A stretch of DNA of 61,908 nt, counting the filler, from Deltaproteobacteria bacterium (lineage in GTDB: Bacteria; JAUYMQ01), in the NCBI GenBank assembly GCA_030698575.1. It is 11 parts of 11 records of this genome, joined end to end, with 100 filler letters (N's around TTAATTAATTAA, not from the genome) between each part and the next. Parts side by side here need not be neighbours in the genome. Positions count along the whole stretch, not along the records: positions 12,481 to 16,240 come from JAUYMQ010000537.1; 10 more parts are not named here. One strand, given 5' to 3'. The notes below the pieces were generated by a model. It worked only from the letters and a program-made list of their open reading frames with translations. It ran no database searches and was not told where the DNA came from. The position numbers were made by a program, and so were the translations under genes. Of the stretch, positions 1 to 61,908 are shown piece after piece (within the stretch, counting starts at the first letter, position 1; each line of letters starts with the position of its first letter).

Positions 1-448
1 GGGCGCTTCTGGTCTCCGCCCCGGCGAGAGCACGCAAGCGCCGCACCCGGCGGTCGGTCATCTTCGCGTACCCGTGGCGTTCACCCCTCAAGACCGTGCC
101 GTGCGCCTTCATGTCGTCGCTATTCCCCTGCGGGTAGGCGTATCGGAGGTTCGCTTTATTGTTGTTCGGCTTCTTCCCGTCACGATGGCAGACCAGCATC
201 CCGACCGGGCGGACGCCAAGAAAGGCACGCGCCACCAGCGTATGAACATGGTAGGTGTGGGTCTTGCCTTGCTTCGAGAGCGACACCTGGCGGTAACCGT
301 TCTGTAGGCAACCCTTCAAGAGTTTGCCGCCGCGAACAACTGTGCCGCCGAGATAGTGCGGCGTGCGCCGCGGGAGCGATCGAATGCTTCCGCGGGAACT
401 GGCCTCGTACAACCCTTCGTAGCCGACAACGGCGCGCCACTCTTCCAC
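1..448 (-). CDS. NUMOD4-HNH homing endonuclease (3' end runs off window; not in ORF track)
   Basis: Manual translation from GTG at 448: VEEWRAVVGYEGLYEASSRGSIRS (NUMOD4) ... YHVHTLVARAF ... VCHRDGKKPNNNKANLRY (HNH). Starts 1 nt after the polA stop. Confidence 0.85.
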   Translation of the reverse strand, partial: MEEWRAVVGYEGLYEASSRGSIRSLPRRTPHYLGGTVVRGGKLLKGCLQNGYRQVSLSKQGKTHTYHVHTLVARAFLGVRPVGMLVCHRDGKKPNNNKANLRYAYPQGNSDDMKAHGTVLRGERHGYAKMTDRRVRRLRALAGAETRSA

Positions 449-449
449 G

Positions 450-2618
450 TCAGCCCTTGCGGTACCTGTAGGTGGTGAAGCCCGCGGCGGCGAGCGGCAT
501 GTCGGGCGCCCACACAGGAGCGATCGCCATCAGCGCACTGAGGTGTCGGTGGTCGTACGCCGGGAGGTCTGGTGTTTCACAGGCGGCTTCATCGTGGACC
601 GTTAGAAAAAGTTCGTAGCCCTCCTCGACGATGCGCGGCAAGTTTGCCTTAAGGAAGTCACCGGCGAGGCTTTGGCAAGCCTGCTCGAACTCTTTGCCGC
701 CGTAGTTTCCGAGCCGCCCCCACTTTCTCGAATACTGGTTCGTTCCAAGATAAGTGATCGTGCCGTTCTTCACCTGCGGCGACGGATAGCAGAGGCACCG
801 GCCGCTCGGCAACTGAATCCGGAACCAGGCACCATCGCGACGGAGCTTAAAACGTCGGACCGTAAACGTGTTACCGGGGCGGTCGATAGCCTCGACGCTC
901 GCGTCCTTCAGCTCCTTCCATATCGAGCTGATCGCTGGGTGTGCGCGGCGCCACATGCGCTTCAGCGAGTCGCAGGTGATGAAGACCTCGTCCGAGAGCC
1001 CGAACGTCGTCCGGCCTTCTTTGCGCGTCCACTCAAGAAAGCTCGTGGCCTCGTACACAACATCGCCGGGGAGCGTGTCCCACGCCGTCTTCGCCAATGC
1101 CTCGAGATCGACACCATAGGTTGCCGATCCGGTGACGTACGCGCCGACGCCGCCCTCATAGCCCAGCATCAGCTCCATCACCTTGCCGATCTGGCGCTGC
1201 TTCCTCGTGACCTCGGTGTGCGGGATCTTGAAGGCTTTCGCGTACGCGAGCTTGTACATATCCGGCCCTTTACGCACGGGCTCGCCCTTAGCGTCGAGCC
1301 CGAGCTCGATGTACTCGCGCCGCAACGCAGCGGCATAGTACTCGGGCGCACCGTACCACTTGCCGTCGGTGCCCTTCACGGTGTCATATTCGCGGAACGC
1401 CTGCAGCTTCCACTCCTCGCCCGCGAGCCAGGCCTGGTCGCGCCCTTCGATGTTCGCTAAGTCAGCGATCACCAGCTTCCGCCCCGCAGACGCGGCGATG
1501 CAGCCGCGGACCGCGTTGCTCGCGAGGGACATCACGTCCGGGAAGACGAGGTCCTCATAATCGCCCTTGATCGCCTCGATGCCGGCCTCGATGTCGGCAT
1601 GATCCATGTCCGGGCGGGGGAGATTACCCGGCTGGAAGCCGCGGTGCGCCCACCGGCGGGTACGCCCCGCACCGGAGAACTGCTGCGTCCCCCGCAGGCG
1701 ACCGTCCGGCATGACACCATTTAAAAGGGCCTGATACTTCGCGGTGCTCGTGCTCGATGCTTGGAGCCGGATGCTGAGGAGTTCGCGCAGTTCACGCGGC
1801 AGGTTCTCGTCTTGGATGCGACGCTCGAGCGTAGATTTCTGAGCGTCGGGCAAATCAATTCCGTACTCACGGAGAATGTGCGCCAGGAGCTGGTCGCGCT
1901 TCGTCGTGCTCTCGACCTCATCGTTCGTGAGAACGATCGTTCTCCCTTTGAGAACAATCTTCGCCCGCTCAACCGCGCTCACGGCAGCACGGGCTAGATC
2001 GACATCAACAGGGACGCCCAAATCATTCATACGCTGGTCTAGGTGATACAGCGCGAGCTCCTCGCCGGAGTAGTTCCAGTTCGGAAGCTTCTTCCAGACG
2101 GCGCGCATCGAGGGGATGTCGAACTTCGCATAATCTAGGAACTCCAGCCACTCGGCGGGGTTTGTCTCTCGCGTCGCCCGGCGCAGCTTGCTGTTCTTCG
2201 GCCGCGGCATGCAGAAAAGGCGCACGAGTTGGCGCCCGGTTTTCAGCTTGCGCTGATCGAGCGGCACATCGAGGATCTCGCACAGAAGATCAAGCCCTCC
2301 AGGGAGGGCATGGGCCAACGCCTTCGTCATCGAGCAACGCCAGCGCGGAATCGGGATGTCTTTCTTCAGCCCGTATTTCAGGACGTTCCGGTCGAACATT
2401 GCGAAGTGGCTAACGATCTCGTCGTCAGTGTCCTCGAGCAGGTACTCTAGGTACTGCGGCATCGGGCCGCCCGCAGTGATATCCCAGCACTCAACCGGGT
2501 CGTCGTCCTTCGCGTATGTGGCGACGAGCGGTTCGCAGATGGACGTATAGCGGTACGTGCCCCAACGAATCGGCGTCTCGGAAAAAGTTTCTGTATCGAA
2601 AAAAATCAATCGCGCCAA
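450..2618 (-). CDS. Phage family A DNA polymerase (3'-5' exonuclease + polymerase, no 5'-3' exonuclease)
   Basis: Exo I DTET, motif A DLANIEGR, motif B RQIGKVMELMLGY, motif C TVHDE; GGAGG RBS before TTG start. Confidence 0.95.
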   Translation of the reverse strand: MARLIFFDTETFSETPIRWGTYRYTSICEPLVATYAKDDDPVECWDITAGGPMPQYLEYLLEDTDDEIVSHFAMFDRNVLKYGLKKDIPIPRWRCSMTKALAHALPGGLDLLCEILDVPLDQRKLKTGRQLVRLFCMPRPKNSKLRRATRETNPAEWLEFLDYAKFDIPSMRAVWKKLPNWNYSGEELALYHLDQRMNDLGVPVDVDLARAAVSAVERAKIVLKGRTIVLTNDEVESTTKRDQLLAHILREYGIDLPDAQKSTLERRIQDENLPRELRELLSIRLQASSTSTAKYQALLNGVMPDGRLRGTQQFSGAGRTRRWAHRGFQPGNLPRPDMDHADIEAGIEAIKGDYEDLVFPDVMSLASNAVRGCIAASAGRKLVIADLANIEGRDQAWLAGEEWKLQAFREYDTVKGTDGKWYGAPEYYAAALRREYIELGLDAKGEPVRKGPDMYKLAYAKAFKIPHTEVTRKQRQIGKVMELMLGYEGGVGAYVTGSATYGVDLEALAKTAWDTLPGDVVYEATSFLEWTRKEGRTTFGLSDEVFITCDSLKRMWRRAHPAISSIWKELKDASVEAIDRPGNTFTVRRFKLRRDGAWFRIQLPSGRCLCYPSPQVKNGTITYLGTNQYSRKWGRLGNYGGKEFEQACQSLAGDFLKANLPRIVEEGYELFLTVHDEAACETPDLPAYDHRHLSALMAIAPVWAPDMPLAAAGFTTYRYRKG

Positions 2619-2730
2619 TGCCTCCCTTTTGAAACCCCACCTCTTGACCGTCGTCTCGTACCTGGCGCTCAGCTACGCAAGCTGCTGGAGCCTGGGTGAA
2701 CGCCCCCTGCAGGGGACGCGGTGAGGTTTC

Positions 2731-2757
2731 AAAAAAGCACCCGCCCGAAGGCGGGTG
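2731..2757 (-). terminator. Rho-independent terminator after phage SSB
   Basis: 8-bp stem CACCCGCC/GGCGGGTG, UUCG loop on the minus strand, followed by a T6 tract. Confidence 0.85.
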
Positions 2758-2777
2758 AGTCCAGCAACCCTTTTCGT

Positions 2778-3371
2778 TTACGTCATCGCCTCCGCGTCGG
2801 CCCCCTGCTCGAGGGCATCGAAGTCGTCCGGCGTCGCCGGCTTGCTGCCCGAGAAGGCATCCCCATCGCGCGCGAACTGCACCGCCTGGAGGCCGCTGCG
2901 CACGCCCTGGTTCTCGCCCTTGGTCTGGAGGTAGATCTCGACCGTCGCATTCACGTACGAGCCCGCGTAGGGTTTGCCCGCGAGCTCCGTGAGGACCACG
3001 ACCTTGCCCGTCTGCGGATCGATCACATTCCCGTAGACGCCGACCGGGCCGTCCTTCGCACGCCGGTGAGACGAGAGCACTTTCATCCCCTCGTACCCGT
3101 CGTACTCCTTCTTGTCGCCGTCGGTGTAGCAGTCCTTGTTGCTCTGCCCGCGAATGCCGGCGAGCCACTTCGCGCCCTTCGCCGCATCGGCAAAGGCAGC
3201 CTTCACCTCGGCCGCGATCGCGGCCTCGATCTTCTTGTCGTTCTCGCTCCCTGGGACGACGAGGAAGCTCGCGTTGTAGCGCGGCTTCCCGTCGCCGGCC
3301 TTGAACTCGACGGCCTCGAACAGATCGGGGAACGAGAGTCGGACGTCGAGCAGTTTCAGTTTCGTTGACAT
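2778..3371 (-). CDS. Phage ssDNA-binding protein, DUF2815 family
   Basis: VRLSFPDLF, YAGSYVNA, GLQAVQFARDGDAFSG and an acidic C-terminal tail; lies between DUF2800 and polA. Confidence 0.9.
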   Translation of the reverse strand: MSTKLKLLDVRLSFPDLFEAVEFKAGDGKPRYNASFLVVPGSENDKKIEAAIAAEVKAAFADAAKGAKWLAGIRGQSNKDCYTDGDKKEYDGYEGMKVLSSHRRAKDGPVGVYGNVIDPQTGKVVVLTELAGKPYAGSYVNATVEIYLQTKGENQGVRSGLQAVQFARDGDAFSGSKPATPDDFDALEQGADAEAMT

Positions 3372-3431
3372 GCAGTACTTCTCGTTGTGTGATAAGGGGT
3401 TGCTAGACTCGGAAGACAAAAAAGGGGCGAC

Positions 3432-3689
3432 TCAGGCGAGGAGGTCGCGAACCTCCTGGACGGGTTTGGCGAGCGTCGAGGAGGAGAAAGTCCCGACGAC
3501 GCGGAGCAGCGCTTCCCGCCCCTTTTTCAACGCATCGATGGCGGCGTCGAGTTTCTCCAGCTTTGTCAGAATGTGACGCGCCAAGGTCGGCCCCGGACCC
3601 GATACGTCAACAGCGCCCGCCGCTAATCCGCTGATGCCGATGCCTCGGGGGTGCTTCACGAAATCCATCTCGGCATAGTTGTACTTCAC
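3432..3689 (-). CDS. Hypothetical phage protein
   Basis: 85-aa ORF overlapping the upstream stop in a co-directional operon. Confidence 0.6.
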   Translation of the reverse strand: MKYNYAEMDFVKHPRGIGISGLAAGAVDVSGPGPTLARHILTKLEKLDAAIDALKKGREALLRVVGTFSSSTLAKPVQEVRDLLA

Positions 3690-3880
3690 TTGACCTCCTG
3701 AAAAAGTTCGGGATTGTTGCTGCGCGCCTGCGCCACGGCGGCATCGACGGCCGCGATGCGGGCCTTGCTCTCGCCCGCCTCGATGCGGCTCTCGACCTTC
3801 GAGGCCGCCACGAGGGCGGCGCGCGCTGCGGGCGGGAGTAGGGTGCTCATAGGGAGGATGCTTCCGTTCATGCGGTTCAA
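3686..3880 (-). CDS. Hypothetical phage protein
   Basis: 64-aa ORF with 4-nt overlaps to both neighbours. Confidence 0.6.
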   Translation of the reverse strand: MNRMNGSILPMSTLLPPAARAALVAASKVESRIEAGESKARIAAVDAAVAQARSNNPELFQEVK

Positions 3881-4101
3881 GCCATCACCCTTCCGTTAAT
3901 GGTTGGTTCTTTGACACCAGAACCGGGCTGCGGGTCATCGACCCAGTTCCAGCCGAGCACGAACTTCACCGCAACGCGATGTAGCCAACCGGGTTTGGTG
4001 TGGGCGGCAAACAGAACCGAGCCGCCCCGGGCGTAACCAGACATGCGGTAGTAGCCGGCGGTGCCCCCGCCCGGGTAAAAAACGATGTTGCCGTTTCTCA
4101 A
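3877..4101 (-). CDS. Hypothetical phage protein
   Basis: TTG at 4101 overlaps the DUF2800 stop; LRNGNIVFYPGGG...VLGWNW. Confidence 0.5.
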   Translation of the reverse strand: MRNGNIVFYPGGGTAGYYRMSGYARGGSVLFAAHTKPGWLHRVAVKFVLGWNWVDDPQPGSGVKEPTINGRVMA

Positions 4102-5318
4102 GTCATGCTCTCCTCTGTGGCCGTGAAGTCGTTGGAGGTGTCCGGCGGCGCCCACGCCGGCCGCTTGTCGTCGGCGGGCGCGACGCTCGGGAGTCCGTCG
4201 CGCTGCTCGATGAGGCCGGCGTCGAGGACGCGCTTCCACCGGCGGGGCGTGGACTTCAGCACCTTCTCGATCGCGGGCGGGCTGAGGAGCGTCATCTTGT
4301 AGCGCTCCTCCTGCCGCATGCGCATCCTCTGCAGGAGCGCATCGGCAGCCTCGACGTCGGTCCACTGCCGGTTGCCGCGCTTGCCTTGTACGACCTTCCA
4401 CCCGGGTACCTCGACACCGGCGAAGAGTTGGCGCTCGACCTCCGCACGGACGGCCTTGCACCAGTCCTCGATCAGCGGAATCGCGGCCATCTTCTGGGCG
4501 AGTAGCGCCGGGCTGAAGTTCTCTGCCGGGACCGTAACCATGACTGGATCTGGGCTAACGGCCGAGAAGTCCGCGCCGGCCGCGTCCTGCACGAACTTCG
4601 CGAGCGCCGGGCAAATGGCCTTCGCCTTACACCAGCGGCAGGCGTCGTCGGACGGGTTCAGGTACTGGCTGATGTCGCCGCCGTCGCCGTGAATAAGCAT
4701 GACGCCATGCGCTTCATCCGCCCGCACAGATACCTCATTCGCAAAAGCGTCCAGCTCGGCGGCCGTGCAGTCCCACTCGTCGAGGTAGCCATCGAGACGT
4801 GGCTGGCTGATGACGAGCCGGATGCGCTCAAACGGCCCATATGCCAGCTCCTGCTCTTCGCGTACGCCAAGGGCGTACAGCATCAGCTGCCTGTTGCGCG
4901 CCGCCCGGACTTGGACGCCCATACCGAACTTGAGATCGATAAGGGCCAACTCGCCGGGACGGATTACGACCGCGTCAGCGGTACCTTTAGCTCCCACCTC
5001 CCCGGTGAATATCTCTATCGAAACGCGCTGTTCTACCAGCAGTTGACCGCCGTCGGCGTACCGCAGGACGGTGTCCACGTACCTCTGCACGGGCTCGGCC
5101 ATGTCTTCGTGAAATTTGTATCCGTCAAAGCTTTGCCCGACATAGGCGGTAGCCTGCTTACGCTCCACTAGGCACTTAGCGGCGACCACGTGCGCGCAGG
5201 TCCCCTCGATTGAGTACTCGTTGTCCTCGTCCGGCAGGCCCTTCTCCATCGCCGGCGCGCCGGCGCAGTTCATCCACCGCTCAGCGCCGGAGGGGGAAAG
5301 AATCGCGTGCTCACCCAT
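4098..5318 (-). CDS. DUF2800 family Cas4-like PD-(D/E)xK nuclease
   Basis: HAILSPSGAERWMNC, GTADAV...IDLKFG, QLMLYALG, CRWCKAKAICP. Confidence 0.9.
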   Translation of the reverse strand: MGEHAILSPSGAERWMNCAGAPAMEKGLPDEDNEYSIEGTCAHVVAAKCLVERKQATAYVGQSFDGYKFHEDMAEPVQRYVDTVLRYADGGQLLVEQRVSIEIFTGEVGAKGTADAVVIRPGELALIDLKFGMGVQVRAARNRQLMLYALGVREEQELAYGPFERIRLVISQPRLDGYLDEWDCTAAELDAFANEVSVRADEAHGVMLIHGDGGDISQYLNPSDDACRWCKAKAICPALAKFVQDAAGADFSAVSPDPVMVTVPAENFSPALLAQKMAAIPLIEDWCKAVRAEVERQLFAGVEVPGWKVVQGKRGNRQWTDVEAADALLQRMRMRQEERYKMTLLSPPAIEKVLKSTPRRWKRVLDAGLIEQRDGLPSVAPADDKRPAWAPPDTSNDFTATEESMT

Positions 5319-5826
5319 AGCAAACCTCCATGCCGCGGCAGCGATGGCCGCGCGTCAACGCAGACTGAATCGACCCTGCGTTTACGTGGAGCGCTTGCGC
5401 GGCGGCCAATCCGCTCGGGTACCACACACCACCAACCACGACCGGCGCGGTCTTGGCGTGCTGCTTGCGGGACAACTCGCGGTAGCTGTGCTGGTGATTG
5501 TCAGAACAGGTCAGCCACTCGAGGTTAGTCGCAGCGTTTTCGCTCCTCACCCCACTTTTGTGATTGACCTGGAGATCACGGCCGCCCGGTAAGAACGCGA
5601 TCGCCACGAGGCGATGCACGAGACGGCGGACACCCTTTACGAGATGAACACCGAGGTATCCGTTTGTGCCGACCTCTTGCGCGAGCACTCGACCAACCAA
5701 CCGGCGGGTCCGACCGAGAGCGTCGGTCAGCGTGCGATCTAGACTTCGTACCCGCCCGAGGTCACTGACCTGATACCGCTTTTCGAACCCCCGGACATCG
5801 CGCCACTCTTCTTCGCGCTTGCTCAT
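5311..5826 (-). CDS. NUMOD4-HNH homing endonuclease
   Basis: EEWRDVRGFEKRYQVSDLGRVRS; VHRLVAIAF...VNHKSGVRSENAATNLEW; ATG at 5826 overlaps the upstream stop. Confidence 0.9.
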   Translation of the reverse strand: MSKREEEWRDVRGFEKRYQVSDLGRVRSLDRTLTDALGRTRRLVGRVLAQEVGTNGYLGVHLVKGVRRLVHRLVAIAFLPGGRDLQVNHKSGVRSENAATNLEWLTCSDNHQHSYRELSRKQHAKTAPVVVGGVWYPSGLAAAQALHVNAGSIQSALTRGHRCRGMEVCYG

Positions 5827-6056
5827 GCGGCCGCCTGCCTCACGCGCCGCGCACACTCGCGCTTGCCCTGAAACGCCGGCTGGCTGTTGACGGGCCGCAG
5901 ATAGTTCCTCTCGACCGTGCCCCGCCCCTTCCCGCGCGAGCGGTAGGGGGTGATGCCGCTGATGGCCTCCCCCTGCTCCGCAGGCGGGAGAGCGAGCGCC
6001 GCCGCGATGGCAGCGAACATCCTCTTAGCGTTTGCGAACGCCCCCCGGTACTCCAT
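5823..6056 (-). CDS. Hypothetical phage protein
   Basis: 77-aa ORF overlapping both neighbours. Confidence 0.55.
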   Translation of the reverse strand: MEYRGAFANAKRMFAAIAAALALPPAEQGEAISGITPYRSRGKGRGTVERNYLRPVNSQPAFQGKRECARRVRQAAA

Positions 6057-6421
6057 CAGCCGGCGGCCTTAGCGGCAGCTGCAGCCTTGGCGGCGGCGAC
6101 CTTCACGGGGTCGGTGAATGCGGCGAGAACGCCCGCGAGCTCGGCGGGCTTGTCCTTGAGGGGGACGAGCGTCGTGACCTTGAAGGGATCGAGGAGAATG
6201 ACTGCGGGTGCGCGACCATTCGCCTTGACGAAGTCGCTCACGACCTTCGCGACGGCTTCGTAGGTGACGTTGGTGGGTGCGGTGGGCGGCGGGGTCTTCC
6301 CCGCCGGCGGGGTGACGTTTGCGGGCGACCCAGCCGGGTGTGTGCCTGCTTTTGCGGAGAACACCGCCGTGAGCGCCAGTACCGCGGCGGTGTTCTTCTC
6401 GATTGCCTGTTCCAGGGACAT
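6056..6421 (-). CDS. Hypothetical phage protein, first gene of the leftward operon
   Basis: MSLEQAIEKNTAAV, Ala/Pro-rich linker; GAGGAG RBS. Confidence 0.75.
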   Translation of the reverse strand: MSLEQAIEKNTAAVLALTAVFSAKAGTHPAGSPANVTPPAGKTPPPTAPTNVTYEAVAKVVSDFVKANGRAPAVILLDPFKVTTLVPLKDKPAELAGVLAAFTDPVKVAAAKAAAAAKAAG

Positions 6422-6457
6422 GCTCTAGCGCTCCTCGTGTTGTGTTGAACGAGTCGC

Positions 6458-6486
6458 AGCGTAAAGCATTTGCTAGACGCTGTCAA
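6458..6486 (-). promoter_or_regulatory. Leftward sigma70-type promoter with an operator-like palindrome in the spacer
   Basis: TTGACA-N17-TACGCT on the minus strand; palindrome AGCATTTGCT at 6465-6474. Confidence 0.6.
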
Positions 6487-6532
6487 AAATCATTTCACGC
6501 GCACAGTGTGCCTCTGCGCGTGGACTACGAAG

Positions 6533-6955
6533 CTAACGCTTCAGGAGCCCGATCAGCCGCTGGATGCGGGTGGGGTCGACGCGGCCGCCAGGGAGGGCGT
6601 CCGCATACTGCATCGCCACCAGGTCGGCGAGCTGCGCCGGCGTGAGGTTTACCTTCGCCACCTTCAGGGCCTCCGTCACCTCGCTCAGTACCCGGGCGAG
6701 GAGCTCGGTATTCAGGGCCGACCCGTTCGTGGGCGTGACGCCAGCACCATCGAGCCACCCCTCGGGCAGACGGAGGATCTTCTCCCACTTGCGGGCGGTC
6801 TTCTCGCTGATCTCCCGGTGGGGCGGGGTGACCAGGAGCTGGGAAATATAGGCCCCCTTCGCCAGCCCGAGCCGGCGCGCGAGGTTGTTCATCCCCTCGT
6901 GCTCGTTTACCAGCCGACGGAGCTGCTGCCGGCGGATCTCTTTTATGTCGGCCAT
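6533..6955 (-). CDS. Phage repressor-like HTH protein
   Basis: IRRQQLRRLV...LARRLG...YISQLL...ISEKTARKWEKILRLPEGWLD, typical of a CI-like N-domain; divergent from the rightward genes. Confidence 0.8.
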   Translation of the reverse strand: MADIKEIRRQQLRRLVNEHEGMNNLARRLGLAKGAYISQLLVTPPHREISEKTARKWEKILRLPEGWLDGAGVTPTNGSALNTELLARVLSEVTEALKVAKVNLTPAQLADLVAMQYADALPGGRVDPTRIQRLIGLLKR

Positions 6956-7063
6956 TCGTGAATACTAATCAAATGCTCGCTAAAAATCAACAGGTGGCGA
7001 AGAGAAAATTGCGCGTCCGCATAGCGTATGCTAGTCTCTGGCATCCGTCACAGAGGGAGCGTG

Positions 7064-7399
7064 ATGTACTCCACAGCACTGAAAGATAAAATCATGGCCC
7101 TACCCGGCAAGCAATTTGTCGCGGCCTGGGACTGCATCGAGGCAATCGACAAGGCCCTCGAGAAGGCGGGCGTAACAGCCGAGCTCGCGCTCACCTACGT
7201 CCGGGTGCTCCACGAGGAGCGACTCGCCGCCCTCCTCGGGATGCAGCAGGCGCGCATCTCCGCCCTGGCGGAATCGGCCGTCCGCCAGCAGGAAAACGTG
7301 ATCACGGCTCGTCGCGAGCGCGATGCGGCCCGCGACACGGTCGCCAAGCTACAGAGGAAAATCGCCCGCCTCACGAAGAAGACGAAAAGCAAAGCGTGA
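7064..7399 (+). CDS. Hypothetical coiled-coil phage protein
   Basis: GAGGGAG RBS before ATG; first rightward gene. Confidence 0.6.
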   Translation: MYSTALKDKIMALPGKQFVAAWDCIEAIDKALEKAGVTAELALTYVRVLHEERLAALLGMQQARISALAESAVRQQENVITARRERDAARDTVAKLQRKIARLTKKTKSKA

Positions 7400-8055
7400 A
7401 GCGGTGCTCTAAGTGCGGGGTCGAGAAGCCGCTCGAGGCGTTCTCGCGTGACGCAAGCAAAAGCAACGGATCATCGTCATGCAAACCCTGCGCCATCGCC
7501 ACGAGCGCTGCCTGGAGGCAAGCAAGACCGGGCGCGGCGGCTCGTGCAGCAGCACGCCAAGCATCCGAGGATCTGGCCCAACAAGGCCGTAGAAGGTGCT
7601 CGAAGTGTGGTGAAGACAAAACACTCGACAACTTCTACGTCCGGGGTACGCGCAAAGGTGTGCGAGACGGCCGGTTGCGTAGCTGGTGCAAGATATGCAC
7701 TAGGCCTACCGGCGAGGCGCTCGATCGGCAACGCGCTAGAAAATACCACACCCGGCCGGCGCACAAAGCCCGTCAGCGCGAACTCGCGACGGGGTTCAAC
7801 GCAGCGCTGTTTGCCCGCGTACTTGAGCGGCAGAAAGGGCTGTGCGCCATATGCGGCAAGAAGATGCTCGGCCCCGGCAGGACGCAGGCTAGGTCGGGTT
7901 CGAAGGCGTGCGCTGACCACGATCACACGACCCGCACACCGCGCGGGATCTTGTGCGGCCGCTGCAACAGCGCGTTGGGCCTCTTCGACGATTCGCCAGA
8001 GCGGTTAATAACCGCGGCGTACTACCTCATCAACCCGCCGGTTGAGAGAGCATGA
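7396..8055 (+). CDS. Endonuclease VII-domain protein with N-terminal CxxC repeats
   Basis: Two KRCSKCG/RRCSKCG units; QKGLCAICG...DHDH...RGILCGRCNSALGLFDD. Confidence 0.88.
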   Translation: MKRCSKCGVEKPLEAFSRDASKSNGSSSCKPCAIATSAAWRQARPGAAARAAARQASEDLAQQGRRRCSKCGEDKTLDNFYVRGTRKGVRDGRLRSWCKICTRPTGEALDRQRARKYHTRPAHKARQRELATGFNAALFARVLERQKGLCAICGKKMLGPGRTQARSGSKACADHDHTTRTPRGILCGRCNSALGLFDDSPERLITAAYYLINPPVERA

Positions 8056-8984
8056 TCCACTACGGCGCCACCGAGGCAGACTGGTTTCACTTCGACGGCA
8101 TATTGGATCTCGGCCAGGATCTGCTCCCGGTCGTCTCGAACGCCTCTGCGCCAATAAGCCCCGCGTCAAAACTTAAAATGGCGGGAAAGGTGCCCTCGGT
8201 ATACGACCGTCAACGCCAAATCGTCGGCATCGCGAGGTGGACCTCGCACACCGCGACGCCCGCGGACCTGAAGCGTTGGTCCGGCGAGCCGGACTATGGG
8301 ATCTGCCTAATCACCAGATCAGCGCGTGCGATCGACATCGACATCACTGACGAGGCACAGGCGCTCGAGATCCGCAAGTGTGTTACGGACCACCTCGGCG
8401 AGTTGCCGATGCGTTCGAGGGCTGACTCGTCGAAGGTCCTCTTCCTCTTCGCGCTGCCAGGTGATCTACCGAAGCGCGTTATCAAGACCGCGCACGGACT
8501 GGTCGAACTTCTAGGAAGTGGGCAGCAAGCAGTCGTAGCTGGAACACACCCTGGTGGTGCGCGGTACGAGTGGCCGGCCGGTCTGCCGAGCGAGCTGCGC
8601 CTTGTGACGCCCGAAGAGTTAGACGCCCTGTGGGCGGAGCTAGAGCGGCGTTTTGCGATCGAACCGAGCACTACCAGCAAGGCCAGCACGAAGGCGGCGA
8701 CGCTTGCCAACGCCGTATCGAACGATCCGGTGGTGGTCGCGCTCTATGAGAAGGGGCTCGTCACCGGGACGGCCGCAGACGGGAAGATATTCCTCACCTG
8801 CCCTTTCGAGGCGGAACACGAGCGCGAGAGCGACATCAGCGCAACAGCGTATCTCCCTGCCCATACCGGAGGGTATGCGCGGGGTAGCTTTCTCTGCCTT
8901 CACAGCCCTTGTAGCGGCCGGACCTCCGCCGACTTCCTGAACGCGATTGGGATTTTTGAGGATCACCGCGACGACTTCCAGGCG
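8052..8984 (+). CDS. Phage primase, bifunctional Prim-Pol N-terminus (truncated by contig end)
   Basis: YGICL...AIDIDI, VELLGSGQQAVVAGTHPGGARYEW, CPF..EH...FLCLH Zn-like motif. Confidence 0.82.
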
Positions 8985-9084
8985 NNNNNNNNNNNNNNNN
9001 NNNNNNNNNNNNNNNNNNNNNNNNNNNNTTAATTAATTAANNNNNNNNNNNNNNNNNNNNNNNNNNNNNNNNNNNNNNNNNNNN
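8985..9084. other. Artificial contig linker (first of ten; also 12381, 16241, 19072, 23289, 33113, 37744, 47215, 52699, 57274, each 100 nt)
   Basis: Identical N44-TTAATTAATTAA-N44 with stops in all six frames; genes are cut at every linker. Confidence 0.99.
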
Positions 9085-9796
9085 CGTCCTCGCCGCCGGA
9101 GTCGTTCTGAATCTGAGGCGGGCCAGCTACGTGACCCTCGCCATGAGCCTGGGCCTCATCCCCTTCCTGCTGCACGGCCGGCGGCGAGCAGCGATCAGAC
9201 TCGCGATCCCCGCGCTGCTACTTTGCCTGATATACGGAGCCGTCTTCTGGGACCGACCAGGCAGTCCGCTGGGTTTTCCAGTCCAGAAGTTTCGTTCGGT
9301 CTTCGCACCCCAGGCGGGAACAACCGATTACAGTTCCAACCTCTACCGTGTTGCAGAGAACATCAACCTGCAAACTACGATCTTGGATCACCCCGCGGGG
9401 CTGGGATTCGGCCACAAGTTCGAGCTTCACGTTCCTCTGGCCGACATCAGCGCACTCTTCGAGGACTGGCAATATCACCCTCACAACACGTTGCTGGGAA
9501 TCTGGGCCTACATGGGAACCATCGGAGCGCTGCTCTTCCTTATCTACCTGGGTAGCTTGCTGATCTTCGCCGCGCAGGAGCTGCGCTGGCAGGGCGACCC
9601 CTATCTGAAGGCGGTCAGCTACTTCATCCTGACCGCTCTGATTGCAAGCCTCTTCATAGCGACCGTCGATCACTATCTCGCCACTCAGCGCGGCGGACTC
9701 TTCCTGGGGACGCTCGCGGGCATGCTTACCGTTCTCTTCCGCCTGCGGACGGGAGGACCGGATACGGGCCGCGACCGCGCCATGGCTGGGGGGTGA
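9085..9796 (+). CDS. O-antigen ligase/polymerase (Wzy_C-like), 5'-truncated
   Basis: Multi-TM; HPAGLGFG and YHPHNTLLGIW motifs. Confidence 0.8.
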
Positions 9797-9800
9797 TCAC

Positions 9801-11366
9801 ATGGGCCTGAAGACAGGCGAGAGGCGGGAACCCGCCGCCCCCCGGGCAAGCACCGCGACCGACGGAGGAACCGGCGCTCTATCGCCCGCCGAGGGCGTCG
9901 GCCGGCGCGTCGTCGCCCAGAACGCCCTGTTTCTCGTTCTCTCGCAGATCGTCACGGCGATCCTCTCCTTCGCCGTGACGGCCCTTCTGGCGCGACATCT
10001 GGGAGCGCAGAATTACGGCGTCTTCTACGTCGCATTTTCTTTCGTCCAGTCCGTCTTCATTCTCGTGGAGCTCGGCCAGGATTTCTACGTCGTGCGCGCG
10101 GTCTCGCGCGACCGGGATCGTGCCGGAGAATATTTCGGTACGGGACTTGCCCTTCGCGCCGCGGCCACCGCAGCTGTCTACATTCCCGTGATGGGCGCCG
10201 CCCATGTTCTCGGCTATGAGGAGGCGACGCGATCGGCAATCGCCTTGATGGTCCTCTTTCATTTCACCAGCTCTCTCGGGAATGGCTTCAGCGTCATCTA
10301 CCGGGGCGCGGAGCGAATGGAGTTCGAGGCGGTTTCCCGCGTCGCTTTCCGGACCGTCGTGGCGGCGGCAACCGTTATTGCCATTCTCCTGGACGGCGGC
10401 ATCCTGACGGTGATCGAGGCGCAAGTTCTCGGCGCCGCGGCGGCCCTCCCCCTTCTGGCGCTCATTCTCCGGCGCCTGGGTGTTCCGCGCCCCACCGTTA
10501 ATCTGCGAACCGCCCGCGAAATCCTGCGCGGGGGCGTTCCCTTTCTCTTTTACGGAATCGTGACGACGGCCCACGCAGCAATCGACGCAATCATGCTGTC
10601 AAAGCTTGCGCCCGCGGAAGTCGTGGGCTGGTACGGTGCGGCGATCCGGTTCGTCGGCATTCTTATCTTTCCAGCGACCATACTCGCGGCTGCGCTCTTC
10701 CCGACCCTCTCGCGGCTCTTCATCAGCCGTCCGGAAGGGTACCGTCTCATGACTGCCACGGGCCTGAGAGCCATGCTGCTGCTCGGAATGCCCATCGCGG
10801 CAGGGACCTGGTTATTCGCGGAGCAGGCCGTGTCCCTGGCGTACGGACTCGAGGATTTTTCGAACGCCGTGACCATCCTGAAGGTCCTGAGCCCCTACTT
10901 CATCCTCGTATTCATCAACATCATCCTCGGAACGGCCATCATGGCGGCGAACCGCCAGTCCGCCTGGGCTTCCTCGAAGGGGCTCTGTGTCCTTCTGGTC
11001 ATCGGTCTGAACGCTGCATTGATCCCCCTCTGCCAGACACGTTTCGGAAACGGCGGGATCGGAAGCGCGTCGGCGATGCTCTTCACGGAAGTTGTCATGC
11101 TGGTGGCGGCTTTCCTGCTCATTCCCCGGGCAACTCTCGTGCCGGCGCTCTGGCGAGACCTGGGGCGTATCCTGGCCGCGGTGGCGGGGATGATTGGCGT
11201 GGCCTGGTTGCTTCGGGGTGTCTCGTCCGCGATCACCATTCCGGCGTCGGGTGCGGCCTACGTCGCCCTCATCTTCTTGCTGGGAGGGATCGACAGGGAA
11301 GATGTGGCTCTTCTGCGCGATGTGGCGCGTATCGGCTCGCGCGGCGCAATTGCGGGGGGGCGGTGA
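9801..11366 (+). CDS. Polysaccharide flippase (Wzx-like, MOP superfamily)
   Basis: Highly hydrophobic; LARHLGAQNYG, IDAIMLSKL...VGWYGAA. Confidence 0.9.
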   Translation: MGLKTGERREPAAPRASTATDGGTGALSPAEGVGRRVVAQNALFLVLSQIVTAILSFAVTALLARHLGAQNYGVFYVAFSFVQSVFILVELGQDFYVVRAVSRDRDRAGEYFGTGLALRAAATAAVYIPVMGAAHVLGYEEATRSAIALMVLFHFTSSLGNGFSVIYRGAERMEFEAVSRVAFRTVVAAATVIAILLDGGILTVIEAQVLGAAAALPLLALILRRLGVPRPTVNLRTAREILRGGVPFLFYGIVTTAHAAIDAIMLSKLAPAEVVGWYGAAIRFVGILIFPATILAAALFPTLSRLFISRPEGYRLMTATGLRAMLLLGMPIAAGTWLFAEQAVSLAYGLEDFSNAVTILKVLSPYFILVFINIILGTAIMAANRQSAWASSKGLCVLLVIGLNAALIPLCQTRFGNGGIGSASAMLFTEVVMLVAAFLLIPRATLVPALWRDLGRILAAVAGMIGVAWLLRGVSSAITIPASGAAYVALIFLLGGIDREDVALLRDVARIGSRGAIAGGR

Positions 11367-12380
11367 TGAATCCTGGAAAGGCAGGCCAGCGGATGACCCG
11401 CTCGCTGAGCTTCGCCTACACTTTCCCTTTTCCGGCGCACGGCGGCTACGATCTGCGGGTGGTAAACCTGGCCCGGCACATGGTCGGAAAGATCGATCAG
11501 CGGCTGCTCTGCCGGACACTGTCACCGACGAGCCCTGACGCGATCGAGGCTTCCCGCAAGGTCTTCACGGAGATCCACGCGCTTCCCTTGCCCCGCCCGA
11601 ACCTGCTCCGGAAGTTCGGGAAAGGGATTGCCTTCCTTCCCGGGCCCTATCCCCTGGCGGCGGCTGGCTTCTACTTCCGCCCCGTGGCTCGGCGGCTCGA
11701 AGAACTTCTTTCCGGCGGAAGTCTCGACCTTGTAATTATGGAGGGGAGCTGGCTGTGCGCGTACTGGCCGCTCATAGCCCGGTGCGGCGCGCGCAAGGTG
11801 CTCGATCTGCACAACCTCGAGAGCGAGACGGCCGCCCGGCAGGTGAGGGCTCCGGAATCCATGCTCGAGGGGCTGGTGCGGCGGCTCGATACGGGAAGAA
11901 TGGCCCGCGCCGAGCGCCGTATGATCCGGGAGGCCGATCTGGTACTGGTTCCATCAGAGCGAGAACGGCGCGCGCTGAAGGATGATGACGCGCAGTTGAA
12001 CGTCGTGGTGGTCCCGAACGGCGTCGACTGCCGCGCTCTTCGCCCACTCCCCCCCACGAATGGCCGGGAGATCCTGTTTGTGGGCGCCTTCACCTATTCC
12101 CCGAACGTCGATGCGGTCATCCACTTTGTCGACAACGTCTTCCCCTTGCTTCGCCGGCAGCTTCCCGACGTGACCTTTCGGCTGGTTGGCAGGTCTCCGG
12201 ATCCCGACGTGGCGCGACTCGGCGAGCGAGATGGAGTCGAAGTTACCGGAGAAGTGGAGGACGTCGAGCCCTTCTACCGGCGGTCGGCCATCTGCGTCGC
12301 ACCGCTCCGGGCGGGTGGCGGGACGCGGCTCAAAATTCTCGAAGCGATGGCCTTCGGCCGGCCGGTCGTATCCACGCAGC
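11363..12380 (+). CDS. Glycosyltransferase family 4 (3'-truncated)
   Basis: VVPNGVD, FVGAFTYSPNVDA, GGGTRLKILEAMAFGRPVVST. Confidence 0.9.
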
Positions 12381-12480
12381 NNNNNNNNNNNNNNNNNNNN
12401 NNNNNNNNNNNNNNNNNNNNNNNNTTAATTAATTAANNNNNNNNNNNNNNNNNNNNNNNNNNNNNNNNNNNNNNNNNNNN

Positions 12481-13262
12481 GTCGTGCCGTTGGAAACATT
12501 CATGGCGCCGCCGGCGGTAATGGCGCCACCGGAAATACTGAAACTCGAATTGTCAGAATTCCGCTGGCCGACGATGATCTGGTTGCTGATCGTGGCGGTG
12601 CCGTTCGTCTGATTATAGGCCGCCTTGGCCCCATAGTTGCCGATGATAAGATGTGCTTGGTTAACCGATAGTTCCGAGGTGGCGCCATCCATATTGACGT
12701 AGCCTTGAACCCCGTTACTGCTCCCGGTCCGCTCGGCAAGTGTGAGATTGCCGTCTAGAAGGATTAATTTGCCGCCATTGGTGATATTGACCGTGCCGGT
12801 TCGATTGACGTTGTTTCCATAGCCGACCACCACGAGCCGGTTCGCTGTGACCGTCGCATTGTCGATGTTGAGCGTGCCGTTTGGCGCGGTGCCGTTGGCG
12901 GCGCCGACCCACATCGCCGCGTTCCCGACGCCGGACGCCCCGGCGGTAAGCGTGAGTTGGGCGCCGTTGTTGATCGTGACCGTACCCGTTCCATTCAGTG
13001 TCGACAGCGTCGCCTGGTTGTGACCAACACGGAGCTTTCCGAAGTCGGCGGTCCCGTCAAACGTTGCCGTCCCGCCGGCGCCAAAATTAATGACGTCGCC
13101 GGGCAGCGGAGACGAGAGCGCAGCCGTGCCGTCCGTGTTGGTGTAGTTGGCGTCGGTCAGGATGCGCGTTCCGCCCTGCCAGAAAAGGTCTGCCGCCTGA
13201 AGCTGAGAGGTGGCCGACAACACTAGAGCCGCGGCCCAAAGCAATGATGTACGTCGATTCAT
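12481..13262 (-). CDS. Secreted Gly/Asn/Thr-rich beta-repeat surface protein (3'-truncated)
   Basis: Signal peptide MNRRTSLLWAAALVLSATSQLQA; repeated GTVTI/GTLNI/GTVNI strands. Confidence 0.75.
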
Positions 13263-13453
13263 ATCTCTTTACTCCCGTTTACAAACAATGGTGATTCTTC
13301 AACCCGCTTTGCGTTTCGACAGCCAACACGGCTTATAATCGCGATTACAACCAGTAGTTCCACGAGCGTAAAACCGTGTAGGGGCCTGGAGAAGTTGGTA
13401 CGCTTCTCCGTAGTTGTTTTTACCTTTTGGCCCCGTACACGGAGAGTTTTTCC

Positions 13454-14539
13454 ATGTCGAGCGCGTTTCAATCGTTTGTGGGAGTTGACTTGCACAAGTG
13501 CACCGTGACGCTGACCGCCGTCGATGCGGCGGGAGAGATCACCCGGCTTAAGATCAGCACGAAGAGCACGGGCAAGATCGAGGCTTGGCTGCAGGCGCTT
13601 CCTGGCCCGGTGCACTTGGCCGTGGAAGCCTGCCCGTTCGTGGAATGGTTCATCGATCGTTTTCGCGACTGCGTCGCGCGGATCGACATCGCCGACGCCA
13701 CGGAACTGGCAAGCCGTCGCGGTAAGCGGCGCAAGACCGACTGGAACGATTCGCTGGACATCGCCGCGCGACTGGCGCGCGGCGAGTGCCCGCTGGGATT
13801 CATCGCCGACGAGGAGCTGATGCAGCTCCGTAAGCGGGGCCGGCACTGGCGTCACTTGAGTCGATTGTTGTCCCGCAGCAAGCATGCCATGAAGAGCATG
13901 CTCAACGCGGCCAACATTCGCGGCCCCAAGTTCGACGGCGCCGCGGCCCAGCGCTGGCTGCTCGCGAACCGGGACCTCTTGAAGCCGGTCCAGCAACAGG
14001 CCTTCGCCGACTTCATCGACGTCGTCATGCTCACCGAGCGTCATCGAGAGCGGCTGCGGCGCGAGATCAACTTCGCCACGCGGAGCGAGCGGTTCACGCC
14101 GATCATCTCGCTGCTGGTGAGCGTGCCCGGCATTGGAGAGATCTGGGCGGCGATCATCGCCGCCGAGATCGGACCCTTCGATCGCTTTCCCAACGCCGAC
14201 ACCCTCGAGTTCTGGGCGGGCCTTACCGCCGACATGAAGGAGTCGGCCGGACGCACTCAAAGCGGCAACATCACCAAGGCCGGTTCGGTCACGTTGCGGT
14301 GGGCCTTGTGCCAGGCGGCCGTCACGCTCTGCCAGTGCGATGCCCGACAGGAAGCGATTCGCCAGCGACTGGTAAAGAGGCTTGGTAAACCCAAGGCCAA
14401 CGTCGCCATGGGCCGCCGGCTGCTGCGCGTGTTGTACGCCATGATGCGAGACGGAAAAACCTTCGAGCGAGGACCGGCCAGAGACCGGACCGCGGCCGCT
14501 AACCGGGTACGCCTCGGAAGAAAGAAGCAAGTGGCTTAA
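13454..14539 (+). CDS. IS110 family transposase/recombinase
   Basis: FVGVDLHK, AVEAC, KTDWNDS (DEDD domain); SVPGIG...AEIG..RF...WAGL..ESAG...ITKAGSVTLRWAL (Tnp_20 domain); GGAGAG RBS. Confidence 0.96.
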   Translation: MSSAFQSFVGVDLHKCTVTLTAVDAAGEITRLKISTKSTGKIEAWLQALPGPVHLAVEACPFVEWFIDRFRDCVARIDIADATELASRRGKRRKTDWNDSLDIAARLARGECPLGFIADEELMQLRKRGRHWRHLSRLLSRSKHAMKSMLNAANIRGPKFDGAAAQRWLLANRDLLKPVQQQAFADFIDVVMLTERHRERLRREINFATRSERFTPIISLLVSVPGIGEIWAAIIAAEIGPFDRFPNADTLEFWAGLTADMKESAGRTQSGNITKAGSVTLRWALCQAAVTLCQCDARQEAIRQRLVKRLGKPKANVAMGRRLLRVLYAMMRDGKTFERGPARDRTAAANRVRLGRKKQVA

Positions 14540-14599
14540 CCCCGGAGACAAAGAATCATTGACGCAGTGCGGAATCTTTGTGGCGTCTCGCTGCGGCGA

Positions 14600-14830
14600 C
14601 GGCGCCCCAGCGGATTGGTGACCGCGACCGGCCTTCATTCGGCCCAAGCGGCTCTCGTTCTCTCCCAGAGAAAAGAGCATCCCTTGGTGACCGCGACAGC
14701 GTGAATTCGGCCCGACCGCTGCGAACATGGTTTTATTCAGCCCGGTGAACACGTGTCGGCATGATGACCGCCACGTCCGGTGACTGCGTAGAGATGAATT
14801 CAACCGCCGCGCCGCTTCGCCCAAGCGACG
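14600..14830 (+). ncRNA. Putative bridge/seek-type guide RNA of the IS (boundaries approximate)
   Basis: Repeated scaffold TTGGTGACCGCGAC...TTCGGCCC frames target-matching segments; two further segments match the donor junction. Confidence 0.75.
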
Positions 14831-15249
14831 CAGGACGGACAACGCGATTCCGCCAACACAACTCAGGGCAACCGTCATCCTGCGGAGAGACCACAATGCC
14901 GGAACCATGAGGGAAAGAAAATTGTTCAGCAGCCGTTGACCTACGGCCCCTACAGAGATGAACCCGCCCTGCGAGCGACTACGAAAAGAGGCGAACATTT
15001 TCACGAACCTCCGCCTGGCTCTACCGCTGGCTTTTTAGCTGTTAAAGCACTTGAACAGATACTAGCTGAATTTGTCAGTTAATGCCAGTGGGGAGCCGGA
15101 AAAACGCGGCAAGGCACGACACATGCCAATTATAAGGCGCCGCGTAAAAAACAGGCAAACACCTGTTGGCCCATCAGGCCAATGTCATTCTGAGCAAAAC
15201 GACGAATCCGGCTTGCCCCAGTATAGATCCTTCGGTCGCTTAGGCTGCT

Positions 15250-16240
15250 TCAGGATGATTGAGACCCGTGATTACGATTCGTAGCTACGGCCAAGGTGCC
15301 GAGCAGTGCCGAAATCAACAGCACCACACCAGCCGGTTCGGGCACGGCTGCGCCGGCTACGCTGCCGCTTCCGAAAGCGTTACCGAACCGAGCCCGCCAC
15401 GCCGTGTAATCGGCTTCATTCACTGTGCCTGGTGTATCGACTTCATTCGAAAGCGGGCCGCCTTTGCGCCAGAGGACGTAATCCGCCGCGTCCACGACGC
15501 CATTGCCATTGTAGTCGCCTGGGACGCCAGTTACTTCGTCGAACCGTATCGAATCGACGTTGATCACCAGGTCGTTCGTGTGAGCGAACAGATTGACGCC
15601 GAATTGCTGCACGTTGAGACGGTTCGTTACAGCCGACAATGGAAAGACGAGATCGTAATACAATCCATCAATCGGTAGATTTATCTCGCCATCCAATCCA
15701 ACGCCACCTCCGGACGTCGTCTGAAACGCAGCTTCGGGCGTGTTGTACTCTCCGGTCTGGAACCAAGCTTGTACCCCGAGAGACCCGACGGCATTAAGCG
15801 CGTCAGTGGCCGACATGCGGAAGGTAACTTTGCCGTAGTTGGAAAAGTCACTCAGCCGGTTGTTAAACGTATTGCCATCCCAAGGCTGTCCATTGCCCCA
15901 ACTGATGGCGGCCCCACTGGGGCTGGCTTCAGTACCGGCACCGCCTTTGTCGGTCCATTGAAGCGAACCGACACTGCCAACGGTAACTTGCGACAATCCC
16001 GTTTGGTTTTGGCCGCCGTCGTTGCCAACAATCGCAGCTTGCTCGAAGTTCGCGACGGCCCCGTTTAGACCGTTTTCCGGCGAGCCAGCGTCGTGTGACG
16101 CCAGAAGGCGCGAGGGCATGGAGGGTCCAATTTTACGAACATCGAGAATATTCCATGTCAAGTTGCCTAAAGCCGCGTGATCGCGAACACTCAGTCCAAC
16201 AGTCCGGATGTAGGCTTGTTGCGCTGGCGTAAGAAGATTT
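15250..16240 (-). CDS. PEP-CTERM sorting domain protein (5'-truncated)
   Basis: C-terminal VPEPAGVVLLISALLG; dockerin-like PGDYNGNGVVDAADYVLWRK typical of Pirellulales-type planctomycetes. Confidence 0.88.
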
Positions 16241-16340
16241 NNNNNNNNNNNNNNNNNNNNNNNNNNNNNNNNNNNNNNNNNNNNTTAATTAATTAANNNN
16301 NNNNNNNNNNNNNNNNNNNNNNNNNNNNNNNNNNNNNNNN

Positions 16341-16901
16341 TCCGGGGGCGGGCTCGAACTGTCTGACGAAGATGTGCAGGAACTCTCCGACTCCATCGAC
16401 ATTCCCGAAGGTCTTCTGGAGAGGTTGGGAACAGATACGCAGCGCAACCTGAAAATCATCGCTGCCGTTGAAGACCTAATAGGCCGGCACCGCAGGATCA
16501 TCGTGTTTGCCCCGTCCGTTGAGAATGCGCGTTTGCTCGCGGCAATCCTGACGGCTCGCGAATACGACGCAGATGTCGTCACAGGGCAGACTAATTCTTC
16601 GGAGAGAGAAAGAATCATTAGGCGTTTCAGAAGCAATGCGAATCGCTCTATGGTTTTAATCAATTACGGTGTGCTGACGACCGGTTTTGACGCCCCTGCG
16701 ACAAGCGCTGCGGTCATTGCCCGCCCCACAAAGTCCCTAGTCCTGTACAGCCAGATGGTTGGGCGAGCGACCCGGGGGCCGCGAGCAGGCGGCAATGCGG
16801 AAGCCGAAATCGTGACCGTTGCCGATCCCCATTTGCCGGGGTTCGGCAGCATCGCTGACGCATTCAAAAATTGGGAGGACGTTTGGCATGAACCAGGCTG
16901 A
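16341..16901 (+). CDS. SF2 DEAD/DEAH-box helicase, C-terminal part
   Basis: IIVFAPSV, VLTTGFDAP (motif V), YSQMVGRATRG (motif VI). Confidence 0.9.
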   Translation, partial: SGGGLELSDEDVQELSDSIDIPEGLLERLGTDTQRNLKIIAAVEDLIGRHRRIIVFAPSVENARLLAAILTAREYDADVVTGQTNSSERERIIRRFRSNANRSMVLINYGVLTTGFDAPATSAAVIARPTKSLVLYSQMVGRATRGPRAGGNAEAEIVTVADPHLPGFGSIADAFKNWEDVWHEPG

Positions 16902-18708
16902 CGCGCCACAGAGGCTAGAGGGTGAAATCATACCGCCGGAACTTGCTGTCCGCGCGATGCGCGACAGCGGGTATCGCAACACGGCCTATGCGCTCGCGGA
17001 GCTGATCGACAACTCGGTCCAAGCAAAAGCGCGCAGCGTCGATGTCATCTGTATACAGGGATACGAGCTGGTCAATCAGCGGGAACGGCGCCGTATGAGC
17101 GCCATTGGCGTTCTCGACAATGGCGAGGGCATGACCCCGGAGGTTCTGCGGCTCGCGTTGCAGTTTGGTAATGGCACCCATTTGACCGACCGCCGTGGCA
17201 TTGGCCGGTTCGGCATGGGTCTGCCGAACTCGTCTATCTCCCAGTGCCGCCGCGTCGAGGTCTGGACGTGGCAAAACGGGCCGGACAATGCGCTCTACAC
17301 CTATCTCGACGTGGATGAAATTGAAGGCCGTAGGCTCTACGCCGTGCCGTTCCCGGTCGCGCAGCCCCTTCCCGAAGAGTGGAGAGCGCGCTCCGATATC
17401 GTCGATACCACCGGTACGCTTGTCGTCTGGACAAAATTCGATGAACACAGGCTCACATGGCGCGGAGCGCCGGCCACACTGCGGCACACCGAGACGCTCG
17501 TCGGCCGCATGTACCGCAAGTTCATAGACGATGGCCGGCTAGCGATACGGCTTGTGGCGCTTGAGGATGACGAGCCGACATTCGATCAGTATGTGCGCGT
17601 CAATGATCCGCTCTACCTGATGAAAAACTCCTCTACGCCCGCCCCGTTCGACAAGGAACCTATGTTCCAGCGCTGGGGTGACGACGACGAGGTCTTTACC
17701 ATCGAGTATGGCGGCGCAAAACACGATGTCATCGTGCGCATGAGCTGGGCGCGCCCGGAAACCGTCCCGGATGACCGAAGCGATCGCGGCGCCAAACCCT
17801 ATGGCAAGCACGCCGCAAAGAATCTTGGCGTTTCAGTCGTCAGAGCAGGGCGTGAACTCGACCTCGATAGCGGCTGGACCAACAGCTACGATCCGACCGA
17901 ACGTTGGTGGGGTGTTGAAGTTGAGTTTCCGCCGGCACTTGATGAGGTGTTTGGAGTCACCAACAACAAGCAAAGCACAACCATTTTTTCTCACATGGCC
18001 CAGTTTGACTGGCGTGCCGAGGCGAACCCCGGCGAGTCGATGTCCGAGTTTCGTGAGCGCGTTCAAGGCGAAGGAGATCCGCGCGCCCTGCTCTTGCCGA
18101 TCGTGGATCACATCCGCCAGCAGATCCAGGAAGTGCGAGGTCGGCTCAAGAAACAAACAGCCGGTCGCCGCACTAAAACCGATCGCCACGACAAGCCGAC
18201 GGTCGAAGACCTCGCCACCACGAAGTTCCGCGAGAGGGCCGAGCAAGGCCATGAAACGGAGTACGATAAGGAACAATTCAGAGAAGAAGACCGACAGAAA
18301 CTCGAAGAGGACCTACAAGAGGACAAGCACTATTCGGAAGACGTCGCCCGTGAAATCGCGGACGCAACGCTGACCCGCAAGCGCAAGGTGGTTTTTCTGA
18401 CGAAGGCGATGGAAGGCTATGCCTTCTTCAACGTTGAGCATAAGCAAGGGGGGCTGACCGCAATCGTCTTCAACACCAATCATCCCTTCTACGAGCAACT
18501 CATAGAGTCACTCCAGCCCGAGATCGGCGAGGAAACCGATAGCGAGCTTATCGACCGTGTCCATAAGGCGGCCGATACCCTTGAGCTGCTATTCGCCGCC
18601 TGGGCCCGTTACGAAATGGAAGAGGTCCGACAGCAGAACAGGCTTTTCGAGACACGCCAGGAATGGGGGAAGATGGCGCGGTTTTTCCTGACAGAAGACG
18701 ACGAATGA
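16888..18708 (+). CDS. GHKL (MORC/HATPase_c_3-like) ATPase
   Basis: ALAELIDNSVQA, DNGEGM, IGRFGMGL, TGTLV Bergerat-fold boxes; GGAGG RBS before ATG 16888. Confidence 0.88.
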   Translation: MNQADAPQRLEGEIIPPELAVRAMRDSGYRNTAYALAELIDNSVQAKARSVDVICIQGYELVNQRERRRMSAIGVLDNGEGMTPEVLRLALQFGNGTHLTDRRGIGRFGMGLPNSSISQCRRVEVWTWQNGPDNALYTYLDVDEIEGRRLYAVPFPVAQPLPEEWRARSDIVDTTGTLVVWTKFDEHRLTWRGAPATLRHTETLVGRMYRKFIDDGRLAIRLVALEDDEPTFDQYVRVNDPLYLMKNSSTPAPFDKEPMFQRWGDDDEVFTIEYGGAKHDVIVRMSWARPETVPDDRSDRGAKPYGKHAAKNLGVSVVRAGRELDLDSGWTNSYDPTERWWGVEVEFPPALDEVFGVTNNKQSTTIFSHMAQFDWRAEANPGESMSEFRERVQGEGDPRALLLPIVDHIRQQIQEVRGRLKKQTAGRRTKTDRHDKPTVEDLATTKFRERAEQGHETEYDKEQFREEDRQKLEEDLQEDKHYSEDVAREIADATLTRKRKVVFLTKAMEGYAFFNVEHKQGGLTAIVFNTNHPFYEQLIESLQPEIGEETDSELIDRVHKAADTLELLFAAWARYEMEEVRQQNRLFETRQEWGKMARFFLTEDDE

Positions 18709-18709
18709 A

Positions 18710-19071
18710 ATGTCCGTCGTGCTGCCGAGCGATGCTGTTTTGGATATCATGCGTACCGCATCAGGGGGCGTCCTCATCGCGGCGCCCTACATCAAATCCC
18801 ACGCACTCCGAAGATTGATCGCCGCACTCCCCGACGCCGCGTCCGGGCTGACCTGCATTACCCGCTGGCTTCCGGATGATATTGCGGCAGGCGTCTGCGA
18901 TATTGAGATTCTTGAGAACGTCACGGGCCGCCCCGGCGGCAAACTGCTCGTTCATCCTCATCTACATGCCAAGTATTACCGTTCCGGGGACCGTTGCCTT
19001 GTCGGGTCCGCCAATCTCACCGGGCGCGGACTCGGGTGGGTGACGCCGGCCAATGTCGAACTACTCGTAGA
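18710..19071 (+). CDS. Phospholipase D-family nuclease (3'-truncated)
   Basis: IAAPYI, HLHAKYY...VGSANLT...NVEL. Confidence 0.85.
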
Positions 19072-19171
19072 NNNNNNNNNNNNNNNNNNNNNNNNNNNNN
19101 NNNNNNNNNNNNNNNTTAATTAATTAANNNNNNNNNNNNNNNNNNNNNNNNNNNNNNNNNNNNNNNNNNNN

Positions 19172-19326
19172 ACTGCGCGGGCGAACCCGGCGGCGGCCAG
19201 ATCCGGCAGGAAATCCTCGACGATCCCGGAGGCGCCCGGGTGGGGGAGCGCCTGGATGGCCTGCCGGCCGACCTCTCGCGTCGGGAACGTGCGCGTGCGG
19301 GTGTCGATGATCGGGTAGTCCCGCAT
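19172..19326 (-). CDS. Possible amidohydrolase-like N-terminus (truncated, may be degenerate)
   Basis: IIDTRTRTFP resembles IIDxHxH with both His replaced. Confidence 0.3.
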
Positions 19327-19362
19327 GGGTCCTGTTCTCCGTCGCCAGAGGCGTCGCGCTCG

Positions 19363-19530
19363 TCAGGCCGGCGCCTTGACCTCCAGGTGGACGAGTTCTG
19401 CGGCCTCAAGGAGCCGCCGATCGTAGGTCACGACGGTCGCCAGATCCTCGCGGACGGCCAGCGCGGTGGCCTCGGGCTCGGCGACGACCAGCTTCACGAG
19501 CGCCGAGGAGTCGAGATAGACGAGCGTCAC
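19363..19530 (-). pseudogene. vapC: VapC/PIN toxin remnant with internal deletion
   Basis: VYLDSSALVKLVVAEPE joined almost directly to VVTYDRRLLEAA; only 55 aa. Confidence 0.8.
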
Positions 19531-19816
19531 GGGCGGCGCTCGTCGCGAAGCCTCGACAGGGCGCGGCTTGCCTTGCGGGAGGACCGGCGGCCGCGGGGCG
19601 GGCCGAGATCGAGCAGATCCGCCCGGGCCGGCGTGGCCCGCCCCGCGGCGATCAGCCGGTCGAGCACCGTCGCTCCTTCGCCGGCGGGGGCGAGCACGGC
19701 GACGCGGCGGCCGCGCTCTCTGGCGCCGAGGCTGGCTCCCGCCTTGCCGCCCTGAGATAGACGCTGAGGTTCTGGCGCAGCTCGCGCACCCCCACATCGC
19801 CCCGGCCGTATCGCAT
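19527..19816 (-). pseudogene. Phd/YefM-type antitoxin, frameshifted
   Basis: VGVRELRQNLSVYLR in one frame, ERGRRVAVLAP...LDRLIAAG in another; stop overlaps the vapC start. Confidence 0.78.
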
Positions 19817-20185
19817 GTAGCGCACCGTAGCACAGACCGCCCGCCAGGCCTGAGCCGTCCTGCGTCCCCCGAGATGTCGGGCCCATCCTTGCACCCGCCG
19901 CGACGAGGACCTATAGTGTCCGCATCGTGGCGGAGCGGGCCAGCGTCCTGATCGCAGACAGCATCCGGATGGTCGACCGGATCTTCGGCCCATGGCGCGC
20001 CTGACTCTCGGCCGGCGCTGCGCCCCTTCGGACCCGACTCGACGGTTCCGCACAGCAACGACGCCGTCCGCGCGACGGGCTTCCGCACCGTGCCGCCGTT
20101 CCACGCTGATCTTGCTCTCAGGCTCCCAACCCCCTCGGGCCGCTCTACTGCAGCACACGCTGCGTCACCGTATCTGGATGGGTCC

Positions 20186-20203
20186 ACCGAATTCACGATC
20201 GCT
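20186..20203 (+). other. 18-bp mini att-like site
   Basis: ACCGAAT-TCAC-GATCGCT; the right half is 6/7 complementary to the R'' (AGCGAAC) that closes the hicBA cassette. Confidence 0.45.
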
Positions 20204-20269
20204 GGATGCTGGCGAAGTCCGCTGGTCGGAGCCGTCGGCGTATACTGCTGATCCGGGGGGTGTGAGGCG

Positions 20270-20479
20270 TTGATCACGTTCAAGGTCGAGATCGAGCGAG
20301 AGGACGACGGCCGGTGGCTAGCAGAAGTGGTCGAGCTGCCTGGCGTCCTCGCGTACGGCGACACTCAGGAAGGGGCCGTCGCAAAGGTTCAGGCTCTCGC
20401 CCTCAGAGTTATCGCTGAGCGCCTGGAGCATGGCGAAGCCGGCCCCGACCTGGTGAGCATCTCCTTCAACGCAGCATGA
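20270..20479 (+). CDS. hicB: HicB family antitoxin (short, no HTH)
   Basis: EIEREDDGRWLAEVVELPGVLAYGDTQE. Confidence 0.9.
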   Translation: MITFKVEIEREDDGRWLAEVVELPGVLAYGDTQEGAVAKVQALALRVIAERLEHGEAGPDLVSISFNAA

Positions 20480-20688
20480 GCGCTTGGCCGAGTACCCGCG
20501 CTCGGCGGGTACTGGCGGCGCTCTTGAGGATTGGGTGGGTCGTCAAGCGTCAGTCGGGCTCTCACCGAACGCTTTCCCGTGCAGGCTGGGCCGACTTCGT
20601 GTTTGCGTTTCACGACGACGAGGAGATCGGCCCCCGTATGTTGGCCCGGATCGCGAAGCGGACCGGCTTGCAATCCGAGGACCTGTGA
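20476..20688 (+). CDS. hicA: HicA family mRNA interferase toxin
   Basis: LLRIGWVVKRQSGSHRTL...FAFHDDEEIGPRMLARIAK; ATGA overlap with hicB. Confidence 0.92.
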   Translation: MSAWPSTRARRVLAALLRIGWVVKRQSGSHRTLSRAGWADFVFAFHDDEEIGPRMLARIAKRTGLQSEDL

Positions 20689-20700
20689 CAGAAGGCCACC

Positions 20701-20758
20701 AGCGAACGCCACGCTCGATCGGACGCGCGCCGCGCGCCGCTCACCGCGATCGTTCGGC
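20701..20758 (+). other. Integron attC site (58 bp)
   Basis: R'' AGCGAAC, 5-nt spacer, degenerate L boxes around a GC hairpin, 6-nt spacer, R' GTTCGGC. Confidence 0.75.
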
Positions 20759-20782
20759 GTACACAACGAGGAGGCCCTGAGG

Positions 20783-21280
20783 GTGTTTCGTGGTGTCACA
20801 CTACCCAGCGACGTGGCCGGTAGCCTCTGGCTTCACAGCATGCCTGGGCGGCGCGAGCCTTTGGAGCAGGCCTGGGAGGAGGTTCGAATCCACAGCATCC
20901 AGGCCATCGTCTGCCTCGCCGCGTCCGAGGAGGTCCGAGCCAAGTCTCCGTCGTATGCAGCGGCCCTCGACGCGAAGACGGTTCCGTGCTCGGTGGAGCC
21001 GTTCCCGATCCCCGACTTTGGAATCTCTGGCGATCGCGAGGCCTTCTGGTCCCTCGCCTCGAGGATCGCGACGCGGCTGAAGGCCGGCGGGCGAGTTCTT
21101 ATCCACTGCGGAGCCGGCATCGGCCGGACCGGAACGCTCGCGACGTGTGTCCTTCTCGCTCTTGGCCAACCGCCGGCAGAGGCGCAGAAGGCCGTGTCAA
21201 TGATCGGTTCTCATCCGGAGACTGCCGAGCAGAGAGAGCTTGTGTCATGGTGTGCGACCCGCGCTCACCCTACGAGATGA
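20783..21280 (+). CDS. Protein-tyrosine/dual-specificity phosphatase (cassette gene)
   Basis: FPIPDFG and HCGAGIGRTG (CX5R); GAGGAGG RBS before GTG. Confidence 0.9.
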   Translation: MFRGVTLPSDVAGSLWLHSMPGRREPLEQAWEEVRIHSIQAIVCLAASEEVRAKSPSYAAALDAKTVPCSVEPFPIPDFGISGDREAFWSLASRIATRLKAGGRVLIHCGAGIGRTGTLATCVLLALGQPPAEAQKAVSMIGSHPETAEQRELVSWCATRAHPTR

Positions 21281-21281
21281 C

Positions 21282-21351
21282 GCCGAACAAGCCGCTCCAG
21301 CAGATCGAGGCTCGCGTTGCTCGCCCCGCCTGCTGAGCGCCGACGTTGGAC
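21282..21351 (+). other. Integron attC site (70 bp)
   Basis: R'' GCCGAAC, L'' GCTCCAGC pairing with L' GCTGAGC with one extra base, R' GTTGGAC; canonical 5/6-nt spacers. Confidence 0.92.
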
Positions 21352-21386
21352 CGATGTGAGAACCCCATGACCTACGAGATTGCGTC

Positions 21387-21752
21387 GTGAAGACCGCCAG
21401 GCGATCCTCCTTGTCGCCCAGGCTTCGCAAAGAGATTCGGAAGAAGACAGGGGGGCGCTGTCACGTTTGTGGTGGCCCCCTCGGCACGAAGTGGGGAGCG
21501 GACCACGTGCTGCCCCGGGCGCGGGGTGGCCGACACAATGCTGCCAACTACCTGGCTGCGTGCCACATCTGCAATCGAGCGCGGTGGCACTGGAACTCGT
21601 CTCTCATTCGGAAGGTCATGACGCTCGGCATCGTCGCGAGGAAGGAGATCCGCAAAGAGACAAGACTGGGCGAGGCGATCGCAGTACTGTTTCGACGGCA
21701 TCGGGCAGCGAAGGAAGTGCGCAGAAATGGCCGTCGCCTGGCCAGGCGATGA
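21387..21752 (+). CDS. HNH endonuclease (cassette gene)
   Basis: CHVCG...DHVLPRARGG...NYLAACHICN. Confidence 0.88.
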   Translation: MKTARRSSLSPRLRKEIRKKTGGRCHVCGGPLGTKWGADHVLPRARGGRHNAANYLAACHICNRARWHWNSSLIRKVMTLGIVARKEIRKETRLGEAIAVLFRRHRAAKEVRRNGRRLARR

Positions 21753-21755
21753 GCG

Positions 21756-21773
21756 GTCCAATTCACGTTAGGT
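21756..21773 (+). other. 18-bp mini att-like site in place of an attC
   Basis: GTCCAAT-TCAC-GTTAGGT; left half is 6/7 complementary to the HNH cassette entry core GTTGGAC; right half is fully complementary to the next cassette's R'' ACCTAAC. Confidence 0.7.
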
Positions 21774-21786
21774 GGTCGGAGCTTGA

Positions 21787-22578
21787 GTGAGGCGGCCCGT
21801 GACTGCTGTTGCCATTGACTGGTCCGGGGCGAAGAAGCCCGCTGGCAAGATCTGGATCGCCGAGGCCGTCGACGGTTCATTGCGGCGTCTGGAGCCGCTC
21901 GACTCCAGAGACCACGCTCTTGACGAACTGTTGCGGCACTTGGGGACCGACGAGCGTACCATCGTCGGATTGGATTTTGCTTTTTCGTTCCCATCCTGGT
22001 TCTGCCGCACGCAGTCGGTTTCCAACGCCATCGAAGTGTGGGGCGTCGTTCGGGAGGAAGGAGAGCGCTGGCTTCGAGAATGCAGTTGGCCGTTCTGGGG
22101 CCGACCAGGCAAGCGGAAACCGGCCCTCGAAACAGACTTTCGTAGAACCGAGGAACAGGTTGGCGCCACGAATAGCATCAGACCGAAGTCGACGTTCCAG
22201 ATCGGCGGTGCTGGGGCCGTCGGTACCGGATCGATCCGTGGCATGCCCTTTCTTTCGCGGATTCGTGAAGAGGGCTTCGCCGTCTGGCCGTTCGACGCCC
22301 CAAGTGATCAGCTGGTCGTTGAGATCTACCCGCGAGTTCTTACGGGTGCAGTCGTGAAGAGTTCCGAGGCCGCCAGAGCGGAGTACTTGGCGCAGCGACG
22401 CGGAAGTCCGCTGGCGGCGTGTTCGGCGGCGGCCATCAGGTCGGAAGACGCGTTTGACGCAGCGATCTCCGCGTTGGCCATGGATACACACTTCGAGCAA
22501 TTTCAGGGCCTGCCCTCGGGCGACGCGCTGAGCAAGATCGAGGGTGAGATCTGGACGCCGTCGCCGCAGGCCACCTAA
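21787..22578 (+). CDS. DUF429-like predicted RNase H-fold nuclease (cassette gene)
   Basis: VAIDWSGA, IVGLDFAFSFP, VVEIYP, DAFDAAISA; the stop codon lies inside the attC R''. Confidence 0.7.
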   Translation: MRRPVTAVAIDWSGAKKPAGKIWIAEAVDGSLRRLEPLDSRDHALDELLRHLGTDERTIVGLDFAFSFPSWFCRTQSVSNAIEVWGVVREEGERWLRECSWPFWGRPGKRKPALETDFRRTEEQVGATNSIRPKSTFQIGGAGAVGTGSIRGMPFLSRIREEGFAVWPFDAPSDQLVVEIYPRVLTGAVVKSSEAARAEYLAQRRGSPLAACSAAAIRSEDAFDAAISALAMDTHFEQFQGLPSGDALSKIEGEIWTPSPQAT

Positions 22579-22643
22579 CACGGACTGGACCCGACGGCGC
22601 GTTGACGCTCGATTGCGCCGCGGGTCAGTCCTGGCCGTTGATA
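22573..22643 (+). other. Integron attC site (71 bp)
   Basis: R'' ACCTAAC; ACTGGACC pairs with GGTCAGT with one extra G; CGGCGC/GCGCCG stem; R' GTT followed by IS-associated sequence. Confidence 0.82.
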
Positions 22644-23288
22644 TGACTTCCACTGTCAAGAGCTACGGTGACGCCATAACTCCGCTCTAAGGGGTGCCGA
22701 GACCGGCCGGGCGGCGGTGAAAAAACGCGGGGAGGCCTGAGGGCGGGTGACGGCACGAGCGCGGAGGCCCTGCGCGGCGCGCCGCGGCGGCTGCCGGATG
22801 GGCGCCGGCGACTAGCCGAGGGCCTGGCGGATCGCCAGCAGGCGCTGCCGAGCGAGGACCAACTCCCGGGTTCGCTCGCTCCTCACGGAGAGGGTGGCAA
22901 TGAGCTGGCTCTGGTGGACCGACAGACGCGCCGGGGCGTTGAAGATCTCGAATCGCAGCCGCTTGGGCCGGGCACGCCGGAAGCGCTCCGGCAGGGCGCG
23001 GCGCTTCAGCAGGGTCAGGAGGTTGTAGGCGATCGCGTTGATGCGGAACCACGCCGCGTTCGCGCCGAACCGCTGGCTGGGCAGCACCCCGGCGCCCAGC
23101 TCGTCCTTCATGCTCCGGTGCACGTGCTCGATGGTGCCGGCCTTCTCCCAGTGCCAGCGCACGAGATCCGGAGCGCTCATCTCGTCGCCTCGGGGGGCCG
23201 CGGCCTCCTCCGGCGCCGGCCGATTGGTCACCACCGCCAAGTACTTCGCCCCGCGCTCCGCGAAGAGCTCGTGCTGCAGCGGGGTGAT
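22638..23288 (-). mobile_element. Right part of an IS1380-family element (end inferred)
   Basis: Transposase C-terminus plus ~175 bp non-coding tail ending at the attC GTT. Confidence 0.65.
22812..23288 (-). CDS. IS1380 family DDE transposase, C-terminal fragment
   Basis: AVVTN...WHWEKAGTIEHVHRSMKDELGAGVLPSQRFGANAAWF...AYNL...KRLRF. Confidence 0.8.
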   Translation of the reverse strand: MTPLQHELFAERGAKYLAVVTNRPAPEEAAAPRGDEMSAPDLVRWHWEKAGTIEHVHRSMKDELGAGVLPSQRFGANAAWFRINAIAYNLLTLLKRRALPERFRRARPKRLRFEIFNAPARLSVHQSQLIATLSVRSERTRELVLARQRLLAIRQALG

Positions 23289-23388
23289 NNNNNNNNNNNN
23301 NNNNNNNNNNNNNNNNNNNNNNNNNNNNNNNNTTAATTAATTAANNNNNNNNNNNNNNNNNNNNNNNNNNNNNNNNNNNNNNNNNNNN

Positions 23389-24184
23389 GCTGCGCGACGC
23401 GCTCCGCAGCCGGTGGTTCGCCCTCTACGCGCTGGCTTTCGCGGCGCTCGCCGCGGGGCTGTCCTTCCTCTCGCTCGGCGGCGCCGATCTGGTGGGGTTC
23501 GCCGCCTTCGGGCGAACCGCAGCGGGCCTCATCAACCTGGTGATTCTCATTGTGCCGCTCATGGCGCTCACCATCGGGGCCCAGAGCATCGCGCTCGAAG
23601 CCGAGAAAGGAACGCTCGGCCTTCTGCTGGCGCAGCCGGTCTCACGCACCGAGGTGATCACGGGCAAGTTTCTCGGCGCCTCGCTGGCCCTGCTGGGCGC
23701 GCTCACACTGGGATTCGGCGGCTCGGCGCTTCTGCTCTCGCCCTACGTGGCTGCGGCCGCGCCCCCCGCGCTGCTGGCCTGGCTCGTGGGGGTGGCGTTC
23801 CTGTTCGCCATCGCAATGCTGGCGCTCGGCTTTCTCATCTCGTCCTTATCCGCGCGCGCGGGCGTTGCGACGGGAGTCGCGATCTTCGTCTGGTTCGGAC
23901 TGGTGCTGCTCGGCGATCTGGGGCTCATGGGATCGGCGCTTATCATGAAGATCTCGACGCCCGCGCTCCTCGGTCTCGCCATGGCGAATCCCGTGCAGGC
24001 CTTCAAGATTGCCTCGCTTCTGGGGCTGAACGCGACGCTGGATCTGCTCGGGCCGGCGGGAATGTACGCCGTCACCGCTTACGGGGCCGGACTCGCCGGC
24101 GTCCTGGTGGCCATCCTTGCGGCGTGGACGCTCGCCCCCCTCGGGCTGGCGTGGGTCGCCTTCTCGCGAAAGAACGTGCGGTGA
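23389..24184 (+). CDS. ABC-2 permease, NosY-like (5'-truncated)
   Basis: IVPLMAL...EAEKGTLGLLLAQPVSR...GKFLG; ANPVQAFK. Confidence 0.82.
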
Positions 24185-24684
24185 GGCGCGGGGCGCGGCG
24201 GCATGTCGTCGTCCTGACGTTGCTTTTTCTGGCGGCCTGCGGCGGCGCTGTTGAGCCTGAGACCGGCCCTCCCGACCTTGCCTTCGGCCAGCGGGTCTGC
24301 GCGCGCTGCGGAATGTCGGTGGACGACCCCCGTTTTGCAGCGGCGCTTCGGGAGGGGGCGGAGCAGGGGAGCTCATCCCTTTTCGTATACGATGACGTGG
24401 GTGAGATATTTCTCGACATGGCCGCACCCCAGGGGATCGCGCCCTCGGAGATCTGGGTGCACGACGCGGAGTCGAGCGCCTGGATCGAAGGGCGGAGCGC
24501 CCACTACGTGCGAGGCCGGATCGCGAGTCCGATGGCGCTTGGCATCGAGGCCTATGCCGGGGCCGAAGCGGCGACGCGCCGCGCCGGCGAGATCGGGGGT
24601 GAGGTTCTGGGTTTCGACGCGCTGATGGATCTGGCGCGCCGCGGAGATCTCGAAACGAACTTCAATCAGGAGGACGCGCGATGA
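24181..24684 (+). CDS. NosL-family copper-binding lipoprotein
   Basis: Lipobox LAAC; CARCGM, YDDVG, WVHD, SPMALG. Confidence 0.85.
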   Translation: MRRGARRHVVVLTLLFLAACGGAVEPETGPPDLAFGQRVCARCGMSVDDPRFAAALREGAEQGSSSLFVYDDVGEIFLDMAAPQGIAPSEIWVHDAESSAWIEGRSAHYVRGRIASPMALGIEAYAGAEAATRRAGEIGGEVLGFDALMDLARRGDLETNFNQEDAR

Positions 24685-25118
24685 CGCGACATGCGGTGTG
24701 GTTGCTGGCGATGGTTCTTTCAGTAGGGTGCGGCGGTTCGGCGAGCGACGAGGCGCCGCCCGCGCCCGAGGCGGCAGCGCCGACGGAGACGGCGGTTCCC
24801 GAGCCCGAGGTTGCCCCGGCGCCCGAGCTGACGGGTGACGCGACCGCCGGGAGGGACGCCTTCGTGGCCTACTGCTCCGCCTGCCATGGTCCGGACGCGA
24901 AGGGCGTCAAGGGGCTCGGGAAGGATCTCGTGACGAGCCAGTTCGTGGCCGACAACACCGACGCGCAGCTGCTCGTCTACGTGAAGACGGGCCGCCCCAT
25001 CGACGATCCGCTCAATACGACGGGCATCCCCATGCCGCCCAAGGGCGGGAACCCCGCGTTGACCGATCAGGAGATTGCGGACATCATCGCCTATCTCCGG
25101 TCGATCCACGCTTCGTGA
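24681..25118 (+). CDS. Lipoprotein c-type cytochrome
   Basis: SVGC lipobox; CSACH heme motif; MPPKGG axial Met. Confidence 0.9.
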   Translation: MTRHAVWLLAMVLSVGCGGSASDEAPPAPEAAAPTETAVPEPEVAPAPELTGDATAGRDAFVAYCSACHGPDAKGVKGLGKDLVTSQFVADNTDAQLLVYVKTGRPIDDPLNTTGIPMPPKGGNPALTDQEIADIIAYLRSIHAS

Positions 25119-25155
25119 GGCGAAGTAGCGGACTCACACGTTTCAGGGAAGGCCG

Positions 25156-26478
25156 ATGGCCGAACGAATCAGCCCCTGGATGGACGGTGTCAGCGAGCAG
25201 GCGCCCGCGCTATCCGGCGATCTCGACGTCGATGTAGCCGTCGTCGGCGCCGGGCTGACGGGGCTTTCGGCGGCCATCGCCCTGCGCGAGCAGGGCGAGA
25301 GCGTCGCCGTCCTCGAACGCGAGATCGCAGGCTATGGCGCCAGCGGGCGAAACGCGGGGCATCTGACGCCCACGATCGGGAAGGATCTTCCGACACTCGC
25401 CATGCTCTTCGGCCGGTCTCGCGCGGCGGATCTCGTGCGCCTCGTGGAGGCCGCCGTCGGGCACGTCGAGCGCACGATCGAGAAGAATGCGATCGACTGC
25501 GCCTACGAGCCCGTCGGAAACGTCATCGCGGCGGTGCATCCGCGGCAGTTCGCCGCCATCGACCGGGCGGCGAAGGCAGGCGCTGAGTTTGGCGCCGAGG
25601 GAGAACTGCTCGAGGCCGGAGAGATGCGCCGGCGCGGCCTGCCGCGGGGCTTTCTCCGGGGCTACCTGGAACGCCGCGGGGGCATCCTTCACCCCGGGCG
25701 CTACGTTCGCGGGCTCCGGCGCGCGGCGCTGGCCGCGGGCGCGGCGCTCTACGAGCAGACGCCCGTCCTTCGCATCGACGACGGCCAGCCCGCCGTCCTC
25801 CACACGCCTTCCGGCAAGGTCCGCGCGCGCCGGGTCGTGCTCGGCACCAACGCATTCACCGCTGATCTGAATCTCCTGCGCAGCGCGTTCGTGCGCCTGA
25901 ACGTCTACCTCTTCAGAACGGCGCCTCTCTCCCCGGACCAGCGCGCCCGCGTGGGCTGGCAGGGCCGCGAGGGGATCTACACGGCGCACGAGATGCTCGA
26001 AAGCTACCGCCTCACCGACGACAACCGCATCGTGGGCGGCGCCAAGACGGTTCGTTACGGATACGGCGGCAAGGCGCTCCCCTATGACGATCCGAAGACG
26101 TTCGCGATCATCGAGCAGGCCTTCCGCGATCGCTTTCCGGAACTTGCCGATCTCGAAGTGACGGATCGCTGGGGCGGCCCGATCGCCTTCGCGCTCGACT
26201 TCCTCCCCGTGCTCGGCCGCACCGGGAAGCACGGAAACATCTTCTACAGCCTCGCCTATGCAGGACACGGCCTGCCGCTCGCAAGCTACGCGGGTTCGTT
26301 GCTGACCGATCTCATGGCCGGGCGGGAGGGGCCCGGCCGCGCCCTCTGGTCCCGCCGCCGCATTCCGCTCCCGCCGGAGCCCTTCCGCTGGCTCGTCTTC
26401 CGTGCCCTCACGGGTGTTTTCGGCGCCATCGACGCGCGCGCCGACCGCGCCGAGCGGGCGCCTTCGCGCACACCCTGA
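25156..26478 (+). CDS. FAD-dependent oxidoreductase, DAO/PuuB-like
   Basis: VVGAGLTG, GASGRNAG, YAGHG. Confidence 0.88.
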   Translation: MAERISPWMDGVSEQAPALSGDLDVDVAVVGAGLTGLSAAIALREQGESVAVLEREIAGYGASGRNAGHLTPTIGKDLPTLAMLFGRSRAADLVRLVEAAVGHVERTIEKNAIDCAYEPVGNVIAAVHPRQFAAIDRAAKAGAEFGAEGELLEAGEMRRRGLPRGFLRGYLERRGGILHPGRYVRGLRRAALAAGAALYEQTPVLRIDDGQPAVLHTPSGKVRARRVVLGTNAFTADLNLLRSAFVRLNVYLFRTAPLSPDQRARVGWQGREGIYTAHEMLESYRLTDDNRIVGGAKTVRYGYGGKALPYDDPKTFAIIEQAFRDRFPELADLEVTDRWGGPIAFALDFLPVLGRTGKHGNIFYSLAYAGHGLPLASYAGSLLTDLMAGREGPGRALWSRRRIPLPPEPFRWLVFRALTGVFGAIDARADRAERAPSRTP

Positions 26479-26575
26479 CCGGTTCACGCGAAGCTCTATC
26501 CGCTCCATTCCCGCGTTAGCCATCCCCGTCGATCACGGGTATATCTATGAGCGAGGAACCAGGGGAGGGAACTGA

Positions 26576-29287
<2,712 letters not shown>

Positions 29288-29498
29288 GCGGTGTGGGCGG
29301 CCTCCGGCCGTCACCTTGACCGCCAGGCCAGCCCCGCCCGGCCGGCTATCCGGGATTTCCGCCCTCGCGCTCCGCATGGGATACTCACGACACGTCACCC
29401 GCGCCAGGGCCGCTTGAAAGATTGAAACCCGCCGCCGGGTATTGGTGTGTCCGCAGTCGGACCGGAGCCGTTCGCCGTTCAGATGAGGAGTGATTGCC

Positions 29499-30347
29499 AT
29501 GAAATTCGGGGTCCTGATGTTTCCGACCGACTACTCCATCCAGCCGATTGAGCTCGGCCGGGCCGCCGAGGAGCGGAACTTCGAATCGATCTGGTTCCCC
29601 GAGCACACGCACATTCCAGCTTCCCGCCGCACGCCCTGGCCGGGCGGCGCCGATCTTCCCAAGGAGTACTGGCACACCCACGATCCCTTCGTGGCCCTCG
29701 GCGCCGTCGCCGGCGCCACGAGCCGCATCAAGCTGGCGACGGGCATCTGTCTCGTCATCGAGCGCGACCCCATCACACTGGCGAAGGAAATCGCGAGCCT
29801 CGACATGATCTCGGGTGGGCGATTCATCTTCGGAATCGGTGGAGGATGGAACGCCGAGGAGATGGAGAACCACGGGGCGAACTTCAAGGAGCGCTGGAAG
29901 ATCGTCCGGGAGAAGATCGAGGCGATGAAGGAGATCTGGACGAAAGACGATGCGGAGTACCACGGGCGCTACGTCAACTTCGACAAGATCTGGAGCTGGC
30001 CGAAGCCGGTCCAGAAGCCGCACCCGCCCATCATTCTGGGGAGCGAGACCAAATGGGCCCGCCAGCGCGTGGTCGACTACGGCGACGGCTGGATGCCCAT
30101 CTTCGGGATGGGGCAGGACCTCGCGGGGAGTGTGAAAGATCTGCGCGAGCGCGCGGAAAAAGCCGGACGGGACCCGGACTCGATTTCACTCACAATGTTC
30201 GGCGCGCGGCCCGATAAGGAATCGTTCAAATATCTGGAGGGGTTGGGCTTCGAACGCGTGGTTCTTCCTCTTCCTTCAGAACCGGCTGAGAAAACCCTGC
30301 CTCGGCTCGACAAGTACGCCGAGTTCATCGCGAATTTCGGGGCCTAG
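29499..30347 (+). CDS. LLM class (probably F420-dependent) oxidoreductase
   Basis: WFPEHTHIP, DPFVAL, LAKEIASLD..SGGRF.FGIGGGWNAEEM, PKPVQKPHPP. Confidence 0.9.
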   Translation: MKFGVLMFPTDYSIQPIELGRAAEERNFESIWFPEHTHIPASRRTPWPGGADLPKEYWHTHDPFVALGAVAGATSRIKLATGICLVIERDPITLAKEIASLDMISGGRFIFGIGGGWNAEEMENHGANFKERWKIVREKIEAMKEIWTKDDAEYHGRYVNFDKIWSWPKPVQKPHPPIILGSETKWARQRVVDYGDGWMPIFGMGQDLAGSVKDLRERAEKAGRDPDSISLTMFGARPDKESFKYLEGLGFERVVLPLPSEPAEKTLPRLDKYAEFIANFGA

Positions 30348-30396
30348 GGCGGGGCAGAACGCCGATCACAGAACTCCAATATAGAAGGAGGACGTC

Positions 30397-31713
30397 GTGG
30401 CATCGCGACCTTCCGCCATTCATCCCAGCCAGGCGCGCGCCGAGGGCTCCGAGCCCATGCCCCGCGTGCCGGAGAGCATCGAGGAGTCCGGCGTCGACGC
30501 CGAGTTCCTGAGCGCTCTGGCTCTGAAGATTGCTTTCCACGAGCTGCAGTGCACGACGGCCAAGGTGGCTGCGAAGATGCGCCTTCCCCTGGGCATCACT
30601 GACCAGCTCATGCACGCGCTGCGGCGCGAGCACTTCGTTTCGCTCACGAGCCAGATCGGCGAGATGAACCACTGTTACCAGCTCCTCGATCGCGGGGTCG
30701 AGCGCGTGCGCAGGATCTTCGAGGTGTCAGGTTACGAGGGCGTCGCGCCGGTATCTCTGGAATCCTACACGGCCTGGATGAACCGCCAGGCCGATCCTTC
30801 CACCGAGGTCATCCCGGAAGAAGTGCAGAAGGTGCTGGGCCCGCTCGTGCTTCAGCCACGCTGCGTGCAGGCCCTCGGTCTCTCCGCCTCGTCGCGGCGA
30901 AGCCTCTTTCTCACGGGCCCTCCGGGAAACGGCAAGACTTCCGCCGCCAGGCTCCTCCACGAGCTGAACCGCGGTGATATCTGGATTCCTCACGCCGTCG
31001 AGGTGGACGGGCAGGTCATCAAGATGTACGACCCCCATAACCACCAGGCCGCCGACGAGCATGATCTGCCGACCTGGATTGACCGGCGCTGGGTGAGAAT
31101 CCGGCGACCGCTCGTCATCGTGGGCGGTGAGCTGTCGATCGAGGACATGGACCTCATCTACAGCCCTAACCTGCGTTACTACGAGGCTCCGTTCCAGCTG
31201 AAGGCGAACGGCGGCACGCTGCTCATCGACGACTTCGGGCGGCAGCGGATCGATCCGAATGACCTCGTCAACCGGTGGATCGTCCCCCTTGAGCATGGCG
31301 TCGATTTCCTGACGCTGGCCACGGGCAAGAAGGTCGAATTCCCCTTCCGGCAGCTGCTCATCTTCTCGACCAACCTCGATCCCCAAAAGATCCTCGATCA
31401 GGCTTTCGCCCGGCGGCTGGGCTACCGCGTCCAGATGCGGCCGCCGACCGAAACGGAGTATCGGGAGATCTTCAGCCGCTACGCGAAGGATCATGGGCTC
31501 GAGGTGAGCGATGCGGATATCGATCGGCTCCTGGTGCGCTACAAGGCCGAGGGGAGAGAGCTGCGGGGGAGCGAGCCGCGGGACCTGGTTGAACGCGCGC
31601 TGGACATGAAGCGCTACGAGCGCAACATCGAGCACCCGATCACCGAACTGCTCGAGCGGGCCTGGGAAAACTACTTCGGCGGGCCCGACTGGAGCGCTAC
31701 TGGCGGCGACTGA
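30397..31713 (+). CDS. Uncharacterised AAA+ ATPase
   Basis: Walker A GPPGNGKT, Walker B LLIDDFGRQ, FSTNL. Confidence 0.85.
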   Translation: MASRPSAIHPSQARAEGSEPMPRVPESIEESGVDAEFLSALALKIAFHELQCTTAKVAAKMRLPLGITDQLMHALRREHFVSLTSQIGEMNHCYQLLDRGVERVRRIFEVSGYEGVAPVSLESYTAWMNRQADPSTEVIPEEVQKVLGPLVLQPRCVQALGLSASSRRSLFLTGPPGNGKTSAARLLHELNRGDIWIPHAVEVDGQVIKMYDPHNHQAADEHDLPTWIDRRWVRIRRPLVIVGGELSIEDMDLIYSPNLRYYEAPFQLKANGGTLLIDDFGRQRIDPNDLVNRWIVPLEHGVDFLTLATGKKVEFPFRQLLIFSTNLDPQKILDQAFARRLGYRVQMRPPTETEYREIFSRYAKDHGLEVSDADIDRLLVRYKAEGRELRGSEPRDLVERALDMKRYERNIEHPITELLERAWENYFGGPDWSATGGD

Positions 31714-31736
31714 GCCGGGACGATAGAATTCCGGCC

Positions 31737-32114
31737 GTGAATGCCCCCGGCGGAGAATCTAGAAGCGCGCTGCGAGTCCTGCTCGCAAGCGCGCTTTTAT
31801 TTGGTTCCGCCTGGAGCCTCTCCGGCTGCGGGACGGGGATCGACGGAGGCAATGAGGCATCCGGGACGCCGGCCGACCGTGGTCGGCGCGTCTACAAGGT
31901 GAACTGCACCGTCTGCCACAATGCCGACCCTTCTCTGCCGGGCGCCGTGGGGCCGGCCATCAAGGGGTCATCGCCGGAACTCGTCGAGGCGCGCGTTCTC
32001 CGCGCCGAGTATCCACCGGGCTACACGCCTCAGCGCGACTCAAAGCTCATGCCCGCCCAGCCTCACCTTGCCAAGGACATCGACGCCCTGGCGGCCTTCC
32101 TGGGTTCTCCCTGA
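31737..32114 (+). CDS. Lipoprotein c-type cytochrome
   Basis: LSGC lipobox; CTVCH. Confidence 0.85.
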   Translation: MNAPGGESRSALRVLLASALLFGSAWSLSGCGTGIDGGNEASGTPADRGRRVYKVNCTVCHNADPSLPGAVGPAIKGSSPELVEARVLRAEYPPGYTPQRDSKLMPAQPHLAKDIDALAAFLGSP

Positions 32115-32353
32115 GCATGACGCGCCCGTCCTCTACGAATAGTCGGCTTGCCGTGAAATCGAGCCCTTCCAGCCCCCCGAGATGGCCCCTGCGCCGCCCG
32201 CGGCCGTGATAATCTCAACCCCTCGACGGGCCGACATATTTTCAGTCCTCACCGTGAAGCGGGAAATCGGAAATTATGGCTCGTGCCTATGATAGTCTCG
32301 ACGAGGCCGCATCACGCCCCATCCTGAAAGACAGTCTCTAACAGAAGCACAGC

Positions 32354-33112
32354 ATGAAGACAAATAACAAATGGGTGACCAGATTCTCGCTTCTTGTAAA
32401 CGCGATAACTTTGATACTTCTACTAGCTATTTGCCTCCACTATTCAGTTCACAAGATCATAGTAAAGAAGCTTGGCTGGGGGTCATCTTCGGCAATAAAA
32501 TCGCAACCTAGCTATGCTGACAATAAGACTTATTGGGTCCAAAAAAGCTTGTTCGATATGTATAGGCCGAGTCATGTAAGAATTGTCATGTTGGGGGATT
32601 CTATTACTCACAACGCAGACTGGAATGAACTCTTAACGAGAACAGATGTTGCGAATAGAGGAGTATCTGGTGATACGACTGAAGGCTTTTTGAATCGCTT
32701 GAATGATGTTTACGCGTTGCATCCGAAGCTTTGTTTCATCATGGGGGGGACCAATGATTTTGGGAAAGGGGCGGAGGTCGAAGAGGTCTACGCAAACTAT
32801 ATAGAGATCGTCAAGAGTCTCCAAGCATACTCTATCGTTCCTATTATTCAATCGACCATAACGATCTTATCAGATGATCCCTATTATATTGACATTAGCA
32901 ATAAAATAAGGCGACTTAACGATGCTTTGAAACTTTATGCCTATGCGAATGGTATTATATTTGTCGATGTCAATGAACAACTGAGCACAAAGAATGTTCT
33001 GTCTTCACAGTATACTTATGATGGCATGCATCTTTTGGGTAGTGGCTACGCTAAATGGAGGGACCTGATCTTGCCGATCATCAGGAGTCAGCTAGGCGAA
33101 TCGAAAGGGGCC
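32354..33112 (+). CDS. SGNH/GDSL hydrolase (stop not reached)
   Basis: GDSIT, NRGVSG, GGTND, DGMH; N-terminal TM helix. Confidence 0.9.
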
Positions 33113-33212
33113 NNNNNNNNNNNNNNNNNNNNNNNNNNNNNNNNNNNNNNNNNNNNTTAATTAATTAANNNNNNNNNNNNNNNNNNNNNNNNNNNNNNNN
33201 NNNNNNNNNNNN

Positions 33213-34021
33213 TTGATCCGAAAACCGAGGCCATCACGCTGCACGATCAGCCCGACGAGGGCATGTATCCGCATACCCTGCGCTTCGATTCCGAGGGAAA
33301 GATCTGGTACACGCTGGCCCTGAGCAACCACGTCGCCCGATTCGATACGGCGACGGACGAGTTCAAGCTCTACCGCCTGCCGACCCGGACCAGGGCGGAG
33401 GCCTTCTTCGTCCGCACGCTCGATTTCTGGTTGTGGTTCTCTGACAAGTTCGGCGTGATGGATCTCTCGACCTCCGATCCCGAGCTCCTGCCGATCGCCT
33501 ATGGCATCGACATCGCGCCCGACGGCGCCGTCTGGTTCAGCCAGTTCAACCACCGGCGGATCGGACGGCTCGATCCGGCCTCCGGCGAGATCCGGATGAT
33601 CGACACGCCGTTCTACGGCCCGCGCCGCATGCGCTTCGACTCGAAGGGAATTCTCTGGATCCCGGCCTACGCCGAGGGGAGGATCTATCGTTTTGATCCC
33701 TCCGACGATTCGTTCCGCGCATACGATCTGCCGACGGGAAGGGGCGACATGCCCTACGCCCTCGCCGTGGATCGCCGGACCGACAATGTGTGGATCTGCG
33801 GGACGAACTCCGACACGATCATCCGCTTTAATCCCGCGACGGAACAATTCACGGTCTATCCTCTCCCGACCCGCGTGACTTTCACGCGCGAGATCGACGT
33901 CGATGAGCACGGAAACGTCTGGACAAGCAACTCGAACATGCCTGGCTGGCAGATCGAGGGCGGGCAGCCCAAGATCATTCGTCTCTCCTTCCCGGAGGAC
34001 GTCCGGCAGGCCGCGCGCTAG
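33213..34021 (+). CDS. Vgb lyase-like beta-propeller protein (5'-truncated)
   Basis: Repeated PxxxxxDxxGxxW blades (YGIDIAPDGAVWF, FDSKGILW, VDEHGNVW). Confidence 0.75.
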
Positions 34022-34124
34022 TGCAGCGATAACGCGCTCCCTGAACACGCAATGACAGCTTTTCCCTGACGGCGATGAAGGCATCGTACCCGCCTGCCTG
34101 AACGCGCGCCGGAAGGGGAAGGCC

Positions 34125-35657
34125 ATGCGAAAGCTCGCGGCGGCGGTTCTCTCGGGAATTCTCCTCGCACGGGCCTTTCCTCCCCATGGAGTCGCGCCTT
34201 TCGCGTGGATCGCGCTTCTCCCCCTTCTTCTCTCCCTTCGCGGAACAGGCAGGGCCGTGTTCGTGCGGGGCTTCGCGGCGGGTGCGACTTTCTATCTGCT
34301 GTCGATGTCCTGGGTCATGGCGATGGTGCGCGATTACGCGGGCGCATCGCGCGCCGTCAGCGTCGGCGCCTATCTTCTGCTCGCCGCTTACCTCGCGGCC
34401 TACACGGGCCTCTTCGCCCTGGCGATGCGCCGTGGAACCGATCGCTTCGGCCCCGCGGGTCTGCTCCTCGCCCCATTCCTGTGGGTCGCCCTCGAGTGGG
34501 CGAACACGATCCTCTTCACCGGATTTCACTGGAACCCTCTTTCCGCGAGCCAGGGGCATCTGCCCGTGCTCGCCGGCGTCGCCCGGTCCGCCGGATCCGC
34601 GGGCATGTCTTTTCTCGTTGTTCTCGCCAATGCGACGCTCACCCTGGCGGTAGCGCCCCTTATTGTCGCTGGCGGCGCGGTAGCGGCGCGCCCCGACGGC
34701 CGCGCACTGGTTCTCGCGGGCGCGCTTCTCGCGCTGATTCCACTGTCAGGTTTCGCGCGCCCGCTGCCTCTGCCGCAGGGCGGCGCGGCCGCGCGTGGCC
34801 TCCACCTGCGCCTGGTGAATCCCGCGGTCGCACAGGACGCGAAGTGGACGCTCTCTTTTCAGCGAAAAGCACTCTCCCAGCTTGCCGCGCTGAGCCGGGC
34901 CGGCGCCGGCAAGCCTGATCTCGTGTTGTGGCCCGAGGCCGCCGTGCCGTTCCCGTTCGACGAGAATCCCTTCGGGGCGGCGGCGGTGGGAAGGCTCGCC
35001 CGGTCCATCGGCGCGGGCATCATGTTTGGATCGCCGGGGCGGTACGGGGAAGGGGAGGGGGTGCTGTCCACGAACAGCGTCTTCCTCGTGAATCGCGACG
35101 GAAACCTCGCCGGCCGCTACGACAAGCGGCGGCTCGTTCCCTTCGGCGAGTACGTCCCCCTGCGCCCGCTTCTCTCCGCCATCCCGGCGGTGGCCGCGGG
35201 GCCCGCCGCTACGGGCGAGCTTGGCCCCGGAGACGCAGCGGGCCCGCTGCAGATCGGGAATATCGCTCTCGGGCCGCTCGTTTGCTACGAGGCGATCTTT
35301 TCCGATCTGGCGGCGGAAGCGATGGCGGCGGGGGCCGAGGCGCTCGTCAATCTCACCAACGACGCCTGGCTCGGGACGGCGGGTGCGGCGCAGCATTTTG
35401 CGATGGCGCGCCTGCGTGCGCTCGAATCAGCGGCGCCGCTGGTTCGCGTGGCAAATCGCGGGACGAGCGCGCTTATAGGCGCGGACGGCGTCGCGCGGTG
35501 CGTGCTTGAGGGCGATGCGGCCGGTACGGTCGATTGCGCGCTTGAACTCACCGGCGCGCCTTTCGCCCCCGCGCCGCTCCAGCCGCTCTTCGCACCGTCC
35601 TGCGCCGTTCTCTCCCTTGCGGCGCTTCTCTGGCCCACGGCCCGGCGACGCCGGTGA
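34125..35657 (+). CDS. lnt: Apolipoprotein N-acyltransferase
   Basis: LWPEAA, YDKRRLVPFGEYVP, LVCYEAIF, NLTNDAW. Confidence 0.93.
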   Translation: MRKLAAAVLSGILLARAFPPHGVAPFAWIALLPLLLSLRGTGRAVFVRGFAAGATFYLLSMSWVMAMVRDYAGASRAVSVGAYLLLAAYLAAYTGLFALAMRRGTDRFGPAGLLLAPFLWVALEWANTILFTGFHWNPLSASQGHLPVLAGVARSAGSAGMSFLVVLANATLTLAVAPLIVAGGAVAARPDGRALVLAGALLALIPLSGFARPLPLPQGGAAARGLHLRLVNPAVAQDAKWTLSFQRKALSQLAALSRAGAGKPDLVLWPEAAVPFPFDENPFGAAAVGRLARSIGAGIMFGSPGRYGEGEGVLSTNSVFLVNRDGNLAGRYDKRRLVPFGEYVPLRPLLSAIPAVAAGPAATGELGPGDAAGPLQIGNIALGPLVCYEAIFSDLAAEAMAAGAEALVNLTNDAWLGTAGAAQHFAMARLRALESAAPLVRVANRGTSALIGADGVARCVLEGDAAGTVDCALELTGAPFAPAPLQPLFAPSCAVLSLAALLWPTARRRR

Positions 35658-35861
35658 ACCGCTGCTGTAGCAGCGGTGCGACGGTGCCGTTGTCGGGCCT
35701 GTCCGGCACCCCGGTAGTCCTGTCGCATGCCGCGGCGGGTTGCGGGCGGATTTCTGGCCCGCCCCGCTGGCATGCCGCTTGCTTACTGACTCATGACAAC
35801 CCGCAGGATGCACTTCCCCGTTCCTCCCTTGCGAGCGGTGCCTCGAGGAGGTCCAGGGAAC

Positions 35862-37743
35862 ATGAAGACGCGCACGGAACTGCTCGCGATCACCCTTTCC
35901 CTTTCCCTTTTGCTCACGCTCGGCCCGGAACCCGGCGCGGCAATCGCCGCCGTCGAGGCGGAATCAACTTCCGATCCGGCCGCGTCGGGCAAGCCCGCCT
36001 CGGGCGCGGGCGTCATGGCCACGGGGCTCGAAGCCTTCAAGACCGATCTGGCGACCGGCGCTGCCTCCTTCAGCTTTTCCATCGAGACACCCCCCGGGAC
36101 CGGCGGCATGCAGCCGGAGATCGCGCTCTCCTACAGTTCGTCCGCCGGCAACGGCTGGGCCGGGTTCGGGTGGACGGTCGATCTGGGCCGCATCGCGCGC
36201 CGCACCGAGCGCGGCGCGCCGAGCTACGACGATGCGGCCGACACCTTCGGCCTCGACGGCGCCCGCCTCGTTGCTGGAACCGGAGGCGAATATCACACGG
36301 AGATCGAATCGTTCCTCCGGATCAGACATCTCGCCGCCGGAACCATTGCCGATCACTGGGAGGTCGCATCAAAGGACGGGCGCAAGCTCCGATTCGGCGC
36401 GACGGCAAATAGCCGCATCGCCGACCCGGCGGACCCCTCCCGGATTTTCGCCTGGCTTCTCGACCGCGTGGAGGATGCCTTCGGAAACTTCATGACCGTC
36501 AGCTACCAGGACGGTGGAGATGCGCCCAACCGGTATCCTGCGGCGGTGAACTACACCTTCCATGCCGGCCCGCCCGAGTCTGGCGGGCTCGTGGGGGGTG
36601 TCGGGAGGCGCGTGGAGTTTTGCCTCGAGGGAAGCGACGATGCCTGCGAGCCGGCCGCGCCCGCCCTTCGCGCCGATCCTGTCAGCAGCTACGTCAGCGG
36701 ATTCCGCGTTCAGACCTCGCGACGGCTCACGAGCATCCGCACCTTCGTCGACGGCCAGCCTGTCCGGCGATACGACCTGGCCTACCTGAACCCCGGAGAG
36801 CCTGCCGGGGCCAGTTCGGCAACTTCCCGTCTCGTTTCGCTTCAGGTCGCGGGTAGCGCGGGAACGAAACTTCCCGCGATGACCTTTGGCTATTCCCCGG
36901 GCGCCGCGGGCTATGCGCTGGAGGCAGGCTGGGCCAACCCCTCGGGAGCGAACGATCAGTTCGGGAAGAAGTACGAGGAGATACGAAAGCAGAGGGCGAG
37001 CGGCGCCGGGCTGGCCGGGGTGATCGATCTCGACGGCGACGGCGTGCCCGACCGGGTGACGAATGGAGACGCGCTCTTCTGGAATTTTCACAGGGCGCTT
37101 CCCGAGGGCGGATACGGCGCTCGCGATCTCTGGGAATACGGCTCGGGTGATCAGACGAGCAGCTTCGAGACGCGGGAGATCACCGATCTCGACGGCGCCC
37201 ACGTTCAAGCGGACGTGATCGATCTCGATGGCGACGGCCTGCCGGATCGCCTGGCGGAGCGCAAGGATGCCGCGGGCCTCTGGGACGTCTACTGGAACGA
37301 CGGGAGCGCCTTCACGGAGCAGCCGGGCGGCGGCCCGTTTATCTGGGCGAATCCGTCGGGGAGCATGGACGAGATTTACGATTCGCTGAGGCGGTACGAC
37401 GGCCAGGGAGGGAACAACCTTATTGCCGAGATTATCGATCTGAACGGTGATGGGTTTCCCGATCGCCTTCTGGGGGGGAAGAACAGTTTTCCCGATCCCT
37501 GGAAGGTTTACCTGAGCGATGGGAGGAATGGTTTCTCGGCCGGGCCGATCGACTGGGCGAACCCCTCCGGTTCGGAGGGGGACGGGAGCAACGGCGACAT
37601 CCAGAGGCGGAACAACACGGGCGTGCTCGCCGATCTTGTTGATCTGAACGGCGACGGCCTTCCAGACCGCGTGGTGAAGGACGCAAGGACGGCGTGGAAG
37701 GTCTGGTTCAACACAGGGAAGGGCTTCGAGAGCGTCGCCCGGC
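35862..37743 (+). CDS. SpvB/TcaC-like N-domain + FG-GAP repeat protein, probable RHS/Tc-B-like (3'-truncated)
   Basis: TGAASFSFSIETPPGTGGMQPEIALSYSS...GFGW; WLLDRVEDAFGN; four DL[DN]GDGxPDR repeats. Confidence 0.85.
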
Positions 37744-37843
37744 NNNNNNNNNNNNNNNNNNNNNNNNNNNNNNNNNNNNNNNNNNNNTTAATTAATTAAN
37801 NNNNNNNNNNNNNNNNNNNNNNNNNNNNNNNNNNNNNNNNNNN

Positions 37844-38103
37844 TGCAGCGCGCCATGGCGCGCCAGGCGGAGGCGGAGCGCGAGCGACGGGGGAAGGTCA
37901 TCGCCGCGGAGGGCGAGTTCCAGGCCGCCCAGAAGCTCAACGAGGCCGCTGTCATCATGTCCGGCAATCCCATCACCATCCAGCTTCGCTACCTTCAGAC
38001 GCTGGGGGAGATCGCCTCCGAGACTAATTCGGTCACTCTCTTCCCGATCCCAATCGACATCATCCAGGGCTTCCTGGATATGAAGAAGAACATCGGGGCC
38101 TGA
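37844..38103 (+). CDS. SPFH/stomatin (slipin) family protein, C-terminus
   Basis: [22 protein letters not shown]...LRYLQTL...FPIPID. Confidence 0.9.
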
Positions 38104-38140
38104 GGCGCCTCTCTGGCCCCTCCGGGGCCCATCGCACGCG

Positions 38141-39220
38141 CTATTCCTCGACGGTGAAGAGGAGCGCCCCTCCAAGGAGGGCGTAGCCGAGGTTGGGAAG
38201 CCAGGCTGCCAGCATCGGGTGGAAGGTGCCCTGGCGCCCGAAGGCGAGGCTGTAGGCGAGGACGAACCAGTAACTCGATGCCAGAATGATGGCTAGGAGG
38301 ATCCCGATCGGCCGCTGTCCGGCGCGCGTGGTGCGAAGCGCGAACGGGATGGCGATCAGGCATGAGAGCAGGCTGATAAGCGGAGTCGAGAGCTTGGCCT
38401 GGAGGTCGACGAGGTACTTCGTCGGGTCGTAACCGTCCTCCCGGATTTTTTCGATGTAGGCCTTCAGATCCAGGTAAGAGAAGTTGTTCGGATCGGGCGC
38501 CAGGACCTTGAAGCTTTCCGGTGTTTCGGGAATGTCGACGGGCATCTCCTTCGCCGTCACGACCCTGGCCCCGCCGTCCGGCTGGAATTCCCGGCTCACG
38601 ACATCGTAGAAGATCCAGCGCCCGTCGACCCAGCGCCCGCCTTTGGCATCGACCCTCCCGACCGGCCGGAATTTCTCCCCCATCCTGTAAATGGTGATCG
38701 GGCCCAGGGCCTTTCTCAGGTAGTCGAAGCTGCCGATGTTGTAGATTGCATTCTCGCTCCGGAACCAGAAGTTGTCGCGGGTGAAATAGACGTCGCTCGC
38801 GTCTCGCTTGATCTCCAGCTTGTAGATCTTCGAGCTCTTGGCGTTGCCAGCGGGAACAAGAAACTCGTTGTTGACGAAGGCGAAGGCCGAAAGGGCGAGC
38901 GCAGCCAGAAGGAGCGGCACTACGGCGCGCAGCACCGAGATCCCGTTGCTCCTGACGGCCATGATCTCGTTGTTCCGCGAAAGGATGGTGAGGACGAACA
39001 GCGTCGCGAGGAGTACCGCCACCGGCATGGCGTAGAATACGATCTGCGGGAACTTGTAGAAGTAGTAGAGGGCCCCGGCCATGAAGGGGGCGTTGTACTT
39101 GACCAGATCTCCCACGTTGTCCAGGAAGTCGATGACGTAGAATATGGTCGTGAACCCCGCGAGTGTCGCCGCGAAGAACTTCAGGAACTCGCGCAGGATG
39201 TAACGAGACAGGATTCGCAT
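38141..39220 (-). CDS. lptG: LPS export ABC permease LptG
   Basis: MRILSRYILREF, LSRNNEIMAVRSNGIS, AAWLPN. Confidence 0.85.
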   Translation of the reverse strand: MRILSRYILREFLKFFAATLAGFTTIFYVIDFLDNVGDLVKYNAPFMAGALYYFYKFPQIVFYAMPVAVLLATLFVLTILSRNNEIMAVRSNGISVLRAVVPLLLAALALSAFAFVNNEFLVPAGNAKSSKIYKLEIKRDASDVYFTRDNFWFRSENAIYNIGSFDYLRKALGPITIYRMGEKFRPVGRVDAKGGRWVDGRWIFYDVVSREFQPDGGARVVTAKEMPVDIPETPESFKVLAPDPNNFSYLDLKAYIEKIREDGYDPTKYLVDLQAKLSTPLISLLSCLIAIPFALRTTRAGQRPIGILLAIILASSYWFVLAYSLAFGRQGTFHPMLAAWLPNLGYALLGGALLFTVEE

Positions 39221-39428
39221 AGGCCAGTCGCCGGGGTCCCGGGTTTCAGAGCCGCCCTCCGCCGGAGTCATTGCTCGACGAGGAAACGGCCGGGGAGCGG
39301 GCAGGGAAGTCTATGGTATAATCCCTGCCCTGACAACGCTTTTCTGGCCGGTCCGGGCCACCCCCCGGCGCTCGCGCCGCCTCGCTGGGCGGCTCGGCGC
39401 AGGCGCCGCCGAGCGAGCAGAGAGCTCC

Positions 39429-40439
39429 ATGGAGATCATCGAAGGCAGTTCCTCCATCCGGCCCGGACTCCGCTCCCCCATCGTCACGATCGGAAACTTC
39501 GACGGGGTACACGTCGGACACCAGAAGATCTTCCAGACGGTGACCCGCCGCGCCCGCGAGGTGAGTGGCCAGTCGGTCTGCTATACCTTCGAACCCCATC
39601 CGCAGCGAATCATCGCTCCCGACTATTGCCCGCCCCTGCTGCTCACGCGGCGAAAGAAAATTGCGCTGATTGCCCGACAGGGCATCGATCTGTTGATCAT
39701 CGAGGCCTTCACCCATGCCTTCTCCCAGCAGAGCGCAGAGGACTTCCTGACGAAAGTGCTTCACGCGCAGCTCTCGCCCAGGGAGGTCTATGTGGGACAC
39801 GATTTCCACTTCGGCAAGGGGAGGGCAGCGTCCTTCGCGAGCCTCCAGGCAATGGGCGAGAAGCTCGGATTCGGCGTGCACGTTATCGAGGAGGTTCTCT
39901 CCGAGGACGAGGAGGTTTCGAGCTCGCGGATCCGGCGGCTCGTGGCCGAGGGAAAAGTGGAGGAGGCTGCCCGGCTACTGGGACGCGCCTTCACGGTGGA
40001 GGGGACGGTTATCCCGGGCGCGGCGCGCGGTCAGTCACTCGGCTTCGCGACGGCGAATATCGAAGTGGAGAACGAGCTTCTTCCGGCCGACGGGGTTTAC
40101 GCGGTTTTCGGACGGCTCGGCGAACCGCCTGAACAGGAGCCGCGGGAAGTTGCCGGCACGGCGATGGTCGATCCGCTGGCGGGAAAGCGCCTTCTCGCGG
40201 GAGTGGCGAACATCGGTTTCGCGCCCACCTTCGGTGCGCGCCGCCGCGCGCTGGAGGTTCACTTCCTCGATGTCGAGGGCGAACTCTACGGCAGCCACGT
40301 GGAGGTGCTCTTCCTCGGGAGGCTGCGCGAGGAACGGAAATTCTCCAACGCCGCCGCGCTGGCGGCCCAAATCGGCAGGGACGTGGAGGCTGCCCGGCGC
40401 CTTCATGCGGAAAACGAATGGCGAACTCGTGACGAGTGA
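39429..40439 (+). CDS. ribF: Bifunctional riboflavin kinase/FAD synthetase
   Basis: IGNFDGVHVGH, TFEPHP, SSSRIR, GFATAN, LEVH. Confidence 0.95.
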   Translation: MEIIEGSSSIRPGLRSPIVTIGNFDGVHVGHQKIFQTVTRRAREVSGQSVCYTFEPHPQRIIAPDYCPPLLLTRRKKIALIARQGIDLLIIEAFTHAFSQQSAEDFLTKVLHAQLSPREVYVGHDFHFGKGRAASFASLQAMGEKLGFGVHVIEEVLSEDEEVSSSRIRRLVAEGKVEEAARLLGRAFTVEGTVIPGAARGQSLGFATANIEVENELLPADGVYAVFGRLGEPPEQEPREVAGTAMVDPLAGKRLLAGVANIGFAPTFGARRRALEVHFLDVEGELYGSHVEVLFLGRLREERKFSNAAALAAQIGRDVEAARRLHAENEWRTRDE

Positions 40440-40598
40440 GGGCGGGGTCCCTCCCCGGGGCACCAGGGGCCTTCGGCGCCCCTTGAGCGCCAAGTATCTG
40501 TCCTGATTGAGAATATTTGCCAGCCGTCCGTGCGTTGGTTCCGGACAAAGGCGTAAAGAAGTTCCCCCTATTACCGATAAAAAGAAGGACCTCAGCGA

Positions 40599-41456
40599 AT
40601 GACGAAGATTGTCGGGATCTTTGGCGACCCGATCGGGCACACGCTCTCACCCGTCATGCATAACGCGGCCTTCCGCGCGCTGGGGCTCGACTGGGTATAC
40701 GTGCCCGCGCGCGTGCGGCCGGCGGATCTTGCGGCTGCGCTCCGCGGAATGCGCGCGATGGGGTGGGGGGGCGTCAACCTGACGATCCCCCACAAGGAAC
40801 GCGCGATGCGCCTCGTCGATCGCGCGAGCCGGGCGGCCAGACTCACCGGCGCAGTCAACACGATTGTCATCACGCCTCGCGGGTTGGCCGGCCACAACAC
40901 GGACGGCAGCGGATACGTCGCGGCCCTGCGGGAGGAACTGGATCTCGATCCGCGCGGAAAACGCGTGGTGATCCTGGGGGCGGGCGGGGCGGCGCGCGGC
41001 ATCGGCGTGGCGCTACTCGAGGCGGGCGTATCGCAGTTCACGATCCTTAACAGAACGCCGGCGCGGGCGGCCTCGCTGGCACGGCATTTCCGGAAGGGTT
41101 TCAAGCAGGCGCAGATAGTCTCGGGAGGACTCGCCCGGCAGCGCGCCTCGAAAACGTTTGCGGATGCGGACCTGCTGGTCAACGCAACCGCGGTTGGAAT
41201 GGGGGGGACGGCCCACCGGGGACTTCCGCTCCAGGCGCTCCCGAAACGCGCCGTTGTGAGCGACATCGTCTACCGCCCGTTTCGCACACCGCTGCTGGAG
41301 GCCGCCTCCGGGCACGGTTTGAGGACGCAGGGCGGACTGGGGATGCTGCTTCAGCAGGGCGCAGAGGCTTTTACGCTCTGGACCGGCCAGCCGGCGCCGG
41401 TCGACATCATGCGACGCGCTCTCCGGCGAGCACTTTCAAGGGCAGGCCCTGGCTGA
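40599..41456 (+). CDS. aroE: Shikimate dehydrogenase
   Basis: HTLSPVMHN, NLTIPHK, GAVNT, NTDG, GAGGAAR. Confidence 0.95.
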   Translation: MTKIVGIFGDPIGHTLSPVMHNAAFRALGLDWVYVPARVRPADLAAALRGMRAMGWGGVNLTIPHKERAMRLVDRASRAARLTGAVNTIVITPRGLAGHNTDGSGYVAALREELDLDPRGKRVVILGAGGAARGIGVALLEAGVSQFTILNRTPARAASLARHFRKGFKQAQIVSGGLARQRASKTFADADLLVNATAVGMGGTAHRGLPLQALPKRAVVSDIVYRPFRTPLLEAASGHGLRTQGGLGMLLQQGAEAFTLWTGQPAPVDIMRRALRRALSRAGPG

Positions 41457-41504
41457 TCCCGTCCCGAGGACGGGGTCGCGGGCCGCGCCCCGAATCGGGA
41501 AAGC

Positions 41505-43199
41505 ATGGACGATCGGCTGGGCAATCTCCTCATTCGAAGCAACCTCATCACCAGGGAGCAGCTGGTGAGGGCGCTCGAGGAGCAGAAGCTCTCGGGCGGA
41601 CGCCTCGGCGCTCAGATCGTCAAGCTCGGCTATCTCAAGGACGACGAACTCGTCTCTTTCCTTTCCAAGCAATACGGCGTTCCGTCCGTCGACCTGGCGG
41701 AGTTCGAGGTCGACGAGAGCGTCATCAGGCTGGTTCCCGAGGACGTCGCGAACAAGCATCAGATCATCCCGATCAACCGCGCGGGTTCGACTCTGATCAT
41801 CGCGATGTCCGATCCCTCGAACATCTTCGCCATCGACGACATCAAGTTCCTCACCGGCTACAACGTCGAAGTCGTCGTTGCCTCCGACGCATCCATCCGG
41901 GAGGCGATCGACAAGTACTACGATCAGTCCGCGAGTCTCACCTCGGTCATGAGCGACCTCGATGATATCGATCTCGAGGTCGTCGACGACTCGGAGGACG
42001 TCGATGTCAGGGAACTGGCGAAGGCGACCGAGGATGCGCCGGTCGTGAAGCTTGTGAACCTGATTCTCACCGACGCCGTCAGGAAGCTCGCCAGCGACAT
42101 CCACATCGAGCCCTACGAGAAGGAATTCAGGGTCCGCTACCGGATTGACGGCGTGCTCTACGAGATGATGCGGCCGCCCCTCAAGCTCAAGAACGCCATT
42201 ACGAGCCGAATCAAGATCATGAGCGAGCTCGATATTGCCGAGCGCCGCCTTCCCCAGGACGGAAGAATCAAGCTGAAGCTCGGCAAGGGCAAGGAGATGG
42301 ACTATCGCGTGAGCGTTCTCCCCACGCTTTTCGGGGAGAAGGTCGTGATGCGGCTCCTCGACAAGTCGACCCTCCAGCTGGACATGACAAAGCTCGGCTT
42401 CGAGGAGAGCGCCCTCAGGGACTTCAAGAATTCGATCCACCAGCCGTTCGGGATGGTCCTGGTAACGGGGCCCACGGGAAGCGGCAAGACCACCACGCTC
42501 TACTCGGCGCTCTCCGAGCTGAACAAGATCAGCGAGAACATTTCGACGGCCGAGGATCCGGTCGAGTTCAACCTGATGGGAATCAACCAGGTCCAGATGC
42601 ACGAGGAAATTGGCCTCAACTTCGCGGCGTCGCTGCGCTCCTTCCTGCGACAGGACCCCGACATCATCATGGTGGGTGAGATTCGAGACTTCGAGACCGC
42701 GGAGATCGCCGTGAAGGCGGCGCTCACCGGCCACATGCTTCTCTCCACGCTTCACACCAATGACGCCCCGAGCACGATCAACCGGCTCCTCAACATGGGC
42801 GTCGAGCCCTTTCTGGTCTCGTCTTCCCTGAACTGCGTGGTTGCCCAGCGGCTCGCGCGCTGCGTCTGCCAGGATTGTGTGGGCGAAGAGGAGGTGAGCC
42901 CCCAGGCGCTCATCGATATCGGGGTGCCCCCCGAGGAGGCGCCCAATCTCAAAGTTTACAAGGGCAGCGGTTGTCCGAACTGCTCGAACACCGGATATCG
43001 GGGCCGGAAGGCGATTTACGAAGTCATGTCAGTAGGAGAGGAAATCAAGGAATTCATCCTGAACGGAGCTTCGGCGGCCGAGATCAAGCGGGAGGCCATC
43101 CGTCTCGGGATGAAAACGCTCCGGCAGAGCGCCCTCACCAAGCTCGCCGAAGGGGTTACCACGGTTAGCGAAGTGCTTCGCGTCTCGGCGAGCGATTGA
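41505..43199 (+). CDS. pilB: Type IV-A pilus assembly ATPase
   Basis: ASDIHIEP, RRLPQDGR, GPTGSGKT, LRQDPD, CxxC...CxxC. Confidence 0.96.
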   Translation: MDDRLGNLLIRSNLITREQLVRALEEQKLSGGRLGAQIVKLGYLKDDELVSFLSKQYGVPSVDLAEFEVDESVIRLVPEDVANKHQIIPINRAGSTLIIAMSDPSNIFAIDDIKFLTGYNVEVVVASDASIREAIDKYYDQSASLTSVMSDLDDIDLEVVDDSEDVDVRELAKATEDAPVVKLVNLILTDAVRKLASDIHIEPYEKEFRVRYRIDGVLYEMMRPPLKLKNAITSRIKIMSELDIAERRLPQDGRIKLKLGKGKEMDYRVSVLPTLFGEKVVMRLLDKSTLQLDMTKLGFEESALRDFKNSIHQPFGMVLVTGPTGSGKTTTLYSALSELNKISENISTAEDPVEFNLMGINQVQMHEEIGLNFAASLRSFLRQDPDIIMVGEIRDFETAEIAVKAALTGHMLLSTLHTNDAPSTINRLLNMGVEPFLVSSSLNCVVAQRLARCVCQDCVGEEEVSPQALIDIGVPPEEAPNLKVYKGSGCPNCSNTGYRGRKAIYEVMSVGEEIKEFILNGASAAEIKREAIRLGMKTLRQSALTKLAEGVTTVSEVLRVSASD

Positions 43200-43250
43200 T
43201 CAGCCGGCGCGGCCCCCGGGCCGCCCAGGCACAGGAGTGGAGATCAAGCG

Positions 43251-44345
43251 ATGCCTAACCTTCATCAATTACTTAAGGCCATGATCGAGAAAGGGGCCTC
43301 GGATCTCCATGTAACCACCGGGAGCCCGCCTCAGCTGCGGATCGACGGCAAGATGATCCCGCTCAAGACGGCTCCGCTGAGTGCGTCCGAGACCAAGCAG
43401 CTCTGCTACTCGATCCTCACCGACTCGCAGAAGCACAAGTTCGAGGAGAGCAACGAGCTCGATCTCTCCTTCGGCGTGAAGGGGCTCTCGCGATTCCGCG
43501 CGAACGTCTTCACCCAGCGGGGCGCGGTTGCAGGGGCCTTCCGGACGATCCCCTTCCGGATCCTGACCTTCGAGGAGCTGGGCGTTCCGCCGGTTGTGGC
43601 CGAACTTGCGCGGAAACCGCGGGGCCTCGTACTGGTGACCGGGCCGACGGGATCGGGAAAGACAACGACCCTTGCGGCGATCATCGACAAGATCAACACC
43701 GAGCGGAACGAGCACATCATCACGATCGAGGATCCGATCGAGTACCTGCATGCCCACAAAGGATGTGTGGTGAACCAGCGGGAAGTCGGGGCTGATACGG
43801 TCTCCTTCAAGAACGCCCTGAAGTACATCCTGAGGCAGGACCCCGACGTTGTCCTCATCGGCGAGATGCGGGATCTCGAGACCATCGAGTCGGCGCTCGT
43901 GGTCGCCGAAACGGGCCACCTGGCGTTCGCGACGCTTCACACGAACAGCGCCGTTCAGACGATCAACCGGATTATCGACGTGTTCCCTCCCTACCAGCAG
44001 CCCCAGGTCCGCGCCCAGCTCTCCTTTGTTCTCGAAGGCGTGGTGTCGCAGACGCTGATACCCAAGGCCGACGGTTCGGGGCGGGCGCTGGCGCTCGAAG
44101 TGATGGTGCCGAACGCGGCCATCCGGAACCTCATCCGGGAGGACAAGGTTCACCAGATCTACTCTCAGATGCAGGTGGGGCAGGACAAGTTCGGCATGCA
44201 AACGATGAACCAGTGCCTCGCGATTCTCTACAAGAAACACCTCATCACCCTCGAGGACGCCTTCGGCCGCACGTCCGATCCGGACGAGCTCCGAAACCTC
44301 ATCGGCGAGGGAACGGCCCCCGTGACGGCGCGTCGCAGGGCTTGA
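43251..44345 (+). CDS. pilT: Type IV pilus retraction ATPase
   Basis: GPTGSGKT, EDPIE, AIRNLIRE, GMQTM. Confidence 0.97.
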   Translation: MPNLHQLLKAMIEKGASDLHVTTGSPPQLRIDGKMIPLKTAPLSASETKQLCYSILTDSQKHKFEESNELDLSFGVKGLSRFRANVFTQRGAVAGAFRTIPFRILTFEELGVPPVVAELARKPRGLVLVTGPTGSGKTTTLAAIIDKINTERNEHIITIEDPIEYLHAHKGCVVNQREVGADTVSFKNALKYILRQDPDVVLIGEMRDLETIESALVVAETGHLAFATLHTNSAVQTINRIIDVFPPYQQPQVRAQLSFVLEGVVSQTLIPKADGSGRALALEVMVPNAAIRNLIREDKVHQIYSQMQVGQDKFGMQTMNQCLAILYKKHLITLEDAFGRTSDPDELRNLIGEGTAPVTARRRA

Positions 44346-44395
44346 GAAACCAGGGAGTCGCCTGACCGGCGGGCGGCTTCGGGGAGGAAGCAACA

Positions 44396-45604
44396 ATGCC
44401 AGTATTCGTTTGGGAAGCCAGGAACCGGAGCGGAGTTTCCCGCAAGGGCGAGTTCGAAGCGGCCGACGAGGCCGCGGCGGTTTCGCACCTCAAGGGACAG
44501 ATGCTCACCGGGATCAACGTCAAGCCCAAGGGCTTCAACGTCGACTTCGCCAACATCACCTTCGGCGCGAAGATAAAAACGAGGGAACTGGTGGTCTTCA
44601 CACGCCAGTTCGCCACCATGATCGACGCGGGCCTCCCGCTCGTTCAATGCCTCGACATCATCGCGTCGCAGCAGGAGAACAAGTTCTTCAAAAAGAGCCT
44701 GTTTCAGGTCAAGGAGGATGTGGAGTCGGGCGCGACCTTCGCCGATTCGCTCAGGAAGCACAAGGATATCTTCGACGATCTGTACGTGAACCTCGTGGCC
44801 GCGGGCGAAGTGGGCGGTATTCTCGACACCATTCTCAACCGCCTCGCCGCCTACCTCGAGAAGATGGACAAGCTCAAGCGCCAGATCAAGGGAGCGCTGG
44901 TCTATCCGACGTCCGTTCTCGTGGTGGCCATCGGCGTCGTGGCGGCCATGCTCATCTGGGTGATCCCCGTCTTCCGGCAGATGTTCGAGGACTTCGGAGG
45001 CACGCTCCCCCTCCCCACCCAGATCGTGATCACCATCAGCGACTTTCTGCGGGGCAACCTCATCTATATGATCGTCGGGATCGTGCTCGCGATCTCGGGC
45101 CTCCGGCGCTATTACGGAACGGCGCAGGGGAGGAAGGTAATCGACCAGCTCCTTCTGAAGCTCCCCATAATCGGGCCGCTCATCCAGAAAGTGGCCATCG
45201 CCCGATTCAGCCGAACGCTCGGAACCATGCTCAGTTCGGGTGTCCCCATTCTCGACGCCCTCGACGTCGTGGCCAGGACCGCCGGGAACAAGATCGTCGA
45301 GCTCGAGGTGTACAAGGCCCGTGAGAGCATCGCCTCGGGCAAGACCATCGCGGAGCCCCTGGGTGAGAGCAAGGTGTTTCCGTCCATGGTGGTCCAGATG
45401 GTCGCGGTGGGCGAATCGACGGGCGCCATGGATACAATGCTTGCCAAGGTCGCCGACTTTTACGAGAACGAGGTGGACGCCGCCGTCGCCGCCCTTACTT
45501 CGCTTCTTGAACCGATGCTCATGGTGTTCCTGGGCGGGACCGTCGGTGGCCTGCTCGTCGCCATGTATCTGCCGATCTTCAAGATCGCCGATACGGTCGG
45601 CTGA
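44396..45604 (+). CDS. pilC: Type IV pilus platform protein
   Basis: FTRQFATMIDAGLPL, AGEVGGILD, MYLPIF. Confidence 0.95.
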   Translation: MPVFVWEARNRSGVSRKGEFEAADEAAAVSHLKGQMLTGINVKPKGFNVDFANITFGAKIKTRELVVFTRQFATMIDAGLPLVQCLDIIASQQENKFFKKSLFQVKEDVESGATFADSLRKHKDIFDDLYVNLVAAGEVGGILDTILNRLAAYLEKMDKLKRQIKGALVYPTSVLVVAIGVVAAMLIWVIPVFRQMFEDFGGTLPLPTQIVITISDFLRGNLIYMIVGIVLAISGLRRYYGTAQGRKVIDQLLLKLPIIGPLIQKVAIARFSRTLGTMLSSGVPILDALDVVARTAGNKIVELEVYKARESIASGKTIAEPLGESKVFPSMVVQMVAVGESTGAMDTMLAKVADFYENEVDAAVAALTSLLEPMLMVFLGGTVGGLLVAMYLPIFKIADTVG

Positions 45605-47214
45605 TGAGTGGTGCGCAGCAGGTAGAAAGCATGACGGGGGCGCCTGGGAAGGAGGATCTCGGGCGCCCTCTTCAGTGGATCATCGTGCTGCGCGTGGTGG
45701 TGGCCTCCGTCCTTCTGGTGACGCTGGCGCTGCTGCAGGCGGCCCGCTCCAGCCAGCTTCTCGAAGATTCCCTGCCGCTGCTCCAGCTCCTGGGAAGCGG
45801 CGTCTTTCTGGCCACCGGCTGCTACGCCTTCGCCATATGGCGGCGATGGAACCTCGGCCGGCTGGGCGTTGTGCAGCTCGGCGGCGATCTCGTCTTCATC
45901 ACGTCGCTGCAATACGTCACCGGCGGGATCGATAGCGGATTCTCCTTCCTCTACCTGTTGGCCATCATCGCGGGCGCTTTCCTCTTTCACGGCAGGGGCG
46001 CCTTCGCCATGGCCATTGGCAGCACTCTGGCCTACGGCGGGCTGGTCGGCGGCCAGGCTTCGGGCTGGGTCCACGTGCCGCGGCTTTTCGTAAATCCCGT
46101 CCTGGAAATGGGGTTCTGGGACTTCCTTACCAACATCTGTTTCAACTCCGCCGTCTTTTTCGTGATGGCCCTGCTCTGCGGGTACTTTGCGGAGCAGCTC
46201 CGCGCCACACACCTGCAACTCCGGGTCAAGGAGAAAACCCTCGAGAGTCTCCGGGCGCTGACGCACCAGATAGTCACGAGCATGGGATCGGGGCTGCTGA
46301 CGATCGACGCGGGCGACCGAGTCTCGTTCATCAATGCAACCGGAGAGAGGCTGCTGGGGATCGGCGCCGGCGGGGCGCTGGGACGGGGTCTGCGCCAGGT
46401 GCTCCCCGACATCTCCGAGCCTCCGCCCGGCGGACCGCTCCCCGGACGCCTGGAGGTCGGGCACGAGCGCCCCGACGGGGTCTCGCTTCACCTGGGCTGC
46501 TCTTTCTCGCCGCTCAACGGCGTGCCGGGGGGGCGCATCCTCATATTCCAGGATCTAACGGAAGTGAAGGCCGCCGAGGAATCCGCGCGCAGGAACGAGC
46601 GGCTTGCCGCGGTCGGCGCGCTTTCCGCAGCCATGGCCCACGAGATCCGGAACCCCCTCGCGTCGATGCGCGGATCCATCGAGATGCTCTCGAAGGAGCT
46701 GCAGCTGACTGACTACCAGGGCCGCCTCATGGCGATTGTGCTTCGCGAGGCTGACCGCCTGAATCGGCTTCTGACCGAGTTTCTCCAGTTTGCGAAGCCT
46801 CAGGAGACAAAGCCCCGCCCGGTGAACCTCGGTGGCCTCATTCGAGAGAGCGCCGAAGTGTTTCTCCAGGAGCAGCGCGAGGGTTCCCGCCTCGAAATCC
46901 AGATCGACGTGCCGGCCGGGATTACCGTAGCCGGGGACGCGGGGCAGCTCCGCCAGGTGGCCTGGAACCTGTTCCTCAACGCGCGGGACGCGATGAAGGG
47001 CTCGGGAAAGGTGAGAGTTTCCGCCCGGTCGGCGCCTGGGGAGGCTCAAGAATCGGGGATGGCTTCCCGAAAAGAGATCGGGGGGGTCGTGCCCGGCTGG
47101 GTCGAGCTCTGCTTCGAGGACAGCGGGGCTGGAATCCCCGCTGAGGCCATCCACCGGATCTTCGAACCTTTCTTCACGACGAAGGAGCAGGGAACGGGGC
47201 TGGGACTTGCGACG
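45604..47214 (+). CDS. pilS: Sensor histidine kinase, PilS-like (3'-truncated)
   Basis: TM region, PAS, AHEIRNPL, FEPFFTTK..GTGLGL; follows pilBTC. Confidence 0.85.
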
Positions 47215-47314
47215 NNNNNNNNNNNNNNNNNNNNNNNNNNNNNNNNNNNNNNNNNNNNTTAATTAATTAANNNNNNNNNNNNNNNNNNNNNNNNNNNNNN
47301 NNNNNNNNNNNNNN

Positions 47315-49243
47315 CGGCTGGTTGAGCAGTTCCATGTAGGCCAGGTACAGATCCTCGCCGAGGTGCTCGCGCAGTCGCCGCTCCATGAACTCGGCGAAGA
47401 AGACGTGCCAGATGGCGCTCGCGACGCTGTCGGTTGCGCACGCGCCGTCCCACGCGACGAGGCGCTTCCAGGCCTCGCGCACGATGGAGTCCTCGCACCA
47501 CCGCTCGACGTCGTCCGAAGCCAGCACGTCCTTGATGAACTCGCGGGCCTGCACCGCCACCACGTCCATGTGCATCCGCGCCATGTCGGTCAGGGTGTGC
47601 TTCTCGCGCTCGGCGATCATCTCCTTGATCCGCATCACGCGGTACGGCGGCTCCCAGAGGTCGGTGATGTAGAAGGGGTAGCTGTCGTCCACGACCTTGT
47701 TGTTTGCCGTGGCCACGTACCCCTCGTCGGGGTTGAGAACGCGCGGGTGGAGAGCATAGGGAACGAACCCGGCCCACTCGTTCTCTTCGACGGGGCGCCC
47801 GTCGATCGGGAGAAGCCCCTTGCCGCCCCGCCGCAGCGGGATCTTGCCGGCCATGGCGTAGCCGATGTTTCCCTCGACGTCGGCGTAGACCATGTTCAGC
47901 GGCGAGCCGCCGTACCCCTCCATCGCTTCGACGGCCTCGGTCCAGTTGTTGGCGTAGTTCAGGCGGTAGAAGTTCTCGAAGTCCGACGACGGCTCGTGGG
48001 CGCACCACTTGAGCGCGAGCACGTCGCGCGCCACCCCGGGGCAAACGCGCCCCGCCACCGTGTCGGTGATCACCGGGCCGTGGCGCGTGATGCGCACGTC
48101 GCGCGTTTCGTCCTTGCCCCCCTTGACCTTGTAGAACTCCCGCCGGATCTCCATGTCCACCCAGTCGTCTCCCGCGCGGTAGCGCCGCGTGTCCTCCGGG
48201 TGAACTTCCTCGACGTAGATGTCGGCGTCGTCGGCCATGACGTTGGTCATGCCCCAGGCGATCTTCGCGTTGTGGCCGATGACGACGCCCGGCGCGCCCG
48301 GGAGTGAAGAGCCGATGACGTTCAACCCCTCGGCGTCGACATTCAGGTGGTTCAGGTACCACACACTCGGCGTGAGCAGCAGCAGGTGCGGATCGCTGCA
48401 GAGGAAGGGCTGCCCGGTGACGGTGCGCGATCCCGCCAGGGCCCAGGCGTTGCTGCCTAGATGCGCGCCGCCGCCGCCCACGTATTCGCGGAAGTGCTGC
48501 TCGAGCGCCATCACCTCGCGCAGATCCAGGCCGTGCACCGGAACCGGATGCTTCAAACGCGTCGTCACAGGGCCGTCCGCCGGGTAGGTGGGGAAGAGGT
48601 CGCGCAGCTTGCGGTCGTGTTCGGGGAATCGCTCGCGGAGCCCCTCGAGCGCGAGGATGGTCCGCATGGAGGTAGAGAGCTGGAGCGAAAGCAGTTTCGA
48701 GATGGCGATGGTGTCGGTGGCGGTCCAGGGCTCTGGCTCGTAGCGCAGCAGCTTGAATTCCACCGGGAGCTTCTTGCCGCACCGCTCGATGTAGTCGTTG
48801 ACCCCCCGGACGTAGGCCTCGATGCAGCTCACCATGCGGTCCGAGTAAGCTTTGACCGACTCCTCCGCCGCCTGCGCCAGCCCGAGGACCCGGATGAAAT
48901 GATCCATGTCGACCATCGTGGCGCCCTTCAGATGAACTGTCAGATCCTCCCACGGCGCGTCGACGGGCCCCACGATCTCCGCCAGCCGGCCGGTTGCCGC
49001 GCGGCGCGAGAAGTCCATCTGGAACAGCCGGTCCTGCGCGTGCACGAAACCCTGGGCGCGGAGGCCATCCAGTTCGTTCTCGGCGTAGATGTGCGGGACG
49101 GCGCTCTCGTCGCGGTACACGCGCACGGGCCCGCCCAGATCGCGAAGCGTGATCTCGCCGCGGGTCATCGGGAGGGAAGGGCGCGCAAGGCGTCGGAGGA
49201 CGGGCTCGAGGACGGTGGAGAAGATTCGGGTGACCAGGTTCAT
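47315..49243 (-). CDS. Penicillin acylase family Ntn-hydrolase (3'-truncated)
   Basis: VPHIYA, GFVHAQDRLFQMD, GSNAW, DPHL, ATANN. Confidence 0.93.
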
Positions 49244-49740
49244 CAATTGTCTCCAGCGGCAGGTTTGCCCATGAGGGTGTCGATTCCCGAGCTCTTTCGC
49301 CGGCCGGCGGGAGCGGATTCGCGCATCACCTCCGACACGCCCATCAGATCCCGGTTCTCCCCCTCGCCGCCCGGCGCCCCGTCGGCCCCCAGAGTGAAAG
49401 CCATGCCGCGGCCGTTTTCGAGAACCTCGTACGCGTAGGGCCGGTTCCACGGATCGACGAGCGGGTCGGCGCCGCGCGCTTCGATGTAGGGACCGCGCCA
49501 GATCTCGGCGGTAAACTCGTACGGAGCCAAGATGAGCGCCCCGATCCCCTCGCTCAAAGTGGGGTAGCGCCCCGTGTCGATTGTGAAGCGCTCGAGCCCC
49601 ATCTGGATCGCGCCGAGCTGGCGCTGGGCCCGGATGGCCGGGTCATGGGCGCCCTCGGAAAGCTGGCGGCGGGCCAGGAGGAGCGCCGCCGCGCCGCCGG
49701 CGAGAAAGAGCACGAGCAGGATGATTCGGGAAGAGAGCAT
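49243..49740 (-). CDS. GspG-like pseudopilin domain protein
   Basis: DTGRYPT..EG..AL, WRGPYI, DPWNRPYAY, TLGADGAPGGEGENRD. Confidence 0.8.
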   Translation of the reverse strand: MLSSRIILLVLFLAGGAAALLLARRQLSEGAHDPAIRAQRQLGAIQMGLERFTIDTGRYPTLSEGIGALILAPYEFTAEIWRGPYIEARGADPLVDPWNRPYAYEVLENGRGMAFTLGADGAPGGEGENRDLMGVSEVMRESAPAGRRKSSGIDTLMGKPAAGDN

Positions 49741-49994
49741 AAGGGGTCGAAAAACAAGATGATTTGGCTTCGTTGCGCCGGCTCCGGGAAACCCTTTCCC
49801 GCGCCTGCCAGTGCCGCTTTATCGCCTGAAAGCTTATACACCCGCGCGATGCCCCTCTCAAGTCGCGAACGGCGGGGGGCCGCGGTGTCCCCTGCTCAAG
49901 TAGCCCCCGGGAGGGCCGATAAGCGCTCCGTGAGCCGGAGGCGCGGTGCGTCCGGCGCGGGCCGGCCGGCCTCTGAACGACCAGGAGGGTTCCG

Positions 49995-50354
49995 ATGGGC
50001 AACGAGCAGGCGGCGGAGCGGCGAAAGTATCCCCGCATACCGTCGAGCGATGTCGTTTCTTTCAGTGAGCGCGATGCGATGGAGCACCTGGGCGTGTCGA
50101 AGGACTTCAGCCCCGGGGGCATCCGCTTCTTCGCGACCGGTTGCGAGATCGACATGGGCACGGTCGTGGAGATCAACTTCTATGTCGGCAAGACCTTCGT
50201 GTCGGCCGTCGGGAAGGTGGTGCACGCGACCGACGTCGATGCGCTGACCCAGGACGTCGGCATCGAGTTCGTCGAACTGGACTCCGTCGCCACCGCGATC
50301 CTCAAGAACTACTATCACGAGAACGCGGCCAAGGCCGGCACCGACGCCGCCTGA
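49995..50354 (+). CDS. PilZ domain protein
   Basis: ERRKYPR and DFSPGG motifs. Confidence 0.88.
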   Translation: MGNEQAAERRKYPRIPSSDVVSFSERDAMEHLGVSKDFSPGGIRFFATGCEIDMGTVVEINFYVGKTFVSAVGKVVHATDVDALTQDVGIEFVELDSVATAILKNYYHENAAKAGTDAA

Positions 50355-50494
50355 GCGCGCCGCCGCGCCCTCTCGGGTTCATATCAATTCTCCGAAGATT
50401 TCTCGGGGCCGGGTCCCAACCCGCAGGGCAGCGTTGGGGTCCGGCCCCGCTCTTGATCCCGCCTTCAACTTCCTGAAGCTCCTGCCGCCGCACG

Positions 50495-50653
50495 GGCCGA
50501 ACCGCCTGTCATTGCGAGGAAGGCCGAACCGCCTGTCATTGCGAGGAAGGCCGGACCGCCTGTCATTGCGAGGAAGGCCGGAGGCCTGACGACGCAATCC
50601 CCTGCGCGCTTGCCGGGAGATTGCTTCGTCGCTGCGCTCCTCGCAATGACAGG
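50495..50653. repeat. Three 27-bp tandem repeats forming the left arm of a palindromic REP-like element
   Basis: GGCCG(A/G)ACCGCCTGTCATTGCGAGGAA x3 (50495-50575); inverted copy CCTCGCAATGACAGG at 50639-50653. Confidence 0.9.
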
Positions 50654-50660
50654 TCACTCT

Positions 50661-50699
50661 CCTCTCGGTGACAGGGCTCGGGCCTCTCGGTGACAGGGC
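50661..50699. repeat. 17-bp direct repeat pair upstream of oppA
   Basis: CCTCTCGGTGACAGGGC at 50661 and 50683. Confidence 0.8.
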
Positions 50700-50837
50700 G
50701 CGCTTCTTTCCTCTTTGACAAACCTCCCCCGCCTCACGGATGATCCCCGCGATCAGGCGATGCCCGGCTCGGAAGTCCACCTCCCCCCGAACCACCAGAC
50801 GTCGCGCACGTCGTTTACCGCACCCGGAGGCTCTACG

Positions 50838-52415
50838 ATGGACCGGCGCGCGTTTCTGAGGCTCATGGCGGCGGGCGCGCTGGCCACAGCACTCCCACGC
50901 TGCGGCGGCGGCGCTTCGGGCGGCCGCCTGTTTCGGATGAACCTCCGGAGCGAGCCTCCCACGCTCGATCCCAACCTCGCCACCGACAACGTCTCGCTTC
51001 GCGTCCTGACCAACCTGATGGAGGGGCTCACCGCCTACGGCGACGGACTCCGGCCCGTGCCGGCGGCGGCCGAGCGCTGGGAGGTGCTGGATGGCGGCGC
51101 GCGCGTTCTCTTTCATCTGCGGCCCGACGGGCGCTGGAGCGACGGCGTGCCGGTGACCGCCCGCGACTTCGAGTTCTCCTGGAAACGCTTCCTCGATCCC
51201 GAAACCGCCGCCGAGTACGCCTATTTCCTCTACGACGTCGAGGGGGCCGAGGCCTACAACACGGCGAAGAGCGGCGACGCCGCGGGCGTGGGCGTGCGCG
51301 CCCTCGACGATTTGACGCTCGAGGTCCGCCTGGCGCGACCCGTCGTCTTCTTCCCGATGATCACGACCTTCATGGTGCTCTTTCCTCTTCGCCCCGACGT
51401 GATCGCGCGGCACGGCGACGCCTGGACCGAGCCCGGCCACTTTGTCGGCAACGGCCCCTTCGCGCTGGAGGCCTGGCGGCACGAGTACAAGGTCAGCCTG
51501 CGCCGGAACCCGCACTACCGCGCGGCGCCGCGCATCGAGGGGGTCGATTTCTTCATGGTAAACGAGCCCACCGTCGAGCTGACGCTCTTCGAGCGGGGCG
51601 ATCTCGATTTCGCGCTGCTGCCGATCGTCGAGATCCCGCGCTACGAGGAGAGCCCGCTGTTCCACCGGAAACCGATGCTTCGCGCGGAGTACTACGGCTT
51701 CAACTGCAAGAAGCTGCCCTTCAACGACCCGCGCGTGCGCAGAGCTTTCTCTCTTGCGATCGACCGCTCGGTGTTCCCACGCATTCTTCATGGCGGCGAG
51801 ACGCCGATGGCGAGCTGGATCCCGCCCGGCATGTTCGCGCACGAGCCGGACATCGGACTGCACTTCGACCTCGACGCCGCCCGAAGCGCGCTGGCCGAGG
51901 CCGGCTTTGCCGGCGGGCGCGGTTTCCCGCGCGTCGATCTCGCTGTCAACACGGGTGAAGAGCCCCGGAGGGTCGCCGAGAACATGCAGTCGCAGTGGAA
52001 GGAGAGCCTCGGCGTGACGGTCCGCTTGCGGAACGTCGAGTGGAAGGCCTACCTGAAGGAGATCGCCACCGATCCGCCGGGGATCTGGCGCCTCGGGTGG
52101 GGCGCCGACTATCCCGATCCGGACAACTTCATGAACCTCTTCACCGCCGCGAGCGGTAACAACCACACGCGCTGGGGCTCGGCCGAATTCGACCGCCTGG
52201 TGGCGGACGCGGCGCTGGATGCCGACAAGTCGCGCCGGAAGGCGATGTACGACGATGCGCAGCGAATTCTCTGCGCGGAGGCCGCTGCCATCATGCCGCT
52301 CTACTCGCGGGCGCATAACTTCCTGGTGTCGCCGCGGGTGGAGGGCCTCTGGATCAACGAGATGGACTACCTCTATCTCGATCGGGTGAGCGTTCGCGAG
52401 GAGGCGGAGGCGTGA
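50838..52415 (+). CDS. oppA: Oligopeptide ABC substrate-binding protein with Tat signal
   Basis: MDRRAFL Tat motif; EPPTLDP, WSDGVPVTARDF, GWGADYPDP. Confidence 0.9.
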   Translation: MDRRAFLRLMAAGALATALPRCGGGASGGRLFRMNLRSEPPTLDPNLATDNVSLRVLTNLMEGLTAYGDGLRPVPAAAERWEVLDGGARVLFHLRPDGRWSDGVPVTARDFEFSWKRFLDPETAAEYAYFLYDVEGAEAYNTAKSGDAAGVGVRALDDLTLEVRLARPVVFFPMITTFMVLFPLRPDVIARHGDAWTEPGHFVGNGPFALEAWRHEYKVSLRRNPHYRAAPRIEGVDFFMVNEPTVELTLFERGDLDFALLPIVEIPRYEESPLFHRKPMLRAEYYGFNCKKLPFNDPRVRRAFSLAIDRSVFPRILHGGETPMASWIPPGMFAHEPDIGLHFDLDAARSALAEAGFAGGRGFPRVDLAVNTGEEPRRVAENMQSQWKESLGVTVRLRNVEWKAYLKEIATDPPGIWRLGWGADYPDPDNFMNLFTAASGNNHTRWGSAEFDRLVADAALDADKSRRKAMYDDAQRILCAEAAAIMPLYSRAHNFLVSPRVEGLWINEMDYLYLDRVSVREEAEA

Positions 52416-52698
52416 CGCGCTTCGTGCTACGCCGCCTCGGCGTGGGTCTTTTCACCTTGTGGGTGGTGGCGACGCTCACCTTCTCCTTCCTGCGCGTCAT
52501 TCCCGGCGGCCCCTTCGACAAAGAGCGCGTGCTCCCGCCGGAAATTCAGGCGAACATCGAAGCGAAGTACCACCTCGACAAGCCGCTACTCACGCAGTAC
52601 GGCATCTATCTCCGGGCGCTCGCGGGGGGCGACCTGGGGCCCTCGTTCAAGTATCTCGGCCGCTCGGTGAACGACATCCTGCGCGAAAGCCTCCCGGT
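52412..52698 (+). CDS. oppB: Oligopeptide ABC permease (3'-truncated)
   Basis: IPGGPFD, YHLDKPL, GDLGPSF. Confidence 0.9.
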
Positions 52699-53122
52699 NN
52701 NNNNNNNNNNNNNNNNNNNNNNNNNNNNNNNNNNNNNNNNNNTTAATTAATTAANNNNNNNNNNNNNNNNNNNNNNNNNNNNNNNNNNNNNNNNNNNNCC
52801 CACCGCCACGACCTTCTTCCATTGGCTTCCCTCCTTATTCCAACTTAGCGAAGCTTCCGGGTCACGGGTCGATCACCCTACCCACACAGGATCCTTGGGT
52901 AGCATCGACCGTGACAACCGGGTGCTTCTCCGGACTTTCCGTTGCCGGCTGGGGGCTGCGTCATTCGATTCCGCCTGCCCGAGGCGGGGGCCGGTGAAGA
53001 TTATGCGAAGCGATTGCACGCGCGCACGCTGGTTTTGGCAGATTTGCAGCTCGCCATGGGGGGTAAAACGCCTGGGTTCAGGTCTTAAATTCTAGCGAGG
53101 GCAGCGGCGGTGGGGGCTTCCT

Positions 53123-54868
53123 TCAAGGAGGAGGCCTGAGCGTGCGGATCTTGAGCTTCGAATCGTCGGACCCGGATGGAGCCGGGGATGGCGGCGGCCT
53201 CATGGGCGCCCTCGGCCCCGGAGTGGGATCGAATTCCTCCCAGAGCCCCCAGGCGGTTCTCTTCGGCTTTTCGGCGCGAACGCGCACCCGGGCCTTTTGC
53301 GCCGAGCCGAATACCGTGAGCGGGACGAGTATCTCCTTCGGCGGCGGCAACATCCGGTCATGGCCCTGGGCGTTCAGGCCCTTCCACTGCCCGTTAGCGA
53401 ACCCCTGGTACTCGAAGCCGTATTCGCTGGAAGCGAGCAGTCCGCTGAGTCGAATCTTCACACTGTTGAAATTGACTGCCGTCGTGATTTTCGGAGGCGG
53501 CGGCGGCCGCAGCTGACGGACGGTTGCGGAAGACCCGGGGGCGGGCACGGCCCCTTCCTCGCGCCCCGTGACCAGACCCAGGTTACGGATAGCCGGCCGC
53601 AGTCGGGCGCCCGCCTCGCCCACATAGTAAGTGGTCCACGCGCTCCAGGGGCGTTTGTACTCGGCGCTGGTCTTGCCGCGCGCGCGTATCCTGAACTTCC
53701 CTTCGCCCCCGCTCAGCAGGTCGAATTTCGCGTTCGGGGCGTGCTCGCGGATCTGCGCGAACTCCATGTTCCAGGCGTCGTTCTTCTCGCTCCACTCCAC
53801 CCACTGCACCTCGACGCGAATCGTGGTCATGCCCGTCCCCGAAGCGGAAGCGCTGGGCGCCTTGGGCTTGGCGGGGTTGGAAGCACTCTCGAAGGCGACC
53901 CGCGCATGCACGGGGTCGCCGGGATGAAGCGAGTCGTCCCCGGGTTCGAGGATCGTCGCCGACGCCTTGGCGGCATCCACCTTGCTGCCGATCCAGAAAA
54001 TTCGTTCGCTGAATTCCCTCTTTTGCGAAGGCTCGGACGTCGGGGGAAACGCGGCAACGATCCGCCATTTGCCCTCGGACAGATTCTGCGCGGCGACCAC
54101 CCGATTTGCGCTTGTCTCGCCGACGCCGGTGATCTCGGGGATGACGTTTCTATTCTCGGGACTGTGCGGCGCGTTGTCCGGCCCGAGGTACCACCACGTG
54201 AGGGCCACGGTGTCGGGGAAGTGATAATTCGTGAACCACCCCTGGCGGGAAGGATGTTTCACTTCGACGACGACATCGCCGTAGTTCGGGAGCTCCGCCT
54301 CGCTCCCGGGAGAGACGATGATGGGCGCCGGGAGGGGGACCCTCGAGGGCTCGGCGGCGACCGCGGCCAGAATTTTGTCCCGCCCGCTCCGGCTGAGCGG
54401 GGCAGCGACGCCGTCGCACAAACGCCAATCGACCTCGTACTGGTCACCCCCGCCACTGGTGGACGTATGGGCCGGTCTCGTGCCCATGACTGTGCAAGTC
54501 GAATTGGACCGCCAGGGATCGCTGTCGCATCGAAAGCTGGTTTCAATCTGATTCATGGCTTGGTTGGAGTACGGCCCGCGAACGGCAATCTTCTCCACGC
54601 CGATTTTGGAGAGTGGTGAATACTCGCCCTGGACGGAGAACCCCTCCATATTGAGATTGGAGTAGTTCGAGTAGCCCGCGCAGTTCACGCCCAGGCGATA
54701 GGCGTGGTTGACATGCGTCCCGTTGGAACCTTCCTGATCGATGCTGTCGACCCGCTGCACGCTGCAGCTCTGGATGCACTGGTTCAGGTGCTTGACCTCG
54801 GCATTCGCGGGCAGAGAAAGGAGACAGAACGCCAAAGCAAGCGCGAAGCAGAGGATTCGGCCATTCAT
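53123..54868 (-). CDS. Secreted hypothetical protein (Cys-rich N-domain, beta-rich modules)
   Basis: Signal peptide ending PANA; modules ending WRIVAA, FRIRAR...WSAW, VRVRA...WGLW. Confidence 0.75.
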   Translation of the reverse strand: MNGRILCFALALAFCLLSLPANAEVKHLNQCIQSCSVQRVDSIDQEGSNGTHVNHAYRLGVNCAGYSNYSNLNMEGFSVQGEYSPLSKIGVEKIAVRGPYSNQAMNQIETSFRCDSDPWRSNSTCTVMGTRPAHTSTSGGGDQYEVDWRLCDGVAAPLSRSGRDKILAAVAAEPSRVPLPAPIIVSPGSEAELPNYGDVVVEVKHPSRQGWFTNYHFPDTVALTWWYLGPDNAPHSPENRNVIPEITGVGETSANRVVAAQNLSEGKWRIVAAFPPTSEPSQKREFSERIFWIGSKVDAAKASATILEPGDDSLHPGDPVHARVAFESASNPAKPKAPSASASGTGMTTIRVEVQWVEWSEKNDAWNMEFAQIREHAPNAKFDLLSGGEGKFRIRARGKTSAEYKRPWSAWTTYYVGEAGARLRPAIRNLGLVTGREEGAVPAPGSSATVRQLRPPPPPKITTAVNFNSVKIRLSGLLASSEYGFEYQGFANGQWKGLNAQGHDRMLPPPKEILVPLTVFGSAQKARVRVRAEKPKRTAWGLWEEFDPTPGPRAPMRPPPSPAPSGSDDSKLKIRTLRPPP

Positions 54869-54927
54869 GATCGTCACCTTTCGGGCGGACACGCCGGAAG
54901 CCAGTAACACTGCATCCGGCAGCCGAT

Positions 54928-55350
54928 TCAAGACCTGACCCCGCCGTTTGATCGCGCGTCGAGGCTGATCGGCCCGGGGCCGGCGGCCGCAATCGTCAGC
55001 AACCCGCCCATGATGGCGAGGTTCTTCAAGAACATGATCATCTGTATCTTCTGCAGCTCTTCGGGATAGGTCCAGAAGTTGTGGAAGAGGAGCGTCGCGG
55101 GAACCAGAAAAAGGAACAGCGCCAGCGCCGCGGCCTTTGTCCGGTAGCCGAGCAGCAGCGAGAGACCGCCGACGGTTTCGACGAGGATCGTCATCGTGAG
55201 GAAGAAGGGGATGGCCGGCATCCCGCGTGAGGCCATGTAGTCCGCAGTGGCGGACCAGTCGCCTATCTTGCCGAAGCCGGCCAGAACGAAGATGAGGCTC
55301 AAGAGAATGCGCCCGATTAGCGAGCCGAATCGTCCGGAGTTTTGCGCCAT
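54928..55350 (-). CDS. DoxX family membrane protein
   Basis: GRILLSLIFVLAGFGKI, FHNFW, FLKNLAIMGGLL. Confidence 0.92.
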   Translation of the reverse strand: MAQNSGRFGSLIGRILLSLIFVLAGFGKIGDWSATADYMASRGMPAIPFFLTMTILVETVGGLSLLLGYRTKAAALALFLFLVPATLLFHNFWTYPEELQKIQMIMFLKNLAIMGGLLTIAAAGPGPISLDARSNGGVRS

Positions 55351-55541
55351 GGTCTTCTCTCCTCGAGGGGGATGCCCGGTGTGCTGGGGGGAGTCCGATA
55401 CGACACCTTCACACGTGAAGCAAAGCCAAAACGCCCGCGGCTTCTCGCCTGTCAGTCATGGAAGTCGACCTGCTGAACGGGCGAGCAAGGATCCTCCAGA
55501 TAGCGATCGCCGCTAAAATTTAAGACCTGGCCCCACGAATT

Positions 55542-56927
55542 TTAGCAGCGGCGGAAGAAGAGAAGGGGGAGCGGGAGGAGCAGCAGCCAGAGGAACGCGC
55601 CGCGGGCGGAGAGGGCGGGGAGAGCGACCTGCTCGCCGGCGCACTCGTCGGGGATGCCGTTGGCGTTCAGGTCCAGCGACGTCCCGCCCGCGATGTCGCA
55701 GCCGTCTGGCTCGCTGTTCGCGTTACAGTCCGGCACCGTCGCCGGGACGATCTTGTAGATCTCGCCGTTCAGGGCAACCACGTACAGCTCGCCGAGCCCG
55801 TCCTCGCCGAAGGCGACGGGCGATGCAATCGACAGCGCGCCGGGCGGGTCCAGCTCCGTCGTTCGGTCGGTGAAATCGGTCAACGTCGCGCCGTCGTAGC
55901 GGAAGCTCCAGATCTCGGCCGTGCAGAAGTCGGCGAAGAAGTACGTCCCCTGCAGCTCCGGCACCGCGCAGCCGCGATACACCGCGCCACCCGTCACCGC
56001 GCAGCGCCCCCCCGGGTGCACGTACTCGTGAATGGGGTCGGTGAGGCCGCCCGGGTCGCAGCCGGTCGGCGGGTTGAAGCACGCCGTCCCTTCCTTGAAC
56101 CGCCACCCGTAATTCTCTCCGCCGGTACTCGCCGCGTCCTGAAAGTCGATCTCCTCCAGCGTGTTCTGCCCCACGTCGCCGATGTAAATGTCGCCCGTCT
56201 CGCGATCGAAGCTCCAGCGGAAGGGGTTGCGGAAGCCCTTGGCCCAGATCTCGTCGAGCGGATCGCCGGGACCCACGAACGGGTTCGTCGGCGGAATGGC
56301 GTAGGGTGTGCCGCCGTCGACGTCGATGCGGAGCATCTTTCCGAGCAGCGTACTGTCGTCCTGCGCGGCCAGGCTGTTGCCGCCGTCGCCAAGTGCAATG
56401 TAGAGGTAGCCGTCGTTCGGGCCGAAAGCGAGGGTGCCGCCCTTGTGGTTCGTGAGGCCGAAGGGCTGGTCGACGGTCAGGATGATTTGCGCGGTCGTGT
56501 CGTCGGCGACGTCGGGGTTCGCTGAAACCGTGTAGCGCGAGACGATGGAGTCGCCGGCATTGTCGATGTAATAGACGTAGAAGAAGCCGTTCGTCGCGTA
56601 GTCGGGGTGGAAGGCGAGGCCGAGAAGCCCACGCTCGTCGGCCGTGTTGATGACGAGCGGATTGATGTCGATGAACGGCGGGGTGAGTAGCACGCCGTTC
56701 TTCAGAATGCGTATGCGGGCGGTGACGTACTCGACGATGAAGAGGCGCTCGGTGTCGCCGGGCGGGGCGGTGGCGAAGATGTCGCCGCTGAGGGCCGCGG
56801 TCGCCAGCTCGGTCGCCAGCGGAGGCACGGCCTGCGCGGCGGCCGGAACGGGCGCCAGGAGAAAACCGGGGACGAGGCCCGCAGCGAGTACGAGCGCAAG
56901 AATCAGGAGGAGGGGGCGCGGGATCAT
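55542..56927 (-). CDS. PQQ-dependent glucose/sorbosone dehydrogenase family with C-terminal TM sorting signal
   Basis: ERGLLGLAFHP, NHKGG, LGDGG, GFRNPFR, NYGW; tail LPALS-hydrophobic-RR. Confidence 0.9.
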   Translation of the reverse strand: MIPRPLLLILALVLAAGLVPGFLLAPVPAAAQAVPPLATELATAALSGDIFATAPPGDTERLFIVEYVTARIRILKNGVLLTPPFIDINPLVINTADERGLLGLAFHPDYATNGFFYVYYIDNAGDSIVSRYTVSANPDVADDTTAQIILTVDQPFGLTNHKGGTLAFGPNDGYLYIALGDGGNSLAAQDDSTLLGKMLRIDVDGGTPYAIPPTNPFVGPGDPLDEIWAKGFRNPFRWSFDRETGDIYIGDVGQNTLEEIDFQDAASTGGENYGWRFKEGTACFNPPTGCDPGGLTDPIHEYVHPGGRCAVTGGAVYRGCAVPELQGTYFFADFCTAEIWSFRYDGATLTDFTDRTTELDPPGALSIASPVAFGEDGLGELYVVALNGEIYKIVPATVPDCNANSEPDGCDIAGGTSLDLNANGIPDECAGEQVALPALSARGAFLWLLLLPLPLLFFRRC

Positions 56928-57373
56928 GCTTACAGCCTACGCCCCGGCCTCCCGCCGGTCAAATTCATGGGGTCAGGTCTAGAATTTTACTTCGGTGGCT
57001 ATAATTTCAGACCTGACCCCGCCGCGTTAAGTAAAGGGGTCTGACCCCATTACTTTACGTGACTGGATCTCGGCGGCCTCACGCCGGATGGCGTTCGCCT
57101 GAGCCGGGTTCGGAACCGCGCCCGCCGGCGCGACCGCGACTTTCTTGATCTTCGCCATCTCAGCTGAAGATGGCGATTCTCCCCTCGGCGGGATCGGGCA
57201 TGCGGTCGAAACGAACGCGGATGGGTTCCTTGTTCTCGATCCAGGTTTCGGCGTCGAAGCTGGTCTCGACGACNNNNNNNNNNNNNNNNNNNNNNNNNNN
57301 NNNNNNNNNNNNNNNNNTTAATTAATTAANNNNNNNNNNNNNNNNNNNNNNNNNNNNNNNNNNNNNNNNNNNN

Positions 57374-57585
57374 ATGGCTCGGGCGTCCTTCGCGGTGATG
57401 ATCTTCTGCTTCGCCAGCATGCGGGCGTGCGCGATCGAGCCGCGGATGTCGGCGCCGGCGAGGTTCCGATCGAATGCAAGCGAGGAAGTAAAGGCCTCGA
57501 CCATCCGGTCGGTGTCCATCTTGAAGCGTCCGCCCCAGGGCTTCTTGCGTTTCACGCCCGGCCTCCGGCGCGCATCTGTTGTCAC
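57374..57585 (-). CDS. argH: Argininosuccinate lyase, N-terminus (truncated)
   Basis: KPWGGRF...FTSSLAFDRNLAGADIRGSIAHARML. Confidence 0.92.
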
Positions 57586-57733
57586 GCCCCCGGAAAGTCT
57601 CCAAACATTCGAGAATCCTAGCAGTTATCACCGCCCCCGGGGGATGTCAACGAATAGGGGGACTGTCCCCCGAAACCAAGAAAAAGGCGGCCTTGAAGCC
57701 GCCTGCTCGAGAAACCACGCGCCCTATACGGCG

Positions 57734-58000
57734 TCATCGTCTTCGGCGGGCGGCTTCCTCCTCGTAGTACTTCTTGTAGAGGATGTCCCACTCGCTTGCT
57801 CCCTCGGGAACGTGGCGCTTGAGCGAAGCAATCTTCTGGCGAACAAGTCCGTCAATCACGTCGTCAACCTTCAGGACGGCCGTCATGCGGCGTTTGATCT
57901 CACGCAGGGCGCGAGTTTCGTCGGGAATGCCGGCGATCGGCCGTAGCCGATCGAGGATCCCGTGGGCGATGTGGGAGATACGATCGTCCGAGAGCTGCAA
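57734..58000 (-). CDS. DUF507 family protein
   Basis: LSDDRISHIAH...VRQKIASLKRHVPEGASEWDILYKKYYEEE; GGAGGGAG RBS before TTG. Confidence 0.8.
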   Translation of the reverse strand: MQLSDDRISHIAHGILDRLRPIAGIPDETRALREIKRRMTAVLKVDDVIDGLVRQKIASLKRHVPEGASEWDILYKKYYEEEAARRRR

Positions 58001-58073
58001 GCTCCCTCCAGATTCATTATAAGGAAATGCGATGCTATCATTCCGCGTCCCCTGACGCCAGCGGAGCCTTTTC

Positions 58074-59390
58074 ATGTCCCACGCCTGGTCGACCTCTTCC
58101 CTCACGGCCCGTCCACGGCACCGCCATGTGCTCCTGCTGGCGGCCGGGCTCCTTCTACTGATACTCCCTGTGGAGGCGGCCGCTCAGGCGCCACCGGCGG
58201 GCGCGCCCGTCCCGCGGCTCATGATGCTTCCCTTCGCCGTGCCCCCGGTCGGGGGTATCCCTTACAGCGCCGCTTTTCAGGGCACCCTCAGCCGGGAAAT
58301 CCCCCGGGAGATCGGCCGGCGCATGGCCGGCACCATCGACGCCGAGGTGTCCTTCTTCGCCCCGCGCACCACCGTAACCGGGCGGCCCCAGCTGGTGGTC
58401 GTCCAGGAGCTCCAGACCGCCGAGCAGGCGCTGGCGATCGCACGGCGTGGCAGCGCGGCCTACGTCCTCGACGGCGTCGTGAAAGCGACCGACAAGCTCA
58501 AGTTCAGCGTCCGCCTTCTCGACGTCACGAGTGGCCGCCTTATCTGGGAGAGCGTCTACGAGGCGCCCGTGGCCGGGGCCGGGCGGCTGCTCCAGCAGGC
58601 AGCGCGCGATCTGGCGCTGGCGCTTCCCGACAAGCGCGGCGCAGCGACGGCTGACGCGCCCTTTCCCGAGCACGAGCCAGGCTGGAGCACGTTGCTCGCC
58701 TACCTGAGGGGGGAGGATCTCCGTTTCCTCCAGGAGCAGGAGGTGGCGCTTCGCAATCCGGCTCCGATCTTCGACGCTTTCCTCGAGGCCATCCAGCGCG
58801 ACCGGGCCTACGATGCGCCGCGCGAAGCACTTGCCCGGACCGCTTGGGCCGAGATAGCCGCCGCGCGCGGCCCTCTCGCCGAGCCGATGGCCACCCTCGA
58901 TCGGATGGTGGTGCTCAGGCCGGATGCGTTCTCTTACTCCGCGCTTGCCCGCGCCCAGGCGCTCGCAGGCGAGAGAGAAGCGGCGCAGCGGAACTGGGCC
59001 CGGAGCGTCGAGGCCGATCCGGCCTACGTGGCGGGCTGGCTCGAAATTGCCGAGGGGCGCCTTGCCAAGGGGGAATTCGCGGAGGCCGTCGATGCCCTCA
59101 GCGCCGCGCTCGCGCTGGGTGTCGGATCGCCCGCGGCTCGCGCGCGTGTGCGCCGCGATCTGGGAGGGGCCTACCTGGAGATGGGCGAGATCGACGATGC
59201 CGTGGCGGCGCTGGAAGCGTCATTGAAGGACAACTCGGGCGACCCCGAGACCCAGGAGCGACTTGGGCGCGCTTACGTGGCGAAGGCCAGGGAGCCGGGC
59301 GCCGACTCCAAGCTGTGGAGTGATCGCGCCCTGGAGGCGTTCGGCACTTCGGGCCGGTTGCGCGGTCTGCCTGAAATTCCGCCGCCCTAG
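58074..59390 (+). CDS. Exported TPR-repeat protein
   Basis: Hydrophobic N-terminal segment; C-terminal TPR-like helices (LGGAYLEMGEIDDAVAALE). Confidence 0.75.
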   Translation: MSHAWSTSSLTARPRHRHVLLLAAGLLLLILPVEAAAQAPPAGAPVPRLMMLPFAVPPVGGIPYSAAFQGTLSREIPREIGRRMAGTIDAEVSFFAPRTTVTGRPQLVVVQELQTAEQALAIARRGSAAYVLDGVVKATDKLKFSVRLLDVTSGRLIWESVYEAPVAGAGRLLQQAARDLALALPDKRGAATADAPFPEHEPGWSTLLAYLRGEDLRFLQEQEVALRNPAPIFDAFLEAIQRDRAYDAPREALARTAWAEIAAARGPLAEPMATLDRMVVLRPDAFSYSALARAQALAGEREAAQRNWARSVEADPAYVAGWLEIAEGRLAKGEFAEAVDALSAALALGVGSPAARARVRRDLGGAYLEMGEIDDAVAALEASLKDNSGDPETQERLGRAYVAKAREPGADSKLWSDRALEAFGTSGRLRGLPEIPPP

Positions 59391-59425
59391 CAAGGTGAAC
59401 ATTCCATTCTTCCCCGGGAGGGACC

Positions 59426-59902
59426 ATGCGGGAGTCGATTGTCACGGGCGTGAGCTTCGGTCTCACGTCCGGTGTCATCACAACGGTGGGGCTCATCGTC
59501 GGGCTGCACGCAGGAACAAACTCACGGCTGGCGGTCGTAGGCGGCGTCATCACGATCGCCATCGCCGACGCGCTGTCCGATGCGCTGGGAATCCACATCG
59601 CCGAGGAGTCGCGCGACGGCCGCACCGCCGATCATATCTGGGGCGCGACCATCGCCACCTTCGTGTCGAAGTTCCTGATGGCGGCGACTTTTCTCATCCC
59701 GTTCCTTGTCCTCCCGCTCGGCACGGCCGTCATCGCCTGCATCGTCTGGGGAATGCTGGTGGTGATCGTCATCAGCGAACGCCTGGCGGTCGCGCGGCGG
59801 GAGAGCCGGCTCAGGACGATCGGCGAGCATCTGCTCATCTCGATCGTCGTCGTTGTCATCACGCATTACGTCGGCGTCTGGGTCGCTACGCGGTTCCAGT
59901 AG
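59426..59902 (+). CDS. VIT1/CCC1-like membrane protein
   Basis: FGLTSGVITTVGLIVG, IADALSDALGIH. Confidence 0.75.
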   Translation: MRESIVTGVSFGLTSGVITTVGLIVGLHAGTNSRLAVVGGVITIAIADALSDALGIHIAEESRDGRTADHIWGATIATFVSKFLMAATFLIPFLVLPLGTAVIACIVWGMLVVIVISERLAVARRESRLRTIGEHLLISIVVVVITHYVGVWVATRFQ

Positions 59903-59947
59903 GCGGGCGCGCCTCGATAGTGATGAACGTCCCCATTTTCGGTGCCC

Positions 59948-60487
59948 ATGAACAGTTCAGCTCTGGATGATTACCTGCCCGCCTACGACTTCGGGCACCG
60001 CCACGCGATCGACGTGCCTGCCCCGCCCGCGCGCGTGCACGAGGCCGTTCACCACTACTCCCTCGACGAGTCCGCCTCGACCCGGCTTCTGTTCCGGCTG
60101 CGTGGCCTCCCACCGGCGGGTCCCTTCCTGGCTTCGCTCCGCGGAATCGGCTTCGAGGTACTCGCCGAGATCCCGGGCCGCGAGACCATCGTGGGACTCG
60201 CCGCGAGGCTGCTGGCGGAGGGGCGCTTCCTCCTGCCTCTGCCGCCCCAGGGGGCGGCGGGCTTCCGGGATCTCGACCTCCCGCGCACCCTCAAGATAGC
60301 CGCGTCGCTTGGCGTCAGGCCCCGGGGCGGGGGCACGGTGCTCGAGACCGAAACACGCGTCCTATGCACCGACCGCGCGGCCTGGGCGCTCTTCGCCCCT
60401 TACTGGGCGATCATCCGGCTCCCCGGAGGCTTTATCCGCCGCCGGATGCTGACCGGCATCCGCCGGAAGGCGGTTCAGGGGACCTGA
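59948..60487 (+). CDS. Hypothetical protein, DUF2867-like
   Basis: LDDYLPAYDF..RH, LETETRVLCTD...FAPYW.IIR...GFIRR. Confidence 0.65.
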   Translation: MNSSALDDYLPAYDFGHRHAIDVPAPPARVHEAVHHYSLDESASTRLLFRLRGLPPAGPFLASLRGIGFEVLAEIPGRETIVGLAARLLAEGRFLLPLPPQGAAGFRDLDLPRTLKIAASLGVRPRGGGTVLETETRVLCTDRAAWALFAPYWAIIRLPGGFIRRRMLTGIRRKAVQGT

Positions 60488-60759
60488 GGGGGGGTGGGGG
60501 CCGACTCCTGATACTTGCGCATGTCGTTCCGGTGCGTGATATGATTGCCGCAAGAGAAGTTCGGCGTACTCGAGAGCTTCCCATCGACGGCCATGCATCT
60601 TGCCGAGGAACCTCGCCCAGGATCCCATTGTGAATGCCTTCTGGTGCCCGTTGCTTTCTCTTCGTAAACCCCGACGCCACAGCGGCTGCAGAGGGGACGT
60701 TCTGGCAATCAAACACTAGGAAGCGTCCGGGGAGGGTGACGGACGCGGAGCGAGAGATC

Positions 60760-61119
60760 ATGTCGAAGAAAATCTACATCGGGAACCTGCCGTTCAAGGC
60801 CACGGAGGACGAGATCAAGCAGCTGTTTGGACAGCACGGGGAGGTCAGCTCGGTGACCCTCGTCACCGACCGGGAGACGGGGAGGCCGCGCGGTTTCGGC
60901 TTCGTCGAGATGGACGATTCCGGGGCTGACGCTGCCATCGAGGCGCTCGACGGGAAGGACTTCGGCGGGCGCAACCTGCGTGTGAACGAGGCGCGGCCCC
61001 GCGAAGATCGCCCGCGAGGCGGTGGTGGCGGCGGTGGTGGCGGTGGACGCGGCGGGTACGGCGGCGGCGGTGGCGGTGGCGGCGGGTACGGCGGCGGCGG
61101 CGGGCGGGACCGGAACTAA
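60760..61119 (+). CDS. RRM RNA-binding protein with Gly-rich tail
   Basis: RNP2 IYIGNL, RNP1 RGFGFVEM. Confidence 0.95.
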   Translation: MSKKIYIGNLPFKATEDEIKQLFGQHGEVSSVTLVTDRETGRPRGFGFVEMDDSGADAAIEALDGKDFGGRNLRVNEARPREDRPRGGGGGGGGGGRGGYGGGGGGGGGYGGGGGRDRN

Positions 61120-61180
61120 GCCGGCGCCGGCTCTCCGAAGGCGCACCGCCCCGACGACTGGTGCGCAAGAAAGATCGATC

Positions 61181-61222
61181 AAAGCCGGGGTTTCGCCTGA
61201 GGGCGGGGCTCCGGCTCTTTTA
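61181..61222 (+). terminator. Probable intrinsic terminator between convergent genes
   Basis: AGCCGGGG...CTCCGGCT stem followed by CTTTT. Confidence 0.6.
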
Positions 61223-61230
61223 TTCGTTGG

Positions 61231-61512
61231 CTAGATGACGATCCCGCGCTCGCGGGCGAGCTTCTGCTTGAGCATGTTGAACATCCGGCGGTAGTCGGCG
61301 CCCTCTTCGTCGAGGCGGTCAGCGTGGACCTCGAGGAGCCGCTCGACCTCCTGGTCCAGGTCGGCCTCGCCGCGCAGGTCGGCGCGCAGGACGTCGCGGA
61401 CGGCCGCCTCCAGGTCGGCGCGGGTGCCGCGGGGGTGGGCAAGCCCCCCTTCCAGGAGCCCCTCGACCACCGCCGTCGCCATCTGCTCGATCTGCTTCTC
61501 CGAGACTTTCAC
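61231..61512 (-). CDS. DUF507 family protein
   Basis: VKVSEKQIEQMA...DYRRMFNMLKQKLARERGIVI. Confidence 0.8.
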   Translation of the reverse strand: MKVSEKQIEQMATAVVEGLLEGGLAHPRGTRADLEAAVRDVLRADLRGEADLDQEVERLLEVHADRLDEEGADYRRMFNMLKQKLARERGIVI

Positions 61513-61621
61513 GGGAATTTCCTCCGAGGGCCGTTTATCCGGGGGGGTCATCCTACAACGCCGCGCCGGTCCGCCGCGAGCCCGGGCGGCCTAAGCCCCC
61601 GTCCCTCTTGGGGGTCTCGGG

Positions 61622-61650
61622 TTGACAGGCCGCGGCCCCGGGCATACAAT
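61622..61650 (+). promoter_or_regulatory. Near-consensus sigma70 promoter
   Basis: TTGACA-N17-TACAAT. Confidence 0.8.
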
Positions 61651-61654
61651 TGGC

Positions 61655-61895
61655 CCCTGGTCACTCTTGCGGTGAACTCATGTGGCCGCTCTTGCAGGTT
61701 GAATTTCAAGGCTTTGAGGTGAGTTCGATGGCAACGCACGCGGCAGACCGCTTGATCGGCGCCCAGTACTGCATAGGGTACTACGCGTTCGGCTTTAGCC
61801 GGTCTGCCGGGGTGCGCTGATCGCCAGTATCCGGGATCAACGGGCCATGGGCAGACGGGATGGCGGTCGCTCATGGCCTTCGTGTTTGCCCTGCA
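61655..61895 (+). ncRNA. Candidate structured RNA of unknown class
   Basis: Directly downstream of the promoter; several complementary segments; no convincing plus-strand ORF. Confidence 0.4.
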
Positions 61896-61908
61896 GGATA
61901 TCGAGGCC

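Follow-up and report, generated by a model that had tools for sequence, protein, structure and literature searches.

The insertion sequences closest to the element described here are those of the IS1111/IS110 type that use a seekRNA or bridge RNA. In passages of PMC11187229, these are characterized by DEDD-type domains, subterminal inverted repeats, a long structured non-coding region 3′ of the gene, short segments matching both target strands, and insertion that is specific for site and orientation and leaves no true duplication; our element has all of these in common with them, its matching segments being candidate guide segments, and it shares a probable circle-junction promoter. The site of insertion brings in another known system, that of type IV pilins and pseudopilins with their class III signal peptides. 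According to passages of PMC4471445, the leader peptides described for this class are 6–26 aa long, stay cytoplasmic and are removed by cleavage behind a Gly at the cytoplasmic face; the junction rebuilt by our element likewise has a basic tail, Gly(−1), Phe(+1) and Glu(+5). The target family comprises tens of paralogues per genome, as stated in part of PMC8567305, and the planctomycete N_methyl and DUF1559 (SBP_bac_10) proteins treated there have the full hydrophobic helix in common with the hosts at loci other than that of the window.

An IS1111-type insertion in a prepilin-type gene

The window, the whole 61,908-nt stretch of DNA that was analysed, contains a confirmed IS1111-type insertion sequence lying antisense in a prepilin-type gene (Table 1). 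With one copy of the shared Phe codon counted, the repeat has a period of 1590 nt (530 codons), the size given in the initial annotation. The transposase matches PF02371 in Pfam with 73.6 bits (cut-off 21.3) and PF01548 with 28.5 bits (E = 1.5e-6, slightly below the cut-off of 29), and thereby shows the DEDD/RuvC-like N-terminal and IS116/IS110/IS902 C-terminal domains of the IS1111 group. Residues D12, E58, D99 and D102, which we take to be the DEDD residues, are invariant in the transposase alignment of relatives. The gene is in codon register with the antisense host frame (phase 0). Subterminal inverted repeats, another mark of IS1111 elements, are conserved in the end anchors of the 117 loci, and their distances of 5 and 6 nt from the ends do not exactly match the 7/3-nt asymmetry given in passages of PMC11187229.

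Both ends can be located by comparison. Element copies in other metagenome contigs diverge from the window at 14959-14963 on the right, and on the left their similarity extends as far as ~13338, within the conserved host motif, with one unoccupied site diverging from the window at 13375. These break points agree with the assigned ends. No joint across an empty site was found in the DNA contigs of four metagenome runs. Copies of the element inside one genome differ by only 0–5 bases, indicating that the insertions are recent, and for this reason intact host genes alone do not demonstrate that the insertion is tolerated.

On the host strand, the reading frame remains open through the element and both of its non-coding ends, and the left-end junction reads ...KVKTTTEKRTNFSRPLHG-F-TLVELLVVIAII; the 581-aa open frame and the new basic leader with its G|F, both proposed in the initial annotation, are thus as described. 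A GGAGG at 15012..15008 lies 3 nt ahead of the GTG start and 9 nt ahead of an ATG at 14998. Past Phe(+1), the host gene continues for 36 codons, in which 13 of about 21 hydrophobic residues are present (FTLVELLVVIAII), followed by SRVGCRNAKR... and a stop; its TGA (13261..13259) overlaps the ATG of the next gene (13262..13260). The host gene is a stump at L023 and L026 as well, and full DUF1559 (PF07596) genes with the complete hydrophobic helix lie downstream of the element at L002, L008, L010 and L014.

Table 1. Positions of the element, its parts and the fused host frame in the window.
Feature	Position	Strand	Remark
IS1111-type insertion sequence	13373..14959	+	1587 nt between two Phe codons; anchors conserved in 117 loci
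Left end and transposase 5′ leader	13373..13453	+	host strand codes basic tail ...RVRGQKVKTTTEKRTNFSRPLHG
Subterminal inverted repeat GTAGGGGCC	13378-13386	+	5 nt inside left end
Transposase gene	13454..14539	+	361 aa from ATG; no TTA, CTA or TCA codons
Right non-coding region	14540..14959	+	420 nt, 3′ of transposase gene
Conserved structured core	14605-14844	+	from alignment of relatives
Guide-like GCCTTCAT	14631..14638	+	matches host sense GSN TTC A at other target flank
Guide-like AGCGTGAA	14698..14705	+	equals + strand of target left flank and shared bases (host sense TTY ACG CT)
Guide-like GGTTTTA	14729..14735	+	complementary to + strand across AAA and element left end ACC; GGTTTT invariant
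Guide-like AGAGATGAA	14790..14798	+	equals element right end plus GAA; nearly invariant columns
TTGACC, −35-like	14936-14941	+	in right non-coding region
Inverted repeat GGCCCCTAC	14945-14953	+	6 nt inside right end
Fused open frame (host leader, 530 element codons, host stump)	13259..15004	-	581 aa
Host start and leader (V)KMFASFRSRSQGG plus Phe (14962..14960)	14960..15004	-	read from sequence
Host stump: Phe (13372..13370), TLVELLVVIAII, 24 unrelated codons	13259..13372	-	37 codons

Insertion at the prepilin cleavage site

The family to which the element belongs is found in planctomycete bacteria; its members, no fewer than 72 distinct elements, come from metagenomes of soil, freshwater, sediment and groundwater. 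We examined 117 loci, including 80 metagenome loci that are the best-scoring of 404 matches, a choice by which decayed copies are under-sampled. In the window, the insertion point falls within the Gly-Phe|Thr-Leu-Val-Glu codons of the host gene, and at all loci examined the element lies antisense to the gene that it has entered. With the best 80 of the 404 metagenome matches included, 90 of the 94 left flanks carry FTLVE or FTLIE, giving the junction ...RPLHG-F-TL[VI]E and thus the conserved terminal HG-F that the initial annotation had proposed to look for, and 76 of the 84 right flanks carry GF or AF (54 Gly, 22 Ala). The Phe codon is the sole sequence shared by the two sides, and there is no target duplication beyond the shared bases. 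These observations establish the anatomy of the element together with its target and orientation specificity, both of which are characteristic of IS1111 elements.

Natural target sites number 28–58 per genome in the five genomes searched, and at position −1 they have 168 Gly and 66 Ala, a mix that matches the 54 and 22 of the right junctions. The Gly(−1) codon of the left junction is borne by the element and is invariably GGT. We also observe that the conserved ...PLHG codons coincide with the inverted repeat and terminal bases of the element; as they double as its ends, their conservation by itself is not proof of selection for a cleavage site. At L067, two copies occupy adjacent pseudopilin genes of one genome, one of them GspH-like, in an operon that is otherwise intact (T2SSE-T2SSF-PilM-PilN-PilO); both fusions are open, and stop and start overlap as ATGA.

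Conservation of length and reading frame

Element length modulo three had been named in advance as a test capable of refuting the initial annotation. Among the 82 complete elements, a set that includes the best 80 of 404 metagenome matches, 79 are a multiple of three in length (40 of the 43 distinct lengths), and the host frame of 78 is stop-free, the non-coding ends included. In the two remaining antisense phases there are 12–42 and 2–19 stops; one count over the whole element gave 13–42 and 5–19, and a count region by region gave 0–21 and 0–11. In the window, no antisense stop interrupts the host phase in any of three regions (left non-coding end, transposase region, right non-coding end); the corresponding counts are 0/18/2 and 1/5/8 for the two remaining antisense phases, and the right end read in sense has 5, 4 and 3 stops in its three frames. 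The right non-coding region ranges from 339 to 714 nt across loci; its 11 distinct lengths in the first locus set (399, 402, 420, 429, 438, 456, 480, 498, 639, 648 and 663 nt) are all multiples of three.

Independent branches agree with these counts. Eight independent sequence pairs differ by 2039 substitutions, 595 non-coding and 1444 coding. None creates a stop, whereas a uniform spectrum predicts 20.2 in the non-coding and 33.7 in the coding part (~54). The seven closer pairs have 11 indels, each a multiple of three in length; the eighth, L008/L017, was kept for substitutions and excluded for indels as too diverged, its single gaps not being multiples of three and its net length difference being one. 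The codons TTA, CTA and TCA are absent from the 6599 codons of 18 transposase genes and occur 53 times in the 5763 codons of 19 flanking host genes, two of which have none. As a control, eight other IS110-family paralogues from the same genomes contain 1–9 such codons each. Similar hosts are found only in L016 and L024 (84% over 109 aa), where the elements differ at 78 of 1587 bases, too slight a divergence to distinguish one shared insertion from separate events and thus to serve as a test of host-gene survival. Two loci break the rule: in L003 the right end is 400 nt long and contains 3 stops, with a transposase that reads intact, and L032 has a 1-nt deletion in the left end that shifts the frame, with the 173 transposase residues on the contig reading intact.

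Since chance and GC content fail to explain these statistics, we conclude from the sequence comparisons that the host frame of the family and its stop-free state are under selection. The most likely reason for keeping the frame is read-through by ribosomes that start at the host start codon.

A candidate guide RNA

The structured core of the right non-coding region has a consensus fold of 62 pairs, 24 of them with compensatory changes, and a search of Rfam with positions 13200-15100 at E up to 1 gave no match. Within this core, four guide-like segments were matched by eye to the target or the element ends, the weakest of the four matches being that of GCCTTCAT. The variable base of AGCGTGAA follows the third base of the Thr codon in L020 and L024 and does not do so in L002, L004, L008 and L014. 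In addition, the transposase probably gains a promoter only once the circle junction forms, which would bring together TTGACC, 17 nt and TAAAAC across the joint. A promoter across the circle junction is, in passages of PMC11187229, a property of the IS1111/IS110 family.

The fused product and its possible processing

Based on the open frame and the rebuilt junction, we infer that the fusion would be translated, inserted into the membrane and cleaved by prepilin peptidase, with the removal of a leader of ~540 aa. The window fusion has the Gly(−1), Phe(+1) and Glu(+5) of class III signal peptides (...RPLHG-FTLVE), and it lacks their ~21 mostly hydrophobic residues and mature domain; in place of a short hydrophilic leader of 6–26 aa, it would have one of 544 aa counted from the GTG. 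A leader of this size would be over 20 times longer than those described in passages of PMC4471445. The last 25 element-coded residues have a net charge of +4 to +10 in all 72 distinct elements, a set from which L003, L012, L026, L036, L146 and five exact duplicates were left out. No conserved ATG, GTG or TTG was noticed when the last ~25 element codons were read by eye.

An AlphaFold2 model of the 581 residues has a mean pLDDT of 36.8, with 527 below 50 and a helix at residues 18–48, and Pfam finds in the antisense product nothing beyond PF07963 (N_methyl) at residues 543–558. Substitutions in the non-coding part are spread evenly over the antisense codon positions (149/126/142, P = 0.37). 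Of the antisense reading, only the frame and the absence of stops matter. Membrane-like segments are not avoided in the element-coded leader: a hydrophobic 19-mer (Kyte-Doolittle >=1.6) occurs in the host phase of 40 of the 72 elements, often directly after the old G|F, whereas the remaining two phases have one in 50 and 14 of 72. A segment of this kind could be the first to insert, with an inverted topology as the result. Gene callers list the fusions of 34 relatives as proteins, up to 1016 aa in length.

Maturation of the host protein after insertion, the central proposal of the initial annotation, fares differently from locus to locus. The outcome named there as refuting it, with lengths in random phase, frequent antisense stops and G-F not conserved, is the opposite of what we observed. 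At the window locus itself nothing can mature, as the host gene is a 37-codon stump, and only the read-through part, the coupling to the next gene, could matter there. At L002, L008, L010 and L014, where the DUF1559 genes are full, the host protein could mature.

Competing explanations for the open frame

We consider it somewhat more probable than its negation that the element is an RNA-guided insertion sequence of the prepilin cleavage site that is kept readable so that the host protein matures by removal of its leader. The candidate 3′ non-coding RNA would guide the element, in one orientation only, to the codons of class III signal-peptide cleavage sites (in host sense G/A-F|T-L-V/I-E, about GGT TTT ACG CT), with the crossover inside the Phe codon, and the left end of the element supplies a fresh GGT codon for Gly(−1) together with a basic tail. 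Ribosomes from the host start codon would traverse the element into the host gene, so that the host protein and coupled genes would remain expressed; the 490–630 element-coded residues would stay cytoplasmic as an oversized leader, to be cut by prepilin peptidase at the rebuilt G|F. Just short of an even chance is what we give, from the sequence comparisons, to an autonomous RNA-guided insertion sequence hidden in a discarded leader, translated as a leader extension of 500–650 residues and then removed by the host prepilin peptidase. The tens of paralogues per genome should make the loss of one copy cheap, which would leave selection for silence weak.

In the likeliest rival to this maturation reading, the open frame would keep ribosomes on the host transcript and so spare downstream genes premature termination, transcript decay or lost translational coupling, while the interrupted protein would not mature or would be useless. 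We regard it as unlikely. Selection on frame and stops would be identical under it, the stump TGA of the window overlaps the ATG of the next gene, the L067 fusions overlap by ATGA within their operon, and the element stays stop-free in the truncated host gene of the window; moreover, the unprecedented leader length and the hydrophobic segments speak against maturation and not against a benefit to downstream genes. Such a benefit needs no in-frame exit with a basic tail and Gly(−1), features present throughout the 72 distinct elements. A stop near the left end with re-initiation would do equally well, and no conserved start codon was noticed there on reading the sequences. An exit in register and a rebuilt G|F are likewise superfluous if read-through sustains host antisense transcription that silences the transposase and guide RNA until excision. 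That form of self-restraint agrees with the constant antisense orientation and with a transposase promoter probably formed only at the circle junction, as in passages of PMC11187229, but it amounts to second-order selection and seems to us very improbable.

Little more can be said for an antisense frame that codes for a protein serving the element, such as a transposition regulator, through a borrowed host start. The long open frame conserved in 78 of 82 elements (the best 80 of 404 metagenome matches included) and the 34 relatives listed by gene callers speak for it, but a product with no predicted fold and no family other than N_methyl, non-coding substitutions without a codon-position pattern, a right end that tolerates insertions of 3 to about 240 nt anywhere, and a frame that has no start codon of its own and continues into the host protein leave it a very slight probability. 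Virtually none attaches to composition, by which a GC-rich gene is often open antisense in register and the remainder is coincidence or shared ancestry. This caveat, raised in the initial annotation, is fair for one gene, given that a 361-codon gene would lack TTA, CTA and TCA at host usage with a probability of ~0.04 and that 2 of 19 host genes do lack them. It leaves unexplained the non-coding ends, open solely in the host phase, and the lengths, of which 40 of 43 distinct values are multiples of three with the best 80 of 404 metagenome matches included; 0 of 2039 substitutions on independent branches gave a stop against about 54 expected, and all eight paralogue controls contain TTA, CTA or TCA codons. 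To the extent that sequence statistics allow, the substitutions, lengths and stop-free non-coding ends refute chance as an explanation.

Significance and comparison with known systems

Insertion sequences are usually taken to destroy the genes that they enter; here, the sequence statistics show a family clearly selected for translatability on the host strand, and this selection extends through the region coding the candidate guide RNA. If removal by the peptidase is true, it would represent a new mode of harmlessness for selfish DNA. To the two ways of inserting without harm, splicing of RNA (IStrons, group I/II introns) and of protein (inteins), it would add a third. Prepilin peptidases would then accept leaders over 20 times longer than those described, setting a new upper limit for class III, and one sequence would combine the roles of a transposase gene, a structured guide RNA and an open frame on the antisense strand, a triple use of interest for engineering bridge/seek-RNA recombinases. 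Because gene callers list fusions of 800–1000 aa as proteins, element loci are mislabelled in the annotation of planctomycete genomes.

The IS1111/IS110 targets named in passages of PMC11187229 are REP sequences, the ends of attC sites and a short linear target, whereas our element enters the codons of a signal-peptide cleavage site. Lengths in multiples of three and a stop-free host frame, found in the present family, are not mentioned in those passages; "open reading frame" and "in frame" have no occurrence in that paper. The class III leaders of 6–26 aa in passages of PMC4471445 contrast with 500–650 aa for the leaders of the fusions here. In the main texts covered by our literature searches, we found no IS110/IS1111 element in prepilin or DUF1559 genes and no leader peptide within which an insertion sequence stays in frame; a member of the family could be among the IS lists that supplement PMC11187229.

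Other kinds of mobile DNA are carried in frame. Inteins are stop-free inserts translated with the host protein and removed at the protein level, as proposed here, and they excise themselves and ligate their flanks. Our element, unlike an intein, lies in a part that the host discards and would be cut out by a host enzyme; Pfam finds no intein splicing domain in its antisense product. Rickettsia palindromic elements and other small non-autonomous repeats also stay in frame within genes and are translated; they are about 100–150 nt long and are retained in the mature protein. In contrast, the present family consists of full autonomous elements of 1.5–1.9 kb whose product would be removed. The Rfam search of 13200-15100 at E up to 1 gave no match to a group I ribozyme. 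IStrons, which according to the abstract of PMC4227781 join an insertion sequence to a group I intron, are likewise transposons with a device that makes insertion into a gene harmless, but they splice themselves out of RNA, whereas our element would be translated and then cut off by a host peptidase.

The element and its host locus

The 581-aa ORF described in the initial annotation is present in the window, and it shares codon register with the transposase gene on the opposite strand, so that only TTA, CTA or TCA codons of the transposase gene could produce a stop on the antisense strand. The element has the IS1111-type layout given in the available text of PMC11187229, with inverted repeats slightly inside the ends and a long downstream non-coding region; in that layout the region yields a guide RNA, for which the region here is a candidate source. 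In the window copy, the subterminal repeats are GTAGGGGCC and GGCCCCTAC, and 420 nt of non-coding sequence lie 3′ of the transposase gene. PF01548 scores 28.5 bits in the transposase, slightly below the Pfam cut-off of 29.

Features of the window and of two loci carrying relatives (positions in the last two rows are those of the locus)
Feature	Position	Strand	Description
581-aa ORF	13259..15004	-	
Element	13373-14959	+	Period 1590 nt
Transposase 5′ leader hairpin	13384-13405		
Transposase gene, IS110 family	13454..14539	+	PF02371, 73.6 bits; opposite strand overlaps the 581-aa ORF
Neighbour gene	12429-13262	-	277 aa; N-terminal signal-like sequence and repeats; without Pfam match
Neighbour gene	15250-16161	-	303 aa; PEP-CTERM-like C-terminal tail (by eye); without Pfam match
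L036 derivative	2405-3058		657-nt deletion derivative; both ends, 131-codon transposase remnant, 216 nt of right end
L067 (G002:C3, Phycisphaerales-labelled)	6445-11270		Two identical copies in adjacent pseudopilin genes, 2.2 kb apart

Read in the host sense, the right junction, on the side of the host start, is ...CAG GGC GGG TTC | ATC TCT GTA GGG GCC... and the left is ...AGG CCC CTA CAC GGT TTT | ACG CTC GTG GAA.... In element-bearing contigs from four other metagenomes, the match to the window ends at 14959-14963 on the right side and within the conserved host motif on the left. The host gene itself is a stump, a point absent from the initial annotation, consisting of Phe(+1), TLVELLVVIAII and 24 unrelated codons. 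The earlier suggestion that the host protein could still mature is thus inapplicable to this copy: the gene is truncated, and nothing can mature here. The window contains 880 masked bases, some of them within the 277-aa neighbour gene.

Frame and stops across relatives

We collected 36 loci from genomes and 80 from metagenomes (the best 80 of 404 matches). The period is a multiple of three in 79 of 82 complete elements, as are 40 of the 43 distinct lengths (657 to 1899 nt), and the host phase is stop-free in 78 of 82. The remaining two antisense phases hold 13-42 and 5-19 stops per whole element, and the sense frames of the right non-coding end 0-8. In the genome set, this right region occurs in 11 lengths (399 to 663 nt), every one divisible by three. 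The L036 derivative also remains a multiple of three and stop-free in the host frame, ahead of a full 345-aa host gene.

Shared ancestry does not account for this pattern. Eight non-overlapping element pairs differ by 595 non-coding and 1444 coding substitutions, and none creates a host-phase stop, against ~20 non-coding and ~34 coding stops expected under a uniform spectrum (~54 in all); with a GC-biased spectrum the expectation is a few-fold lower, still not zero. In seven closer pairs, all 11 indels are multiples of three. The codons TTA, CTA and TCA are absent from 18 transposase genes (0/6599), compared with 53/5763 in 19 flanking host genes, and number 1 to 9 in each of eight other IS110-family paralogues from the same genomes. 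The in-frame, stop-free insertion first noticed in the window therefore holds across the family, far beyond chance.

Among the exceptions, two copies (L012, L026) are broken, with the transposase frame also disrupted, and two (L001, L029) are decayed. In L003 the transposase frame is intact, but the right end is 400 nt long and contains three stops; L032 has lost 1 nt from its left end, and its transposase gene lies only partly on the contig. Single-copy exceptions may be sequencing errors. L146, a relative with 68% transposase identity, has a non-prepilin flank (RPLHAFTTTQK / NW|TSVGV) and a length of 1801 nt, not a multiple of three, and carries 16 stops in the host phase. This copy may have inserted off target or been retargeted, and would serve as a natural control. 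A group of IS110-family paralogues in one genome, G004 (L046, L051, L058, L061, L064), is unrelated to the prepilin-targeting family and has unusually long open frames of 531-560 codons around the transposase domain.

Target site and guide-like RNA

The element is invariably antisense to its host gene in the collected loci. The hosts checked are DUF1559 (SBP_bac_10) proteins at L002, L008, L010 and L014, and otherwise N_methyl proteins. As the initial annotation anticipated, the Gly-Phe is conserved at the left junction: FTL[VI]E follows in 90 of the 94 flanks long enough to read (FTLVE 81, FTLIE 9), and the preceding Gly codon, which is element-borne, is always GGT. Right flanks (n = 84) end in GF in 54 cases and AF in 22. 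Natural sites in five searched genomes (G001-G005; 28-58 per genome) likewise carry Gly (168) or Ala (66, ~28%) at −1, so the −1 residue of the right junction is the host's own. The Phe codon is TTC at 55/84 right junctions, TTT at 90/94 left junctions and TTT at ~4/5 of natural sites (counted by eye in the G001-G005 listing), which fits a crossover at its two T's with the C brought by the element. Contrary to the general bias of these GC-rich genomes, their prepilin motifs mostly encode the Gly-Phe as GGT TTT. Because insertion recreates its own target (GGT TTT | ACG CT), several copies lie immediately after the left end of another copy, with the sequence ...RPLHGF|ISVGA..., as head-to-tail arrays or remnants (right junctions of L080, L089, L130 and L144; left junction of L090 and L098). 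L007 follows a degenerate PPLHGL.

Alignment of the relatives reveals a conserved core of ~250 nt in the right non-coding region. The right-end consensus fold has 62 pairs, with two-sided changes preserving pairing in 24; no Rfam model matches this RNA. By eye, four short core segments (AGCGTGAA, AGAGATGAA, GGTTTTA and GCCTTCAT) match the target or the element's ends around the shared bases. In L020 and L024, the variable base of the guide-like AGCGTGAA tracks the third base of the host Thr codon; it departs from that base in L002, L004, L008 and L014, so one guide/target mismatch seems to be tolerated there. TTGACC, a −35-like motif invariant in the right end, would lie 17 nt from TAAAAC once joined to the left end, from which we infer a promoter formed across the right-left junction. 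The transposase leader hairpin (GGAGAAG...CTTCTCC in the window, GTGGAAG...CTTCCAC in L010) keeps its pairing despite two-arm changes among the left ends of the window, L010, L029 and L032.

Possible purpose of the open frame

Selection seems limited to reading frame and stops. Non-coding substitutions are evenly spread over antisense codon positions (149/126/142), and a Pfam search of the 581-aa product returns N_methyl only. The AlphaFold2 model of the fusion (built on 17 fusions) has a mean pLDDT of 36.8, with 527/581 residues below 50 and only two helices, one being the prepilin helix. All 72 distinct elements end in a basic stretch: their final 25 element-coded residues have a net charge of +4 to +10, which makes up most of that of the entire extension.

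Stops are banned in one phase only, and that phase is tied to the host frame at both junctions; the simplest explanation is ribosomal read-through. Translation would begin at the start codon of the host gene and run through the element into the rest of that gene, the element contributing Gly(−1) and a basic tail at the rebuilt cleavage site. On the best-supported reading, read-through preserves the function of the host gene and of genes coupled to it. At L067, the 728- and 880-aa fusions are both open, and the stop of one overlaps the start of the other as ATGA; one of the two occupied pseudopilins is GspH-like, and the rest of the operon (T2SSE, T2SSF, PilM, PilN, PilO and further N_methyl genes) is intact.

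The main rival is that read-through merely prevents polarity, with no need for the host protein to mature; the window stump, whose TGA overlaps the next gene's ATG, agrees with it. According to the available text of PMC4471445, class III leader peptides stay cytoplasmic and are cleaved after Gly on the cytoplasmic side, so a long cytoplasmic extension is not topologically absurd; known leaders are only 6-26 aa, which makes maturation of a fusion less likely. So does the hydrophobic 19-mer that 40 of 72 distinct elements encode in the host phase, frequently right behind the old cleavage site. The high redundancy of the target family also counts against maturation, as does the near identity of copies within genomes, which indicates recent insertion. 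Of the earlier interpretation, selection for read-through is thus supported, and protein-level removal of the element-coded leader is a hypothesis.

Comparison with known systems

Public protein sets list such fusions as called proteins (34 relatives, up to 1016 aa), 16 with N_methyl and 14 of those also with DUF1559. A search of article texts returned nothing on an in-frame, stop-free insertion sequence at a leader-peptide cleavage site. The element's family and its type of target choice are already known; the novelty lies in its constraint to remain a passenger without stops, in frame, at such a site. Among the nearest ideas are inteins, the small in-frame repeats of Rickettsia and IStrons, the last of which, in the available text describing them, are removed at the RNA level.

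Follow-up and report, generated by a model that had tools for sequence, protein, structure and literature searches.

An IS1111-type insertion sequence within a prepilin coding motif keeps the host reading frame free of stops and may be translated through as a cleavable leader

Introduction

RNA-guided recombinases of the IS110 and IS1111 groups are under development as programmable tools for genome insertion. The sections of Siddiquee et al. 2024 (PMC11187229) that deal with the IS1111 elements ISEc11, ISPa11 and ISKpn4/ISPst6 describe a DEDD transposase whose C-terminal domain is PF02371, subterminal inverted repeats, a longer non-coding region 3' of the transposase gene, insertion without target duplication and a much-repeated target, both strands of which (top and bottom) are matched by short segments of a seekRNA; all of these features are also found at the locus described here. 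The transposase of our element has 361 aa as compared with 330-350 aa for the IS1111 family (same sections, PMC11187229), and its seekRNA is a prediction from sequence. The bridge RNA of IS621/IS110, in the portions of that literature drawn on here, has two loops with two guides each, one loop for the target and the other for the joined element ends, and this arrangement also recurs at our locus; the RNA lies 5' of the transposase in IS621/IS110 but 3' of it here. Non-coding repeats, among them REP sequences, the attC sites of integrons and the inverted repeats of transposons, are the targets described for IS1111 elements. The target here is, in contrast, a conserved protein-coding motif, and the locus is a natural instance of a guide directed at such a motif of a large gene family.

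In-gene elements that preserve the reading frame, and so cut the cost to the host, include the Rickettsia palindromic elements and inteins. The Coxiella MITEs, as presented in sections of PMC5896051, similarly are selfish elements in coding sequence that keep the reading frame and lower host cost, as proposed here. Rickettsia palindromic elements and Coxiella MITEs are short, non-autonomous and translated into the mature protein, while inteins are protein-splicing domains; our element is a full autonomous insertion sequence (1.6-1.9 kb in this family) that is read antisense, and its removal by a signal-type peptidase of the host is proposed. A further parallel is the Hed frame of IS900, which Doran et al. 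1997 reportedly, to judge by the title, interpreted as a gene of the element with no known function. According to sections of PMC8141618, 'hed' of IS900 (Mycobacterium avium subsp. paratuberculosis) is an opposite-strand ORF that spans the element without a ribosome-binding site or start of its own, and IS900 inserts in a specific orientation relative to host translation signals; both hold here, and the likeness is one of design, by description, with no homology implied. The frame described here differs from Hed in running on into the host protein at either end, in rebuilding a protease site and in having no amino-acid constraint, and these three properties therefore argue for readability rather than for a protein.

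An IS1111-type element between two codons of a prepilin motif

The window, by which we mean the whole 61.9-kb stretch of DNA that was analysed (assembly GCA_030698575.1), contains at 13370-14959 an autonomous element of 1590 bp that belongs to the IS110 family and is of IS1111 type. Assignment to the IS1111 type was made because the transposase, the subterminal repeats and the long 3' non-coding region fit the features in the sections of Siddiquee et al. 2024 cited above.

13370-14959, plus strand: IS1111-type insertion sequence, 1590 bp; the ends may move by 1 nt since T13369 = T14959
13377-13386, strand not applicable: left subterminal inverted repeat, TGTAGGGGCC, set 7 nt in from the element end, conserved in related copies
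14945-14954, strand not applicable: right subterminal inverted repeat, GGCCCCTACA, set 5 nt in from the element end, conserved in related copies
13454-14539, plus strand: gene for an IS110 family RNA-guided transposase, 361 aa, with no TTA, CTA or TCA codon

The left junction reads CCACGAGCG-T(13369)-AAAACCG(13370-76)-TGTAGGGGCC(13377-86) and the right junction GGCCCCTACA(14945-54)-GAGA-T(14959)-GAACCCGCC. When 13370-14959 is taken out, the minus strand reads GGC GGG TTC ACG CTC GTG GAA CTA CTG (G G F T L V E L L), and excision of 13369-14958 restores the same sequence, the T being common to both ends. The insertion point falls precisely at the boundary of the F and T codons in the prepilin motif G-F|T-L-V-E-L-L, with the transposase antisense to the host gene, and the junctions carry no target duplication beyond the single T common to left flank and right end. 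The 10-nt subterminal inverted repeat is perfect and occurs as an exact copy at only these two places in the window; the extreme ends have no terminal inverted repeats. Homologous copies align exactly to the ends at 13370 and 14959 and their flanks diverge beyond. Metagenome contigs from four sequencing runs part from the window at 14959-14963 and before 13338, and no joint or empty site was found among the contigs of these runs; no RNA run was among the runs with a match to the locus. The initial annotation had proposed an IS1111-like element placed precisely in this motif with a 1-nt core and no duplication; the placement is borne out by the junctions, and the identity by the repeats, the long 3' non-coding region, the missing duplication and the IS110-family RNA-guided transposase.

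Profile searches place the 361-aa ORF in Transposase_20 (PF02371, 72 bits) and in NCBIfam NF033542 'IS110 family RNA-guided transposase' (174 bits, cut-off 140; residues 8-335), with a score for DEDD_Tnp_IS110 (PF01548) slightly below its cut-off (28.6 bits against 29). The IS621 transposase (8wt6) is homologous over the C-terminal half (E 1.4e-14). The logo given for the C-terminal domain in sections of Siddiquee et al. 2024 (PMC11187229) is G L. P.... S G; the corresponding stretch here, ..AGLTADMKESAGRTQSGNITKAG.., as read off the translation only, has the S-G, a longer G-L spacing and a substituted P. Non-coding DNA amounts to 420 nt 3' of the transposase and 84 nt 5' of it in the window, and to 369-678 nt 3' in relatives. 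Beyond the centre genome, the transposase (E <= 1e-60) was found in 0/400 other genomes of a phylum-wide sample.

A candidate guide RNA that covaries with the target

The non-coding region 3' of the transposase carries the following features.

14609-14842, plus strand: seekRNA/bridge-RNA-like non-coding RNA gene with two internal-loop domains and a 3' hairpin, supported by covariation
14628-14645, plus strand: guide m1, ..GCCTTCAT.., 5' side of the first loop, identical to the right half of the target (GGN-TTC|A) on its bottom strand
14695-14713, plus strand: guide m2, ..CAGCGT-GAATTC.., 3' side of the first loop, identical to the left half of the target (AG-N-GT|) on its top strand
14721-14743, plus strand: guide m3, ..ACATGGTTTTAT.., 5' side of the second loop, reverse complement of AT|AAAACC.TGT
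14786-14805, plus strand: guide m4, ..AGAGAT-GAATTC.., 3' side of the second loop, equal to the right element end CAGAGAT
14804-14838, plus strand: 3' hairpin (helix 6), 11 pairs, 5 with changes on both sides

Folded as a single sequence, the window RNA does not exceed shuffled sequence in stability (z = -0.14), so it is covariation that supports the structure. Across the alignment, 52 pairs are formed in 97.1% of cells with changes on both sides in 24 of them; none of 500 shuffles reached the observed score, and slid controls gave at most 0.063 against 0.248. A pairing of m3 with m4 proposed by RNAalifold (helix 3) shows no covariation and is not claimed. Rfam gave no family match in the window between 13200 and 15200 and a chance-level match only (E 0.98) for the longer non-coding region of a relative (L010). 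Expression of the RNA is predicted from these patterns.

The guides follow their target. Guide m1 has TTC or TTT in step with the Phe codon of the target (48+15 copies concordant, 5+2 discordant; Fisher 2.4e-9), and the wobble base of m2 agrees with the target in 39/67 copies where 24.6 would be expected. One retargeted copy (L012) has the flanks CCGGTAT|AATAGAG, and its guides CGGTAT and CTATTAT stand in place of AGNGT and TTCAT; elements of this type are single-copy in their genome, and the retargeted control is n=1. As compared with IS621, the donor and target cores here have one nucleotide (T) in common, the target core being GT and the donor core AT; a U of m1 sits opposite a target G; and the RNA matches no Rfam family.

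The sequence AT|AAAACC.TGT that m3 reads is the right half of the circle junction, which is the left end of the element, so that m3 and m4 between them correspond to the ends as joined. Tandem copies arranged head to tail, their ends exactly abutted, also occur. These patterns, with the -35-like GTTGACC 17 nt from T|AAAAC, point indirectly to a putative circular intermediate with abutted ends that would be inserted by the DEDD recombinase.

The prepilin motif is the target across related copies

Flanks were collected from 116 related loci, giving 99 distinct left flanks and 83 distinct right flanks. T-L-V/I-E-L-L is encoded in 90/99 of the left flanks, and G-F or A-F in 76/83 of the right ones (GF 55, AF 21); chance is excluded because the same codons recur at the same junction in related copies. 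Tandem copies account for 5 of the 9 left-flank exceptions. The left flanks LGKSSNP and NQARWTV and the right flanks HR and DG are probably loose pattern matches and were counted as misses. All motif-bearing flanks lie on the strand opposite the transposase. The target may be written 5'-AG-N-GT|GAA-N-CC-3', which is GGN TTY|ACN CTN in the host sense (the codons of G-F|T-L), and the rebuilt G-F|T-L site is itself re-used as a target, which gives rise to the head-to-tail tandem copies.

Exact codon sites for F-T-L-[VI]-E-L-L number 36-59 per genome in five carrier genomes, with 0 for a reversed control pattern. Planctomycetes, the bacteria that carry the insertion sequence, encode this motif dozens of times, for the most part in DUF1559 genes, and the target is therefore multicopy. 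The host proteins combine N_methyl and DUF1559 or are GspH-like and other prepilins; by Pfam, the L008 host is DUF1559 and those of L018 and L017 are GspH-like and Laminin_G_3. The (G/A)-F|T-L target codons, the orientation opposite to the host gene and the use of a multicopy coding motif had all been anticipated in the initial annotation, and each agrees with the flank and site counts above; the RNA guidance that it cited for the family is supported by the covariation of guide and target. Literature searches, with supplements (perhaps with target logos) outside their scope, found no insertion sequence that targets prepilin or DUF1559 genes.

Host genes in the window and in relatives

On the minus strand the element is enclosed in a single long reading frame.

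13259-15004, minus strand: read-through frame of 581 codons, comprising host start and leader, the stop-free element, H-G-F|T-L-V-E-L-L-V-V-I-A-I-I and 24 unrelated codons
14960-15004, minus strand: 5' part of the host gene with start GTG 15004 or ATG 14998, basic leader and G-G-F
13259-13369, minus strand: 3' part of the host gene, truncated, with the prepilin helix recognisable over 12 residues only
15129-15158, minus strand: site resembling a promoter, 5' of the host start codon, TTGCCT-18-TATAAT, 10/12, a consensus match only

Pfam finds N_methyl at residues 543-558 of the 581. The window host is a remnant, with a leader of 13-15 aa plus G-F upstream and 36 codons past the junction (TLVELLVVIAII, unrelated sequence, stop); the DUF1559 body is missing. 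Hosts in two relatives (L023 and L121) are likewise truncated, and host sparing is moot at these three loci because the genes are already truncated. Among 32 interrupted genes with enough flank, 27 remain open for 200 aa or more past the junction, and start codons and leaders are found upstream. Intact host frames could equally reflect recent insertion. Public gene calls include predicted fusions of 422-961 aa with N_methyl and DUF1559 (PF07596) at the C-terminal end, and the fusion proteins P0003, P0004 and P0007 carry N_methyl (PF07963) with SBP_bac_10. Peptidase_A24 is encoded in 5/5 carrier genomes tested. Neither the truncation of the host gene in the window nor the in-frame, stop-free property described next was seen in the initial annotation.

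A stop-free host frame under constraint, without constraint on the peptide

We show that the element is constrained to remain in frame and free of stops in the host reading frame, without amino-acid constraint on the antisense peptide. A length divisible by three combined with zero host-frame stops was found in 72/76 unique full copies, which have 31 distinct lengths from 657 to 1878 bp, while the other two antisense frames have on average 10.5 and 20.9 stops. The same holds for the 3' non-coding region alone (0 host-frame stops in full-length copies against 3-9 and 1-6 in the other frames), whose lengths of 369-678 nt are all multiples of three. Indels in the 5' leader (81-90 nt from left end to transposase start codon) are likewise all multiples of three, and a 657-bp deletion derivative (L036) is also in frame.

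Within the transposase genes, the codons whose complements are stops are absent: CTA in 0/2163 CTN codons, TCA in 0/609 TCN and TTA in 0/483 TTR, that is 0 observed where ~189 are expected from usage in neighbouring host genes. Codons ending in A are not generally avoided (8.1%), and unrelated IS110-family genes of the same genomes contain 1-6 TTA, CTA or TCA codons. The property is lost in the retargeted copy, which has 21 stops and a length with a remainder of 2. Literature searches, supplements again lying outside their scope, found no stop-free in-frame insertion sequence, and the property was not found in the sections of Siddiquee et al. 2024 (PMC11187229) or in the literature-search matches.

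Absence of amino-acid constraint is indicated by several measures. No codon periodicity was found in the non-coding region (variable columns 29/23/27, 47/43/45 and 67/73/82), where the ratio of synonymous to non-synonymous change is near-neutral. Four-fold sites of the transposase differ by 0.46 on average and are nearly saturated, and 98% of changes at them alter the antisense residue. Pfam finds no domain in the antisense frame besides the N_methyl motif of the host. A hydrophobic 19-aa window (Kyte-Doolittle >= 1.6) occurs in 35/72 copies, similar to one other frame, and no depletion of hydrophobic stretches in the element-encoded peptide was found among the 72 copies; such windows could disturb a purely cytoplasmic leader.

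Proposed mechanism and alternatives

We propose that the 3' non-coding region gives rise to a seekRNA/bridge-like RNA with two internal loops, one of which would hold two short guides that each read one strand of 5'-AG-N-GT|GAA-N-CC-3', and the other two guides that would read the joined ends ..CAGAGAT|AAAACC... The DEDD recombinase would then insert a circular copy of the element at the F|T codon boundary, antisense to the host and without duplication. The family appears to have evolved readability in the host frame through a length divisible by three, absence of stops and purging of complement-stop codons from the transposase. The left end encodes ..H-G-F, so that the peptidase site G|F-T-L-V-E-L-L is re-created. 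From this arrangement we infer translation through the element and cleavage by the peptidase: ribosomes from the host start codon would translate ~530-620 element codons of arbitrary sequence, the element-encoded stretch would stay in the cytoplasm as an oversized leader, and prepilin peptidase would cleave at the rebuilt site, so that the mature host protein would still be made and the cost of insertion would be low. Known prepilin leaders have some 5-30 residues as against >500 aa here. DUF1559 redundancy is high and selection on any single copy is therefore weaker. On balance we favour this combination, in which RNA-guided targeting of the prepilin motif is coupled to an oversized cleavable leader that spares the host protein, as the probable account of the family.

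Read-through may instead have been selected for the element itself or against polarity, with no role for a processed host protein. Ribosomes behind the polymerase would in that case block premature Rho-type termination, the fusion protein being a by-product, and antisense transcription across the element would damp the transposase or guide RNA or keep downstream host genes transcribed. This would account for the stop-free frame, for 3' non-coding lengths divisible by three and for the missing amino-acid constraint, and the embedding of the transposase start in conserved secondary structure does suggest tight control of expression. Selection of this kind requires no particular frame at the exit, however, yet the left-end indels and the deletion derivative L036 both keep to it, the left end rebuilds G-F ahead of T-L-V-E-L-L, and host frames past the junction are mostly intact (27/32). 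We therefore consider selection of this kind, in each of the forms given, to be unlikely.

It is less plausible still that the antisense frame is a functional element gene of the IS900 'hed' (host-expression-dependent) type, which would use the promoter, ribosome-binding site and start of the host and whose product might be freed by prepilin peptidase or anchored via the prepilin helix. IS900, itself of the IS110 family, has an element-spanning complementary ORF of this kind (sections of PMC8141618), and the window frame likewise spans the element and depends on a host start. A functional product is difficult to reconcile, however, with a frame that has no detectable amino-acid conservation beyond the sense-strand constraint, that has neither periodicity nor departure from near-neutrality in the non-coding region, that is altered by almost every change at nearly saturated four-fold sites, that tolerates indels of tens to hundreds of codons (31 lengths) and whose only Pfam domain is the N_methyl of the host; we regard a gene of this type as quite improbable.

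Finally, it is scarcely credible that this is an ordinary gene-disrupting insertion sequence with an antisense frame left open by high G+C, codon bias and shared descent, since, although the window's real genes contain few TTA, CTA and TCA codons (~2-7 per 1000 codons, several long ORFs having zero), one sense-strand off-frame is also stop-poor (4 stops, L008) and long spurious ORFs are common at 62-66% G+C, the effect is confined to a single frame and includes non-coding DNA, 31/31 distinct lengths are multiples of three, ~189 expected codons are absent, control IS110-family genes in the same genomes do have such codons, the retargeted L012 lacks the property, and divergence of 0.46 at four-fold sites is too high for inheritance alone.

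If the cleavable-leader account is true, it describes a new route to a near-harmless transposon, namely as a removable leader that is neither intron nor intein, and it would suggest a rule for designing insertions that place large cargo in a gene without knocking it out. Its signature is simple and can be looked for throughout the IS110 family: the length is divisible by three, one antisense frame has no stops at all, and TTA, CTA and TCA have been purged from the transposase. With it, the old 'hed' question can be put to the test. In the same event, 'hed' of IS900 and similar antisense frames in orientation-specific IS110-family elements may reflect readability by ribosomes and not a gene. 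There is perhaps an even chance that the element hides at the level of protein, its antisense strand acting as stop-free, in-frame filler within a leader cleaved by a host peptidase, and that IS900 'hed' may be the same device.

Sequences that may control expression of the transposase

Three further features lie near the ends of the element.

13387-13420, plus strand: hairpin followed by a T-run in the 5' leader of the transposase, terminator-like (13387-13410 plus tail), from the alignment
13429-13444, plus strand: GGCCCCGTACACGGAG, complementary to the left subterminal repeat (13374-84 against 13432-42) and overlapping a GGAG Shine-Dalgarno-like sequence; conserved
14935-14941, plus strand: GTTGACC, conserved and -35-like, 17 nt before T|AAAAC

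In the alignment, the stem of the leader hairpin is preserved through compensatory changes and its loop varies in length by steps of 3 nt. The GGCCCCGTACACGGAG segment possibly sequesters the ribosome-binding site of the transposase. With GTTGACC placed 17 nt before T|AAAAC, a promoter would form only where the ends abut, on the circle or at a tandem junction.

Anatomy and family of the element

Excision of the insertion (13370-14959) rebuilds, on the minus strand, GGC GGG TTC|ACG CTC GTG GAA CTA CTG (G-G-F|T-L-V-E-L-L). There is no target duplication at the ends and, because a single T is common to both, the boundaries can be moved by one base. Junctions, excised segment and rebuilt motif are as the initial annotation described them, and its one-nucleotide core is borne out by a GT target core and an AT donor core with T alone in common. 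The features are as follows.

Features of the element (window coordinates)
up to 13369, then element: left junction, flank ..CCACGAGCGT followed by AAAACCG-TGTAGGGGCC, read from the sequence
14959, then flank: right junction, element end GGCCCCTACA-GAGAT followed by GAACCCGCC, read from the sequence
13377-13386 and 14945-14954: perfect 10-nt inverted repeat
13454-14539 (+): transposase ORF, 361 aa
14609-14624 with 14708-14720: pairing that closes RNA domain 1, which has an inner covarying stem
14628-14645: m1, putative guide segment, ..TTCAT, bottom strand of the right target half (GGN-TTC|A)
14695-14713: m2, putative guide segment, ..AGCGT, top strand of the left target half
14721-14743: m3, putative guide segment, ..ATGGTTTTAT, complement of the element left end with AT in front
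14786-14805: m4, putative guide segment, ..AGAGAT, element right end
14935-14941: conserved GTTGACC, 17 nt from T|AAAAC
13259-15004 (-): ORF from the host start through the whole element

The transposase matches Pfam Transposase_20 (72 bits), NCBIfam NF033542 'IS110 family RNA-guided transposase' (174 bits, cut-off 140) and the IS621 transposase 8wt6 (E 1.4e-14), and scores 28.6 bits against a cut-off of 29 for Pfam DEDD_Tnp_IS110. The repeats, found as exact 10-nt matches in the window at these two places only, are subterminal, and 420 nt of non-coding DNA lie downstream of the transposase against 84 nt upstream; both traits are described for the IS1111 group (Siddiquee et al. 2024, PMC11187229). 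The element is an IS110-family member that fits the IS1111 group, as initially proposed. The S-G motif spacing of its transposase is unusual, and its 361 aa exceed the 330-350 aa given for the group in the same source.

About one-third of related copies carry an extra conserved module of ~230-280 nt between guide RNA and right end (loci L006, L010, L011, L012 and long forms among L083-L142; element lengths 1791-1878; e.g. L010:4400-4700). It spans ..GGATTTTCGGAGGCATGGC.. to ..CCGTTTCACCAGGCA.., stays in frame and stop-free, and has no real match in Rfam (E 0.98).

Target site and hosts

A transposase search of public collections yielded 36 species-genome loci, nearly all in Planctomycetota MAGs, and 80 metagenome loci. 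At almost every locus DNA likeness to the window ends ~35 nt past the left end and ~6 nt past the right end, and the insertions are independent because their outer flanks differ. Metagenome contigs from soil, permafrost and groundwater span the element, with divergence setting in at 14959-14963 on one side and before 13338 on the other. In host sense, 90 of 99 distinct left flanks read T-L-V/I-E-L-L, while distinct right flanks encode G-F (55/83) or A-F (21/83), and the transposase is antisense to the host gene at all loci. The nine other left flanks comprise five right ends of another copy (tandems), one decayed motif, the retargeted locus L012 and two that are probably loose pattern matches. 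Host proteins carry N_methyl and DUF1559; in one Phycisphaerales genome the hosts are prepilin-type proteins, one of them a GspH-like pseudopilin.

Exact F-T-L-[VI]-E-L-L codon sites number 36-59 in each of five carrier genomes, where the reversed control pattern gives none; full element copies number 1-4 per genome. In Planctopirus limnophila, DUF1559 is described as the paralogue family with the most members (68 genes), and 74 such genes are given for Rhodopirellula baltica. The (G/A)-F|T-L target and the fixed orientation opposite to the host gene therefore came out as predicted, and the interpretation that a multicopy coding motif serves as target is supported. Multicopy targets are typical of the IS1111 group; in the published literature, supplementary material aside, we found no protein-coding motif as such a target.

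The distribution of the family is patchy, with no close transposase match in 400 other sampled genomes of the phylum. All genome matches are from Planctomycetota apart from L005 and L015, short contigs (1.4 and 1.7 kb) with little beyond the element, binned in Gemmatimonadota and Terriglobales MAGs; these may be a mis-binned repeat contig rather than a transfer. In the host upstream flank at L017:4597-4680, the leader of one Phycisphaerales host reads M-R-K-R-A-R-D-F-T-L-V-E-P.. ahead of the true ..S-A-F|T-L-V-E-L-L site, and so holds a second, degenerate copy of the motif just upstream.

A predicted guide RNA downstream of the transposase

The best-conserved stretch of the non-coding region (14609-14842) folds into a first domain, a second domain and a 3' hairpin. 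RNAalifold on 50 sequences gave 52 pairs, with 97.1% of cells paired and changes on both sides at 24 pairs; none of 500 shuffles matched the observed values, and slid controls reached at most 0.063 against 0.248. The structure rests on this covariation, since the window sequence folded alone was no better than shuffled (z = -0.14). Four conserved single-stranded segments, m1 to m4, occupy the two sides of the two internal loops, a layout of target-binding and donor-binding loops like that described for bridge RNA; the position 3' of the transposase is that of IS1111 seekRNAs (Siddiquee et al. 2024, PMC11187229). The U of m1 faces the G of the target core.

Three natural experiments in the compared sequences support a predicted RNA guidance of target choice. 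Locus L012 lies in an unrelated site, ..CCGGTAT|AATAGAG.., and its m2 (CGGTAT) and m1 (CTATTAT) both fit that site. The TTT or TTC of m1 agrees with the adjoining Phe codon in 48+15 copies and disagrees in 5+2 (Fisher 2.4e-9), and the variable base of m2 equals the target Thr wobble base in 39 of 67 copies, with 24.6 expected. Wobble mismatches are clearly tolerated, so that one guide serves a family of synonymous sites.

Readability in the host frame

A property absent from the initial annotation is that the element is stop-free in the frame of the gene it interrupts. Among 83 copies with both ends (76 unique sequences), 72 unique copies are divisible by 3 in length and have zero host-frame stops, although their lengths take 31 different values between 657 and 1878 bp; the first copy set alone gave 24/27. 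Stops average 10.5 and 20.9 in the two remaining antisense frames, and no copy has fewer than two in either. In full-length copies the 3' non-coding region has no host-frame stops, where the other frames carry 3-9 and 1-6, and its lengths (369-678 nt) are all multiples of 3. Together these figures form a strong comparative signal that translatability in the host frame is maintained.

Four copies depart from the rule. L012 has 21 host-frame stops, a length remainder of 2 mod 3 and a transposase with two 'forbidden' codons. L003, L026 (same MAG) and L089 are the only prepilin-site copies off frame, through 1-2 nt indels; at L026 the transposase and host gene are frameshifted too. These three may be copies in decay, or their indels may be errors of assembly. 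The internal-deletion derivative L036:2902-3558 (657 bp) lacks the first RNA domain and the greater part of the transposase, yet is divisible by 3 and free of host-frame stops within an intact 344-aa host frame.

Translation might serve only ongoing antisense transcription or the avoidance of polarity. Against this, the frame is kept at the exit into the host part: left end and transposase start are 81, 84, 87 or 90 nt apart through separate indels, all multiples of 3, and the frame into the mature part of the host protein is therefore also kept.

The antisense frame might instead encode an element protein like that of 'hed', the element-spanning antisense frame of IS900, described as having no start of its own (PMC8141618). 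In the non-coding region, however, that frame has no codon periodicity (variable columns 1/2/3 being 29/23/27, 47/43/45 and 67/73/82) and a near-neutral synonymous/non-synonymous ratio. At four-fold sites of the transposase the mean difference is 0.46, and 98% of the changes there replace the antisense residue; insertions of up to ~280 nt are tolerated provided the frame is kept, and Pfam finds nothing in the frame but the host N_methyl motif. Selection thus appears to act on readability, not on a protein. Unlike 'hed', the element lies within coding sequence, runs on into the host protein at either end, rebuilds a cleavage site and lacks amino-acid constraint.

A base-composition artefact is contradicted by the 72 of 76 copies and by codon choice: the transposase is codon-aligned with the host frame, so antisense stops are the sense codons TTA, CTA and TCA, and these number 0/483 TTR, 0/2163 CTN and 0/609 TCN, with ~189 expected together at the codon usage of neighbouring host genes. 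A-ending codons are not avoided in general, making up 8.1% in other four-fold families, and unrelated IS110-family genes of the same genomes have 1-6 such codons. Since real window genes have only ~2-7 per 1000 codons, the transposase part of one copy is weak evidence alone; the case draws its strength from the non-coding parts, from the lengths and from the codon count pooled over copies.

Rickettsia palindromic elements are repeats tolerated in frame; they, inteins and Coxiella MITEs are analogues of the element in effect, not in kind. The Coxiella MITEs are described as in-frame tolerated repeats (PMC5896051).

Junctions, host genes and a possible mechanism

To the observed anatomy, target specificity, guide and RNA covariation and frame constraint, a mechanism may be added. 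The RNA would be produced and loaded onto the transposase, and a circle would form, on whose abutted ends alone the conserved GTTGACC (14935-14941) would make up a promoter. Host ribosomes would translate through the element, and prepilin peptidase would cut off the oversized cytoplasmic leader. Read-through and leader removal are the weakest steps: known prepilin leaders are short, and hydrophobic stretches are not depleted in the element-encoded peptide. Peptidase_A24 is encoded in 5/5 carrier genomes tested.

The junctions look compatible with a host-sparing design. In host sense the left end, AAAACC, is GGT TTT, so that the protein leaves the element as ..P-L-H-G-F|T-L-V-E-L-L and a prepilin peptidase site is restored; the entry side, upstream, reads leader-G-F|I-S-V-G-A.., and start codons and basic leaders are present there. 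Where host flank extends for 700 nt or more (32 stop-free copies), the host frame runs at least 200 aa past the junction in 27, two are short pseudopilins of 142-144 aa, and three (window, L023, L121) are truncated. Public gene calls match the window antisense frame in 25 cases, eight with N_methyl and DUF1559 (422-961 aa); three of these fusions were confirmed with Pfam.

The restored peptidase site also serves as a target. Head-to-tail tandems with exactly abutted ends, ..CAGAGAT|AAAACC.., occur at eight loci (L081, L091, L092, L094, L108, L124, L125, L129), as would be expected were insertion to recur at the G-F|T of the left junction. Their abutted ends re-create the putative junction promoter.

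In the window host gene (13259-13335), prepilin likeness ends 12 residues past the junction and is followed by a secreted-looking 277-aa repeat protein (12429-13262, minus strand) with no match in Pfam. Its DUF1559 body is apparently gone, perhaps through a deletion beside the element. Although the element copy in the window is intact, the gene around it survives only as a remnant, and the window therefore illustrates the family rather than working sparing. Masked stretches (N) at ~12386-12436 and ~16289-16340 show as runs of X in translations, one of them located where ORF 11363-12436 ends and the 277-aa gene starts.

What the first reader, a model, noticed from the sequence alone, without database searches (positions are those of the whole stretch)
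14615..14805. Four-part guide RNA whose variable segments match the target and the donor
Seen in the non-coding region 3' of tnp: TTGGTGACCGCGAC-CG-GCCTTCA-TTCGGCCC (14615-14645) and TTGGTGACCGCGAC-AGCGT-GAATTCGGCCC (14684-14713), separated by a hairpin (14651-14678); then GGTTTTA-TTCAGCCC (14729) and AGAGAT-GAATTC (14790). AGCGT equals the target top strand up to the core T. GCCTTCA resembles the target bottom strand (GGGTTCA here; reads Ala-Phe-Thr codons). AGAGAT and GGTTTTA equal the top and bottom strands of the predicted circle junction CAGAGA-T-AAAACCG. All four end at the same core base and are followed by GAATTC or TTC. Known: this is bridge/seek RNA logic. Inference: a symmetric, potentially reprogrammable guide with a 1-nt core.
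Basis: partly seen in the sequence, partly recalled or inferred. Interest (0 to 1): 0.9.

Follow-up and report, generated by a model that had tools for sequence, protein, structure and literature searches.

The report
Bridge RNA of a planctomycete insertion sequence
The stretch encodes the guide RNA of a small jumping gene that steers itself into one conserved codon motif shared by dozens of paralogous planctomycete genes; it is a well-supported new example of the known bridge/seek RNA mechanism.

Summary
Window 13370-14958 is a 1589-bp IS110-family element with IS1111-like layout: a 10-bp subterminal inverted repeat, a short left end and a 419-nt non-coding region 3' of the transposase gene. 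It interrupts the (G/A)F|TLVELLVV prepilin-type codons of a DUF1559-type gene.

The 3' region folds into two internal loops. On 26 homologues 92% of cells pair, against 25-41% in slid controls. The target loop carries guides a and b, the donor loop c and d. Each loop is closed by the same GGUGACCG/CGGCCC helix, which explains the direct repeats.

Guides a and b covary with the flanks:
- One relative (L012) sits in a different site, and both of its guides changed to match.
- The base next to the end of guide a tracks the Phe codon (TTC/TTT) of the site (Fisher 2e-5).

Guides c and d match the element ends, which never vary, so the donor side has no covariation test.

Near-identical sister copies differ at the first flank base after the shared T. 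This favours a single-base overlap.

No RNA ends or activity were shown. Verdict: a new member of a known kind, of moderate interest.

The parts
13360..13369 (+). Left half of the target (CCACGAGCGT). T13369 is the base shared with the right junction. On the minus strand it reads T-L-V-E codons.
13370..14958 (+). The insertion sequence (1589 bp; the shared T may be counted at either end).
   Evidence: Ends defined by comparison of 36 loci with different flanks.
13370..13376 (+). Left terminal extension AAAACCG. Together with the shared T, its first six bases (AAAACC) are complementary to guide c.
13377..13386 (+). Left subterminal inverted repeat TGTAGGGGCC.
   Evidence: I24, 10/10 complementary to 14945-14954; compensatory changes in L012 and L017/18/23
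13387..13420 (+). Hairpin plus T-run inside the left end, upstream of tnp (terminator-like).
   Evidence: equivalent hairpins with different stems are visible in the other loci (by eye)
13454..14539 (+). tnp, IS110-family DEDD transposase, 361 aa from the ATG that follows GGAGAG.
   Evidence: PF02371 5.5e-20; PF01548 1.4e-6, 28.6 bits against a cut-off of 29; IS621 1.4e-14, ISCro4 2.4e-13
14568..14576 (+). 5' strand of the basal helix P0. It pairs with 14846-14854.
   Evidence: helix 1. Only 72% of cells pair: the helix is present in 16 of 26 sequences and absent in one clade.
14606..14612 (+). 5' strand of helix P1, which closes the target loop domain. It pairs with 14717-14723.
   Evidence: helix 2 (5 pairs with changes on both sides, 99.7% of cells paired, counted together with S1)
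14615..14624 (+). UUGGUGACCG copy 1 (helix S1, 5' strand). It pairs with CGGCCCGA at 14708-14715.
14631..14637 (+). Guide a (GCCUUCA). It is complementary to the top strand of the right target half, including the shared T.
14640..14693 (+). Helix S2 (CGGCCC 14640-14645 with GGUGACCG copy 2 at 14686-14693) and its variable apical hairpin.
   Evidence: helix 3 (8 pairs with changes on both sides, 94% of cells paired)
14698..14705 (+). Guide b (AGCGU, 14698-14702), identical to the top strand of the left target half up to the shared T. It is followed by GAA (14703-14705), which is probably scaffold.
   Evidence: GAA is unchanged in the retargeted L012 but is AAA in L015 and L087.
14708..14723 (+). 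3' strands of S1 (14708-14715) and P1 (14717-14723).
14729..14735 (+). Guide c (GGUUUUA), complementary to T+AAAACC of the left end.
   Evidence: the last base is U in 4 elements
14738..14786 (+). Helix S3 (CAGCCCGG 14738-14745 with CCGGUGACUG 14777-14786) and its apical hairpin (14751-14776).
   Evidence: helices 4 and 5 (A-U 14 / G-C 12 at one pair, C-G 24 / U-A 2 at another)
14790..14798 (+). Guide d (AGAGAU, 14790-14795), identical to the right end plus the shared T, followed by GAA.
   Evidence: AGAGAT in 17 of 17 scaffold matches
14804..14838 (+). Helix P5, the hairpin that follows the donor loop.
   Evidence: helix 6 (7 pairs with changes on both sides)
14846..14854 (+). 3' strand of P0.
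14936..14941 (+). TTGACC, the -35 box of a promoter that would form only in the circle (17 nt, then T+AAAAC).
   Evidence: TTGAC at 23 nt from the end in 26 of 27 distinct right ends. Its function is inferred.
14945..14958 (+). Right subterminal inverted repeat GGCCCCTACA (14945-14954) and right extension GAGA.
14959..14965 (+). Right half of the target (TGAACCC). On the minus strand it reads G-F and the first base of Thr.
13259..15004 (-). The interrupted host gene. Its N-terminal leader (15004-14959) and TLVELLVVIAII... (13369 downwards) are split by the element. In this window the downstream part stops after 36 codons.

Best explanation
Window 13370-14958 is an insertion sequence of the IS110 family with IS1111-like organisation. 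The non-coding region 3' of its transposase gene encodes a bridge (seek) RNA of roughly 290 nt (about 14568-14854).

**Architecture.** The RNA has two internal loops.
- In the target loop the 5' strand carries guide a. It pairs with the top strand of T-GAA-NCC, to the right of the insertion point. The 3' strand carries guide b, which pairs with the bottom strand of AGNG-T, to the left.
- The donor loop is built the same way. Guide c pairs with the left end (T-AAAACC). Guide d pairs with the bottom strand of the right end (AGAGA-T), as these are joined in the excised circle.
- Each loop is bounded on both sides by the same GGUGACCG/CGGCCC helix, giving a pseudo-two-fold shape that suits a recombinase dimer per loop.

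**Reaction.** Recombination joins donor and target at the one base they share, a T. The element therefore lands between Phe and Thr of the motif (G/A)F|TLVELLVV, which heads 29 to 59 paralogous genes per genome.

**Shown here:** transposase family; element ends; RNA structure by covariation; covariation of a and b with the flanks; site preference.

**Inferred:** that the region is transcribed (from a promoter assembled in the circle) and processed; that c and d are used; that the overlap is one base; the protein stoichiometry.
For: 1. **Transposase.** PF02371 scores 5.5e-20 and PF01548 1.4e-6. The acidic and Ser motifs align with IS621.
2. **Same site in relatives.** 36 related loci were found. 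The codons after the insertion point read TL(V/I)E... in 22 of 23 left flanks. The codons before it end in (G/A)F in 16 of 18 right flanks. DUF1559 was found in 2 of 3 flank proteins tested.
3. **Structure.** On 26 sequences 92.1% of cells pair, against 24.7-40.5% with the partner slid. 26 pairs change on both sides, against 2-8 in the slid controls. 0 of 500 shuffles reach the observed values on four of the five measures; for further standard pair types, 36 of 500 do. G-U pairs (for example 11 of 26 at one S2 pair) fit this strand only. The single-sequence fold of 14605-14842 gives the same helices.
4. **Natural retargeting.** L012 lies in GACCGGTAT|...|TAATAGAGAG. Its b is GGTAT (5/5) and its a is CCTATTA (6/7), while c, d and the scaffold are unchanged.
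5. **Match to flanks.** Guide b matches 115 of 130 positions, or 123 of 130 with G-U. The shuffled means are 106.4 and 115.4 (p = 0.002 and fewer than 1 in 20000). Guide a matches 160 of 196, shuffled mean 148.0 (p = 0.003).
6. **Single-base tracking.** The base of a next to its end (C or U) against the flank base after T (G or A) over 36 distinct insertions gives [[9,1],[3,23]], Fisher 2.1e-5. In G001, 4 of 4 insertions are in TTC sites although only 2 of 29 free sites are TTC (hypergeometric 4.8e-4).
7. **Donor guides.** Guides c and d match the ends exactly (7 and 6 nt). They sit in a loop with the same flanking scaffold as a and b.
8. **Order of guides.** The top-strand-complementary guide lies 5' of the bottom-strand-complementary one, as reported for IS1111-family seekRNAs (PMC11187229, section 9 read).
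9. **One-base overlap.** Sister copies differ at 0-1 of 1613 or 1835 positions, yet 1 of 4 in each of two genomes differs at the base after the T at the right junction. That base therefore belongs to the flank.
Against: - **No direct RNA evidence.** The only hint is contigs of relatives (85-96% alike) in RNA libraries that cover tnp and the non-coding region. These may be DNA carry-over and show neither ends nor strand.
- **No known RNA family.** No Rfam family matches.
- **Donor guides untested.** d was AGAGAT in 17 of 17 scaffold matches, and c differs only in its last base in 4 elements, so the donor guides have no covariation support. For ISEc11, a short seekRNA carrying only target matches sufficed (PMC11187229, section 10 read).
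- **Imperfect match in this copy.** Guide a matches its flank at only 5 of 7 positions. Guide b shows a C:C mismatch at its middle position in 7 of 26 insertions.
- **Weaker statistics without L012.** Guide a gives p = 0.04 (identity) and 0.25 (with wobble). Guide b gives 0.06 (identity) and 0.0004 (with wobble). Insertions of one lineage are not independent.
- **P0.** This helix is absent in 10 of 26 sequences.
- **Ends that disagree with c or d.** Three left ends start GAAACC (L025, L034, L036) and one right end reads CAGAGG (L011).
Confidence: 0.85

Rival explanations
1. Only the target loop is a guide (the seekRNA model). The ends are recognised by the transposase through the subterminal inverted repeats. 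The matches of c and d to the ends are then scaffold or leftovers of a duplication of the target loop.
For: - The short ISEc11 seekRNA with target matches alone supported transposition (PMC11187229, section 10 read).
- c and d never vary, so nothing shows that they are read.
- The inverted repeats keep complementarity through paired changes in L012 and L017/18/23, so they are under selection of their own.
- The core position of c is U instead of A in 4 elements.
Against: - Matches of 7 and 6 nt sit exactly at the loop positions that a and b occupy in the other loop, next to the same flanking motifs.
- S3 is kept by perfect covariation.
- The deletion derivative L036 has lost the target loop and c but keeps d and both ends.
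- Donor loops were predicted for IS1111-group elements (PMC11208160, passages read).
Confidence: 0.12
2. The crossover lies at the AA two bases to the right (target AGNGTA-AA-NCC, the common TTT type; donor CAGAGATG-AA-ACCG). The 3'-terminal CA of a and UA of c then act as IS621-like handshake bases that pair with the non-cognate partner after strand exchange.
For: - Free sites are mostly TTT: 27 of 29 in G001, 46 of 59 in G003, 42 of 51 in G005 and 48 of 57 in G576.
- A 2-nt core and a handshake base next to it would mirror IS621 (PMC11208158, passages read).
- d plus its extension (AGAGAUGAA) would match the donor over 9 nt.
- Three left junctions carry G after the T, as expected for occasional TTC targets.
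Against: - Sister copies identical at all but 0-1 positions differ at that base of the right junction in G003 (L031) and G576 (L097). Under this model the base is part of the element.
- L097 has A at the left and G at the right junction, which neither partner could supply.
- a, b and c would each mismatch or wobble with their own partner.
- L012 limits the crossover to the first three bases after the flank.
Confidence: 0.1
3. The repeats are DNA-level features (transposase binding sites, or a 3' UTR or terminator of tnp) and not a guide RNA.
For: - The direct repeats of 14 nt first suggest binding sites.
- No Rfam hit.
- No internal sigma-70-like promoter.
Against: - The repeats pair crosswise with the CGGCCC motifs, with compensatory and G-U changes that are strand-specific.
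- The segments between them follow the flanks, which a binding site or terminator would not do.
Confidence: 0.03

Closest known systems
seekRNAs of IS1111-family elements (ISEc11, ISPa11, ISKpn4, ISPst6; Siddiquee et al. 2024, PMC11187229)
   Same: - Non-coding region 3' of tnp, subterminal inverted repeats and a short left end.
- Two short segments match the two strands of the target and overlap at the insertion point, with the top-strand-complementary one 5'.
- Natural retargeting between relatives (ISEc11 against ISXne4 there; this family against L012 here).
- A promoter assembled by joining the ends.
   Different: - Terminal extensions are 7 (plus T) and 4 bp, not 7 and 3.
- The inverted repeat is 10 bp, not 11-13.
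- The transposase has 361 aa (330-350 reported), and GLTADMKESAG stands in place of GL-P----S(t)G.
- One shared base, where ISEc11 repeats 4 bp.
- Clear donor-type segments in a second loop.
- The host phylum and the target (a coding motif) differ.

Supplementary figures of that paper could not be seen, so the folds were not compared.
IS621 bridge RNA (IS110 group; Durrant et al. 2024, PMC11208160; Hiraizumi et al. 2024, PMC11208158)
   Same: - Two internal loops, each with one guide per DNA strand, for target and donor.
- Guides meet at the core.
- DEDD/Ser recombinase (C-terminal domain E = 1.4e-14).
   Different: - The IS621 RNA is encoded 5' of tnp, in the left end.
- The guide order is reversed.
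- IS621 has a 2-nt CT core, against a single shared T here.
- No handshake bases are evident under the favoured model.
- The helices bounding each loop are one repeated module here.
IS110-family elements that use repeated sequences as targets (REP sequences, attC sites, Tn21 inverted repeats; cited in PMC11208160 and PMC12288879, reference lists and abstract seen)
   Same: A multi-copy short sequence serves as a reservoir of insertion sites.
   Different: Here the repeat is the coding sequence of a conserved N-terminal peptide motif of a paralogous gene family. Insertion breaks the gene, and the guide positions that vary lie opposite synonymous codon positions.

Membership tests
IS110 family (DEDD transposase elements) | C-terminal Transposase_20 domain (PF02371) | tested here: met
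   72 bits, E = 5.5e-20, cut-off 21.3
IS110 family (DEDD transposase elements) | N-terminal RuvC-like DEDD domain (PF01548) | tested here: inconclusive
   28.6 bits against a cut-off of 29 (E = 1.4e-6), covering 1-152 of 155 profile positions. The D, E and D..D motifs align with IS621 in a weak stretch (domain 1, 6.2 bits).
IS110 family (DEDD transposase elements) | Site-specific, oriented insertion without terminal inverted repeats or target duplication | tested here: met
   The same site and orientation in 22 of 23 left flanks. Only one T is common to both junctions.
IS1111 group | Subterminal inverted repeats (11-13 bp reported) | tested here: met
   10 bp, perfect (I24); kept by paired changes in L012 and L017/18/23. 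One base shorter than the reported range.
IS1111 group | Long non-coding region downstream of tnp and a short left end | tested here: met
   419 nt (14540-14958) against 84 nt (13370-13453)
IS1111 group | Terminal extensions of 7 bp (left) and 3 bp (right) | tested here: not met
   AAAACCG (7, or 8 with the shared T) and GAGA (4). The rule is taken from PMC11187229 (passage read).
IS1111 group | Transposase clusters with IS1111 relatives; GL-P----S(t)G motif; 330-350 aa | tested here: inconclusive
   361 aa. GLTADMKESAG has the Ser but no Pro or Gly at the named places. No tree with reference IS1111 transposases was made, because no reference sequences were at hand.
Bridge RNA / seekRNA | Structured RNA encoded in the element's non-coding end | tested here: met
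   Covariation. That it exists as RNA was not shown.
Bridge RNA / seekRNA | Two segments matching opposite strands of the target on either side of the insertion point, changing with the target | tested here: met
Bridge RNA / seekRNA | Two segments matching opposite strands of the donor (joined ends), changing with the ends | tested here: inconclusive
   Exact matches, but the ends and the guides are invariant in all copies.
Bridge RNA / seekRNA | RNA is made, binds the transposase and is required for movement | not testable with these tools
   Only contigs of relatives in RNA libraries, which show neither ends nor strand.
Rfam families | Match to a curated covariance model | tested here: not met
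   4 matches with E 4.4-5.9, all far below the gathering scores and none in 14560-14860

The most novel reading that the evidence does not exclude
This lineage recombines donor and target through a single shared base. Natural IS621 needs a fixed dinucleotide core. Both loops here are built from one repeated helix module. If so, it is a bridge recombinase whose only fixed requirement at the site is one T. It also reads the first base after the crossover well enough to tell TTC from TTT sites.

The excess of TTT in the free sites of the host's DUF1559 genes might then partly reflect escape from the element.
Probability: 0.4. Interest if true: 0.6.

Novelty: new member of a known kind. Interest (0 to 1): 0.45.

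Why it matters
It gives a clean natural data set for how an IS1111-like bridge RNA reads DNA.
- Dozens of near-identical target sites per genome differ mainly at synonymous positions.
- Several guide variants exist, and one natural retargeting event.
- A possible one-base overlap would relax the sequence constraint that a fixed core puts on programmable recombinases.

It also shows a mobile element that uses a conserved protein-coding motif of a large, mostly dispensable paralogue family as its landing pad. In Planctopirus limnophila the DUF1559 family has 68 paralogues, the largest paralogue group of that genome (PMC10632474, passage read).

The mechanism itself is already known and was predicted for most elements of this group.

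Tried and rejected
- **Rfam scan of 13200-15100**: only chance-level hits.
- **Global fold of 14540-14960**: z = -0.58, not informative. RNAalifold alone mispaired the donor loop, so the structure was set by hand and then tested.
- **Own genome:** not held.
- **Loose pattern in 401 genomes of the phylum**: 48 matches, of which only the known L012 copy was real.
- **Metagenome scan for retargeted b guides**: 3 hits, all chance.
- **Scaffold pattern in 301 genomes of the order**: 17 real copies but no variant donor guide, so no covariation test for c and d.
- **Search for an empty orthologous site** with the right flank of L008 in 30 relatives: only the query itself.
- **Promoter scan**: no sigma-70-like site inside the element.
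- **RNA libraries**: shares of 0.04-0.09 and contigs of relatives only. Parts without cover and the many contigs at 13338-13376 (other genes with the same motif) say nothing.
- **GAA after b and d:** a heteroduplex (4-base core) model was considered and set aside because the junction combination G-left/A-right never occurs. Reading UU after a and c as handshake bases fits a but not c.
- **Dropped before counting:**
  - L025 was left out of the guide-a counts because its a module did not fit the search expression.
  - L012 was left out of the 2x2 table.
  - Duplicate views of one insertion (for example L083 = L004, L082 = L002) were counted once.

Full report
**What is there.** They lie in the 419-nt non-coding stretch between the stop of an ORF (13454-14539) and the right end of a mobile element.
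- The ORF is an IS110-family transposase. Transposase_20 scores 72 bits and DEDD_Tnp_IS110 28.6 bits, just under its cut-off of 29.
- Its nearest solved relatives are the IS621 and ISCro4 transposases, and the acidic and Ser motifs align.
- The element runs from AAAACCG-TGTAGGGGCC (13370) to GGCCCCTACA-GAGA (14958). The 10-bp inverted repeat is subterminal.
- Rfam has no matching family. No whole genome is held for the window.

**Relatives and target.**
- A scan of one genome per species found 36 loci encoding relatives at 38-93% identity. 34 of the 36 record titles name Planctomycetota lineages.
- Their flanks differ but their ends are the same, which fixes the element's boundaries.
- On the opposite strand, the flank to the left reads TL(V/I)E... 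in 22 of 23 cases. The flank to the right ends in (G/A)F in 16 of 18.
- The element therefore splits the prepilin-type N-terminal motif (G/A)F|TLVELLVVIAII, always in one orientation.
- Two of three downstream gene parts tested are DUF1559 proteins (3e-43 and 1e-45).
- A strict pattern for the intact motif finds 29, 29, 59, 51 and 57 copies in five host genomes, and none for the reversed control.

**The RNA structure.** I aligned 26 distinct non-coding regions (A1). RNAalifold found most helices but mispaired the donor part, so I wrote a structure by hand and tested it.
- 92.1% of 1638 cells pair, against 24.7-40.5% when the 3' partners are slid by 1-3 columns.
- 26 of 63 pairs show changes on both sides, against 2-8 in the slid controls. 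0 of 500 shuffles reach the observed values on four of the five measures; for further standard pair types, 36 of 500 do.
- The fold of the window sequence alone gives the same helices.

The direct repeats have a simple explanation. GGUGACCG copy 1 pairs with the CGGCCC that follows guide b. The CGGCCC that follows guide a pairs with GGUGACCG copy 2.
- The target loop is thus an internal loop with strands CGAC-a-UU and CGAC-b-GAAUU, closed at both sides by the same helix in opposite orientation.
- The donor loop repeats this plan. CAGCCCGG pairs with CCGGUGACUG with perfect covariation (A-U 14 against G-C 12; C-G 24 against U-A 2). Guide c lies on the 5' strand and guide d on the 3' strand.
- G-U pairs are frequent, so the structure belongs to this strand.
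- A basal helix (14568-14576 with 14846-14854) is present in only 16 of 26 sequences.

**Do the variable segments read the DNA?**
- *Natural retargeting.* L012 (72% identical transposase) sits in a different sequence, GACCGGTAT|element|TAATAGAGAG. Its b is GGTAT and its a is CCTATTA. Scaffold, c, d and the ends are unchanged.
- *Guide b.* Within the family that uses the pilin motif, b occurs as AGCGU, AGUGU, AGGGU, AACGU, AGAGU and CGUGU. The varying positions face the third base of the Thr codon and the first base of the Leu codon. b matches its own flank at 115 of 130 positions, or 123 of 130 if G-U is allowed, more than shuffled pairings (106.4 and 115.4). The 7 remaining mismatches are all C:C.
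- *Guide a.* It matches at 160 of 196 positions (shuffled mean 148.0, p = 0.003; 0.04 without L012).
- *One position is sharp.* Elements whose a ends in UUCA sit before TGAA in 23 of 26 insertions. Those ending in UUUA sit before TAAA in 9 of 10 (Fisher 2.1e-5). In genome G001, all 4 insertions with a known right flank are in TTC sites, though only 2 of 29 free sites are TTC (hypergeometric 4.8e-4).
- *Caveat.* Copies of one lineage are not independent, so these p-values are generous. The UUUA type arose in at least four lineages (L006; L015/L087; the G005 set; G576).

**The donor side.**
- c (GGUUUUA) and d (AGAGAU) match the left and right ends exactly, at the loop positions that a and b hold in the other loop.
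- Every copy found has the same ends and the same d: 17 of 17 scaffold matches in 301 genomes of the order, none in the control. c varies only in its last base, in 4 elements.
- No covariation test is therefore possible, and the seekRNA-only rival stays open. For ISEc11 a short RNA with target matches alone was enough (PMC11187229, section 10).
- The two inverted repeats keep their complementarity through paired changes (L012; L017/18/23). In the circle they would flank the 12 bases GAGA-T-AAAACCG that c and d match.

**Where is the crossover?** Left junctions read AGNG-T-AAAACC and right junctions CAGAGA-T-GAANCC. T is the only base common to both.
- A rival places the exchange at the AA two bases on. 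The target would then be the common TTT type, and the 3' ends of a and c would act as IS621-like handshake bases (PMC11208158). This rival is attractive because most free sites are TTT.
- Sister copies decide against it. In G003 and in G576, four copies differ at 0-1 of 1613 or 1835 positions, yet one copy in each genome differs at the base after the T of the right junction. That base therefore comes from the target.
The stagger of cleavage was not observed.
- Three left ends with G at that place (L025, L034, L036) remain unexplained under the favoured model, unless U-G wobble with c tolerates them.

**Expression.**
- No sigma-70-like promoter lies inside the element.
- TTGAC stands exactly 23 nt from the right end in 26 of 27 distinct right ends. 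Joining the ends would therefore give TTGACC-17 nt-TAAAAC. Junction promoters of this kind are described for the family (PMC11187229 and PMC13604230, passages read).
- RNA libraries hold contigs of relatives that cover tnp and the non-coding region. This is a weak hint only.

**Comparison and novelty.**
- The element works like the IS1111-type seekRNA/bridge RNA systems and shares their layout and guide order.
- It departs from the published IS1111 definition in the lengths of the terminal extensions and in the transposase motif. I made no tree. I therefore file it as an IS110-family element with IS1111-like organisation.
- Bridge RNAs were predicted in 93% of IS1111 elements (PMC11208160), so the kind is known.
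- Searches of the paper library for DUF1559 with 'insertion sequence' (the one paper found is unrelated), and for IS110, bridge RNA or seekRNA together with Planctomycetes or Planctomycetota (none of the 12 listed papers contains either planctomycete term), found no description of this element or its target.
- Supplementary figures of the two 2024 papers were not available. The pseudo-symmetric scaffold may therefore already be drawn there for other IS1111 members.

Noticed in passing
window 13431-13444 with 13374-13386: Inside the left end, GGCCCCGTACACGG just before the ribosome-binding site is complementary to the left inverted repeat (I23). In a transcript started at the joined ends, this would fold the 5' leader around the terminator-like hairpin at 13387-13420.
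   Followed up: no
G001, G003, G005, G576: Free copies of the FTLVELLVV motif use TTT for Phe far more often than TTC (TTC in 2/29, 13/59, 9/51 and 9/57; 11/29 in G002). Most elements carry a guide for TTC. Whether this is general codon usage or avoidance of the element was not tested.
   Followed up: partly
left junctions, e.g. window 13364-13376; G001:C3:2708192: The left end (T)AAAACC mimics the right half of the target. The left junction therefore reads GGT TTT ACN CTN on the gene strand and is picked up by the pattern for intact sites. In L087, guide a is identical to guide c.
   Followed up: partly
L036 2402-3057; L001; L029; L085: Deletion derivatives. L036 is about 650 bp and keeps both ends, a tnp fragment and guide d, but has lost the target loop and guide c. 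L001, L029 and L085 have lost guide a or more.
   Followed up: no
L018 2402-6071 (G001): Two copies of the element lie in the same orientation about 2.2 kb apart, start to start, each in its own motif-bearing gene.
   Followed up: no
window 14731-14736 with 14788-14793: In the single-sequence fold, guide c pairs weakly with guide d through G-U-rich pairs. This could be a closed state of the donor loop or could mean nothing.
   Followed up: no
window 16374-19123: Downstream neighbours are a helicase C-terminal fragment (16374-16901), a GHKL-type ATPase of 629 aa (16819-18708) and a short ORF with an HxK-like motif (seen by eye). This could be a defence-type cluster.
   Followed up: no
window about 12386-12480, 16289-16340, 19070-19123: ORF translations contain runs of X, so the window holds short masked (N) stretches there.
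   Followed up: no
L005, L015: Two short contigs (1.4 and 1.7 kb) carrying the element are filed under Gemmatimonadota and Terriglobales bins. Mis-binning of a repeat is the likely reason.
   Followed up: no
window 13259-13369 minus strand: In this window the interrupted gene stops 36 codons after the insertion point (TLVELLVVIAIISRVGCRNAKRV...). Other loci continue for 230-375 codons. The host gene here seems to have decayed already.
   Followed up: no
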